From the NCBI GenBank assembly GCA_000934665.2, contig JYFJ02000730.1, positions 1 through 64,000 of the forward strand: a DNA stretch of 64,000 bases, given 5' to 3'. How positions within the stretch are numbered: the first letter of the stretch is position 1; each line of letters begins with the position of its first letter. A program made the position numbers and the translations under genes. Origin of the DNA: Catajapyx aquilonaris. Lineage: Eukaryota. Shown one piece after another: positions 1-64,000 of the stretch. The notes under the pieces are model-generated. The model saw only the letters and a program-made list of their open reading frames with translations. It was not told the DNA's origin and searched no databases.

Positions 1-189
1 TGGTGCCTGGGACCTTCCCGGAGCAGGAGGTCTCTCCCCTGCAGCCACGGCCCTTCCGCCTCCAACCGGGGGGCGCGTCTGGGATCCTGATGCCACCAGT
101 TCCCTGCCTGGCCTGGCCGCCCCTTCCCCCATGGCCTGAGCCTGCGTGCGGCCCCTGGCCCTACCTCTTGCCCTCCCTTGGCCTTCCAT
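1..189 (-). CDS. Probable PIWI-clade Argonaute (piwi/aubergine-like), first coding exon, truncated by window edge
   Basis: Minus strand acceptor ttttattgcag followed directly by ATG (189) and 63 open codons MEGQGRARGRARGRTQAQAMGEGAARPGR...; an N-terminal GRARGRARGR motif is typical of the Arg-methylated Tudor-binding N-terminus of PIWI proteins. PAZ/PIWI domains are not in the window. Confidence 0.65.
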   Translation of the reverse strand, partial: MEGQGRARGRARGRTQAQAMGEGAARPGRELVASGSQTRPPVGGGRAVAAGERPPAPGRSQAP

Positions 190-1032
190 CTGCAATAAAA
201 GGAGTACATCACGCCAATTAATTTGACATAACGTCCTTGCGTCTCTGAGGTGCAGTAAGAGTCAATTTGCACCAACCTTCCCAACAAGAACCCTCCAAAT
301 CCACAGATAAATCCCAGGTGTAATTTGACACAAGTTAAACATGTCACCTGAAATTTACCTGCATGACCATGCAGAATGCATAAATCCTTTTCACGTGCGG
401 TACATGCTAAATTCCAAAGGGTTAACATACTGATCTCTTTGGTGGTTAATTGGGCTTAACTCATGTTGAGTCATTTCAGAGAACAACTCATCTCGGGTGT
501 GCTACAGGTGGGCCCCCGATTCTTTTTTTCTTGATGCATTTTACCAGCATCTGTACCTATAGAAGTAGTGTATCCAATTTTCACTGCTTCATATTATTAC
601 ATCAATTCACATTAACGCAGATATGCCGAGAGCCCCCGACAGGGGACACCTGCACATTTAGATTTTAATTTTTTTTGCGCTAAAGAGCTGGCAGTAGTCA
701 CTGGTTCTTCAGTCGAGTCACAGCAAATGTTGCAAACTTGCTCGGTATTGCTTCAGCTTTTTAAGATACAAGGTGTTTGTATTATAACTCGGAATAAAAT
801 GACTGCACCTTTATGTTCCGAATATGATTAGTAATTAATTCTCGAATATTGATTAGTGTTATGAGTTCTTTATTGTTCGTAATATTTATAAAACTGATGA
901 ATGATGATGTGGAAATAGAGGCATTTTTTTCTTTTTTTTTTTTTCTTTCCTTGTCGGAGAGGAGTGTTGAAATCTGGCATCTCGGTGGGGAACACAAGAG
1001 GCAAATGCACCCACATCTGGACAAGTAAAGTA

Positions 1033-1198
1033 CAGTAAAACTTCTATAAGTCTAATCTCCATGGGACCGGGAAAAAACCTTCCAGTTATAGAAATTCGAG
1101 TTAGGGAAGTTTATTTCCTATAATTTTACATTGTGACCAACCAAGCTCATCATTTTCCTGAACTTATAGAGAACTTCGACTTAGAGAAGTTTTACTGC
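1033..1198. mobile_element. Tc1/pogo-type MITE
   Basis: TA|CAGTAAAACTTCTATAAGTC ... GACTTAGAGAAGTTTTACTG terminal inverted repeats. Confidence 0.6.
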
Positions 1199-2167
1199 GC
1201 GTGTGGGGATTTTGTATGCTTTGTTGAACTGTATTTTAATGAATCCATATAATTGAACCAAGATATTACATGGCAACTAGTTACCACATGGTAATCGTGG
1301 CAACATTGAACAATGATTGATTGTTGTTGAATGCGACCATTGTGACTAACCTAACATCGACAAGTTGCATCGACAAGTTGATGTCCCTACTTTACAACAT
1401 GCAAATAAACAGTGTAAGCAACATCAGAAGCATAGAATCTTGGAAATGTGAACTTGGCCACTCGAAGCCACTCGGAGGTGAACTTGGCCACCTGTTTTTA
1501 AACCCAAGAAATGGTGAATTTCATGGGAGATAAGTGGTTCTGGACATTACAAGTTATAGGCTATTTCTTCTGCAGTAGCAGAGGAGCCCGTTCTTTGCAC
1601 GGCCTATCCCCATGGTAATGTAATCAACAACAATCAATCATTGTTGATGCAATGGAAATCTGTTGCCATGATTAACTCATTGCTTAAACGTTAGTTTTAA
1701 AACCACCTCGCAGGTCACATCTACTGGAGCAAGAAACCTGACCCGATAATGAGTGTTATTGTCCCAAATCATACCACGGGTGACATGGGTAGATGTCATA
1801 GCATCTCCGCATGTCCAAGAGACATCATACACATATCCTACAGTAAAACCTGTCTGTGTTGGACACTGACGGTACCATTAACCAAGGAAATTGTATAACA
1901 TAGGGAGGTGTCCGACATATTAGGATTTCAATCTCTTGGGTTTCGCAGTGCAGCACAGCAATGTATACAAGTAAGTACTGTACAGTAATCATCCCGTAAT
2001 CAACTTTCAATGCACATTTTCTTATTTTCGGTACGGTACAGCACAGTGTAGTACATGAAATTTCTGAAATGGGATTACTTTTTTTTTAGGTTTATAAATC
2101 GGTAACAAGTGACTCTTCAATCAGAGAAATTTCTTTTGGGCAGGAAAAATAAATGTCGTCATTAATA

Positions 2168-2411
2168 AAGCGCGGTTCACAAATAAAAAATCGTGCGATT
2201 CAGCCACAGCGGCCTAATTCCCCTCCCATCGCCTGCGATGGATCCCGACGTGCGATCAAATCAAGCCAGGCTGAATCTGGCCGCAGATGCGGCTCCTCAC
2301 CTATTCTGACTGGCTTGATTTGATCGCACGTTGGGATCCATCGCAGGCAATGGGAGGGGAATTCGGCTGCTGCGGCCAAATCGCACGATTTTTTATTTGT
2401 GAACCGAGCTT
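2168..2411. mobile_element. Palindromic MITE, PIF/Harbinger-like
   Basis: ~100-bp inverted arms (GGTTCACAAATAAAAAATCGTGCGATT ... AATCGCACGATTTTTTATTTGTGAACC) with TAA/TTA flanks. Confidence 0.7.
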
Positions 2412-2453
2412 TAGAGTGGCATGCGAAAGCATGAAGTTCTAATATTTTATGTA

Positions 2454-2615
2454 CAGTGCCGGCCAAATATCTAGGCAACCGCCAGCGACACTTTTCCAAG
2501 ACGGCAGAAGAGGGAATCTGGCTTGCCCGGCTTGTAGCATGCTTATCTTCGATTCCTTCTTCTGCCGCTTCGGAAAAATGTCGCTGGCGGTTGCCTCGAT
2601 ATATGGCCAGCACTG
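2454..2615. mobile_element. Palindromic MITE; second partial copy at ~5754-5890
   Basis: CAGTGCCGGCCA...TGGCCAGCACTG arms flanked by TA; near-identical body recurs at 5754-5890. Confidence 0.75.
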
Positions 2616-2745
2616 TACTCACGGGCATCCCGATGAGAAGGTGGTTTACCATCCTAACCAGGTTTTATAGTCTATTCATCTTCTGAAGATATACTTTGTG
2701 TATTCTGCAACACCTGCTTCAGCACCTCATGTGCATTGCCACCGT

Positions 2746-2829
2746 ATTCATCCTCCGTTGTCATACAGTTGGCATTGTCTTCATGTCTTGAAGTGACATT
2801 GCCAACTGTATGACAACGGAGGATCAATA
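2746..2829. mobile_element. Short hairpin MITE
   Basis: ATCCTCCGTTGTCATACAGTTGGCA / TGCCAACTGTATGACAACGGAGGAT inverted arms. Confidence 0.6.
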
Positions 2830-3162
2830 GGGCGCACATGTCTTGAAGTTTTTAGAGACAAAAAGAAGAAGAAAATAGTCATGAAGAGTAAAAGTGAAAA
2901 TTATACTGCACATGTCCAACTTACGAGGGGAAAAAGTGTCAAACTTCCAAGATTGGACAGGTGTCCAACTTAGCAACATTGCAAGGGATAGGTTTTTCCA
3001 AGCTTTCCAAAAGTAATGTCCAACATATGAAGTTGTCCAACTTGACAGGTTTTACTGTACCACTGTGATAGGAACAGCGTGAGTAGGTACTATATCACTC
3101 AAAAACACAGACGACTTGGCATTTGATTCAAGTACAAGTTGCACTTGAGTCACATGCAAAAT

Positions 3163-3312
3163 TGGGGCCGTGCAGACGGGCCAAGCTTAGCCGCGGCTGG
3201 CCGCGGCCCTGGCCAACTTCCAGGAAGTTGGCCTACCTTGTAAGCCGTGGCCTGGCCGTGGCTTGCCAGGTGTGACCGTCGCGGCTAAGCTTGGCCCGTC
3301 TGCATGGCCCCC
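3163..3312. mobile_element. GC-rich palindromic MITE (Harbinger-like)
   Basis: GGGGCCGTGCAGACGGGCCAAGCTTAGCCGCG ... CGCGGCTAAGCTTGGCCCGTCTGCATGGCCCC. Confidence 0.7.
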
Positions 3313-3440
3313 TAGTCTCTATAATTGAGATGTCTAAAAAACATAAGTCCTACATTTCACAAAATCCATGACAGGTACAGGAACATAAGGGACATTCATC
3401 TTCAACACTTGGCATAGACTTGGCTTGTCTTGCTGTGATA

Positions 3441-4080
3441 TGCCAAAAATATATGTCATTACTCGCAAATGACAAGCTCATTGCTTGGCTTGCCTCCCTT
3501 GCTCATGTACGGTGTCCAAGACTTCTCATCGCCAGCTTCACCGACGTAACCCTAATATTCGGGAAACCTTTTTTTTTTTTTAAATCCTTGCTATTGCACT
3601 GACCAAATAAGCCAATCCCTCTGCTTCATTCAACAGAGGCAAAGTCATCTACTCCCTTCATTTTCTTTGGAACCTTCAGATGCCACAAAAGCTCCCTTCT
3701 GCCAGGAAAACAACTCTACAGAAATGATTGTCTAGGCCCTAGCTGCTGGATGTTCAACACATGTTGGGAAAGACATGATACATGACGAGGTAACAACTGC
3801 TTATCTGGGGAATTACTTGCAAGTGTGGCATCTGAAGGTGCCAAAGAAAATGAGAAAAAAAAAAAGTAGATGAACTTTGACTTTGTTGAATGAAGCAGAA
3901 GAATAGGCTAAGTTGGGTGGTTCAATAGCATGGATTTCTTTTTAAAGGTTTCCTGAATGTTAGGGTTTGTTTGTGAAGCTGGCGACAAGACGTCCGTCGT
4001 GGACACTGCACACGAGCAAAGGATTGAGCCAAGAAATGAGCTTTTGTCATTTGCGAGTAATGACCGATTTATTTTTGGCA
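3441..4080. mobile_element. Foldback element with ~250-bp imperfect inverted arms
   Basis: 3441-3687 (TGCCAAAAAT..GTCATTACTCGCAAATGACAA..CCTTCAGATGCCACA) is the imperfect reverse complement of 3824-4080. Confidence 0.75.
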
Positions 4081-4081
4081 C

Positions 4082-4548
4082 TCCTTATATAGAGCCCATG
4101 ACGTCACACCCACGCTACTCCTGATTGGTCCACGAGGACTTTACGAGGCCTCTGATTGGATCTCCCTCTCCCCCCCCCCCCACCTAAACAACGGAATGTT
4201 CTCCCCCTCCCTCCACCTCCCAACCACCCACTACGGATTGTTCTAGAATGTTCGGCCAATTCACCAAAAAAAATGGGAGTCCATTTTTCGCGAATAAACA
4301 TTACTTCCGAATGGGTCTGGATCAGTCTCGATTAACAACAAATTGCTCGAAATGTGTGCTAAAAAGGGGCGGCAAGGTTATGACCCAAGACCGCCATCTA
4401 ATGACCTGGCTGACTTATTCCAACTCACTGACTGTGGTATGGTTGAGAAATGGCCGCGAATCTAAACTACATCCCGATATGATTTTAAAATGTGCAAAAA
4501 AGTCACCCGGGTGTGCATGGATCGCACCAGACGAAGCGCAGTACCTAG
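4082..4548 (+). mobile_element. Helitron-like non-autonomous element
   Basis: Starts TCCTTATATAG with CTGATTGG motifs as in the Helitrons at 56152-56554; ends with GC-rich hairpin region and CTAG|T at 4545-4549. First ~50 bp are repeated at 5487-5537. Confidence 0.4.
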
Positions 4549-5373
4549 TCTAATATACTGGCATGAATGTGACGAGAAAAATAATTAAAGAGAAGGGGGG
4601 GGGAGGGGGGGGGGGGCATACCTGCCTGCCCGACCCGACCAAAATTGGTTCAAGATGGCGTCCCTTTGGCTTCCAAGTCATGGCTGTGATTATTTTCACA
4701 AATTATGTATACTTTTTAGGAAATTGCTCCTATTTTTTATGTCATCTGTCAGCCCATAGGAGTTCAGGCTTCAGTCGCGAAAGAGGGTTGGGTTGAAGCA
4801 AGTCCCATTGAAGGGGGAGGGGAACAACGGCTGAAGGGGGGGGCAAAAGGACGCCGAGATGTTTCCAAGATGGCGTCACCACCCCACCATTTCTCCCCTT
4901 TCTCGTCCCCTTTTTCCCCCTCCAAGGAAAGGGGAAGGAAGAGGGGGAGACCTGGGGGAAACTGACTAGCGTGGTCGGGCACCACCCGCCATTTCTCGTC
5001 CTTTTTCCCCTCCAAGCACAAGGAAGGGGGGAGGAAGAGGGGAGACGGACTGGCGTGGTCGGGCCGCCATCTTCTTTTCACCCCCCCTCGAGTAAAGCTA
5101 GTGCTATAGACCCCCACCTCCCCCGTGGTTATTGCCCGCGTCACGCACACGGGCCGCCCCTGGGTCCTAGCATCTCCAACCAAACGCGACTCGCTCAGAA
5201 AAGAGGCCTCGTCTTCCCCTGACTGTTCCCCCCAGAGAGAGGCGGGTCTTAGCGCCTTCCCTCGCACCCACCCGAGGCTGGTTCCTTCCGCCGCCCCGGG
5301 GCCCATCGCCCACCGAGTCGCCCCCCTCCTTGCACAAGCAGCCCAACGAATCAACAAGGGGGACCACACATAC

Positions 5374-5537
5374 CATTCGAAGATCTCTTCTTCACCACAC
5401 ACTACTTCGACAGAGAGACGGAATCGAACACGACTGTTTCTGATGGCGTCTGAGGGGCGAAGAGAGCGATCGAAACGAACCCACCCTCCTTATATAGGGC
5501 CCATGACGTCACACCGACGCTACTCCTGATTGGTCCG
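5374..5537 (-). promoter_or_regulatory. Pol II promoter cassette (CCAAT, CRE, TATA) and candidate leader exon
   Basis: Minus strand order CCAATC (~5533), TGACGTCA (5504-5511), TATATAAGG (~5488-5496), then ~90 nt ending AATG|GTATGT donor at 5374/5373. Confidence 0.45.
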
Positions 5538-5647
5538 GGGAGTCTCCGGCCACTCCCGCTTTGGCAATGTTGCCGGATCGAAACAAACGGCGGCCTGCCC
5601 TCTCTGAGCAGTATAAGAATCCCCATCGGAAGGACCTACTCCAGCGG

Positions 5648-5730
5648 TGGCTGCCGTAGCGGAATGGACAGCGCCCTGGCCTGTAGATCAGAAGGCTGCA
5701 GGTTCGCGTCCGGCTGGGGCTTCTTTTTTT
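5648..5730 (+). pseudogene. Degenerate tRNA (Tyr-GTA-like) or tRNA-derived SINE head
   Basis: A-box-like TAGCGGAATGG, loop CTGTAGA, B-box GGTTCGCGTCC, followed by a T-run; acceptor and anticodon stems pair poorly. Confidence 0.55.
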
Positions 5731-6199
5731 TATTTTCCCCTCCCTCTTTTTTTCGCCAGCGACATTTTTCTGAAGCGGCAGAAGAAGGAATCTTGTTCGC
5801 CCGGCTTGTAGTATGCTTATCTTCGATTCCTTCTTCTGCCACTTCGGAAAAATGTCGCTGGCGGTTGCCTCGTTATATGGCCAACAGTGTACTGGTGGTC
5901 CTTGGACACTTCCTGATCATGGGAAAACCATTGGCATGTTTCCATGTTTGACTGTGACATGATAACTGCGGAATTAATTGTGCTCAGATAATAACTACGG
6001 TTACGACCAGTTTACTAACAAGGTCGTAACCATAGTTACTCATAATTAACTAACCATAGTTACGACAAAAAGTTGACTTCCGACATTTGATGAATCCACT
6101 CCCTGGCTTCTTGACTAATGGTAAATGCAAATGCTGAGCGTCGTCATTATGGCAATATCATTCAAACGAAGGCATAAGAACTAATTTGGGATCTACTAT

Positions 6200-6480
6200 C
6201 CATCAACCATACAACCAGACGAAACATGGGAGAAATCAGAGGCCCTGGTGAGGCGGCAACTAACAATGTACAACCTGCATAGCGACCCGGGCACAGTGGA
6301 GATAGAAAGGGCACATCGTATCGGGCGGGGCCCAGGACAACGGCCAGTGGTCTGCAAGTTTCTGAGGTTCGTAGACAAGGACTTTATCATCCTAACCGCC
6401 TGGAAAAGCTGACAGTAACGGAAGATTACGCGTGGGAGACACGCTGATTGAGGAGGAATCTGATCCAGCTGTCTTGCCCT
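6200..6480 (+). mobile_element. Non-LTR retrotransposon ORF1 relic (L1-type RRM as in CR1/L2/Crack ORF1s)
   Basis: Manual translation ETWEKSEALVR...VEIERAHRIGRGPGQRPVVCKFLRFVDKDFI and, after a frameshift, VTEDYAWETR*LRRNL; stops and frameshift present. Confidence 0.75.
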
Positions 6481-7438
6481 CGTCAACTCGTAGAAACGTA
6501 GAAACACATTTTGACTTCCACACGTCAACCGCGGTGAAGAAATTCAACCCGAGCCATGGGGAGGGCAGCCCACTACCTACGCAAAGATGGCCCACAAAAA
6601 GGTCTGTCAAGTAGCGATCAAGCCATAGATTGCTCAAACGAGCGTTCAATTATCTACACATTTAATTGCTGATTACTCGATAAATGCTTGTGATCTTCAC
6701 ATGGAACGATATGGGAACGATCAGTGACAATGCAACCATTACCTTGTTAGTGTAGCTATACAAATGAAAACTTAAATGCAATTAAAAAACCATGCAAAAT
6801 AACCCCCCCCCCCACAGCCTTGTTATTACCAAGTTGCAGTAGTCTTCAACCTTCTCACAATCAGAACTTCTTCCTTCTTTAAACTCTAAGCAAGAGAACA
6901 AAAAGGAACGCTGCCGGAGGCGGCCATGTTTAGATCGGAAATCGGTCTGGCAACACTTACATGCAAAGCAACTACAGGGGGTCATATTTCGACCTGGAAT
7001 TGTCCAGATATTATCAAAAGTGTGCAAGTGTAGTTTAATTGACGTAATTATTATTACGATTTATATACAAATATTCGCAAAAAAAAATTCTTTCAGTCAA
7101 CTCCATTCGTCTGGCAACCCTGATTTCAAAATGGCGGCTTCCATTTTTCTAAACGTTCGAAAATTGACATTTTTTAAAACATTTTCACAATAATTCCTCT
7201 GCTAATCGTGGTTAAAGTCTAAATTATTTACGACTGCCTTCATTAGCGTCGGTACGTATTTATGAACACACGGTAAAGTATAATTGGAATCATTATAACT
7301 ACAAAAAGCTGGGGGTCACTTGTCACTGTCAAAAACATGTTTTTGACAATCTTTTATAGCCTATCCTTCACATGCTATAAGTTTTATCTTGTTGTCCTGA
7401 CATGCCGGATATGGACCTCACTTTTATTTTCCAGCAGG

Positions 7439-7852
7439 ATGTCCACTAGTCGCCTCTGCATTTACTGCTGGGAGATGGTTCGACCGGACGACCTGGAGCA
7501 CGCCTGCTATGGACGAGAACTGCGGTGCCAAAAGTGCGGGCTGTACGCACTCACTCGGAGGGGACTTGACGATCACAGCCTGAGGTGCGATGGAGCCAAG
7601 CAGCCCCAGCACTTGACCATGACCAGATGGCGTGTCCCGCAGGAGGAGATCTTCATGCCGAGTGATTCAAGCGACCCGGAGGATCTTACGTGCCCGCATT
7701 GCGGCACCAAGTACAAGATGATAAATCACCTGAGACGGCACATGGCCCAGCACAACAAGTCGAAACCAAATATGGTCGAATGTAATGAATGCGGAGTGTG
7801 GATCACCAACAAGGCAAATTTGGCGAAACACATGAGACGTATGCACATGTAA
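7439..7852 (+). CDS. Small zinc-finger protein (two C-terminal C2H2 fingers, Cys-rich N-terminus)
   Basis: Acceptor tttccagcag|gATG; CPHC...H...H and CNEC...H....H fingers; N-terminal LCIYCWE and CQKCGLYA. Confidence 0.75.
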   Translation: MSTSRLCIYCWEMVRPDDLEHACYGRELRCQKCGLYALTRRGLDDHSLRCDGAKQPQHLTMTRWRVPQEEIFMPSDSSDPEDLTCPHCGTKYKMINHLRRHMAQHNKSKPNMVECNECGVWITNKANLAKHMRRMHM

Positions 7853-7903
7853 AGGAAGACTCTCATGATTACAATGTGCCAAAATGCTACGTACAGTCAT
7901 AAA

Positions 7904-8303
7904 GGGGGTGGATTCATCAAATGTCGTAACCGCCGGTAGTAAACATAGTCACTAATAAGTGCTAATAATTAACTACGGGCGACACGGTGGCGGAGTGGTT
8001 AGCGCCACAGCCTTCCACCTCTAAGGTCCCGAGTTCGATCCACGGGTCGGGCAGAGGATACTTATGTGAATAGAGTTTCGATGGGTTCTCTCCGCGTTCT
8101 CGTAGGTTTTCTCGGGGTTCTCCCGTTTCCTCCCGCAATCAAAATCCATCACATTACAGGCAAATAATTAAAGTCGGTTCATGAAAATATGATCCCCTAA
8201 GAGGCCCAAGGCCTACCACGGGGTATCCATTATTATTATTATTATTATTATTATTATAATAATAATTAACTATGGTTACGACGAGGCTTATGACATTTGA
8301 TGG
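7904..8303. mobile_element. GGATTCATCAAATGTC MITE family copy interrupted by a SINE; other copies ~5990-6100, 22820-22931, 43004-43105
   Basis: Shared TIR GGATTCATCAAATGTC...GACATTTGATG and internal TAATAATTAACTATGGTTACGAC. Confidence 0.65.
7976..8259 (+). mobile_element. tRNA-derived SINE with V-type central domain
   Basis: A box TGGCGGAGTGG, B box AGTTCGATCC, V-like GGTTTTCTCGGGGTTCTCCCGTTTCCTCCC, (ATT)n tail, 13-bp TSD TAATAATTAACTA (7963-7975 / 8260-8272). Confidence 0.85.
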
Positions 8304-9148
8304 TCAAGGCTGCACTAGGCGGATAAGACAAATAATTTTCATGATGCGGAGGAAAAAACGATTAAAATTTGCTATGCTAAATGTACTGCTTGCCTTGTCA
8401 TTTAGAACTTTAGATAATTAAGCTAATGTGTGAATTAAAGACTGATACACCTGAAGAGTGACTGATTCTCCTTCCGCCTGTATATACAGTGACACAGTGT
8501 AGAAGTATCTCATGTGATGTAAAAAATTGTGACTAAATTTCCTAACGAGGGAAGGGGGGAGAAATTTTAAAAAAAGCTTCATTAGTTCCCACGACTTTTT
8601 AATTGGAAACAAAACTATGTAAACCTTGACAAAACGTTTCACGTGCAGTTTACATAAAGTGAAAGCTAATAGTATAATAAAGATTTCACTATGTTTAACT
8701 ATCACATAAAAAAAGGGAAGATAACACAGGGCAACTTGTCCCAACTTCGCTTCGATTAAATGTCCAACGCAATTAAAATATTATCCGGTAATGTCACTGT
8801 CGGACTGCTTGCATGCAAGTGCATTGGTAAACTACTTTGGGACAATACAAAACAAGTCAAAGCCTTTCCGTAATTTCACCAGTGCGCCCCCTGACAACTA
8901 CTAACGCATTATAATATACAGTATGATTTCTAAAAAATAATATACTTTATACACATCAGTCAAGACATTCAATTAAGGCAGCTTATCCTTGTACAAATTA
9001 TTACACAAGTGACCTCAATCTACCCTTTGGATTCTGCGAGATGTTACACTTTTCCTGCCTGGAATAGATTTTCCAATCGGTAGAGAGCAGCAGGCCATAA
9101 AATTTCAAACAATGAGCCATGACGGCACAAGTTTGTATATCACCAAAG

Positions 9149-9834
9149 CAGGGAGCATAATTATACTGCATAAGAGGCGCAACATTCGATTTCCGCGTCT
9201 CTCTGTTTGGGGCCGTTGCCAAGGCTTGCGGCCATATTGAAGTGTGGGGAACGCCAACAAGGTATAAATAGGGTACAGGCGGGGAGGCGAAGTGGCCCAC
9301 GGATGTTAAGGTCCCGGGTTCGATCCCGGCCCGGGGACACCCCCTTCATCTCGTGCAGAGTAAAGTGTCGTCTCTGACTTCGTCTCGGGTGGAATATCCA
9401 CAGACTAATCCACCCGGGGGAGATCACAAAACGGCCACATGCAGACAAGGCACTGCAATTGCACATCCCCTCCTGTCATCCCTTCCTGCCCGTGGGCCCG
9501 GGCATGATGAATAGGATCCAGCTGTACTGATGATTAATAATAAAGGTCCGGCAAAACCCCAATAGGAGTACGCCTATACCCAATTGTTAACTATTATTAT
9601 TATTACTATTAAAATAGGGTACAGGCAAAATTAGGGTCCGCCATCTTTGATGGTTTTGGTGGCCATGGCAACTACATGGCAAGAACACGCGCGAATCAAA
9701 GATGGCGGACCCTATTTTTGCCTGTACCCTATTTATACCTTGTTGGCGTTCCCCACACTTCAAGATGGCCGCCAGCCTTGGCAACGCCCCAAACAGAGAG
9801 ACGCAGAAATCGAATGTAGTATATATGCTCCCTG
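9149..9834. mobile_element. Palindromic MITE (P/hAT-type) interrupted by a SINE
   Basis: CAGGGAGCATA...TATGCTCCCTG termini, long inverted arms, flanking ACCAAAG duplication (9142-9148 / 9835-9841). Confidence 0.75.
9281..9611 (+). mobile_element. tRNA-derived SINE (slightly 5'-truncated)
   Basis: B box GGTTCGATCCC, (TAT)n tail, perfect 15-bp TSD AAATAGGGTACAGGC (9266-9280 / 9612-9626). Confidence 0.85.
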
Positions 9835-10200
9835 ACCAAAGGCACTTTTTAACGTCCCAAATCAAACGCTGCAGAATTTGTGGCAAGAAAAAAATAAGCC
9901 TAGGTAAAACTTAAAGCATGGGCCGACTCATCATGAGTCATCATGCCCTTAGTTGAAGAAGCACTTCATTATTGAAATGATGACTGGACTCAACCTGTTA
10001 ACACCCTTTCCCTTAACTAGAGGTCATCAGGTTGAAATAAACCCTCGCAGATGATAGTTTCAAACGTACAAATGTGCAGGAGGGAGGTATAAAATAGTGT
10101 GGCGTAACTACTGCCTAGTAAAAATATACTTGTGCATTACTTGCTGCCCTCGTTCTTGGCTGGGGGCTTATGGAAAACTCCAAAATGCGGATGAACCCAA

Positions 10201-12122
10201 TCACATCCTAGTGTGGATCCGCATGTGATTCTGCAAACTCTGATTCCTAATAAACTTGGCTGCGCAGATCTCGCAGCGGAACTCTTTGTTTCCGACATGA
10301 ACATTGCGCTCGTGCTTGTTGAGATGCGACTTCTTCCGGAAGCGCGATGGGCACACATCGCACTTGAATGGCCTCTCATCCGTGTGCACCTTCTTGTGCC
10401 TCACGAGCGCACTTTTCGTTGGGAGAAACTTGTGGCACACATCACACTCGTACGTGTCATCTTCCACATGGATCGGCAGGTGGGCCAGCAAGGCGTCTTT
10501 CGATGCACACGACTGTCCGCAGATGGCACACTCAAAGGTCTTCTCCTTGGCATGTACTAGCTCATGGTCGGTCAGATCCGAACGTGTCGGGAAGCACTCT
10601 CCGCAGGACTCGCACTCGAAGAACGCATCCTGGATATGGGTGTGCATGTGGTCGTCCAGCGTTTCTTGAGTCTGGAACTCCTCTTCGCACACCTCACACT
10701 CCAGCCTCACATGGGCCTAGAGAGATTTATTATAAACAACAATTAATTTATAACCAGGTACTTCGAATGTCACTGTACAAATACCTGCATATGTTGCGCC
10801 AAGGCATCCCTGGTCAAAAAGGACTCGTGGCACTCATCGCATTCGTATTCCTCAACGTGCAGCTGGGAATGCATGGAGAGTTCCATCTGGGAAGGGAAGT
10901 TCTCCCCACATGTCACGCACTCAAACTTGTCGACGTGCATCTGTATGTGGTCGTTGAGGGCTATCTGGTTGGGCAGTGTGTCCCCGCAGGCTTCGCACAC
11001 AAAAGTAGTCTTGGCCCGCATCCTGATGGCGTCCAGAATCGAGAACTTTGTCAAGGGCTTCTGCTCCTCGTACACAGGCTCGTATCCATTCTCGTGGATC
11101 TGCGAGTGCTCTCGGAGGTACCTGACAAGAAAAATCATGTAAGAATAAGTCGGAAAATCCCAACCGCTGCTAGTAATGGCCAACTCGAAATCCCTCCGCA
11201 GATTCCTTCATACGTACCACTCGTCGGCGAAGGATTTCCCGCATATGCTACATTGGTATGGCTTGTCCGTGGCATGCTGGATGCGCTTATGCATGTCAAG
11301 AATGAGCTGGTGCTTGAACCCTGACCCACACACTGTGCACACAAAGTGTGACCTGTACCGATCAGAGTGGAAGCGCTTGTGAACCTCCAGGCCATGCTTG
11401 TCCGAAAACCGCTTCTGACAAATGTCGCACTCCAGTCCTGCCACCTCCTCGTGCGTCTTCATGTGCATGCGTAGTGCGTGCGGTGTTGAAAACTCAGTGT
11501 TGCACTTGGTGCACAGGGTTGGCGGCTTTAGAATCATCCGCATATGTGCACGCATGTGCATGACAAGTTGATCCCGGATTGCAAACCGCTTCTTGCACTG
11601 GCCGCATTGAAATGGCTTCCTGTGTGTCAGCAAGTGTTGGCGCATCCGGCCGTAGGTCACGCTGACCATCCTACACCTGCCGCACGGAAATGTGCCCAGA
11701 TGTCTCGACGTGTGAGCAGCAAGTTGAGCATGTTTTGCAAACTTCTTCCCACACTTGCATTCACAGCATACGTGTCTTTGGACATGTTTTTCCAGCCGAT
11801 CTTTGGTACCGCACTGTTTGCCGCACTCCCTACAGTCGTAACGATGCTTACGGCGAACATGTGCCACCCACTGTGACCTCCTGGCAAACTGCTCCCCACA
11901 CGACCTGCACTCCGGCTTCCTTCTGGCTCGTTTGGGGTTGCGTAAGGGTATCTCTGGAAGTTCCTTTGGTTCGACTTTAACATGGACTTGGAGTGTGTCC
12001 TGCACCAGTTGTCCCCTAGTACGTGGCCTCAAATTCTTGGGGGATGTGCTGGGTTTCTCCCATTCTGGGTTGTACGACGGATCAAAGGACTCATCGTCCA
12101 CCTCCTTCTTGATGGAGGCCAT
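10201..12122 (-). CDS. Poly-C2H2 zinc-finger protein, 3 coding exons (12122-11218, 11121-10785, 10716-10201)
   Basis: Tandem C-x2-C-x12-H-x3-H fingers with TDKPY/TDERPF linkers; GT-AG junctions join the three ORFs in frame (DEW|YLR, HMQ|AHV). Confidence 0.9.
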
Positions 12123-13073
12123 CTTCGGACCTGTAACACAATTAAAAGTGTCCAATTAACAGGATGATTAAATCGACACAAGAAATGTGTATTAGTCGGA
12201 GAAAGTTCATAAAGTTCACACAGTACGGAGAAATTAATTTTTTGAAACATTTGGTCTTTCGACACTAATGCAATTACAACTCTGGATTCGCTGGTTTATA
12301 CATTTACATGTGAACTTTATTTGCCACTTAAAAAAAAAAAGGCAAGTTATTGACTAAATTAATGACATATCCTGGCTAGATAAGCTGGAAGGTACTATAA
12401 AGTCTAATTTTGTTACATCAAGGACATAACTCGGATCACTCCAAGGTGAAAATCACTCATGTAACAATAGGCTTTTAAAAAATGATCGCAAGGTTACGTA
12501 TATGTTGCAAGCAAAAAATCCGGAATTCACAAGCGAAGACGCCACAAATGCAAGTGTAAAAATGAAATTCTTCGCAATGACATTTTCATTGAAGCTGGTT
12601 CAAAAAAATAAAAAAAACAATTGTGGCCAGAGTTGGTCTCTATAGTTTTACATCATTACCTCCTAAGATGAACGCAACAGCAAAATTCATGCAATAATGC
12701 CATTTGGCTAAAACATTCTGTGTCATCACGTGTCATATTTTATTCCCCTCATCTCACGCACTGCATTGTTCAGATTAATGGATTACACGCATAACAGGAT
12801 GTGCTCAACCGATTTACGAGGGCTTATCAGGAAATAGATTCCTGTTGCAAAGGGGATGTAGCAAGCCAATCACACTCGTTTACATGACAATCCACTGGCA
12901 TGAAGAGCAACATTTTCATGTTTCTTTTTCACTCGTTTTAAAATTACAGTAGAACCCCCCCAATTGTCCATCGGGACCAGGACAAGGTTGGAAAAAAAGG
13001 GGGGGGGTCAGATAATCCGAGTTGCAAAAACAAGAATGAAACACAACAAAAATAATATAAAAGCATGAAATAA

Positions 13074-13393
13074 TCTATATAATCTATATAAATGAAGCCG
13101 TTCGTTAGTCTGTCTGTCTCTCTGTGTCTGTCCGCCTGCCAACCGTCATTTGCCTGCCATCTGTGCTCCACCCCCAGGCCAGGAGAGGATGGAGGTGTTG
13201 GGGGTTGACTACAGATGGCAGGCAAATGACGGTAGCCGTTATGCAGGCGGGAGAGGTTGAAGGTGTTGGAGTAGCAGGACCACAGATGGCATCGATGGCC
13301 GGACACACAGAAAGACAGACACTTGACGGGGGTACTGGCAGATGTTTTGCCTTCATTCATTTCTTCCCGGGCAACGCCGGGTGCCGCAGCTAG
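13074..13393 (+). mobile_element. Non-autonomous Helitron
   Basis: A|TCTATATA start, GTCT/CTGT microsatellite, 3' hairpin CCCGGGCAACGCCGGG and CTAG|T end. Confidence 0.85.
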
Positions 13394-13657
13394 TGTACAA
13401 TATGATGATTTTCTAAGAAATACTGAAGTAGACTGTACTCCCGATTATGTGGGTGCGGATAATCCGGACATGGCTAAACCAAAGAAAAGTCCACAAAAAA
13501 ATATATATATTAATTTTTCTTGAAAACATCCATTTCCAAGAAGACAATGTTTAAAAATGTACCGAAATTTTTTCTAATTTTGATCAAGCCAAATACGGTA
13601 TGTACAGTTGTTCATTTAAAACCTGTCAGGAGTTCGTGCACTACCCGGATTATTATT

Positions 13658-13922
13658 TATTTATTTATTTTATTTATTTATCATACCCCGTGCTAGAGCC
13701 TTTGGCACCCTTAGGGGGGGTGGATTACCACCATTACCACCATTGGATGGGACCAGCAAGCGGCTGTGGCCTATTTTTATGGAAACGACCCTGGAATTGT
13801 CCTGGGGGAGACCATGGGAAACCACAGAAAACCACGGTCAAGATCGCCGGCCCCAGGATTCGAACCCAGGACCTCCCGATTAGCAGGCCGGCTCCTTATC
13901 CCCTACACCAACCTGCTTCGGT
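13658..13922 (-). mobile_element. tRNA-derived SINE
   Basis: Minus strand A box TGGTGTAGGGG, CTGCTAA loop, B box GGTTCGAATCC, (TAAA)n tail, TSD CCC(G/A)GATTATTATT (13644-13657 / 13923-13936). Confidence 0.85.
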
Positions 13923-13927
13923 CCCAG

Positions 13928-13968
<41 letters not shown>

Positions 13969-15185
13969 CAGGGTGTCCCTAAATGATTGTCAACATTTGA
14001 AAGTTGTTCAATTTCTATTAGTTGCGGTGTGCAATGACAAGAGTGACATAGAACGAAAGAGCACATTTGGGAGTTTTTATTGCACACACCACAAGACGTG
14101 CTCAATATGAGCACCTTTTGTCACACGACATGATAGTCCAATTCTCTACACAGGCCAGCATGTCTGGTGTGATTGATTCCACAGCAGCAACAATCCTGCG
14201 TTTCAACTCACACAGGCTGGTAGGTAGCAGTGGTATGAAGACCTGGCCCTTTACATATACCCCCAGAGGAAAAAGTCACATGGGGTGAGGTCGGGAGACC
14301 TTGGCGGCCACTGGAGAAAAACCAGATCTTGCTGACCGGCATGTCCGATCCTCCGATCCTTGCCCTTGCAAAGGCATCCCGTCGTCTGAAACTTCTGGAA
14401 CCACCGTTGAATTATTGTAGGGAGGGGCGTAACGTCGTCCGTACTGTTGCCGGAAGGCCCGCTGAACAGTAACTACCGAACCAAGCTTTGCAAACTGCAG
14501 GACACGGAACGTTTTCTGTTCGGGAGACACCATTTTGTGGAGTGGCCCTGTGTGCCTCGCGGCAAAGTGCGGAACCAACTTTTTTGTGTGCAATAAAAAC
14601 TCCCAAATGTGCTCTTTCATTCTATGTATCTCTTGTCATTGCACACCGCATCTAATAGAAGTTAAGCAACTTTCAAAAGTTGACAATCATTTAGGGCAGG
14701 GGTATTCAACTAGTTTCTGACAAGGTCCAGTATTTACCTTTCCTGGGCCATTGAAGGTCCGGACCCCATATGGTACCACAGGGTTCATATTCGAAAATAT
14801 AAACATGTGCAGCAAGGGTATAGAAGGGCCTATCAAGACAGGGGACATTTTCGCCCTTTATGATGGGTGTCCTGTACAGGGGCGTAGGCAGAAGAATTTC
14901 GGAGGGGGGCCCATTTCGTAAGCACAAGGTGAACAGGCAGTAAAGGCCGGGGAACGAGCCCGCCGCAGGTGGTATTTTTTGGGGGTTCAAGGTCACACGA
15001 GCTTATGTGAGATGTGGGATATTTGAATAGGTGTGTATTTGATGAAATTGGTAGCACATTTTCAAAAAAAAATCATGAATTAGTAATTTATCATGCTATT
15101 TCAAACTGTCCTGTATATTGTCGCGGTCCGGACAAAATTGCGTCGCGGTCTGCCAGTTGAATATCCGTGATTTAGGGACACCCTG
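13969..15185 (-). mobile_element. Internally deleted Tc1/mariner transposon
   Basis: TA|CAGGGTGTCCCTAAAT ... ATTTAGGGACACCCTG|TA with ~120-bp TIRs; transposase remnants MVSPEQKTFRVLQFAKLGSVVTVQRAFRQQ (HTH) and WPPRSPDLTPCDFFLWG. Confidence 0.9.
14697..15169. mobile_element. hAT-type MITE inserted in the right TIR of the mariner
   Basis: TIR CAGGGGTATTCAAC / GTTGAATATCCGTG and 8-bp TSD ATTTAGGG (14689-14696 / 15170-15177). Confidence 0.85.
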
Positions 15186-16103
15186 TATTTAAAACCTGTC
15201 AATAGCTCCCCTGCAGGCGCGGGGCCTTTATGGTCGGGTCGCCGAAACTCTGAGACACAGCTCCCCTGCAGGAGCATTATTAGAAAATGCAACATTTGCG
15301 CAGACTTTTACCCCGGCCATCAATGTCCTACCGAAACAATTCTCCCAAGTTATTAAATTTTGTAATTATTCTGTGTTTCCGCAATCTATTTGGCACTGCG
15401 CCATTCACTCAAGAGCTGGCACATTCTAATTTGTATTCTAGTGGGGGGTCAATCCATGGCCATTTTTGGACATCATTTTTTTTTTTTTTTTAAACTTAAT
15501 TTGGTGTTCTACTTTGTGGTGCTTTTCGAACACCAGGAAGTTCCTCCCTGTACTTGGAACATACCCGTCACCCGGGGCACACCCTTCCCCCCCAGATGCT
15601 AAGGGGCCGCCCAGGGGCCGCCCCCATTTTGTAAATTACCTGCCCTTGAGAAAGGCGAGGTCCTTCTCGTGTGTTCCAATCTAGGCCCAGCGAAAAATCC
15701 AACCAAACAACTGACGTCACCGGATAGCCATTTTGATTCCACCTGTTGCCCCCTCTTGGATTCAAAATGGCGGACAGACATGTCCTGTCATCTGGCGGCT
15801 GATCTGACAAGTAGTCATTTTATCGATACGGTAGTGACCAGTACTGTATTTGGCTGCGGATAGTTCGTTGAAGGGCTATAGTTGAAGGCAAGGGTACTTC
15901 AAATAATTTAAAAAAAAGGGCGCGGTTGGTATCCCTGATGGTCACATGTCAAATGATAGCAGCAGGTTTGCATACTGAACAATTAATTACAATATATCTG
16001 ACCGACATCGACATGTGAACAATTTTAATTTCAAACAGCGTACTTGTCTTTTTTTTTTGTGGAAAAAAAATACATTACATTACATGTTCATTCGTAGCTG
16101 ACA

Positions 16104-17347
16104 ATGGCAATGATGCGGCAGCTCTTTACCAGGTCGCCTTGGGTCATTGCGATGGTGCACGTTGGACCTCTTCCAGGTACGCAGCTACAATTGCAAGTAC
16201 ATGGTGCACTATATATTGCGGTTGCTTCCAGGATGCCCAGGGCCATCGAAGTCAATGCGACGTCTCATGAACGACGCGATGAGAGACACCGAGATATACC
16301 TGAAGAATGGAGTGGTTAGTTTAATTAGCATTTGTACATAAGGGGTCATAAAATGTGTTTGTAATTTCAAGGATGGCCTGCTGATTGAGAACATGCATGA
16401 CGTACCGTACGTGTTTCCTGAAGAGATGGGTCCGGAAATTCCTGCTACCATGTCCGTTTTGTGTTCGGCGGTGAAGAATATGGCGCAGGATGTCCCTTGC
16501 GGTGTTCAGGTAGGTTGCAAGTTAAAAGTTTACGAGTACCTACTGAAAAATGTACTTGCAGATTTTGGCAGGTGCTAACAAAGAAGCTATGGCCGTTGCA
16601 AGTGCAGCAGGGTTGCAGTTCATACGTGCTGAAGGGTATGTGTATGCACATGTAGCTGACGAAGGAATTATCAACGCATCAGCTGGACCGCTACTTCGGT
16701 ATAGGAAGAGCATAGGAGCAGAACATATCGCAATAATTGCGGACGTCAAGAAGAAGCACAGGTCAGCATTGTTACGACTGTATGGCTAACCGTTACGCTG
16801 ATGTACGTCTCTAGTTCTCACAGCATAACGAGTGATGTCGATGTGGTCGAAACTTCTCAAGCAGCCGAGTTCTTCAAGGCTGACGGGGTCATCCTCACAG
16901 GAACGAGCACCGGAGCAGAAGCGGATGTAGATGATCTCGCAGGTAAAGATCTGCCGCAAAAAAATATTCTTTCCTCGAAAGGGAGCAAAATCTTGATGGT
17001 GAAACTTACAGTATATTTTAATTTTAAAGCGATAAATTCAATGTGTGGTATGATGCGAAAAGTGCAACACTACTTTTTTCCCTGCAGCTTTGAAACGCAA
17101 CTTGAATATCCCTGTGCTCATAGGATCTGGAATCACCGTTAGCAACGTGGATAAATATAGTGCGGCCGATGGATTCATCATTGGGTCTCACTTCAAAATG
17201 AATGGACAGTATGTTGTGATACGTTTATCACGTAATAAAATGTGCATTACTTAAACCTAACTTATTTTCAGCTGGCCGCAACCTGTTGACGAAACGAGAG
17301 TGGCAACATTCATGAACAAACTTGTTCAAGAGAAAGTGAGATCATAA
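16104..17347 (+). CDS. BtpA/SgcQ-family TIM-barrel protein, 7 exons (16104-16176, 16232-16314, 16372-16509, 16562-16761, 16815-16942, 17088-17208, 17272-17347)
   Basis: Motifs VIAMVHVGPLPG, DGLLIENMHDVPY, FIRAEGYVYAHVADEG, ADVKKKHSSH, ADGVILTG, PVLIGSG; all introns GT-AG and in frame. Confidence 0.92.
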
Positions 17348-18452
17348 TGTAATCATTGTAACCAAATTTCATCCAGTGCTAATTGCAATGTATATTTTCC
17401 CAACAATTATAACAGAAATATATATATATAATATTTAGAGGGATATAATGAGGTCATGTTTAATTGCTTAATGAGAAAGTGCAATGGAAAGTGATGGCAC
17501 ATAAATTTTTTTTTACAAATAAGTAAATTTAAGATTCATATAAATTAATGCCACTTTGCTTTTGTCTATTTATTTGTAGAATTTGTTTTAAAAAATCCAG
17601 AAGAAGCTCTCATAAATTGCATATTGACCCTGTTGGCCATGAAAGCAACCTACAGTCATCCGTAGCATGTATCTCACGAGGTAGGCTAGGATTTCAATTC
17701 AAAGGCCACATGAATCGAACACGTGCAATGGTTTTGATAGTTACAAAGTACTTATAAATTTTATAAAAATAAGGAATGTGAAAGAACCAACGAATCTGAC
17801 CTAAAGTCACCAATTATTATTATTAAATTCTAAAGTAATGAAAATAATTTTTTCAGAAAAACCGCAAAAATAGTGCAGAAGTTTCACCTAATAGATCATA
17901 CCAAGTACCGTAATTTGATTGTGAATTTGATAGCGAAATAGAAGTCGATCCAAGTTTTCCTTTTTTAACATCTTCATATCCAGTCATCTGTATACATACT
18001 GTACTGTACAACCATCATTTAATAAATCCCCTGCTAAAATTGTGCTGCATCATATCAAATCTCTATCAATTGTGGGTTGCGCTTACAAGGTTTCGCATTA
18101 ATTAGTCATTATCCTGACACTACGAAAGGTAATTTGCTTCTACGAATGTTCTGAATGCCACCAGATTGTTATAGTAAAATAGTAATATATAATATGTATT
18201 ACTATATATTATGATGCAGCACAATTGAATAACTCGTTTGCAAAAACCCCGCTGACTTCGACGGTTTAGTAAACGAGCTCTTCAATTTTAACCGGATCTC
18301 CTAATTAATTGTACAGTCACTAGTAATTAGGTAAATCAACATTTCTCTTTAAATCCATCTCATGAGCTATTTCACCTAAAGATTCAACAACAATAATCCT
18401 TTGTAAGTTCAGGCAGTGAGCTTAAACTTGAGTCAAACTTGTTACACAAATT

Positions 18453-18947
18453 CTAGCTGTCACTGTCAGACGAGGATGAATCGTATCCATTACACTTGCA
18501 CATATGCTTGCGTAGGTTGTAGGCACTATCGAAAACCTCATCGCACGTATCACATTCATGTATGGTTCGTTTGGTAGCGCGTTTCTTCCTGTCCCGTAAC
18601 GACCGTCCGTTTGCGCCGCTCCTGCTTCCCCCTCTGGTCTCTCTGTCCTGTTCCGCTTCCGGCGCCTTCTCGCCGCTATTCGACACTTGGTCGTCTTGCG
18701 TGCCCGGAACACCCTCGGCTTTCGTCTTGGCCGTCTTCACCAACGAGATACTCAGGATCCGTCTCGACTTGACCCCTTCCATCCAGTGCTCGCTCTCATG
18801 CTTCTCCAACGTCTTCTTGTTGAAAGCGAACAGTCCGCATCGCCTGCAGTAGTAACTCTCCTTAGTGCAGTTCCTCTTGTGCATCCTCAATGCCATCTTG
18901 CTCTCGAACACTTCCCAGCAGGCCAGGCACAGTGATGTTCCAGACAT
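18453..18947 (-). CDS. Small zinc-finger protein, probable paralog of 7439-7852
   Basis: CLACWE...H...C, CRRCGLFA...H...H and CDTC...H..C fingers; upstream acceptor cttag near 18960. Confidence 0.75.
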   Translation of the reverse strand: MSGTSLCLACWEVFESKMALRMHKRNCTKESYYCRRCGLFAFNKKTLEKHESEHWMEGVKSRRILSISLVKTAKTKAEGVPGTQDDQVSNSGEKAPEAEQDRETRGGSRSGANGRSLRDRKKRATKRTIHECDTCDEVFDSAYNLRKHMCKCNGYDSSSSDSDS

Positions 18948-19630
18948 TTTTGTTCAATCCTAAGTAAGAAAAAAGAAGAAAAAAAAAAAACATGTAACAA
19001 TTAAAAGCAACAACAATGGGGCTCATTGTTGCAAAGTACGCAGCATCTGTGGCTGAAAGTGGCTTACAGGGTAGCTTGTATAGGTGCCTAATATACTCAC
19101 GGTTAATTAAGTGCAGCTAATTACTTGAACAATTCGAAAAAACTGGGCTTAAAAAAATATATAGAACACTGTTCCACGTCGGCCGCGTACGAAAAAATAT
19201 TCGGCCGCATCCGAAAACCGCGGTGACGTCATCGATCTAAAATTCTTAAAATGGGACCGCTTTTATTTTATTTTAATAATTTTACTGTTTACATTAATTT
19301 ACAGCTAGAAAAAAATAATCGAACTTTAGGTTGGCAGTTGACTTAATTAAAATTATGTAGATGAAGGCACTGCCAGGCACTGTAGGGTTATGACTAAAAT
19401 AATGTGAAATACAGTTAAAACATATTTAAATCCAACATTAGATACAGTTTTACATACATTACATACAGTTAGAAACAAAGTGTAAGTACACAGCGTATGA
19501 AAATAATTTGTTCCGGACGATTACACATTGTTAACATTTTTTGTTGTTGTTAAATGCAATCAGTACTAATTATTATTAATTATTCCATTGTTGTCATCTT
19601 GTAGCAGGCAGCTGTGTGCATATTTTTATT

Positions 19631-21278
19631 TTAGTTGCGCAGCGTAACCTGCACTGAAAATGGTTTGGGCGCAAGAGTAATGCCGTCGAGAGGCTTGTCG
19701 TCTGGAGGGTTTTGACCAGGAGGGACCGACAGGTTGAACTTTTGGATGACGGACGTGAAGAACAAGAAGGAGGTGGCACGGGCCAAGGCTTCGCCGGCGC
19801 ATGCTCTTTTACCTGAAACATTTAAAAATATATATTAGATGCGGAGCAGAACATATGCGAGAGGAACGCTCACCTGTTCCGAACGGCATGACCTGATCGT
19901 CCCTTACAAACTTTCCGTCCTTGATGAACCGCTCGGGTCTAAACACCTTGGGATCTCCCCAGTGGTCTTTATCCATATGCAATGACCACAGATTGATCAT
20001 TACAAATGCGTCCTTTGGAATCGTGGTTCCCATCACATCCGTGTCCTCAACAGCCCTGTGCGGAGGTGTAAAAGGAGCTATTGAACACAGGCGAAAGAGC
20101 TCCCAAATGGTAGCCTCCGTGTAAGGAAGGTCCACCCTGTCCTTCAGATCCGGTAGACGTGATCGTCCAACGACCTGGTCCAATTCAGCCTGAACCTTCT
20201 TTTGGACGTCCGGATGGCGGACAAGATGCAGGACGCTGAAGCCCAAGAAATTTGTGGTCGTCTCCGATCCAGCCATGAACATATCCATACAGAGTGCGGC
20301 CAATTGAGTTTCTGTCCGGGGATTGAAACAATGTATAGGCTGGACAAATCAAGAAATTATAATAAATACCTGTGAATGTTGATTGCGGCCCTGCGCTCCG
20401 CATTTCCTTGATGTATGTGTCCATAAAATCTCGCATTGAATTCTCATCGAACAACTCCTTATGCTGCTTGATCGTGCCCCGTATGAACTCTTCAAGTGCG
20501 GATCTAGTTTTAATCTCCTTGTCGTACCCGGATAAACTGGCAAACACCTTCCTCATCCTTGGAAAAGCACCCCAGAAGCCACCGATTGGACTGGCACTCC
20601 TAAAAAAATCTTGGATAAGATCCAGCATTTTCGTCAGCCCTTCGTCTCCATGCTGGTAGCGCTTTCCAGCCATCATGGCCCACAGGACATTGATAATGGA
20701 CACCCCAAACAGATCAGTGGCAACGAGCGGCTCCGAGTTCTTGTTCTCCATGTACTCTAGTAGCTCTGCAATTTCAGAGTGAATTGCCTCTTCCATTTGG
20801 CCTCGACCGAACCCAAAGTCTCTCAGATGCCACAGCGAGAAGCGACGCTGCTCTTTCCAAAAGTCGCCGTCGATGAACAGGATCCCAAACCGCTGGCTTA
20901 TGTCCGTCACGTTAAACTCAACAGTCGTAGGCCGTCCGTTGCACAGGTCGTTAGTCAGCACCTCCTTCACGGCCTGGTAACCATTGATCATTACAAGAGG
21001 TACGGTTCCGAAGTACACGCCGACTACAGGGCCGTACTTGTCGCTCAGATCAGTTATTTGCTCCTGCGGTGACTTTTCCTTCTTGCTTAAGAATGGGGCA
21101 TATCCAACAAGAGGTAATCCTCTCGGTCCTAAATTTTCAAAAGAAAGGTACGGTCAGCGTTGTCATAATGTCGTGTACAGCAAGTGCGATACGTACCTGG
21201 AGGAAAATTCTTATGCCTTTTGGTCATCTTAATGATGCAGAAAATTATAAAAACGGCTGCCAATATCCACGTGATCAT
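19631..21278 (-). CDS. Cytochrome P450, CYP2 clan (CYP15/303/305-like), 4 coding exons (21278-21197, 21128-20370, 20311-19874, 19812-19631)
   Basis: N-terminal anchor and PPGPRGLP, WKEQRRF, AGSETT (I-helix), ELFR (ExxR), PERF, heme motif FGTGKRACAG across the last intron. Confidence 0.95.
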
Positions 21279-21427
21279 ATTGTTGGTGGTGAATAATTAA
21301 CCTGCAATTATATTGAATAAAATGTAATAAGCAGTACAGTACTTACACACTTATCTAATGAAATTCAGCACAACCTTGGTGGATTATCTGTAATGATATA
21401 ACATGTACACAATGACTGTGGATTATC

Positions 21428-21545
21428 TGGCAAGATAGTGCAAATAATGACATCATCTCTTTTTTGCCGGTTTTTTTTGCACAAGCTTGTGCAAAAAAAA
21501 ACCGCCAAAAATAGAGATGATGTCATATTTGCAGTATCTTGCCGG
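21428..21545. repeat. Near-perfect ~118-bp palindrome (MITE-like)
   Basis: Arms GGCAAGATAGTGCAAAT..GACATCATCTCT / AGAGATGATGTC..TTTGCAGTATCTTGCC centred on AAGCTT at ~21484. Confidence 0.8.
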
Positions 21546-22265
21546 AGTACTTGTTGCTAATTATTTTAATGTACCGGTAAACATTGGCTACGACGAATGT
21601 TGCATTTTAAAAGTGTTGGCATGAGATTCCCTGAGTACAAAAAAATTCAAAAAAAACGCGAATTATTTTTTTCGCGAATAAAATTTTCAGGCAATGGAAT
21701 GCGGCCCGAATTTGACTTCAGCGGCCGCTCGAATGCGCCCAAGATGGCCGCCTTTTTGATTTTCCGCTAATTTCTTTTTTAGATTCTAATCGATTTTTTT
21801 TAATGGCACAGTTTGCAGATCAGCGTGATTTAATCACCTGGATGGACAGAGGATAATCTGTTTAATTAGGTGGATGCAAAAATTAATGGCGTGGTTGCCG
21901 TTGAAGGTAAGTTGTTTGGTGCGATTTGTTGGGTCATATTTGCAATAATTTGTCATGTGTCGGAAACGCCTTTATAAATGGCTCCATTTATTTTAAATAA
22001 ATATAACAAATGTGATTATCTTCACATCATTTCCGTATGGAAATGTATAGTTGATAATAATTACTGATTGGCGCACCATGGCGGAAGAGAATAAATAATA
22101 TAAACAAAACAAGTTTGCTGTAAGCAAAATCCATAGAAACTTGTTTTTAGTTGAAGGCTCATTGGAATGAATGGGGAATGGAATGAAGTGTCATAATTAG
22201 TTTCATTACATCACAACTTTTCAGATTAATAACTTACACGTTTTGTCGTCACATCAGCCGCAACC

Positions 22266-25200
22266 ATGGTGGGCGAGGAGGCAAAGGCTCGCGTTGCAGA
22301 ATTCAGACTCCCGGCAAGGTGAGGGATTTTTTTTTTTTTTTTTTTGCTCAAATCGGATTGTTCACACCAGCAACAAATGCTATTCTATTTAAACTAATTT
22401 ACATAACGTTCTGTACGAGGTTCATATTTTGTATTATGAGCACCTCGTTTTTCTAATTCTACTCTTTCAGAATGATTGGGTACAACTCACGCAAGTTCAT
22501 GGCCTGGGTTAGGAAGATAGACAAATTGCAAGAGGCCTTGGATGAGAAGCAGGACAGTAAAAGCAAGACCAAAGTAGTAGAAGAAGAGCCTACGGAAATT
22601 CGGTATAACTAACAAGTGATATTAATTATTATAATGAGAATGAATAATAAACATGTTTTTTTTTTCATCATCATCAGAGACTTTAAATTCATGGAGCAGC
22701 TGCTAATTGGTTACCCCTGCTTGAGCAAGATTACTCAAACGGAGGAGACGTACGTGGATGATATGCATCGCGTGGGAATTAATGTCGCTTTAGTAAGCAA
22801 GGTACGTCGCTTATGAGGGCGTGGATCCATCGAATGTCGGTAACCGGTCGTAACCATAACAAAGGTCGCAACTCGCAACCATGTAGTTACTAATAATTAA
22901 CTAATGACGATACGACATTTTGATGAACCCCTCAGTTGTACGTACACGTTTGTTACAATGTATGGTACCGATATATGATGAGCAACATCTTTATCCTGCA
23001 GGCAATTGCCCAGCTCAGACGTGATTTTCAGGACTCCATTCTGACTCAAACATCGCAACTCAGGACCTGGATGGACAGAGAGTCTCTCTCCATGTACGTT
23101 CACTTATTTTTCAATGTATCGTATTTTTTTCAAAACCAAACTGATATGTGACCTTTTCATTGCAGCCGTAAAAAGATGCATATAGTGACCAAGGCCTACG
23201 AGCAGGAGTGTCGAGATCGCTCGGAGAACGCGAGGGCAGCCTACAAAAGACGGTTTAAAGAACTTCTCGGGAAATTAGAACTCCAAGGTCATAAGGAACA
23301 AACTGTTCTAGATCAGGTTAGTGTATGCAGCATAAAATGCATTATTATTATTCCCCCTTTTTTTTCTGTGTATGTGGGCGACTTGACTCGCTACTTAGCC
23401 TCGGTGAAGACTTCACTGGTCATGTAAACGCACCTTTATGGCGTCACAATATTGAGGCGACCACATTTTAACACACATACACATGAATGCGCTTGAAAGT
23501 TAACAACAATGTTAATATGGTCTCTTTTAGCGAATAGCTATGATGACGACCGTCTTGCGTGGCGTTCACGACGTCTTGATGGCGCACACCCACAGTGATG
23601 TGGTAGCCGAAAGGAAGAAGATCGAAATTAGCGTGGCGCTTGCAAAGATCTTGAGGCTATTCGGCGATATAAAGGCTGGGGTACGCAGCACATGTCCGCG
23701 TGTGGGTATTGAAACTGTGGCGACACGGTTTTTTATTTTTTATTTTCCTCCAACAGGGAGACCATTTGATGGAAGTGGGACAAAGAGGGTTGCAAGTACT
23801 CACAGAAGCAGTTGGTGTCCTGGGGGTGGCAATAGCGGACATTCGGCAGGATCTGGAATTGCTCCACACGGTGAACGAGAGACTGGTGACCACCGTGCAA
23901 TCACATTCCGAATACTTACGAGAAAGGGAAAAGGTGGGGGGAAAAAATTGCTTTTACTGTAACGAAGGACGTAATTCATGTAATTATTCCCCCCCCCCCC
24001 CCTCTTTTCCAGCAAGACATGCAATTGAAAAACATTGCGAAATCTAGGGAATTCGAGCTGGTAGCAGCTACTGAGACAGTCCATTTCTTGAAACACAAGT
24101 TGGAATTGGCCCAGCAGGAGAAAAGAGAGTGGAAGCAACACTGCCTCGTGAATGTGGAGAGGCTGAATCTCGTGAAAGAAAAATTGGCAGTCGAGCGTGC
24201 GAGATTTGGCCATTCACAGGAACTGCTTAAGGTAAGATTATTATAATATTAATAACCCTTGCTTATAATAACTGAAGGGACGAAGTTGGATGTATCAGTT
24301 GGATTGCTCCGTAACATGGAGAGTTTTAAGTAGCAGATTGATATCCGACCAATCATATGCGACATCCATGGATAGCGTAATCTGGATGTCGAATATGATC
24401 AGTCGGATATGTCAATGCGCTACTTAATAAAAGTCGCAAGAATAGGATGTCTGCAAGATGCCAGAATGCGATACCCAGGAGACGTATCCAGCATGGATGC
24501 CCACAAGATGCCAGAATACGATATCCAGGAGACATCCAGCCTGGATGTCCACAAGATGTCGGAATGCGATACCCAGGAGACATCCAGCCTGGATGTCCAC
24601 AAGATGCCGGAATGCGATATCCAGGAGACATCCGGTCTGGATGTCCACAAGATGCCAGAATGCGATATCCAGGAGACATCCGGCCTGGATGTCCACAAGA
24701 TGCCAGAATACGATATCCAGGAGACATCCAGCCTGGATGTCCACAAGATGCCAGAATGCGATATCCAGGAGACATCCGGCCTGGATGTCCACAAGATGCC
24801 AGAATACGATATCCAGGAGACATCCAGCCTGGATGTCCACAAGATGTCGGAATGCGATACCCAGGAGACATCCAGCCTGGATGTCCACAAGATGCCGGAA
24901 TGCGATATCCAGGAGACATCCGGCCTGGATGTCCACAAGATGCCAGAATACGATATCCAGGAGACATCCAGCCTGGATGTCCACAAGATGCCAGAATGCG
25001 ACATCCAAGAGACATCCGGCCTGGATGTCCACAAGATGCCAGAATAAGATATCCATGAGACATCCAGCCTGGATGTCCACAAGATGCCAGAATGCGATAC
25101 CCAGGAGACATCCGGCCTGGATGTCCACAAGATGCTGGAATCCGATACCCAGGAGACATCCGGCCTGGATGTCCCTTGAGCATCCAACCTGCTGGGACAT

Positions 25201-27173
25201 CCAGGGGATATCCATAATCTCATTTAAAAATATCATTGATGATGAGCATACGGCCCAACTTTTAAATGGGATTATCAGCTAACGACATCCCGCTCCTGTT
25301 TGTGTTATGCTGTTAATGGTTTATTAATTACGTAGGTTTGAAAAATAATAATAATAATAATGCTCCGTTTTAACTCTCTCTCTTTGGCTGGGACCAGAAA
25401 TTATGGGTACAGAATCCGAAGCAGGCCGGTTTTGAGGATGAGTCTTGGCAGAAACTGCTCGGCTTACCTCCGTCTGAACACAAAGAAAAGACGAAGAGGA
25501 GAAAGCAACTGGTCGGTTCACCTCCACCTGAAGAGGACCTTTTACCTCCGACATCTGAAGAGGACCATTTACCGCCATCTGAACACAAAGAAAAGATGAA
25601 GAGGAGAAAGGAAGTGGTCTCCAGGTATATACCAAAAGTATTTGTTGCTAAAATTTTTGCGACTTTTCGATGGCCAGACGGACCGTAACATTGCTTGCTT
25701 CTATGGACCTTATCACTTTATTTTGTACCTCTGCTTTTATGAACGTATGTTTTTTCTTCAGTACAATGGAAGAAATAGAGCATGAAGTGGGGAAGGCAAA
25801 AAAAGGGAAAAGCAGGAAGAAAAAAAGAGCCAAGACCCGCGCTGGCGACCGCGGATCTCAGGAAAGAAGGAAGCGTCGATCTGAGAGAAGGAAACGTCGT
25901 CGAAGGAGGTCGGGAGATGACGAGACGTCGTCGTCCGAGGATTCCAGTTCCTCATCCGGGAGTTGGCTATCTTCAGAAAGCGACGAAACACTTGCAGTTA
26001 CAGATTTAACAGGTGGGCCCAAGATTCCGCATGGACCAACTGAAGACGCGATGCTTGTTGAACACGAGAAACTACGTGAACAGTGGGAATCATCTGAAGA
26101 CATGAAACCTGAAGAGTGGGAATCATTTGAAGGCGTGAAACCTGAAAAGCAGGGGACGCCTAAAAAAGAGAAACCTGGTGAGAAAGGCAAGGCTGCTGTG
26201 CAACATAAGAAGAAAGGTTTGCAGCGAATCACAAGGGGCGCTTCACCCTTGAAGCCTTATGGTGTCAGCAAGAAAGCAGCTCCTCAGAAACCGGTCGCAA
26301 GGATTGCGCCCGTCAGGAAGGCTGTCAAATCGCATTCAGCAAGGATCCGTGCCATGCCTCGCCCCGTACTTGTCACCAGGAGCACCAGTTGCGACCTTAC
26401 GCCACTCGTAGACAATTCGTGTCAAACCGAGTCCCTGGGTCCAATGGGTGGCCAGGGCCAGGCTGGCCGTTATGGCTGGGAAGACTACTGGGAATTGGGC
26501 GACCATCAGCTGCCTCGGTACGTTACGGCTCATTAAGTTCAAGTTTTGAGATTGTAACCGGTTCCCTCGTTTACGACAGGGATTTGTGCGACGGCGACAC
26601 CTTTGCTTATGCGGTGGGAAAAGAATGCAAGGAAGCGGTGACCCAAGAGATGGAGGACCTGCTGGAGCCGTACGAAGCACCCGACGACAGCCAATGGGAA
26701 GTTAATGTAATCAATCTGGCAGAATTTGAAAATATTAATCCATCAGTGAGGGTGAGGTATTTTTTGCGCATTTACGATATGGTGGAAGTTGATTTATTTA
26801 TTTTTTTTGTCGCAGGATAAATGGACACGCGAGCACCTCATCAACACTGCAAGGGCATGGCGGAATCGCTACATGACCCTCAAGGACAACCACAGGGTGT
26901 ATCGGGACGAGGCCTTCCTGAGGACCTCTCTGGTCGCTCGCACTGCTGCGATACACCCGGTGGCTCCTGGATTTTTTGTACGTCTCCTTCATATTGTTTC
27001 ATACTTGTAATTACGGCAATGAGTTTTAAACTGTGGTTTTTATTGGGGCGTATGCTAATGCGAGAGTCGCTTTCTAATTTACATTTTCTTCATGTGAATA
27101 ATTACAGAGTGATCTGAAGACACCAGCAGGGGTGTACCCTGTTCATTTCACATCGGAGCGAAAAAGGAAATGA
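22266..27173 (+). CDS. Unrecognised 13-exon coiled-coil protein (~826 aa) with basic/Ser-acidic low-complexity middle
   Basis: Exons 22266-22318, 22471-22602, 22678-22801, 23002-23093, 23166-23316, 23531-23680, 23757-23933, 24013-24231, 25398-25624, 25762-26517, 26580-26751, 26816-26977, 27108-27173; all 12 GT-AG junctions preserve frame. Confidence 0.8.
24447..25172. repeat. Intronic minisatellite, ~15 copies of a 48-bp unit
   Basis: Unit GATATCCAGGAGACATCC(A/G)GCCTGGATGTCCACAAGATGCCAGAAT(G/A)C; produces spurious 16-aa-repeat ORFs in six frames. Confidence 0.95.
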
Positions 27174-27318
27174 CGGCCGTGAGTTTATGAACCTACTGAG
27201 AATATGTAATGAGCTGAAGTGTGAATGTGATGAACGAAGATTGGCCTACACACCTTTTTTTTTTTTTCTCGGTACGGTACTGTACATAATATTTATTTTT
27301 GTAATAAAATGATGGTAT

Positions 27319-29193
27319 TTACCGCATAAAATGTGTTGGCGTACGACGTTTCAAGGCTTTCCGAATCACTTCGGCTAGAAATGCGATTAATGATATTTCC
27401 ATTCCTGATGCCCAGAATTGAAATGGGACTTGAAGGTCTTGAAGGGTGTTCACAGTGTTCGTAACCACTTCCGAGGATGGTTGCCCAGTTGCGTGCAGTT
27501 GGCGTATGAAGTTTCGGTATCCGTACGCTGTGGCCCACTGGTTAACCAGACCGGCTTCGAAACAGCGGGAGAGGCCATTCGTCATAGCCGATGAATACAC
27601 CTCGCCTTTGCCGTATGCTGAGTAAATGTAAGTGCTGAGGAATCGAGCAGAAGCAATATTGATGCGGTTCAATCCATTCATAGCCACGTATGACTTCGTC
27701 TCAGCATCGAAATAATTTGGAATTATACATGCAAAATCTGATGTTAGAGTCGCATCTAAGCATTCATTTAGTGACGGAAATTCAGGCGCCATCTTTTCAC
27801 CCAATTTCTGATGCTCCGGTATGTCACTTATGGCAAGCATTTGACGTATGATTTGAGACGTAGGGTAAAAAGTGCCCCATTGGAAATCTGATTCCACCAA
27901 TTCGCTGACAGTCTCCGGGAGGACTTCGCTGCCCGGATGTGTGAATAACGAGAGCAACTTTGTCTTGTAGCCGCAGGTGATCACTAATGACAGTGTCCAG
28001 AAAGGCAGCAGGAATATTCGGAGAGAGTTTGTCGAGATCTTCGCAGGGACTGGTTGCTCAACCATTATTCGGAATATGATCTGGAGTGAGGAGGATAACC
28101 GGTGGTTCGTTTGTGATGGGAGCGTGACGTATATTACAAGTACGGACACAGACAATGTGAGGAATATGATGCACCAACTGGTTACTGTGTACGGATACAT
28201 GAGGACTCGCCATGTTATGAGCGGACGAGCTGCTCTTGTGGCGAATGTCATCTGCATATTCGCTACCGGTGTCCCCAATTCAACAGCTCTCAAGTGCTCA
28301 TATTTTGGTACAAAGGTCAAGAAGAAGTTCACTTTTCCATCTTCGATGATATCTGTGAACGTAGACCAAGTCACAGCAGTCAAATCACTGCTGACTGGTA
28401 TTATCGTCGTGTTAAGCAAATCCTCATACAACAGAACAATGTTCTCATGAACATTAACCGCTGCGTAACCATTACTCATTACTTTCCATCTTAAATGTGA
28501 AATATTCAAGAGATCAAACGTGAAGGTTTTGATCTTGAATCCGTTTAGCGTCCCGGATGTGTCCGGATACATTGAATCAACCGGAATAACACCACGATAT
28601 ATTCCAAGCGACATTAACTCTTGCTGTCCATTATTGCAGAAGAAGCAGATGGTGCTCAGTCCGATTGCTCTTTCGGTCCTGGATAAAGTGGCTGCCAGCT
28701 TGAATCTGATCTTGTTGATCGGAGGCTGCATCAGGACCTCTTCATCGTCCGCAGTGTCCAGCAAGAAGATGAACTTGTCCAGCTTGTTCCTAACCCGGAT
28801 GCTTGAGGCGAGATGAACCACTAGCTGACCCACTTTTGATGCTGTCGACGGAACGATGATGTTGAATGTGCAGCCATTCCCTGTCCAGTTGTTGGATCGG
28901 ATCTGGTATGGCATTGCGTTGAATGAAAACAGATGGTCGTGATAGTTCCAAGGGAAGGTGATCATCCTGGTTAGATACAGAGGGTGATATCGCAGTTCTG
29001 ATTCCATGTTGATCATCCGACTGATTTGAACGGGTATCACCGGTCCGTTCCAAGCGATCACCAACGAGCAACCGATACCTTCCTTCATGATCAATTTGGT
29101 TAAAAATTCAGACACAAAGTCATCCGTATCAACATTCATCAGCATTACGGAGCTGGTGATGGTTAAAAAAATTATGGCAATTTGTATCTTCAT
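27319..29193 (-). CDS. Divergent ionotropic receptor (IR, variant iGluR), intronless
   Basis: Signal peptide MKIQIAIIFL..; LMYPYTVTSW before M1, pore IFRIMVEQP, M3 LVITCGYKTKLLSLFTHP, PETVSEL, S2 end RCFEAGLVNQW, M4 LQDLQVPF. Confidence 0.9.
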   Translation of the reverse strand: MKIQIAIIFLTITSSVMLMNVDTDDFVSEFLTKLIMKEGIGCSLVIAWNGPVIPVQISRMINMESELRYHPLYLTRMITFPWNYHDHLFSFNAMPYQIRSNNWTGNGCTFNIIVPSTASKVGQLVVHLASSIRVRNKLDKFIFLLDTADDEEVLMQPPINKIRFKLAATLSRTERAIGLSTICFFCNNGQQELMSLGIYRGVIPVDSMYPDTSGTLNGFKIKTFTFDLLNISHLRWKVMSNGYAAVNVHENIVLLYEDLLNTTIIPVSSDLTAVTWSTFTDIIEDGKVNFFLTFVPKYEHLRAVELGTPVANMQMTFATRAARPLITWRVLMYPYTVTSWCIIFLTLSVSVLVIYVTLPSQTNHRLSSSLQIIFRIMVEQPVPAKISTNSLRIFLLPFWTLSLVITCGYKTKLLSLFTHPGSEVLPETVSELVESDFQWGTFYPTSQIIRQMLAISDIPEHQKLGEKMAPEFPSLNECLDATLTSDFACIIPNYFDAETKSYVAMNGLNRINIASARFLSTYIYSAYGKGEVYSSAMTNGLSRCFEAGLVNQWATAYGYRNFIRQLHATGQPSSEVVTNTVNTLQDLQVPFQFWASGMEISLIAFLAEVIRKALKRRTPTHFMR

Positions 29194-29818
29194 AGTTAAG
29201 AGCAGCGAATGTGCGTCTCTCTCTGTACTCGCAAGTGTATGAAAATGGATTTCCACCTTATGCGTGGGATGCTGTTTCATTTTGACATGTCCTTGCGCTA
29301 TGATAAATGACGGCAGAAGTGGCCGGAAAGTTGTTACGCTTCAAAGGAAATGACTGAAGGTCACCCAATGTGATGCACGATCAAATCCTAAATGGCATAT
29401 GCATGTCCAATATCCAATACAGAGAACAAGACGTTTGAAAAGACAAAAGGCAACCAACACAATCAAAACTCCGGTCAAGGGCACAGAGCAACAGAATAAA
29501 TTCAAATCAATAGTCACCTGCGGAAAACGAAACGACAATCCGACGTCATTGTCACACAACAATACGAGAAAAAAAGCGCCAACAAAAAGAGCATCGTTTC
29601 CGCCTATTGTTGCATGAGAACGAAACGATTACGTCAGATCGTCCTTTCGTTTTCCGCACTTTAGGCAACTCTTCAGATCGCCTGATCTAGCATGAACACA
29701 TTTTAACAAGCCATCTTGTGCTGCACGTGTCGTACAATAAACTTGAAAGAATTGTAACAGGTTTATTGCAACAAAATAGGCATTTGCAATTAGCATTCAA
29801 TCATTTTCCGTGACAAGT

Positions 29819-30622
29819 TCAGCTTGCAAACCCCCCGGAAGGCAATTTCAAATGTCTTCCACATCCTGACGGCCTTCCTGGCGTCACCGGGTGCGGGATT
29901 TCTGCGAGATGATCTCTGAGCGCCATGGATTGCGACGGATCACGAGCAGCATACCACCCGTGATTTACCATCCAAGGCGTGTTTCGGATGGGTCCTTCAG
30001 CCCTGTGTTTGTCTGCATGCGTAACGGTGACTATGGCCTGCCCTTTGACCTTCCCTTTCCAGCTGGGTCTGCCTATTTCGCTGCACTTGTTGCACCTGGC
30101 ACTTAGTTGACTCCCACCGCCATGCAGCCGTGGTTCCAGGAACAACCGCGGGTTGGTCCGAAAGTCATAGTCGCAACAAAAATCACATCCAGAGCCAGGT
30201 TCTGAAATATGTGCAGAATGTAACCGCACGTAATTTGCAAACTATTAGTAAATGTGCGTACCTTCCTGATACGCAGCTTTGCATTCTTCGGGATGTTCTT
30301 CTCGGAACCGCCTGACTTCCGCTAGATCCGTCCTGCTCAGCGGTGCCAGTCCATCGTTGTCCCGTGTGGCAGCCAACCAGTCGTACCCCAGTCGGATCGT
30401 CGACTCTCCCAGATCAGGGGCGGCCCCTATTCCCCCATCCTCAGACGACAAATAGGTGGAGCCGGACAATCCATCTTCATACGACTGATATGGTCCAAGA
30501 AGTCCAGACGACTTTGCCGCTGCGAAAGTCTTCTCTGCAAACGGTCTCGAGAAGATCACACGTCTTAATTTCTTCGCTGGAGAATTATTCTCCAGCTTTT
30601 CGAACGTTTTCGAAGACGCCAT
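29819..30622 (-). CDS. Two-exon orphan ORF (~247 aa; 30622-30262, 30201-29819) with CDFC...CNKC pair
   Basis: CAAG-ATGG start context, 60-nt GTACGC...TTTCAG intron joins two ORFs in frame, AATAAA ~55 nt past the stop. Confidence 0.5.
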
Positions 30623-30629
30623 CTTGGAA

Positions 30630-31680
30630 TATATCGATTCGAACAAATAAATCGATATTTTGTGAAAGCATATCGATACCGAAGTGCACCGACCGTAGAT
30701 ATCGATATTTTTCGAGACATATCGACATTTTTCGAGACATATCGACATAATTATTTGCAAACATATCGACATTGTTCGAGACATCGATATTTTTCGAGAC
30801 ATATCAACATAATTATTTGCAAACCTATCGACATTGTTCGAGACACATCGATATTTTTCGAGACATATCGACATATTTGCAAACCTATCGATATATTTGC
30901 AAACATATCGACATTTTTCGAGACAGATCGATATATTTGCAAACATATCGATATTTTTCGAGACATATCAATATATTTGCAAACATATCGACATTTTTCG
31001 AGACAGATCGATATTTTTCGAGACGGATCGACATTGTTCGAGACATATCGATATATTTGCAAACATATCGACATTTTTCGAGACAGATCGATATTTTTCG
31101 AGACATACAGACATAATTATTTGCAAACCTATCGACATTGTTCGAGACATATCGATATATTTGCAAACATATCGACATTTTTCGAGACAGATCGATATAT
31201 TTGCAAACATATCGATATTTTTCGAGACATATCAATATATTTGCAAACATATCGACATTTTTCGAGACATAACGATATTTTTCGAGACGGATCGACATTG
31301 TTCGAGACATATCGATATATTTGCGAACATATCGACATTTTTCGAGACAGATCGATATTTTTCGAGACATATCGACATAATTATTTGCAAACCTATCGAC
31401 ATTGTTCGAGACATCGATATTGTTCGAGACAGATCGACATTGTTCGAGACATATTGATATTTTTCGAGACATATCCATATATTTGCAAAAATATCGACAT
31501 TTTTCGAGACAGATCGATATTTTTCGAGACAGATCAATATTTTTCGAGAAATCGATATATTTGCACACATATCGATAATTTTCGACAACTTCGATATTAT
31601 CTGCAAACATCGATACTTAAGTGGAACAAATGTGGATATCGTTATTTTAGACACATCGATATTTTGCAAAACATATGGAT
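30630..31680. repeat. Complex satellite of ~20-24-bp ATCGA-based subunits
   Basis: Interleaved ATCGATATTTTTCGAGAC, ATCGACATTGTTCGAGAC and ATCGATATATTTGCAAAC units; marker GACGGATCG recurs 264 bp apart (31022, 31286). Confidence 0.92.
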
Positions 31681-32278
31681 ATTGAATTGCTTCAAAATTG
31701 GCGCCAATTGATAACCACAATATTAATCATCACCCTGTAATGTCATTTTTTTAAAAGGTTAATAATAAAGCACCACGTTTTTAATAAAGAATCAACCTCT
31801 TTATAGTCATAAATACTTCAAGTTCCGTTTACAACCAACATACTGATGCTCAGCGCAAAATACTCATTCGATAAGATAATAAGCACTTTTTTTCTGAATA
31901 CCTTTTTTTTTTTTTACAATGACACAATGACTGAAATACTTGGCTGCCCCTTCCCAAAAAATTACAAAAATTAAATTTCTGTAGCACTCTCTTAAAAATA
32001 TAACTCTTTCATAGACATAATTGTTAACTCTAATGCACTTGGATTCATAACCAACTGTTTGCATGGTCTTTGCGGGAAGATTCCTTAGCCTGCACCCATC
32101 AGGCCAAAATAGGTTTAAAAAAAAGAATAAAAAAAAGTGAAATCACGCACTGCACACACTCGCTAAATAATTATAAACAAATGAGAAGGACACAAGAGAA
32201 TTGGTTGAGCGAGAGAGTGGGAATGGTGATAACAAAGAGCACTTTGACATGTCGTCGTCGTCTTGTCCGCCAGATATC

Positions 32279-35200
32279 TCAAGAGATGAGAGTAGTGGCC
32301 ACTAGCAGGTGGAGGGCAACCAGATACGCATACACCAGGTACCGGATCCTCCACCAACGCCCAGGTCGTCCGCAGTACCATCTGGAATAATTCATGTCTC
32401 AATGTCATCAAATGAACACGACCTTTCCCATAAAACGAGTACTCAGCTAAAAAGAGACGAAACAGGCCTGAATATATGACACATTCACGCATATGCCCGA
32501 TTGCACCGACCGAAATTACCGAACCGATAGCTCCAAATGGATCGTTAGGAGCCATTTTAACATGTGCTAACGATCTGCTAGGAGCCATCGAATCGGTAAT
32601 TTCGTTCGTGCAATCGGGCAATAATATTAAAAATATCAGTCCACGTGAGGATTTGCTGAATTTTCTCGACTTTCACATATGACCACTTAATTTACTGCTA
32701 TAGTTTTGATACGAATTATTTCAAAACTGCAAATAGAAGCTCAAATGTTCAGCTCGTTCAATCAACTGCAGGAGAAAGGCAAAGAAACGTGAACAAACAT
32801 CACGGCGGCAAATGGCTCAGCAAATATTTTAAATACCTGAATAATTAACCTATGGCAACAATCACTGAATTATTCAGTGATTGTTGTCGTATGTTATTTA
32901 TTAACATATGGCAACAATACCTGAATAATTCAGTGATTGTTGTCGTATGTTAATTATTAACATATGGCAACAATACCTGAATAATTAACATGGCAACAAT
33001 CCTTGAATAATTAACATATGGCAGCAATATTTGAATAATTAGACACACGTTCATTATTCAATATTATTAAAAATATTGTTAAAGATAATGATGAGGGAAG
33101 AATTTGCTTTTAAACAAGCATTTCTTTCGCTTTTCGTTATCGTTTAAATATTTTAAAAAGTAGGGAAAGATTCGCAAAAGCTCGAATACGTATAAATTAG
33201 ATCTTGATTAAAAGCTTGCTTTAGCCTTTGAAGAAAAAAAAAGAGTGCTTTAAAAATCACAAAACGGATAAGAAGCGTCACATACCTGAGATTGCACGGC
33301 ACAATTTATTTATTTTCTTTTGGCTCCACAGGGAGGTGGGATTCAGTTTAAACGTGCATAATCCTTGGGGTGCTAGAAAAAAATGGAGAAAAAAAATGAA
33401 ATAATAACGAAGTTTTTAAAAATGTGGCCAACATTATGAACTCTCTGCATCATGCTAAATACAATTATTTGAAAACTGAAACCCACCTTGGAAACATGCA
33501 GTACACACACACAAAAAAAAGGAATGAACAACATTTAGTGCAAAATTCAATAAAGAGGCGGAGGGGGGGGGAAAAAAATGCTCACCTTTTACCCCAGAGC
33601 CAGTTGTAAAGAACGGTCCCGGTGCTTTGCGCATTTCGAGCTGAAAATAAACGGAAATTGCTCAAGTACATTACAAACATTGCACGCATAATTTATAGAC
33701 TAAACTTGCAACGGTTTCTTTTCGGATAATCGTTACTCTTGATTGTCCAACTCTCGTTATAATCGAGGTTCTAAGCTTTCACAATGTTGGTGAAACCCGG
33801 GACTCACAGAGGGTGTAGTCCGCATGCATGAGAGCTTCCGGATCGACATCTCTAGGCGCCATCATCCTAGTCCGGCTGGAAGTCCTGAGGGGCGGAGAGT
33901 GGGACTGCGGGGAATAGGAGAGGCGACGAGACTTCAGCTCTCTCTGGACCCTCTGCCGCTCTTCCTGCTCCGCCCGAAGCTGCACGTCCAGGTGGTAGTT
34001 AAGCTGCTGCAATTCCTCCAGTCTGCATGAAAACCGGAAGATTAAGCAAACGACAAGTACACTATGCGAGGTTAACTCACTTCTCCTCAAGCGAAGCCAG
34101 CTCTGAGGGTGACTCCCGGCCTTCAGTCTGCTGCGGCGGCACTCTCTGCCGCAGCTCCATGCTCCGTTTGATTGCGCTGGACAGCTTAATTTGCAGTGTG
34201 TCCCGCTCCTCCAGCAGCCGAGTAACCTCCAGGACTAGCTCCTCACACTTCAGATCCCGCTGGTGTAGAGTCGCCATCACTTGTTCCAGCTCCGAGCGAA
34301 GACCATCGGGATTGGACATCCGGGACGATCGCACATGCTGTTCTTCCAAAGCCATATTCTCCCGTTCCAGCACATGGCTGCGTTTCTCCAACGTGGAATT
34401 CTCCAGCTCCAGTTCTCGGCTTCGACCTTCCACTACATCCAGGTTCTGCTGCAGGAGAAGGCAGTGCTTGTCCGACTCCGACATTTTCTCCAGAACCTCT
34501 TCCAACAGTGCACTCTTCTCATCCAACTTGGATCGCAATTCGGACGCCTCGCTGGATAAGTCAATCTGTGATGTCAGGTTCGACTCAAGACGAGCCATTC
34601 GGGCACGGAGACTCTCATTCTCACGCTCCAAAGCCTGAAGCCTCGCATTAGGCTTCTCCATCTGGACTTGAAGGTCCTCGCTTTCAATCCGCAGTTGCTC
34701 ATTCTCATCTCGGAGTCTCTCAAGTTCTTCTCGTAACGACGTTCCAGCTCCTTGTGATGATTCAACCAGCGCTTGCAATCTCGTAACGTCAGCTTCAAGA
34801 CCCTGAAGCGACTCCAAGCGTGACTGAAGCACTTCGTTATCCGCAGATTGCGCCTCTTTGTTCCGAATCTGCGCTCGTAAGTCCTCATTTTCAAGCTTAA
34901 GCGCTTCAAGTTGGCTGCTCATATCGCCCATGCTATTTAATTTCTCCAGTGCCGCCTGGAGTGCAGCCACTTCCTGCTGATATGCCTGGAGCTCACTTCT
35001 AGTCGACTGCTCCAGAATTCTCAACTGCTCTAGTTCCCCGTCAGCCCCATGCGGCCTAGACAATCTCTCAACTTCCGTCTGAAGAACCTGATTCTCACTG
35101 CGAAGAAATTCGCTTTCACTAGTCGAGACCTCGTACTTCTCCTCCATTTCCGTGCAGGTCTCGTATAGCGAGTCGTACTCTGCCTTCAGACTCTGATAAG

Positions 35201-38200
35201 CGTTTTCCGCTTCCTGGATTCTCGATTCCGCATCCTGGACTGAACCCGAGTGCGACTTTAGAGAGTCTGCTTCGGCCTGGAGGGTGTACAGATGACTTCG
35301 GGTCTCATCTAGCGTGGCCTCCAAGTCTGACTTTTGCACCTTTAGGTTCTCCAGTAGCGACTTAAGCTTTTCAACTTTCTTGAGCAGCATTCCTTTCTCT
35401 TCCTCCAGGGCGGACGTACGCTCTGTAAGAGACGCACGTTCAGAAGACAGCATGTGAAGTTGCTCCTGCACCTGCTGCGATGCTTGTTCCGCAATGCAGG
35501 CTCGCATGTTCGCTTCCTCCAGCACATTTCCCGTGCCCTGAACCTGAACTTCGATGCGATCCCGCAATCTTTGGCACTCACGTTCGGCTTCACCGCACTT
35601 TGCAGTCACTTGTTGGTACTCCAAATCCAGTTGTTGTAGCAACTGCTGAAGTGACTGGCGTTTGCTGGTGACTTCCTCGATTTGTTTCGTCAACCGATTA
35701 CATTCCTCGACTTTGGCGTAACACTCACGGTTTGCTTCCTCCAGGCGATCCAGCCATTCCTGTTGTTCCTGTTGAAGGCGCCGACACTCTTTCTCGGCTA
35801 TGGATGCCCGGACCCGTACTTCTTCCAGGGCATTTCGTGTTTCAGCCTCACTCTCCCGTTGTTCACTCCGTTCACTGGATAACAGAGCCAGTTTCTCCCT
35901 CGCCTCCTTCAGATTTAAGTCTTGCGATTCTTTCGCTTCCAGGAATAATTCTTCAGCGTGATGCATCGTGTCTAGTTGTTCAAGAAGACCAACACGTTCG
36001 CTGGATAGCTGCGTTACCTGGCTTCTCAACTCTTGACACTCTTCATCAGCTCTGGAAGCCAGCTGCTTTGCCTCCTCCAGAGCATCCATGTCCTCCAGAC
36101 GATTGCTGGACAACATGGACAACTGCTCCTTAAGCTGTTCGTTCGCCTTCGCTGCTTCTTCTAGTGTCGACTGGTGCCCTTGGTTCCTTGTAGTCAACTC
36201 ATCCACAGATATCTGGAGTGTCTGCCGCTCTTGTTCGACATTGGATAGTCGGGTCGTCACTTCGTTCACACATTCCTGAAGCGACTGGCGTTCTCGTTCA
36301 ACGCTAGATAAAGATGCGGACATTTCGTCTATAGTCTGCTGCAGCAACTTGCATTCATGCTCGGTGTTGGAACTATGCATGTTTGATTCCTCCAGAGCAT
36401 TCTTAGCTAACGATTCCGCAGCTTCCAGAGAGGCGATCCGCTCAAAAAGTAGCTGCCTTTCCTGAGAAAACTGTGCCATCTCTTCCCGAAGCCTTTGGCA
36501 ATCTTGTTCCGCACTGGAGGCATGCTCTGCGGAAGCCTCCAGTGCAACCAGGCGTTCGGTGAAGGCTTGACGTTCGATAGACAACTGCGACACCTGATGT
36601 TTCAACTCCTCGTTAGCCTCTTCGAATCCATTCCTTTCCATCTCGAGCGATTCCAAACGCTGCTGGAGCAACTGTCTTTCTTCTTCTGGGCCGCCCAGAC
36701 TCTGCACCTGAGCCATTAAGGCGTCCTTTTGGTCCTTGAACTGCTTCAGCTTCTGCAGCATCTTCCCACCTTTGACTTTGGACACATGCAGCTCTTTTTC
36801 CAACTCAGCCTTTTCGCTCTCAAGTCGTTGCTTCTCGGCTTCCCATGCCAACTTGTCATTCTCCATTTCCGTAGCTGCTTCAGCCGGTGCGCCTTCGACA
36901 TCCACTTCCCATCCCCATCCTTCAGTGCCCCACTCCGAAGCTTCATTGGTGTGAGACGCAGACGCACCCACGTGTCTGGCAACCTCCACACTGCTGCTGG
37001 ACAACTCGTCGACTCTACTGGACAACTCCAGTTTGCTAGTGGACAACTCCTGAATTTGATCGGACAGCTCCTGTTTGACGGCGGACAGCTCCTCGACTTG
37101 GCTGAACAGTAGATCAGCCTTTGTCTTCATCTCCCGATATTCCGTTGCCATCTGCTTCAGTTCCTCCTCCTTCAGCTTCAGCTCTTCAAACAGATCTGAA
37201 CGCTCACTCTCAAACTCATCTCGTGCCGACTTCAGCTCCTCTTGCTTCTGCCGCAGCTGCTCGGATAAATCCACGTTTGCGGCTTCAAACATGGAACGAG
37301 TGGCTTGCAGTTCTTCGTCTTTCAAGCTCAGCTCCTTGGACACACTGTCGTTACTCTCCATCTGGGACGTCATCACCTGGTTCAATTCGTTGGACATCCT
37401 CGCCCTTTCATGCTCCAACTCTTCTGACCTCCGCTGCACCTCCGTCTCTGTATAACTGAGCTCCTGCAGCACTTGATCCAGTTTATCGTCCTTCACCTTC
37501 AGCTCGGCAGAGAGTCTGGCAACTTCCGCTTCAAGCTGTTGGCCGGAATGAACTTCCTGGCTTCTCAGCGTCGCCAACGCCGTTAAGGCTTCAAACCGAG
37601 ACCGCAAATCCTGAAGTTCACGCTCTTCCTCTTCCAGTTTCGATGCAAGCGTTTCATTTTGCAATTTGCTGACGTCCGATTCGCTAGTCACGGCTTTAAT
37701 CTCCTCTCTCAAAGCCTCCTCTTCGATATGCTGCATTTCCAAAGCCAGTTCATTCTCACTATTCTTCGTACACAACATTAAAATTTGCGACTCTTTCTCC
37801 TTCAAATCAGCGGCCATGCTTTCACGCTCCGCTCGCAAAGTTTGCAACTCGTCCACCATACGCTGCAAATGTTCCGACTCGCTTCCCTGCTGGGTGCGTA
37901 ACAATTTCAATTCGTCCTCCTTCTCCTCAAACTTTCGAACTAGTTTTTCAAAGTTTGTGGTAACTGCATATGCTACCGCAGTTTTCTCATCTTTTTCAGC
38001 AACGGCTTGCAAGCGTGCTTCATTTGCATGCTCCAAATCGCCTGCCAGACTTTCTGAGGTAATACGCATTTGTTCGTACTGTTGCCGCAGCAAAGTGACC
38101 TCCTGTTCCTTAGCTGCGATGATGGTGTTCGCTTCTTCCATTTCCGCCGCCTTCTGCTCTAAAGATGCCTGCAGGGAGATGCGTTCAGAACGTATTGATT

Positions 38201-41200
38201 CAACTTCCGCGTCCTTCTCCTGGGCAGAGGCAACCACACTTTCGCAATGACTCTTGAGCGAAGCCATTCGCTCGTCTCGAAGTTGCAGTTCCCCAGACAA
38301 AGTCTCGTATCGTCCCCTGAAGTCAGTTAGTTCGTTGAATATGCCTTCGAATTTCCCACGTGTCGAATTGAGCTCGTTGGACATGCCTTCCAAATGATTC
38401 CGAAGAGCATGAATCTCGTCATTCCGGAGCTTCAGTTCGCCTGATAGCGATGCGACTGCGCCTGCCAATTCATCCTCCTTTTTCTTCAGATCTTCAGACA
38501 GAGAAGCATTGGCTTGTCCTGCTTTGTCCAGCGAATCGTTCAGTCGTGCGACTTCTCCAGACAAAGAAACGTTCTCCTCCGACAAGTGCGTGTACTTCTC
38601 CAGCAATGTCATTTTGTCTGAATCCAAGAAAGCCACCTGTTCTCCAGCAGTCCTAAGGTCCGACTCCAGCTGCTCCACCTGAAGCTGAAGACGTCCCGAT
38701 TCATCCAGAAGTGACCTCTCCGCTTCGTGCCTCCTGCGCATTTCCTCCTCCAGCATTCCAGTACGTTCTAGACTCTGCGAAAGCTGATCCTGCAGTGAGT
38801 CTAGCTCATTCCGAAGGCTTCTCTTAGCCTTCTCGGCTTCAGACAACGTATGCCTTGATGACTCTAGTTCTGCGGTTAATTCGGATATGTTCTGCTTTGC
38901 GCAATTCAGAGAATCCTGCGTAGACCTGCAATTAGAATAAGTCGTTAACAACTAATTCTGTAATCGAACGACTCCGATAGACTCACCTGAGCTTCGACCG
39001 TAGTTGATTCTCTCCTGATTTGACCATTTGCAGCTCCTCCTTGAACATTGCTTCCGAGTCGGACATGTTCATTTTGTCTCTCCTGGCTTCCTCCAGCTGC
39101 GACATGAGGACTGACATGTTGTTTTCCAGTTCAGCCGCAGCCGCATCGGACTTAGACAGGCTCTCCTCTAAGCTCATGTTCTTTTCTCTGGCGTGCTCCA
39201 GATCAGCCTCCAGAGCATCTATCACAGCCTCGCCTTCCTGTACCTTCACCTCCAGAGCCTGCCGTTGGCCTGACACTTTCTCCAGAAGCTGCTTTGTGTC
39301 GTCCAGAATGTTGCTGGATTCCATTAACTTGGAATATTCTTCGTCCAGAACCGACTTGGAGGTTTCCAATTCAGCAATTTTGCTTTCTCGTAACGACACG
39401 GATTCGGCCAGCTCCCTGTTTCGGATTTCCAGGTGATCCCTGGATTCCAGCAACTCTCTGTACTTATCCTCTAACGATGCCATGGATTCTGTCAACTCCT
39501 TATTCCGGTTCTCCATCGCCAGCTGTTGTTCCTCTCTCACGTCCATCAGTCGTCCACGTTCCTCCAGCACATTCATGGATTCGGCCAACTCTCTATTCTT
39601 GCTCTCCATGATCTGCATTGCCTGCTCCAAGGCTTCTCTGGAATCCAGCGCTTCCCTCCGTTGGTCCTCCAGTGACGACAATGACTCGGCCAACTCCCGG
39701 TTTCTGTTCTCCAGGATTTGTATCGCCTTCTGATGTTCCTGGAACTCCCGCTCTTGTATGTCCGCTTGTTGCTTGTACTCCTCGAGTGATCTGGACAGTT
39801 CGTGCGTAACCTGATCTTGACCATCTCTCGCTGACTTCAACTCCTCCTGGAGAGAAGCCACTTCCTTCTCCAGTTCCCCCACCCTTTCCTGCTTCTTCTT
39901 CAAATTTCCAGCCATCTTCTTGGAAGGCTTCCCCTGAGACGGCTGAGACTTTGCCTTTTCCAGCTCCTCCTCCAGTGCGCTGATCCTGGAAGCCGTTTCA
40001 GCGCTGGCCTCCTCCAGCCTAGCTCTCTGGTCCTCCAGGTCCAGTATGCAGTCGTCTCTGTCGCCCAGCATCTGCTTGAGTCTCGCCACTTCTTCCTCGC
40101 TCTCCTTCTCGACGCCCTTTCCTCTCAATTCCTCCTTCATCGCATCCATTTGCCGATCCATGTCGTCCTTCAGCTCCTCCAACTCGACCAGTTTTAGCTC
40201 CAGACCAATCTTGGCCTGCCTGCTCTCCTCCAGGGATTTCTGCAGGACGTCAACCTGATCGTGGGCGTCCTCCAGTTTTCGCTTCTTATCCGCCATTCCT
40301 GAAAAACACATGTGCTGTAATGTGTGTAGCGAATCGACATATTCAGAGCCACTTTTTCAAAGGCATGGATTCGCATTGATGAGCGATGGGGCGGAAGTAA
40401 CAATGGATCGCCCCCAAACAATTCATTTCATAGCAGAGCGAATCGCTCACATGTAAACGCGGCCCGGGAGGATGACGACAATTCCGACGAGTTAAAACCG
40501 TACTTTATTTTTACTGTCCACCGCTCGTACCTTCAAGTAGATCCAACTTCTGCTTCTCCAGCAAGGATATCATTCTGACGTGGTTGTCCAGGTCGTCCGC
40601 ATTCTGCTTGCTCTTCTCCTCTAATTCCTTAACCTGTTCTTTCCACCTCGCTTCAGACGCTAAAACATTGAAAACGTTGGATAAATCTCTCGGAATGAAC
40701 GCCATCGGCATTTAATTCGATTCACAGTTAGGAAGCCATTTTGAAGACCTGTCTACAGGTTCCAAATTTTTCTTTTTTACGGGATCATTTGGAAAAGTAA
40801 ATCCAACAAAGCACCAGGAAAAAAGGAAACAACCTGGGTGCAGGTGCCGACAAGTTCCGAGGCAACCTGCACTCGGGTTTAAAGAGAGCAACAAAAGCAT
40901 AAAAAGTCCGCAACAAAGCCCATATTTTTTTGCCATGCACTACAAGAATCCAACGGGAACAGCCTCAAATTCCCCAGCAGGTTATTACCGGATTTGAAAA
41001 GTGTTTTTTTTTGCTTCCTACCTTTCATTTCATCAAAGTCTACCAGATGTAACTGCAGATTACCTTTCTCCTCTTCCAGTTCGGCTATACGGTTATGCAA
41101 TTCCATTATTTGTTCCTCAGAGCCCAAGTTCTGCGGACAAATTTTTTTTTGAAAATGTGTCTGCGGGTTTCAACTACGTCTCGCTTCACCTTATGCAGGT

Positions 41201-42682
41201 CTGAGAGTTGCTTCTGAAGGTTCTTGATTTTGTTCTGGCTCTGAGCCTTCACCTTAATCATCTGCTTGTTGAGTTCGTCCAGCTGGTGCGTCAGCTCCTT
41301 GACTTTTCCAGATTCCTGACCCGAATCCCCTTTGCTAATTCGTCCCATCTCCTCCTGAAGCCTAACGACCTTTTCCTGCAGTTCCGCATTCCTGGTGCTG
41401 AGCTCAAACCGAGTCTGTTCTAGTTTCCGTCCGTTCTCCTCCAGCTGGGCCAGCCGCCTGCTCTTTTCCTGGAGCTCCGTGTTAATCCGTGATTTCTCCT
41501 CCTTCCAGGAAGCCTCCATCGTCACAAAGTTCTGCTGCATGGCCCTCATCTCCTCTCGGGTTGCATCCAGTGTGTCCAGTGTGGTTTTGCCCCGCATCGA
41601 CATATCCTGCGACATCAAAGTTATAGCCTGGGTACGAGCATCTATCACCGAGTCTTTCTCCTTCAGGTTTTCCTGTAATTGAAATATATATAGCTTCCGA
41701 ACGTCTCATAGAAATTGGCAAGTATCAGACCTGCAGGTCCATTATGGTGCTCTCAAGTTGCAATATGTTGTTGTTAAGCTCCATGATGCGATTGTCCTTC
41801 TGAACCATCTGCGCATACATCTCCTGGAACTGGGGGCTGTCCAGATCAGGTTGCGATGCGGCAGTGGGAGTGGCCGAAGTGGGTTTGGGTCGTGTGGCAT
41901 TGTCTCGCATCTCGGATATGACTCGATCCCTCTCGTCGATTTGAATCCGCAACTGCTCCACCTTCGACTGGATGTCACGCTGACTCTCACCCATTTCGCG
42001 TTCCCTCTGCTCTATCTTAATCCTTTAAAAAGTGCAAAAAAAACCAATTTATTTAGTACCCTGCAGAGTACGGACCCATATTTACTTTCTATAAAAAAAT
42101 TAATGCTTGTCAACCGTGCGATTCACTACACCGTTACATAATTACCTGTTCTCTTCCAGCTGTTTCTTGAGGAGAATCATCTTCCCTTTGCTGCCTTTGA
42201 CCTCTTTGTCCGTGGCTCCAGGGCCTGGAGTCTCCTCAACTGGCATGTCCTCCTTCTTCTCCAGCTCAGACACTTTGCTCGACAGTTGGCTCACTTTTGC
42301 CTTGTGCTTCAGTTTTATTTTGGACAACCTCGTTGCATATTCCTTCAGAGAGAAAGAAAAAAGGTGGAACGAGAGAACTGGTCAAATAATATCACATGTT
42401 TGTGCAGGAAAATATTATAGATATCTTTGAATATTCGACGTCAGGACATCCGAGAGCACATGCGAAGTAAATCACCTGCACTTCCTTCTCCTTCCCTTCC
42501 AGTTTGCTCTCGTTTTCTCGTATCATTTCCTTCAGGCTGGAAATGAGGTTCTGCTGCTCCGCAAACCTTTCCTTCAGCTCGTCCACCTCCTGCCCGCTGC
42601 TTCCTCCAGCCCTCGCCTCCTCCTTCCGCGGGTCCCCATCCTCCGTCTCCCCTTCCTCCTGTCCTCCACTGCCCCACCACAT
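32279..42682 (-). CDS. lva: Giant coiled-coil golgin, lava lamp / giantin (GOLGB1)-like, about 11-12 coding exons with two alternative last exons
   Basis: Start MWWGSGG (42682); lva-like segment ENLKEKDSVIDARTQAITLMSQD and IAELEEEKGNLQL; ~4.85-kb coiled-coil exon (~38926-34081); LHQRDLKCEELVLEVTRLLEERDTLQ; penultimate exon 33640-33586 (NWLWGK); last exon 33372-33348 or 32381-32279. Confidence 0.85.
32836..33040. repeat. Degenerate AT-rich tandem repeat
   Basis: Repeated TACCTGAATAATTAACATATGGCAACAA with inverted sub-blocks. Confidence 0.7.
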
Positions 42683-43231
42683 CTTCAAAATCTGCAATCA
42701 ATAATATTCATAATTACAATTTCGTAAAATGCACATTGCATCGAACCGAGTATTTTCAACTTATTAATTAGTGCTTGGCATCTCGTTATTATAATTTCCA
42801 AAAATATGGCCAGTGAGAGAGAATAGATTCATCACAGCCACGAGTTGATTATAATTGGAGAAATATCAGCAGTCACATGATCGATGACGATGAAACAAGG
42901 TTCCCATGCGATAGGACAAGTGATGTCATTTGGGGGCCTGCCTCATTACCTCATTACTGGTTTTTAAATTGTACAAACGAAGCAAAATAATTTAAAAAAT
43001 GGGGGAAGGATTCATCAAATGTCATCTTCGTCGTAACCGGTAGTAACCATGTAGTTACTAATAATTAACTATGGTTACGACGAAAAATTTGATTTACTCC
43101 TTCCCCTTGTATCGGAAAAATTGCGTTACCCTACATCTGCACAAGCATATTCCTTGATTAGTTAATGATGAACCTTAATTACTGATATTTGAAGGGCATA
43201 AACTTTTATTTTGCTAATTTATTTTTGGCAA

Positions 43232-43490
43232 ATTGGTACAGAATTTGCGCAAGCACTAGTTATTCCTTGATTATTACGACTACAACTACAACCTCGTACC
43301 AACCTCATATAACCTCGCACAACTACAACCTCATTACTGGTGATTAAATGGTACAGAATTAGCGCATAACTGCTCAAGCACTAGTTATTCCTTGATTATT
43401 ATATCTACAACTACAACCTCGTACCAGCCTCGTACCAACCTCGTATAACCTCGTACAACTACAACCTCATTACTGGCGATTAAATGGTAC
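43232..43490. repeat. Local tandem duplication with AACCTCGTAC subrepeats
   Basis: CAAGCACTAGTTATTCCTTGATTATT...ACAACCTCATTACTGG occurs twice (~43250 and ~43375). Confidence 0.7.
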
Positions 43491-44019
43491 AACTAATCAA
43501 AATTAATTTTTTTAAATGGTTGACAGCTGTTCCAAGTGCTATTAATTTTATTCCTTATTACTTAAAAATTCTGACAGCCAGGAAACTTACCAGAAATTGT
43601 TTTTGGAAAAAGATGGTATTACCTACTCATATGACAAGTGGACAACGAGAGGCGACCACACCCTTTTGCTTTTGTTAAAAGTGTGCACAACACACGCCAA
43701 GGCTTTCAAACCAAAATAATAGGCGTGAAATTTCCGCAATATTTTTTTTGGCGAATAAAACGTGTTCATCGGAACGCAACTGTCAAGGTTGAAAAAAAAA
43801 TCACTCTTCCAAGAAATGGAACGTTCGGAATTACAACAACAACAACAACAACAAAAGAGATTTACCTGCGCTTACGACAACGAACACATGTCCAAATATT
43901 TTTCTGATTTGTCCTGGTTGCTTCTGCGACCAGAATTTCAACGGGAAATTTTCGCTGAGACCAACTGGAATTGAGCAGATTTTTCACCACGTATGGAACG
44001 AATATTTTTTAGTGGGGGA

Positions 44020-44345
44020 TCAGAAGGCGGCCATCTTGCGGAAGGGGGTGCCAGATGGTGGGGTGGATACGGTATGGAACACTCTATGGAATTGTCGCAC
44101 CTTTGCGAGGGGGATCATTGCTGATGGGTCATGCTTGTAATTGTGGCTTGCTGTGCGACAATTGAACAATTTCAGTGCGCTCATTGCCGTGTTTAGACGT
44201 AGTGCATTGACGGTATTCCATCTGGCAACCATACCAGAAGCGGAAGTGGTTGTCTGTCTCCTCTTCATCTGGCAACTCCTCCTCTAGTCCACATCACTCT
44301 TCTGCATCTGTCAACACTGCTTTTTTCAAGATGGCGCCGCCCCGA
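44020..44345. promoter_or_regulatory. Probable bidirectional promoter between golgin and membrin
   Basis: Divergent YY1-like motifs CAAGATGGCCGCC (minus, ~44026-44038) and CAAGATGGCG (plus, ~44327), ETS-like CGGAAGT at ~44241. Confidence 0.55.
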
Positions 44346-44451
44346 CATGATTCTTAACATTGTTTTCTTCTTCTTCTTCTTCTTCGATTAATATTAATAT
44401 TAAAAAAAGAGAAAAAGATATACTGGATGCTGCTGTGAAAGAGCAGGAGGA

Positions 44452-44726
44452 ATGGAGGCTCTGTACCACCAGACCAACAGAGGTGTGGAGGAGATCCACG
44501 GCCTATTCGCACGACTGGAAGCCACAGCCGCAACGCAGGACGCGGCCAACGTCGAGCATGAAATACAACAGAGGCTGGAGCAGCTGGCCAGGTATACCCT
44601 CCAAAAAACAAACAAACAAACAAACAAACAAACATTAATCATAATAATAATCATTGTCAACAACAAAGGAAAGTTTGACCATTTCATACTCATTCCGTAC
44701 CCATTTGACTACATAAAGGTTTCAGC

Positions 44727-44767
<41 letters not shown>

Positions 44768-45587
44768 CATCATCATCATTTACTTCACGGCAAAATAATC
44801 CCATAGAGGGGTAGCCAGCGGAGTACAGGTTGCCCCTGTCCCCCTCGTATGACCTACAAAATGACACTCTGGTGGATGGTCAGGCCACGCAGAGGTTAAT
44901 GAAAGGGATGAATATGATATAAATGATATGAACACATATACACAAAACGTACAATCATACAATGTAAACAACTAGTAAGCAGCTGAACGCAGGCGACGGT
45001 GTATTGGCCATGATGGAGCAGGAACACCCAGAACTTGCGATAATAATAATAATAATAATAAATAATTCATCTACATACAGGGGAAAATTTTGCCCATTTC
45101 ATACCCATTTCAAATGCGTTGCTATGGAAACGGGCTGTGCTGTGAAGGATGGGTTCCGCTAATAATAATAATCATCATCGTCATCGTCATCAACAACAAG
45201 GAAAGGTTTTGTCCGCTAATAATCATCATCATCATCATCATCAACAAGGAAAGGTTTTGTCCATTTCATACCCATTTCAAACCCATTTTTGAACAAGCGA
45301 TTTCATACCCATTTCAGTGGATTACCATGGGAACATGGCCGTGCAGGTCCACTGATGATGATGATAGACAATGACGACGAGGCCAAGTTTGTTTGTCCAG
45401 TTCATACCCATTTTTTAAAGCAATTTCATACCCATTTATGTACATTACCATGGAAACGGGCCGTGTAGATCTGCTAATAATCATCATCATCATCATCATC
45501 ACCACCACATTTCCCTATGAGGGGTAGTCAGCGATGAAGGGAGATGCAAGCTAACCCAACATATGAACTATATTAAAACTAATAATA

Positions 45588-45632
<45 letters not shown>

Positions 45633-46613
45633 GGGTGGTAACATTGGGGATCATCATTTTTTTTTTCTTTCTTTACAGAAAAGTAAACATGCAAAGATGA
45701 GCTGTCACTTTGATATGATAATGTTGCATCGTTTACAAGACAAATCTGGTTGGTAGATGTGCTGTGCTGGTTTGAAAGATTAAAACGCACTGACAATTAT
45801 TGACCTTCAGACCCATGTGTAATGCAACGTACGGTGATTCAATGCAGCACTTGCAAAAAAAAAAAGGCTTGAGTCGAATCTGGCCTTGAAAAATTACTGT
45901 CCGGTTTATTGCACTTGTGGACTCACGGACAATGGTATCTGTGATAACTTCGGCTTTGTCGTTATCGTTTTAAGTTCTAAGCAGGGAAAAACTCGGCTGT
46001 GTGTGGCCATATTAATCAGAAAGATGAATGTGATACCTTTTTTCGTACATTTCAGCCATTGTGACCGTTTGGACATCCTGGTGAGCAAGGAGCCGCCAAC
46101 CCGTCGCCAGAATGCGAAGCTGCGTGTGGACCAGTTGAAGTATGACGCTCGCCACCTCCAGGCATCGCTGGACAATCTTCGCTGGAGGAGGCAAGAGCGG
46201 GAGAGGGAGCAACGAGAGAGGGAGCAGCTGCTGGAGCACAAGTTTGGCTCGGAACAGCAGGACACTTCCATCATAATTGATCAAAGCCTCCAGCATCACA
46301 CCGCCCTGCAGGTGAAAACCGTAACACCCAATCTCGTAGCACATTTGATCCGCATGTTACATTACAGAATGCCCATCAAGGACTGGACGACATGTTGGGT
46401 TCCGGTTCGTCCGCCCTAGCCAACATGCGGGAGCAGAGAATGACCCTGAAGGGAGCCCACCGCCGCATGATGGACGTGGCCAATGTTCTCGGACTCAGCA
46501 ACACCACAATGAGGCTCATTGAACGCAGGGCATACCAGGACAAATATGTGCTCTTAGGAGGAGTGATCGTCACCTGCATCGTCATGTTCCTAGTCGTCAA
46601 ATATCTCGCGTGA
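44452..46613 (+). CDS. GOSR2: Golgi SNAP receptor complex member 2 (membrin), 3 exons (44452-44591, 46056-46311, 46368-46613)
   Basis: MEALYHQTN, CDRLDILVSKEPPTRRQNAKLRVDQLKYD, QRMTLKGAHRRMMDVANVLGLSNTTMRLIERRAYQDK, C-terminal TM. Confidence 0.96.
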
Positions 46614-49600
46614 TGAGGACATGATAAGTGGAGGTTATTTTGTATGTATGGGAATATGATTTATCGGATGAAACTGTTTGTACACGGGAATGAAAAGCAC
46701 ATTGGGATTATTATTTTTTGTATAATATGTTCCGTCACGTAAAATGAGTCGGCCGTGGCTTTAGATTTCAAATTGCATCTCTTTTCGTGACAATCGAACA
46801 AGTGCTGCACTTTCCTCAAACTATTAGTCCGCATCGCTTGGTTACAGTTCTGTTTTTGGTGTACGTTTATAAACAAGAACCAGCTTTTCTTTTCCTAACG
46901 GACAAGTGATATTATTATTCCTCCTCTATGAGGCCTGATTTAAAAAAAAATGTAATGTGCTAAATACGACTCTTCCGTAATCAATGTACATGCAATTATA
47001 TGGGAATAAGGTTGTAAAAAATTACAGAAATGTTTTATGCAGAAATGAGACCCATTTTTATTTATCGCAATTACATTCAACATGTCGGACTTTTTTGAAC
47101 TGCGCACTTATAATGCGGGGGGGGGAAAAAGGGCGTGAACTGCCGGAGAATAATTTCTACGTCCACTAGTGAAGCTTCTTGCTGCAACTCGCTTGAATTG
47201 TGCGGATGAGAAACTGAAGATATTTTCTGGTTCCGTACGTAGCACATGATGATAAGTAAATATGTATATATAACCTGGAAATTTATTCAGGTACAACTTG
47301 CTTCAGAAAGAAAGAAAAAGAGACCGTACATTTCCATGTGATCTTTATTCCATTTGCTTCCTTTCCGTCTCATTTAAATAATCGAAAAATACTTACATAA
47401 TACACTATCATTAGTTAATAAGTACTTAAGATGAGCAATTAGTTCTCTCTTCTTTCTCTTTTTTTTTTCTTCAATATATATATAATTTTTCTGCTTTCTA
47501 ATAGCGGCAGAGAGCCACCAGGTTCACCACTTCTCTTTTTTTTAATGAATTTTTTAAAAAGAAATTTTTTTTTTTTCATGTAGGCCAAAAATTGGTTGGC
47601 AAAAAAAAAAAAGTGCAAAGGACAATTACATAGCACTCCTTTTTTTTAATTATTATAATTATTTATTTTTTTGAAATGTCTTGTGGCCCGCACTGCTCGA
47701 GACTTTTCAACTTGAGTTTTTTTTTTCTTCTTCTTCTAAACAGTGAGAACATGCAATTGGGCTTAATAGTTACAATAATAATAATACAGTAATAATGGTA
47801 ATAATAATAATATTATAATAGCAACAATGGTGAGGTCCGTGGAGGTGAGTTAGGCCCTACTTTTTTATTTTATTTTTTTAAATAGCCTAAGACGGACTTT
47901 TTAAAAAATTATATCCTGTGGCTCTTTTTTTATTATTATTATTTTTTTAAGTGCATGCTACATTGTGTTCGGAGGGGGGAGGGCCCTTTTGCTTATTTAA
48001 AAAAAAACTTCCTGTTTCGAGTGTCGAGGACGGATTTGTCATCTTTTTTGTTCGCTACATATTTATCTGCGTTTTTTGTTTTTATACCTTTGAGAGGCCA
48101 CCTACGTTATAAACACTTCGGAAATAGGACGAGACAAAGCGCTGCAGGTCACTCAGCTGCAGGACAGTCTAAACATGCGCCCCATTGGTCCGAGAAAAAA
48201 AATGGCATTTTAAGGTCACTTTGGCAGTGACTTAAACAGGGGGGCTTACGGTAGCAAAAACATCCGACCACATTGATACTGTTGATGCGCCTCCAAAAAG
48301 TTGCTCGGAAACCCAAATACTACGAACATGTCACCTAGAATATATTTCAGACTGAAGGTGACACGAGACCAATGGGGGCAGAGAACTAGTTCGTTTAAAA
48401 ATGAACCAAAAAAAGGGGGGATCGGTAATGGCACAAAAAGTGACATGGTAATCTGACTACGTATGAAGCAAAACTGCTTCGGCAGTTATGAAGACTTGTG
48501 GTTAAGACTAGAATGTCAACGGGGTGGGGGGGAGATTGTTTCGCAAGGCACAAAGTTTACGGGCCGGCTTTTTAAAAAATGTAATTGAGAAAGGCACCCG
48601 GGTGATACACAGCTGCTTGAAAGCGGGGGGGAAGGTTTTCTTTCCAAGTCTTTATAAAATACCATGCATTTTTTTTAAAGAGGTAACAGCACAGTGGAAC
48701 CTCATTTAAAATTAAAACATTGCTCTCCTTCGCTCCCTGTTCGGTATCTGCAAAATACTATGTAGGAAAGAAAAAAAAGTGTGTGGTCCAGGAAGACAGA
48801 GAGCAAGAAGATGCCCTGAGAGCCAAAACGAGAGAGGAAAAAAATCAGCACGAGTAGACTAGCCTCACAAGTTTGAGGAACTTGGCTGCGGAAACAGGAC
48901 GGTTAATCTCGGAATATTTTTTTTGTTTAAAAAAAAAAAAATGGGGAGCACCTCACATCACAAGAGACCCAAATAAAATTTAATAACCTACTCGTCCAAA
49001 TTTCCCAGCCGAGTTCTTCATGCAATGTACGTTACTGGCTGTAATGGCTGCGTGTGTGTGTCTCACACAAAAATACCAGAAAATTCCTTTGGCAGTCTTG
49101 CACCTGAATTTTTTTCAGTGTGCTTGTCTCTTTTTTTTTTTTTACTAACACACTAATTTGCGGCGGGGCGCGAAAGAGGTTCCACTATGTTCACAACTAC
49201 CCTACATTTGAAGCCAACTAAATGTCTGCTTGGATTATTTTTCCACTGGGATCAAAATAATAACAAAATAATTCTTGCCTCGAAAAAAAAAACTCGGGCC
49301 AATGTTACCAGTTTTTCTTCTTCTTTCGTAGCAACCTGGCCGTCATGTCACCACAAAGAGTCCTCGTTTACAATAGTGAGCAGGTAATAAAAGGGACACT
49401 TCTCGTTTCCTCCACAGATTTCAAGTTTCCCCAATAAGTTAAAAAAACTTAAAATATGCGAAAAATATAAAGGGTCCTTGGCCAGGCACGTGGGGAAGGA
49501 TTACGATGGAGATTACAGCTTCATTCTCTCTCATTTTTTTTTTACGTATTTAAACCTGGCTGACTAGTAATCCCGCACAGGATGTTTGGGAAGAAGGTCA

Positions 49601-50674
49601 CTTCCTCTCTCTCTTTTTTTTTAAATTAGCTAAAGCATTTGTCCATATCCTTCTCCACTTCCAGGGGTGGGAAAAAAAGTTGGGGGATACACTATAGATA
49701 AGGGACGACGCAGGTTCAACCGATGTTGAACGCACCATTTTGGGGATGGGGGGGGGGCGGCACAATGATCCTTCCGACTTTCGCATTTAGCATCGAGGTA
49801 ACCAAACTGTCAGCGCGGCACGGAGAGCAGCGTTTTTTTTTCGCAATGCAGGCATGTTTTTTACTTCAAAAGTAATGTCACCGACAGAATACAGGAGGGG
49901 GAAGGTGTTGAGATCGGCTGCTCTTGATCTCCATACTGACAAGTTATAGGTCACCTCCATGTAAAAAAGCAAAAGCTGCCTGAGCAATCAGAAGGCAACA
50001 TTACACCACATACAAGATGCCTTCAAAAAAAGTTATGACGCCAATTACAATTCCATACAAGTTGTGAACAAACGACCAAGTTCACTGGCCGTAAAATGAG
50101 CAAAAACTGAACTTACACTGATGATGCCGCAGTTCAGCTACATACGCAAATGTTCAATTAATACCACAAATGGCATTAAAATAATTGTGTTGTACCCGCC
50201 ACGAGTGGACTTGGCCGTTCTCGACCCTTCAAATTTTCCTGGGCAGCCGCACACTTGCACCTAAACCAGCTGCAGTTGGGCCACGGTCAAAAAAAAAAAG
50301 TTCATAATTCCCTTATATGCAACCCAGATCTAATATGAAAGTACAATTGCATGCACAACTTCTTTTTTTTTGAAGGCACCTTGAAGATCCCGCCAAGGGT
50401 TAAGGGGGAAGAAGATTTTTTCTTTTCACTAATGTCCATGTCTCTTCTCAATCTTCCTCCATGATTCACTAAACTTAAAGGACACATCCTGCACAGGACG
50501 GGAAGGAGACTCTTCTCCAAAAAAATGAACTAAAAACGTCCGTCCACGTCCTCTCCCATTCCTTTGGGGGTACTATGCTGTCCAACGTTCGTTTCCCCTC
50601 CTTGTAAGGGCAGGAGGGGAGGGATCTTACACTAGATGATTCTTTCTTTTTTTTTTTTAAGGAGAGAGCATAGA

Positions 50675-53600
50675 TCACTGCATGCGTGCTTCCTGCATCT
50701 GGGCCTGCGTGTAGGCACTGAGCGGAAAGGGTGTTCCTGCTGGGACTGCAGCAGCCGCAGCAGCCGCCGCCGCAGCGTAAGGGTAGGTGGCAGGGGTCAG
50801 GTACCCTGCAGCCGCTGCCGCCGCACTGGCTGTAGTACCGGGAAGGATAACAGACATGCGCTTCTTGGGTGGTTTGCACAATGGATACGGGCTTCTGTCC
50901 GACGATGGGTGGCTCGAGTTAGCTCTTTCAAGGCCCCTGTTGTGTGTCCTCTTCACTACGTACGCTAATTATTTTATGTGCAATGTAAGCAGGTCAGTAT
51001 TTTTGCCTTCCAGAAAACATATCCACAACAGAGCTCTCTGACTTTTGCCTTGCGAGAATTTGAATCATGCTCCTTGTGTCATCAGTCATATAATTACGAG
51101 ACGACGAGAGATGAAAAAAAAATTTGCAGAATTAGACTTATTCTGTCATGACTTCCGACAGGTGTTTCAAGGTTTACATATATTACTATTCCCTAGCTTG
51201 AGGCTTTAATTACTGCCAATATTACTGCCACGAATGTAAACCAGGGACGTATTTTTAAAAAAAGTCAAAAGCTGAACTTGGAAGCCTTCAAAGAGCCATA
51301 GAGCAAATAATAAAATGGACTAAAAACAAAAAATGCAAACCATGAAACATCCTACACAGATTTAGGATTTTTTGTTTACATAATTTATTTATTTCTTTTC
51401 CTGGCTGATAAAACTATTTACAAGAGCCTTTCGCCTTAATGCGGCAGCAATCAAGCCAACCACTTTGGGTCGTGGCTCTTGAGAAAAAGTTCAATCAGTC
51501 ACCACGTTATTTTGTACGAGGCTTGCGCCATTGTGACCACTTCCTTTTTTCTGTCTTAGAAAATGATTCATGTTGCACTTTTTGGTGGGGGGGGGACGGT
51601 AGTGTGACAACACACTTAAAATATTCAAAAGAACTTCACAAGGACAAGGAAAAGTAATTAAAAGCGTTTTTTTCCCAACACCCAAGTCCACCTCTAGTAC
51701 GCCCACAGAAAAGTAAACGTGCATTAAGAAAATGATTGGGAGCCCATTCCACCTATATGCAAAATCAACAGAGGGGACGACACTATAAGCACTTACCGTG
51801 AAATTAACAACAAAAAAAATATCAATCAGCACAACTACGTTACTTTTTAAGTGCAGCATTATCCATTCATAAGGCCAAAAAAAGTTTCATGGTAGCTAAC
51901 TTGTGGCGCAACCCTCAATAGATTCGAGCAAGATAAAAGGCAAGAGCATCATGCACATAAAAATGTACTTTTGAACTACGTCAGTAAACACGAGGGGCCG
52001 TTGCAGAATTACAGGGGAAACGATTCAAGGAAATAAATTTTACATGAAACCGCATGCAATTTCTCATTTACACAACATCAAAAAAATTCCCCCAAGTTCT
52101 GCAACTGTGAATGTAAAGGAAAATCGCAGCAATTTAACGTGACACCAGGATGACACTGCATTGCATGTTAATAATTGGTTTAAATTAAATGCTGCGACTT
52201 TGGTGTAAACGTAACATTGAAATATGACAGGAAGGTGAAGGATACAAGTAGAGCATGCAAATTTTAAAAAAAAACATTTCACTGCCACCTTCGCCACATC
52301 GTAAAAGCGCTAAATTTTGTAACCATTTCTCCGTTTCTCAACTAATGATCGGATAGAAATTGAGCGCACTGGCATCGGCATCCACAACATGCGCCTGCTC
52401 AGCATGTGTGCTGTTGAAGGTAACGGAAATGTGCGCATAGAAAAATTATTAACTTTAATAAATTCTCAAATCATCAAGGTCAAACCATATAAGCCACTTT
52501 GTTGGAAAAACAAAGCACAGTGTGTGTGGCCTAAAAAAGAGTTAGCTTTCATGCTCTAGAGAGGGTCCTTTCCTCTCCCCCTCCCCACCGAAACAAACAG
52601 TTACTTCTCACCACCATGCAACTTAATAATCTTCCCAATCAATTGGCAGCATGACATTTGGCAGCGGGAGAAGAAGCTTCGTGAGAACTGTTACTATCAC
52701 TACACGAGAGGAGCATGCGGATGGGTGCGATTCACAACACTTGGGTTGTTTCCTCCTCAAACTTTCTTTAGCTTTTTTCGAGACTAATATGCTACGGTGC
52801 AATGAGAAGACCTGGCAAAAGCTCGAGTTAGAAAATATGCAGTTGGAACTTTACCCAGGACCTTTTTGGCACACCTCACAAGTCTTTTATTGCCTTGGAA
52901 AGCACACAACTACTACTTTTTTGAAAATGGGAGACATGTAGGGTTGTGCACAAGCACACAGATACGGATTGGACCACAGATGTTCAGCATGCATTCCGTA
53001 TTAAAGGTCAACGAGACTTGCCTGCAGCAGCGGAGGAGTAAGGGTAGGCATCAAATCCGTTGGCATACTGGGAGGCAGCGGCATATGCAGGGTAGTCGTA
53101 GAACTGTGAGGCTGCAGCTGCGGCAGCCGCTGCAGCAGCTGCCCCTGGAGCCAAGGGATTAGTGGCGGGTAGGGGCATCAAGCCCGCAGTCAGGTAGGCA
53201 GAAGGGTACACGTACTGGGGTGCCAGAGACCTACAGAGGACATCAATTGCATTAATTCCAAATGAAATAAATACCATTACAAAGAACAGCATACTCACCC
53301 TGCGTACTGTCCTGGAAGCACTGCCGGGTAGCCTGCCCGAAGTGCTGAGGAAAACGGAAAACCTACCAGAGAGAAGGCAATGAGTAATGTTTGCAAACAA
53401 CAAATTGCTGCGCTTCATGTGCTGCAGCTGCACATTTTATGTTAAAGAGTTGCAACAGCTTCCTACTTTTAGAACTGCCTGCCACATGGTGATTGGTCAC
53501 ACATTAAAAATAGAAACGTCAGCCAACCTTTTCATTGCGGTGGAATCACACTGAGGAACCTGACAACTGTACAAGAGAGGAAACTCACCGCTACAATGTT

Positions 53601-56600
53601 ACACCAACTCGCATTTGCGACTCTCCACGCAGAAAAAAACCGGACTTGTAATGATTTTTAAAGAAGTAAAATTACTGCCCTAAACAATATCAGGCAGAGT
53701 AAAAAAAGCCACAAAAGGAGGGGTAAGTACTCATCACCACAGATCTGTCCCTGCAATGACATGTTCCAACAGGCTTTTAAACGGGTCGTTAAATTCTGCA
53801 TTTCTACGACTTGCTGTCAAAAATCTCCACTCCATGCAGCTTTTTTAAACTCGAGGAAAACGTGGCACTTTGCCATGCGGTCGTTATGAATACAGATGAA
53901 GGAGCATGAATCCAAAGGATAAGCTGCAATTGTCTCCGATGTCACATACCTAATATTTCCATTCAGCTGGTATTTATAACTTATCGCAAGTAAGCCTGCT
54001 GCATGCTTCAATTCTTCACTAATGCGCAACCCTTTATTGCCGCACTGAAACAATTCCTCCCGCAGCTTCCATCTCACGTTTCCAAACAACGTCAATGTGA
54101 ATATCATGGCCGATTTCATGATGTTATTTTTTACCAATGTGCTTCATTGTCTATACGTACGTTACGTAACAGTTATTATTTCTCCCTTGGAAGAGTGAAC
54201 GAATAGCATGTCTTGATTATTCCCACTTCGATGCTGCAGCCATCTGCAAATTCTACTCTGCGCAGCAATAATTTCCTCCTAATTACCATTAATTTCGGCT
54301 TCATTATGGAGATAAGTGCATGGCAATTTCCTTTAGCCACAAACTTAATACGGGTCATCCTGCAGATTACGCAACCCTCTCCACTCTCAAAAAGATTTCG
54401 AGTGTTTTTCCACTCAATTTTGAGTGATTTTTCATTCACTCTTTTGCCTACTTGATTTGACTCCAACTCTTTTTGAGTGAAAACCACTCGATCACCTGAG
54501 TGAACACTTTAAATGAGTGAATTTTTCCACTCAATTCGAGCAAAAGCCCTACTCAAATTGAGCAATGAAATAGTCTCCCAGACATTCTCGCACTTCCTTC
54601 GAGTAATTTTCCCAACTTGATTAGAATGAAAGTAAATGGGTGGAACTTTAATCGTACTACTAGTTATACTGCTAACTTATCAGTATCATTGCACTACACT
54701 GGTATTGCTGTTAGGAGTACCGGTAACTAGTAGTACGACGAAAATTCTGGAGTGAAATTCGCTCTAAAAGGAGCATTTTGCGAAATTTCTCCTTTTTCGA
54801 ATAAAATTATTTTATTCAAAAAAAGGAGCAATAATTTCGCCAAATTCTCTTTTTGAGCGAATTTCACCCCAGATGGGTGGAATTTTCGTTGTACTACTAG
54901 TTACCGGTACTTCTAACAGCAATACCAGTGTAGTGCAATGATACTGATAAGTTAGCAGTAATTAGCAATGTGACGAAAATTCCACCCTGTTTAATTTTTT
55001 TTTACATATTGTGATGTGCACATTACCTATGTCTCAATTTGTCTTCAACTATTATACAATATAAAGCGTGCTTCCTGCACAATCTTTTTCACTGTATTCA
55101 AGGTAACGATTTCGAAATGTGGGCTGGCAAGAGAGCAGGTCCTGCCCCTAAATTCTCGGGAGAAGCTAAAATTTCGTTACTTATTTATTACGAGCAATCG
55201 ATTGCTTATTTTGAGTGGGTGGGTTTCGGAGAGGGGGGGTGTGCGACGGGACATGCGAAGTCTTAAGGATATAAGGTGCGACATAGCCTTCCCCCTTCCC
55301 ATCCTGTCCAAAGGAGGTCGCAATAGCTTGGGGTGTGCATTTTGGCCAGGTCTCCAGGGCGACAGGGTCAGAGGGCAACCGGTCGCGTGATGGCAACCAG
55401 GGGCCCATGGAAACTCCAAGGACTGCCCAAAAAAAAAATGAGAGACAAAAGGGACTGGCTCCCAACAGATGTGATTTACCCTTGGGAGGGTTCTAATTTT
55501 TCGGTCACGTGAGTCTCCAACGTCAATGATGAACAAATTGGCGTATGAAATAATCCGCACATTTCATGAACACGTCAAATCTGCAAGCACCTCTGCACTT
55601 GCCAACAATCCAACATATGCTCTATTTTTGGGTTGGTGAATGGCTACAAATTACCCTTGGTTTTTTTCCCCCCCTCCTTACGAGGACGCGCACACGTACA
55701 ATCACGACACGAAAATATGTGCAACTGCATACCGGATGCTACAGGAATGGGACATCAAAGGACCATATTGTGCGTGAAAAGTGTGTCGACTTCTACGATT
55801 AGTAACAGAACCCAAGAACCCAAACCGAATCCGTTCCGGAACCGGTTCACTATTTGGGTCCAGAATCCTTATCTGCTTTCATGTCAGGATCGCCTGGATT
55901 CGGCAAAAAAAAAAAAAAAACGGGCAGAAATTCGTTTCCCAAATCTGTCCCTTTCTATCGCAATTTCATGGCTGTGAACGGCGTAATAAACCGATTTTGG
56001 CTATGATGGACAGATCAATTTGTTCGATTCAAACGGGGGGGAATTGTTGCGATTTCATGCTGAAAATACGATAAAGAAAAAAATTTGCGACGACGAAAGT
56101 TTCGAGGTACACACACACACACACACACACAAATACAAGTGCGGATGCTAACTAGTACCACGATTTTAATTAACTCTACAAGTAATGTAGCTTCCCCGGC
56201 AACCCAACAGGAGTTGTTTACACCCCCATTGCGCGTGAGTAGAACGCGGGCCAATGGGGAGGTGGCGGTAACAATATGCGGCGGACCAATCAGAGGGCTC
56301 GGCCAACTCCCGAAAGGATTTTAATATTATAAGAAGAAGACTAGGAAAACGCTCGCTCTTTTCTAGGCCTACGGCCTGGGGTACCTATTCGGCGCGCCGG
56401 GGAATGGACAGTTTCCCCGGCAACCCAACAGTTGTTGTTTACACCCCCATTGCGCATGAGTAGAAAGCGGGCCAATGGGGAGGTGGTGGTAACAATATGC
56501 GGCGGACCAATCAGAGGGCTCGGCCAACTCCCGAAAGGATTTTAATATTATAGATGATATTTCATAGCTTGAGTTGATTTATAGAGAGAGAAAAAATCGT

Positions 56601-57000
56601 ATCAAATTGTCGCTGCTTTGTTTATGTTTTCTTATCAAAATCACACACCTTTAGGCAAACAGACGTTAAAGATATTGTCTACAAAAGTTATTCGTACCAA
56701 GGTCAGCCGTTAACAAGTTGAGCAGTCATTGTCTGATTGCACATACTAACAATATTGTGGGAAGCAATGTTGGCTGGTAATAATTAAACGACACTCTCGT
56801 TCATTTTTTTTTGTGTGTGTGTGTGTACCTGTGGGGAACCAATAATAAATATATAAGTTTTGTTATACAGTACCTGGTTGCACATTGGCTCGAGGTTTGG
56901 CTCCCAGGATGGCCAGATTCACGTTGGCTTTCCGGCCGTCGATGATCGGGTTGGGTTCTTTGCACGCTCTCTCCGCCGCCGACCGGTCGCCCATTATCAC
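50675..57000 (-). CDS. RBM24: RBM24/RBM38 (SUP-12)-family RRM protein, last 4 coding exons (57000-56874, 53362-53299, 53230-53022, 50829-50675); first exon outside window
   Basis: [37 protein letters not shown] is the family RRM C-half; Ala/Tyr/Pro-rich tail ending EARMQ*; phases 1,2,1 all consistent. Confidence 0.92.
54382..54565. mobile_element. Degenerate element with CACTC/GAGTG subterminal repeats (CACTA/EnSpm-like)
   Basis: Starts CACTCTCAAAAA, many CACTCAA/TTGAGTG motifs in both orientations. Confidence 0.4.
54635..54987. mobile_element. Two inverted ~115-bp MITE copies flanking a third palindromic MITE (54747-54872)
   Basis: TACTGCTAACTTATCAGTATCATTGCACTACACTGGTATTGCTGTTAG and its reverse complement; central CTGGAGTGAAATTCGCTC...GAGCGAATTTCACCCCAG. 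Confidence 0.75.
56152..56554 (-). mobile_element. Head-to-tail pair of non-autonomous Helitrons
   Basis: Minus strand A|TCTATAATATTAAAATCC...hairpin AGGCCGTAGGCCT...CTAG (56341)|TCTTCTTCTTATAATATTAAAATCC...CTAG|T (56152); 140-bp direct repeat 56192-56331 / 56413-56552. Confidence 0.8.
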
Positions 57001-60000
57001 CTGGAAGGGTCATCAATCAAAGCCTTTTATCATTTCCAACACCCACTACACTAACAGGTTACCACAAATCCCCAAATATCCCCCACCACCCCCTTTTCTC
57101 TTTATAAGAAAAAGAAAAAAACGCAATATCCTTATCGGAAGCGAGTTCAAACGGCATCAAAATATTTGGGGTAATTCCCACATCAATTTGTGGCCATTAC
57201 TACAAGTAGTCTACGCCATAATATATATATATTTTTAAAAATTGGTAGCTTCGGAATGTTAAGGGGCTCGGAAATGTTTTATAAGATCAGGGGTTGGCGA
57301 TAAGGCGTCTCGTAATGATACGGTTATAAAAAACCTCCGTCTGATGTGTGTTGGGTGCATCGATTTGTTTGGCTCGAGTGTACTGAAATATTCAGTAGGA
57401 ATAATGATTTAAGATCTTCTGATTCAAGGTGTCATGATTCCGAAAACCAAGTGCAATTATTATTCGCAACACAAATAACAACAGACTATCTGCACACTCC
57501 CTTTCGCAGCAAGTTGTTAGTTTCATATCGTTGTTCGTAACCTGATAAACACGAAAATCTAAAGACAATGTTGCTCGAGTCCAGGAAAGATTATTTCTCA
57601 AGTGATACACTGATGTCGACAGTTCAAAAGGGTGTAAGAGGAAAAGTTTAAATCAGTGTAAAGGTTATCAAACCATTTTGTATCAACTTTTCATTACAGC
57701 AATTAATGCAATGAATGCAAGTGCGAAACTGGAAGTATACTGGAAGAGGAGTGATGTATAAAGGATGGGTTTTTCCCCCGCCTTCAAAAAAATTCTAAGC
57801 AGAATGTCTCGATTATTATTAAAATGCACATGGAAATAACCTCGTGCTGAGACGCTGCGTGCATGCTTGAAGGAAATATTTATTTCATCCCCGTTTCCTC
57901 GATGTTATTGCCGCTTTATCCGAAACGTTAAACCAGAAAAACTGTGGCACGCAAGAAGGAAATGACCTGCAATGGCATTGCCCTTCATCAGTCTCGAAAA
58001 TGTCCATCCAGCATAACCCACCAGGATAAATGCCACAATGTTAATTCACAATAGGCTTATTCTCTCTCTCTCCGTCGGATGTTTGTCCGACCTGATAGTA
58101 TCGCTATCTCTCGCACGGTGGCAGGAGTGTGCAGAGGGAGTATGCGCCATCTATTATGCAAAGAATAATACTAAGTGGTAAATCGGCGGGACATCCCATT
58201 CAAGTTGTCTGATTGTCACTCTCCTTCTGATTAAAGGTGTTGCCAAATTTCTGCAACGGATATTAGCAAATTGGTGTGCACTTTGACATTAATTGACATG
58301 CTGTACTTTTGAAAATTAATTCCAATATGCAATAGTTGCAGGCTAATAATTCTAATGTAATGCTGCAGTGAACAATCCGCCTGTTGGCCCACTCATTTTT
58401 TTTTAATGTCCAAGAAGGGAGTAAAATCGAGGTGATTGTTGGAGTGGTGCTAATACCACCCTCCCCAAATAGCAGGAAAGAGCGCTGACCCAAAGGCTAG
58501 GGTTTTGGGTACGTGTAGGTGGTGCTAGTGACTCTGGAAGGATGGGGCTGTAGTCCAAAAGTGAGGGGTGGTGGTGGTGGTAGGGAGCTGTGGGGGCTGC
58601 TGTCGGCGCCGAGGCCTCGTCTCCATGAGCGCAAATAAACCCTCCAAACCGGGCCCTGTTGCCACACATACCTCTTTAGTCCCCCTCTTTCTTTTTTTTT
58701 CCAGGACCAGCCCATATTAACCCCTCTTTTTCCTGCCAGCTGTCAGGATGTGATAACCCCCCCCCCCCCTCTCTTCTAAAAACCCACCAATCCACCCCCA
58801 ACACGCTTCAATTTTTAACAACAACAAAAAAATATGCCAACACCCCTCTACATTTCATACTTTGTTTTAACACTTAAACATCGTATACATATGGCAACAT
58901 ACATACCCCCTGGACCTAACTTCCCCCCCTATTCTCCCCAAACTTTTTTTTGTGTGTGTGTGAGTGTGTCTCGAACCTGTTGGCTTCAGCATAAGACTGG
59001 CCCCCAGCCAGAGAGGGACCGGAGTTGGCAACATTGCTTGGCACACTCCCCACACCGGCCCAACAATAGGACGTGACGTCATGCTCCGAGAGAGAGAGAG
59101 AGAGAGAAGAGGGTGTGTGTGTGTTGGAGAGAGGGGGATATGTGCAGGCTGTGTTCAAGAGAGAGAGAGAGAGAGGGCCAGGGTGAAGAGGAGGGGAAGG
59201 AAGCCAGGCAGCACATGTGCAAACACATGTGAACTAAATAGTCTGCACATCTCTCTCGCGGGCCCTTTTTCCTCACCTTGGTGGCTCGTGCCATTTTTTT
59301 TTTTCTTTAAAAAAAAAGAAGCAACAATATCGACAAATGGTGAAGTGGACGGCAAACAAGTTTATATAATAATAATAAAAATTCAGGCAGAGAATACACA
59401 GATGTCACAATAGGCATCATCAACAGTGGCTTTCAACAATATGAGCAGACAAGGTTTCATACAATGAACATTTGCTGAAAACAACGAAAGTGACTTCCGC
59501 TCCCAGGAGTCAGACAATCAAGAGATAAATCTCAGGTGAACCTAATCATTACGAATCATGAATCTCGTTGTTGGAATTACAAATCGATTTTTTTTTTTAA
59601 AGTCATTACCAACTTCTAATTTGCAATTGTTAACTACTCACAGCAACATTGGTCGGTAATTTGACAGTGCTCGTCAGAATGGGGTCAACCAAATCGCGAC
59701 AATGTTCCTCGCTGTCCCTTGCAGAAATAGTTATTAAAGAGATATGAGACCTGGACTTCCATGGCTAACCCCATAAGGGTCAAAGTGGCTCAAGGTTCCG
59801 ACAATGTGCTTATTTTAGGCGCCAAAAAAAACATGTTTTCCCGCCGACTCCCCCCCCCCCCCNCCCCCCCCAACCCCTTTTTGTGCCTAAGGGTGGCCAA
59901 AATGCAAGTGGAGGAGGAACTTGCAATAATAAAAAAGTTGCATAAAAAAAAAGATTGCAAGAAAGTGACGTATACGAATTGCGGGTCTGTGATGTGATCA

Positions 60001-60545
60001 AGCAATGTTGTATATATCCGGACGTCGCACTTAAAATCACATCTAGGTCAACCCAATGAGGAAGATGCTGAATGAATCATAATTTGGACACACGCTGTGA
60101 ATATACAAATGCACCTATTTCTCTCTGCGTACGAAAAAACCCGATGGTAAAATTATGACGTCTTGAGCAGCAGTCGAGACCGCCCCATAAATTGTTTAGG
60201 AAAAAAGCCCGGAGATGTTTATCAACCTGTGGTTAGAAACCTTCAATAACAGACATTATTACGGACTTGACAAAATTGCGCCCAGCCTGCACGGTCCAAA
60301 TTGGCACTAATTTCGCGAGATATCATATGCAATTTACTCCCATTCATTTTTATTGAAGGAAAAAAAAATCCGGTTTTCTTCATCTGCACTTGAAAGGCAA
60401 ATCCCTGGCAAATTTCCTTGACGAAGTTGCTCTAGTTAGATTTACCAATACCACAAGTTAATTATTATTGCGCGACATGCAGAGTGATTGTTGGTGGCAT
60501 AACCCGCAGGATCTGTCGAATTTGAAATGTGACAAACTTGTGCAC

Positions 60546-60546
<1 letters not shown>

Positions 60547-60610
<64 letters not shown>
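60547..60610. repeat. (AAT)n microsatellite
   Basis: About 21 pure AAT units. Confidence 0.95.
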
Positions 60611-60612
<2 letters not shown>

Positions 60613-61274
60613 AAATATAAATACGAGTTCAACTTTGATCCCATCTCATGGTTATTATTTAATTAACTTGAGCAGGGTTAAGCTGGTTGGACATTTCCGT
60701 GTGTAGCAACTGCGGTTTCCTTGTAAAAAGTACTGTACAGAAGCACATTTTCTCCGGTCTGGATGCTCAGCTACAGGGACACACGTCCAAGCTGCATGAG
60801 TCAGAAATAATCTGGGGGTGACCCCAAGTCGTGGAAAACCGTCGCGGGGCTGCGTTTTTTTCAAGGTAATTTTTGTCCCTTTGCCATGATGAGAGGCCTG
60901 TAAGTTGCACATGGCGATGACGTTTGTCCTTTCCTTCCTTTTCTCTCTCTCTGATGATGACTACCCCTGCTCAGTGCACAAGAGTCACATGATAGGTTGT
61001 CGCCTCAATTGGGTGTCATCAACGCACTCGCATTGAGGCCAAATGCAACAAGCCAAAGCCCATCCGGCCCCCAAAAGGCTTGATTCTCCCCGACGCTTCA
61101 CGCACGCGGATCGATGCATTATCTAAATACTCTCATTGATCTCTTGGATGACGCCAAATTGGGCTCAATAGGTCAATCGCCCCCTGACGTAACGAGATGC
61201 AAATATAAAGTCTTTGTGCGCCTCACGATGAGTCACACAAAAACACAATTTGTCTACAAAATCTGGAAAAAAAG

Positions 61275-61913
61275 GGCGGTTGGAATTTTCACCCCACTGC
61301 TATAGTTGCTGCTAACTTAGTATAGGTTGGCAATGTGCTAAGTTAGCAGTGGGTCTAATTTTCGTCCCACTGCTAGTTGCTGCTAACTTAGGATAGGTTG
61401 GCAGTGTGCTAAGTTAGCAGTGGGTCTCATTTTCGTCCCACTGCCAGTTGCTGCTAACTTAGGATAGGTTGGCAGTGTGCTAAGTTAGCAGTGGGTCTCA
61501 TTTTCGTCCCACTGCTAGTTGCTGCTAACTTAGGATAGGTTGGCAATGTGCTAAGTTAGCAGTGGGTCTAATTCCACTGCTAGTTGCTGCTAACTTAGGA
61601 TAGGTTGGCAATGTGCTAAGTTAGCAGTGGGTCTAATTCCACTGCTAGTTGCTGCTAACTTAGGATAGGTTGACAATGTGCTAAGTTAGCAGTGGGTTAA
61701 TTCCACTGCTAGTTGCTGCTAACTTAGGATAGGTTGGCAATGTGCTAAGTTAGCAGTGGTTCTAATTTTCGTCCCACTGCTATAGTTGCTGCTAACTTAG
61801 TATAGGTTGGCAAGGTGCTAAGTTAGCAGTGGGTCTAATTTTCGTCCCACTGCTAGTTACTGCTAACTTAGTAGCACCGGTGTTAGCAGCAGTGAGACGA
61901 AAATTCGACCCAT
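61275..61913. repeat. Tandem array (8-9 units of ~64-72 bp) inside MITE termini
   Basis: Unit CCACTGCTAGTTGCTGCTAACTTAGGATAGGTTGGCAATGTGCTAAGTTAGCAGTGGGTCTAATT; ends GGTTGGAATTTTC and GACGAAAATTCGACCCAT resemble the MITE at 54873-54987. Confidence 0.9.
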
Positions 61914-64000
61914 GCTTTTTCGTCGTTTTGCTCATGTTCAATAGGTACCAAAATTACTATAGAAAAATCCCTTATTATATTGATAATTTTTATATATAAA
62001 AAAAAAATTGTTGCAGCTGTAACATATTTAATGAACCAAATGGCGACTGTGTGTATATTCGCACAGTTTTCCACGTCACATATGCAAATCGCACGTTTTT
62101 TTTTGGTCTGGCTTCATCTCTCCACATGAATAATATGCAGAAATCGACAACACTTTGACCGCACAGTTTACTCAAAATTCGCATCCCGAAAATGGCAGCC
62201 TGTAGGATGCTATAGCAAAAAAAAATTATTGTCAAAGCCTGAGGACAAAGCACGCGTGTGGCATTTGCACAGAGGGGGGATCGAGGAAGAAAGAAAAAAA
62301 GAAAAACTGGAGTCGACAGTTGGCACTAATGAAAGATGACAAAATATATATTTTTGGTAATAATAGCAACTAGTTATTCAACTATGTTGTTAAATGTCTC
62401 ATTTTTTTTTGTCCTCTGCATGTAATTTGTCGCCTCATATGAGTGCGTGTGTGCGACTTTTGATAATATACTCACACACGGTTATTTCCTAGCCTATCCC
62501 TTATGTCCCCCACGCCTTGTGTTGTACCGGGGACGGCAGCTGCTATTTCCGACAGCAGCCAGAAACTTTTATGGGGTGTTGGTCTGAGGGGGGGTATATA
62601 GGGGAAGGGGGGGTAAGGGTGCGAGTGTACTGACGAGGATAGTGGCGTAGCTAGTGTCCTCTGACGATGCTGGAGCCTTTTTTTTCGCATTGGAGGGCAA
62701 ACGAGGTCACACGAGCGACACTCTTTTTTTTTTCCAACAACAAATGGTCTGTTTTTAGACACTTGGGATAACGACCCGCTCAATTTTTGCTTGGCAAACC
62801 GCTTGATTGCGGATGATTATTCCCACAAGGAATTCATTCCATGCAAAAATTGCAATGGCGACTTTACTTTGCCAACTGTCTGGTTTTGCTTCTTTTTTTT
62901 TGTGCAGGATCATTTGGGAGAAAGATATCGCGTTACATCAAGATGCATTTTCTGCACAGCACGCGCTCTCAGTGTGGGTCACAGTCTGAGGTTCGGATTA
63001 TGTACGCCATTAATATGAAATTATCCGGCATTGGTTCAGCACATATTCAGTTGGATCAACAACCAAAATTCAGTCCGGATAATAATTTCATTGGACCAAA
63101 ATTTTTGGCTCTAAGTCATGCACGCAAGAATGTGATGCTATTGTTTCATTGCTTGCATACTGATTCATCACATGGTGAAATGTCGACCTTTACCAACATG
63201 CTTTTCCCATTCTTTCCTGGAGCAAACAGAGACAATGGAAAGCAGTGTGACAATAGAAATAACCTCAGTCCAACTCATAAATTGGACAAATTTCAGGGAC
63301 AGCTCTTCTGATTGGCTTAAAAAAAAGAGCAATTGGGTCAATATACACTGCTAAAATCCTTACATATATATATTATGTTTTTGGTGCAGCACATGTCATG
63401 AGACAGGTCAATAATTAGCACTATGAGTTGTGGGGCCATATTTACTAAATGGTCAAATTGATAACCATGCAGAAAAATTATCATGTAAAATTTGCGACAT
63501 TTCAGTGTTTTAACACACAGTCAGAGAATGCAGGCAATAAATTATAGTTGAAAAATATGCTCTTCAGCACATTTTTGACCCATATCGACTACAATGGCAG
63601 GATTGTTGCAATATGTCCTCCGAGAGCCCGACAAAAGTGGTTCAAAAATACTGGGGGAACAATGGCACCATTGTGCTCATCCGGAATATAATTCGCCTTA
63701 AAGGCCAAGGGACTAGTTAGACAAACGACTGAGTATGCTTATGCAAAAAAAAAAACAGTGTTGTGCCTATAGCCTCCATTCGCAAGTTACACATGGGGAT
63801 CAAAAAAAAAAAAAAAGAGAGAGGCAAGGTTACTCCTCAGGTGGCATGCATCAGGTGGCAGAATTATACAGTCCATCCAGCTCCGCGCAAAATATCAGCC
63901 TCTATTTCTGCAAAAAGCTACCAGCAGAAAAAAAAACCGCCACGTCGCTACACCATGTTGAATGGAATTCACAGAATTGTCTGACACATTTTTTTTTTTT

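Follow-up and report, generated by a model that had tools for sequence, protein, structure and literature searches.

The minus strand of the analysed window, a 64-kb stretch (64,000 nucleotides) of contig JYFJ02000730.1 from Catajapyx aquilonaris, holds what sequence comparison identifies as the 3′-terminal part of a golgin gene of the arthropod lava-lamp type, in which a stop-bearing 87-nt exon is included and spliced onto a further last exon. The mRNA with this structure encodes a soluble end. As 87 nt is a multiple of three and the acceptors of the 87-nt and last exons take the same phase, skipping of the 87-nt exon would join the NWLWGK end of the preceding exon to a 34-codon frame in the last exon, and it probably yields a tail-anchored isoform of the same golgin. 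In the default form, the 87-nt exon would be included and the product would be a peripheral protein with the STPRIMHV end. In the skipped form, the protein would acquire a Trp-rich basic stretch followed by a 20-residue span with a Tyr and a central His, ending at the stop codon. This product would be inserted post-translationally by the TRC40/GET route, as demonstrated for mammalian giantin, golgin-84 and CASP, and fixed in Golgi membranes as a tail-anchored golgin.

The assignment to lava-lamp-type golgins, already made in the original prediction, is borne out by collinear tblastn matches in the window to the Lutzomyia longipalpis protein P0046, with residues 197-337 aligning to positions 41723-41337 (40% over 141 residues, E 1e-20) and residues 1999-2064 to positions 34358-34164 (55% over 66 residues, E 1e-7). 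Among 123 candidates, matches were confined to two, P0046 and P0047, both of which carry the automatically assigned NCBI name 'protein lava lamp-like'. The gene starts near 42697 and comprises two exons with open frames of 1624 aa and 457 aa together with smaller exons, and these frames predict a very long protein that is nearly all coiled-coil. Coiled-coil Pfam matches of the golgin exons are all sub-threshold, a protein atlas search returned generic coiled-coil clusters only, and a PDB profile search likewise returned generic coiled coils only. A word-index search with residues 1150-1624 of the large exon gave one weak match among 7999 scored candidates. The profile search of relatives gave 40 matches, none below 1e-10, most of which align to query residues ~1125-1185. 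The block LHQRD.RC.EL....LLEERDTLQL.LS is common to the window gene and 30-odd arthropod sequences. A block conserved in relatives (...LHQRDLKCEELVLEVTRLLEERDTLQIKLS...) sits in the final ~75 residues of the large exon, and the 215-nt exon that follows aligns with the KLSEL...YTLSR region in relatives. A possible synteny link to a neighbouring SNARE gene, taken from the UniRef name of the Popillia protein P0053, was rejected on the basis that P0053 lacks a SNARE domain.

Table 1. Features at the 3′ end of the golgin gene (window positions; a slash marks an exon border)
Feature	Position	Strand	Details
Large coiled-coil exon	34081..38951	-	Open frame of 1624 aa; donor GGAGAA/gtgagt at 34081 used in the X1 contig
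215-nt exon	33808..34022	-	Encodes ...LEELQQLNYHLDVQLRAEQEERQ...DPEALMHADYTL; joined at both ends in the X1 contig
55-nt exon	33586..33640	-	Encodes RNAQSTGTVLYNWLWGK; acceptor ttattttcag/CTCGAA; donor TAAAAG/gtgagc; joints in the X1 contig
Intronic stem arm	33473..33488	-	16-nt inverted repeat, 15/16 complementary; partner 33334-33349 in the 87-nt exon
87-nt exon	33286..33372	-	8 codons (S)TPRIMHV, TAA 33350-33348, AATAAA pair, donor TCTCAG/gtatgt at 33286/33285; contig joints on both sides
Intron, 87-nt exon to last exon	32382..33285	-	904 nt, GC 0.34
Palindromic tandem repeat	32812-33041		56-nt unit; inside the 904-nt intron
MITE-like inverted repeat	32494-32620		Inside the 904-nt intron
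Last exon (extent covered by the contig)	31825..32381	-	557 nt; 0 differences from the window; 3′ UTR in the RNA form seen
Predicted anchor frame	32279..32381	-	34 codons and TGA 32281-32279; phase matches exon 33640-33586 if the 87-nt exon is skipped
Basic Trp-rich stretch	32342..32380	-	WYCGRPGRWWRIR; 13 residues; with the split-codon Arg, 5 Arg and no acidic residue
Predicted membrane span	32282..32341	-	YLVYAYLVALHLLVATTLIS; 20 residues, no charge, mean Kyte-Doolittle 1.8; stop directly after
In-frame continuation past TGA	32171..32278	-	35 codons DIWRTRRRRHVKVLFVITIPTLSLNQFSCVLLICL, then TAA; basic-plus-hydrophobic; GC 0.435

The order of the exons is given by one spliced contig of run X1 (2118 nt, depth 16.6), which aligns to the window as 35282-34081, 34022-33808, 33640-33586, 33372-33286 and 32381-31825; a single letter differs over 2116 nt. 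The joints 34081>34022, 33808>33640, 33586>33372 and 33286>32381 have CT..AC ends on the plus strand, and the four introns absent from the contig accordingly each have GT..AG ends. The run is of kind '?' and is not recorded as RNA; it contains 0.37 of the sampled words of window positions 32100-40400, and the introns are otherwise uncovered apart from repeats whose matches continue into dissimilar sequence, which is the pattern of cDNA. The junction from 33586 to 33372, suggested earlier as a check, is present in this contig. As the contig joins 33286 to 32381, the acceptor at 32381 is in use and the last exon is part of the golgin gene; the distal exon therefore occurs in transcripts of this gene and not of another, as had been anticipated. 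Because the stop-bearing 87-nt exon precedes the last exon, the anchor frame is 3′ UTR in the RNA seen. Of the two tails that the original prediction ascribed to this one locus, the soluble form is thus seen as RNA, and the anchored mRNA, defined by the joint 33586>32381, does not figure in the 5 joints of the contigs; since rare variants are lost from contigs, this does not amount to absence from the cell.

The 55-nt exon finishes in phase 2, leaving the two bases AG of a split codon at AG/GTGAG, exactly as first read from the sequence, and it is predicted to be common to both protein forms. At the proximal acceptor (tttttttctag/C at 33372) these bases complete AG+C = S, followed by TPRIMHV and TAA. 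Two overlapping AATAAA hexamers lie at 33314-33305, the second ending 19 nt before the donor at 33286/33285, and the earlier reading of this acceptor, the peptide and the hexamers was correct throughout. The original two-exon model was right in placing in-frame acceptors at 33372 and 32381 and overlooked the donor at 33286/33285. This strong donor makes the proximal exon an 87-nt (3n) internal exon, and the description of the pair as alternative last exons fails in the sole RNA form seen, where the proximal exon is internal and spliced to the distal one. The AATAAA pair may also let the 87-nt exon act as a terminal exon. The long pyrimidine tract and strong donor of the 87-nt exon, set against the poor tract of the acceptor at 32381, suggest that skipping would be a minor or regulated choice. 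An intron 3′ of a conserved stop codon is unusual, and its presence would be accounted for if the last exon were coding in another isoform.

At the distal acceptor (ttattccag/A at 32381) the same two bases give AG+A = R, followed by WYCGRPGRWWRIRYLVYAYLVALHLLVATTLIS and TGA, and here too the acceptor, frame and peptide had been correctly read. An open frame of 34 codons is by itself weak evidence, with a chance of roughly 0.2 in random sequence by our own estimate, and 1127 of the 5485 stops in the six frames of the window are preceded by at least 34 open codons. An uncharged hydrophobic run over the last 20 residues is found in just five of these 1127 frames, and in three of the five the preceding 14 residues include four or more K/R and lack D/E. 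Of these three, the anchor frame alone has Y-x4-H, which leaves it as the one tail of this kind among the 1127, its Tyr codon at 32326-32324 and its His codon at 32311-32309, the His being residue 11 of the 20 in the predicted span. The GC content is 0.573 over the 103 nt of the frame, 0.361 in the rest of the last exon, 0.51-0.60 in the coding exons and 0.34 in introns. Codon-usage log-odds are -0.10 per codon in the anchor frame and -0.40 and -0.59 in the other frames, under a model that was trained on coiled-coil exons and is uninformative for a membrane span. The best of 24736 Pfam models for the tail is CASP_C, at positions 226-246 of 252, the membrane-span end of the model, and this match is at noise level (E 0.077-0.084, 12.6-12.8 bits, cut-off 28). 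None of four other hydrophobic tails from the window used as a control matches CASP_C, and unrelated families give them E values (0.14-0.27) similar to that of CASP_C with the anchor tail. Taken as a whole, the tail appears to be more than chance, and the distal frame looks like coding sequence. The frame measures 39 aa from stop to stop, and the continuation past its TGA has no relevant match in Pfam.

The predicted anchor resembles the ends of known tail-anchored golgins in several respects. Giantin (GOLGB1), golgin-84 (GOLGA5) and CASP have a long cytoplasmic coiled coil, as does the window gene, and a single C-terminal span with almost no lumenal part, to which the predicted skipped form alone is alike. 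They also share a central His and a Tyr in the span and a basic stretch adjoining the membrane, and the predicted tail of the window gene is alike in having these features. The Tyr-x4-His spacing, which the original prediction took as the signature of this anchor, is taken to be that of the spans of giantin, golgin-84 and CASP. The two residues of that signature are supported by published work, in which a central His is described as common to the membrane spans of these three proteins, which bind TRC40 (PMC6633398), the spans are described as alike in sequence, and a conserved Tyr in the span is required for exit of CASP from the ER (both PMC5840792). The window anchor differs from those of the tail-anchored golgins in being optional, behind a stop-bearing exon, and in being predicted from a frame with a CASP_C score below the cut-off. 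The CUX1/CASP locus offers a parallel for the proposed switch, as it is likewise one gene in which 3′ exon choice sets a soluble product or a golgin-type anchor. Whereas the products of CUX1/CASP differ in large functional domains (homeodomain factor versus golgin), the window gene would give the same golgin both ways, with the last 8 or 34 residues differing through a single switch at the 87-nt exon.

Lava lamp (Drosophila Lva and the lava lamp-like proteins of insects) is likewise a giant coiled-coil Golgi protein, and the Lutzomyia lava lamp-like protein is collinear with the window gene in the N-terminal part and the C-terminal block and lacks the STP tail. All 12 relatives with complete ends, including beetles and a crab, finish in W[LI]xGxSTP[KR]xxxx followed by a stop, to which NWLWGK and STPRIMHV correspond in the window gene. 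Judged from these predicted proteins, the conserved C-terminus is a soluble tail across insects and crustaceans. The NWLWG exon is followed by a membrane span in 0 of the 12 complete ends and in 0 of the 40 profile-search matches. The proteins compared are gene calls ending at the first in-frame stop, and one of the profiles used to collect complete ends was itself made from STP-tail proteins. The suggestion that the C-terminal Val binds PDZ or GRASP domains finds little backing, as Val is the end in 5 of the 12 relatives and NDT, NDS, NEL or NNV in 5 of the 12. The STP tail is lacking in two proteins of sand flies, which finish in ...KQMSWFWSNT or ...SSK, and in one adelgid protein. Hydrophobic ends in P0009, P0010, P0019, P0028 and P0031 were considered as anchors and rejected, since they start at exon ends and represent intron read-through. 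Isoform pairs were not found in a cluster look-up in which 9 of 10 clusters were single-member, and Pfam searches of six relatives gave nothing over the cut-off. A metagenome scan yielded 169 stretches that fit a pattern and 9 confirmed loci. One of these (L008) has the equivalent of the 55-nt exon in the same phase (...LLNWLWGK, aaaag/gtaaat) and runs ~600 nt past it, L009 finishes in ...GWLWGY and a stop, and L001-L006 stop within a large intron; none of the 9 extends as far as a possible anchor exon.

The predicted skipping of the 87-nt exon has to be weighed against a reading in which the last exon is purely 3′ UTR, STPRIMHV is the end of the one soluble protein made from the gene, and the anchor-like frame is chance or what is left, in decay, of an older terminal exon. 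This reading, which we hold to be possible but doubtful, accords with the stop upstream of the frame in the sole RNA form seen, with the soluble type of all 12 complete relative tails, with the commonness of 34-codon frames among the window stops and with the noise-level Pfam match of the tail. It leaves unexplained that a frame opening in the required phase behind an acceptor known to be used combines five Arg, no acidic residue, a 20-residue span and Tyr-x4-His, a combination found once in 1127 frames, that its GC content is coding-like and falls right after the frame, and that its best Pfam model is a golgin membrane span. A relic is further disfavoured because the soluble tail common to insects and the crab implies great age, and a frame so old would be unlikely to stay intact without selection.

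Two other accounts of the locus are improbable. If the proximal and distal exons were alternative last exons set by polyadenylation, the proximal exon would always be terminal and the distal exon reached solely from 33586. The AATAAA pair lies 19-28 nt from the end of the proximal exon, a normal cleavage distance, and contigs are blind to RNA ends, so that a proximal site is neither shown nor excluded; as the sole mechanism it is contradicted by the contig, which uses the proximal exon internally and joins 33286 to 32381 over the 904-nt GT..AG intron, and partial use of the site may remain. There is similarly little to recommend the idea that the distal exon comes from another transcript or gene, or that the contig represents a processed copy in DNA or a chimera of the assembly. 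The unspecified kind of run X1, the dependence of the joints on one contig and an in-frame ATG at 32395-32393, which could open a 38-codon frame of its own, are compatible with such an origin, but the removal of four introns precisely at GT..AG borders, the near identity to the window over the whole contig and introns that are otherwise uncovered except for repeats fit cDNA of this gene, and 3′ of 31825 there is nothing but simple tandem repeat.

If the anchored isoform exists, one golgin would toggle between peripheral and integral membrane states via a single exon choice. The protein that serves as the standard 'peripheral' marker of the Golgi in fly cells may then possess an integral isoform, which would bear on the coupling of Golgi membranes to dynein by Lva. 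The lack of a membrane span is a main objection to Lva as the insect giantin. That relationship is disputed in print: Lva was proposed as the homologue of giantin by Munro 2011 (cited in PMC4523617) and is stated to be so in PMC4707255, and no giantin homologue was found in Drosophila by Barlow et al. (PMC5840792). The title of PMC2169433 presents Lva of Drosophila as peripheral, and an Lva isoform with a membrane span was not found described in the excerpts of the literature consulted. Were a giantin-type anchor exon found in frame and conserved in an lva orthologue, the question would be settled, and giantin would have arisen before arthropods and chordates diverged. It is conceivable, though we put this forward tentatively, that arthropod lava lamp kept an ancestral giantin-type anchor as a facultative last exon that is masked by the 87-nt exon in the default mRNA, in which case Lva and giantin would be true orthologues and the giantin lineage older than the chordates.

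The choice of exon might also be influenced by RNA structure. The partner of the intronic stem arm begins at the stop of the 87-nt exon and is its sole partner in the 64 kb, where a mean of 0.09 partners with up to 2 mismatches is expected by chance. Both the MFE and the centroid fold contain the stem, with a whole-fold z of just -1.36. As modelled, this candidate stem loops out the branch point and 3′ splice site of the 87-nt exon, and pairing of 33488-33473 with 33349-33334 may mask that splice site and favour skipping, a weaker suggestion than the skipping itself. If so, the stem over the 3′ splice site and the poly(A) signal by the donor might together tune exon choice.

The coiled-coil gene, which by sequence reading runs on the minus strand of the window from ~42697 to at least 31825, closes with a stop-bearing 87-nt internal exon and then a last exon. 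Base-by-base re-reading confirmed the observation behind the original prediction, with all coordinates and peptides at the 3′ end correct, and a donor, TCTCAG/gtatgt at 33286/33285, closes the proximal exon at 87 nt. A Pfam search gave no match above cut-off for the gene. Queried with the final 1200 residues of the 1624-aa exon, an exhaustive phmmer search returned 40 proteins, most of which align to the block LHQRD.RC.EL....LLEERDTLQL.LS near the end of this exon, and a word search with the block alone retrieved two NCBI entries named 'protein lava lamp-like' (Lutzomyia, Phlebotomus). The Lutzomyia protein is collinear with the window over its N-terminal part (E 1e-20) and the C-terminal block, which supports the proposed assignment as a probable lava-lamp-type golgin.

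Features of the golgin gene read from the window
Feature	Position	Strand	Basis
Large exon frame, 457 aa	38983-40356	-	open frame
Large exon frame, 1624 aa	34081-38951	-	open frame
Exon, 215 nt, reads ...DPEALMHADYTL	34022-33808	-	base-by-base reading
Exon, 55 nt, reads RNAQSTGTVLYNWLWGK; 3′ border AG/gtgagc	33640-33586	-	base-by-base reading
Proximal exon, (S)TPRIMHV, TAA 33350-33348; acceptor ...tttttttctag/C	from 33372	-	base-by-base reading
Two AATAAA, overlapping, in the 87-nt exon	33314-33305	-	base-by-base reading
Distal exon, (R)WYCGRPGRWWRIRYLVYAYLVALHLLVATTLIS, TGA 32281-32279; acceptor ...ttattccag/A	from 32381	-	base-by-base reading

X1, the sole public sequencing run that contains the stretch (0.37 of sampled words present; run kind not on record), supplied contigs that were placed on the window over 30500-43000. 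One of these, 2118 nt long at depth 16.6, covers 35282-34081, 34022-33808, 33640-33586, 33372-33286 and 32381-31825 with 1 differing letter and GT..AG ends on every removed piece. As the introns of the gene are otherwise uncovered in X1, save for repeats running on into unlike sequence, the contig is taken as cDNA, and the distal exon that it spans is therefore part of the golgin gene's transcripts rather than of a different one, which disposes of one condition named as refuting the original prediction. In the contig the 87-nt exon is followed by the distal exon, with an intron of 904 nt removed between them, and in this mRNA form the reading frame ends at the TAA and the anchor frame at the start of the distal exon is 3′ UTR. 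Of the two alternative last exons originally proposed, both exist, but the proximal one is not a plain last exon, as it has a donor and is spliced onward in X1. The direct joint 33586>32381 is not among the joints listed for the X1 contigs; since contigs keep the major form only, this speaks neither for nor against skipping of the 87-nt exon.

The 904-nt intron also holds a tandem array of a 56-nt palindromic unit (32812-33041), with a 36-nt core repeated six times and arms of up to 64 nt that are 84% complementary. A MITE-like element at 32494-32620 (42-nt arms, 81% complementary) lies between the two halves of a perfect inverted repeat of 13 nt; X1 contigs of depth ~141 cover its core and continue into unlike sequence, and copies elsewhere are therefore highly represented in the run.

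The true C-terminus is reached by six of the 40 phmmer matches, and the same six recur among 12 profile-search matches, giving 12 distinct relatives with complete ends, including the beetles Gonioctena, Cryptolaemus, Exocentrus and Popillia, the crab Scylla and further contigs. All 12, found with a profile built from STP-tail sequences, end in ...W[LI]xGxSTP[KR] plus 4-5 residues. The terminus is V(M/V/L)H(V/I/M) in seven, resembling IMHV of the window, and of beetle type (NDT, NDS, NEL or NNV) in the other five. The 87-nt exon therefore encodes an old, selected C-terminus, and its interpretation as a throw-away poison exon is rejected on the same conservation. The suggestion of PDZ/GRASP binding through the C-terminal Val is weakened, as Val is terminal in only 5/12 relatives and is not general. 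Two more distant, transcript-derived relatives, P0036 and P0041 (source of the latter 'merc'), lack NWLWG and end in ...PVKHL* and ...AVMHL*, respectively; since both keep x-H-hydrophobic without NWLWG, conservation of the soluble tail may go back furthest at this end. In one metagenome relative (L009, 1364-1639), one exon combines the equivalents of the 215-nt and the 55-nt exon, and its frame ends in ...SSGLLGWLWGY* with neither an STP tail nor a GT donor there, a third type of C-terminus in this family.

That an intron follows a strongly conserved stop finds its simplest explanation in a coding role of the next exon in another isoform. The window has 5485 stops in its six frames, and in 1127 cases the frame before the stop is open for 34 codons or more; the last 20 residues are uncharged and hydrophobic in five of these frames, three of which have at least four K/R without D/E just before the span, and of these only the anchor frame has Y-x4-H. 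This frame begins exactly at the used acceptor 32381, in the phase with which the 55-nt exon ends, and its GC of 0.573 compares with 0.51-0.60 in coding exons, 0.34 in introns and 0.361 in the rest of its exon (0.435 over the first 108 nt past the stop, then 0.338). The best of 24736 Pfam models for the anchor tail is CASP_C, matched at noise level (12.8 bits, E 0.08) at positions 226-246 of 252, taken to be the model's membrane span; it matches none of four other hydrophobic tails of the window, which hit unrelated families at E 0.14-0.27. Counting against skipping are the strong splice signals of the 87-nt exon and the weak tract of the distal acceptor. In none of the relatives does a membrane span follow the NWLWG exon, their sequences coming from callers that halt at the first stop and the profile of the second search having been made from STP-tail proteins, and nine metagenome loci with relatives all end short of any possible anchor exon. 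Right after the anchor TGA, 35 in-frame open codons (DIWRTRRRRHVKVLFVITIPTLSLNQFSCVLLICL) precede a TAA (32171-32278, minus strand); this second basic-plus-hydrophobic segment, one of three such tails among the 1127 frames and intermediate in GC (0.435), could be read through from the anchor frame's stop, be what is left of a duplication, or have arisen by chance.

In the proposed mechanism the default, as shown by the X1 contig, is inclusion and onward splicing of the 87-nt exon, yielding a golgin that ends in STPRIMHV and would be peripheral. Skipping it would give the same golgin with 34 further residues and a tail anchor, presumably inserted by the TRC40/GET route, which mammalian tail-anchored golgins use according to excerpts of PMC6633398. 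In a possible third outcome, the transcript would be cleaved at the AATAAA pair, which lies 19 nt short of the donor, and the 87-nt exon would then be a terminal one. A 16-nt inverted repeat (15/16 complementary) pairs the intron at 33488-33473 with the exon at 33349-33334 (both minus strand), just after the stop, and encloses the branch region, pyrimidine tract, 3′ splice site and eight codons of the 87-nt exon. The arm has no other partner in the 64 kb, where 0.09 would be expected by chance on average when up to 2 mismatches are allowed, and the stem is present in the MFE and centroid folds; the whole fold is unexceptional, with a z of -1.36, equalled by 19 of 200 shuffles. The stem is a candidate regulator of the exon, as a lead only.

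Excerpts of PMC6633398 describe an unusual central His common to the spans of giantin, golgin-84 and CASP, and those of PMC5840792 a similar sequence with a conserved Tyr. The predicted anchored form likewise has a tail-anchor architecture with the Tyr/His marks and, by analogy, would work like these proteins. At the CUX1/CASP locus 3′ exon choice decides the golgin anchor, and the logic here is similar. The original interpretation is supported in part, for the membership of the distal exon in the gene and for its look of a genuine golgin anchor, but not for a simple choice between two last exons. An mRNA for the anchored form is still predicted only, and a tail-anchored isoform is probably made; that the anchor reflects an ancient link to giantin is rather doubtful. 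The literature found describes no membrane-spanning Lva isoform, and one may already be annotated among FlyBase or RefSeq isoforms.

Just downstream of the golgin's last exon, 30245-31726 is a simple repeat based on ATATCGAT...CTCGAAAAA, with several open frames on both strands (240-380 aa) that give only sub-threshold noise in Pfam. On the other side, ~3.5 kb from its first exon, the golgin gene has a Golgi-type SNARE gene as its head-to-head neighbour, in which an exon frame at 46281-46613 (plus strand) ends in a hydrophobic stretch and encodes a clear V-SNARE_C domain (PF12352, E 1.5e-17).
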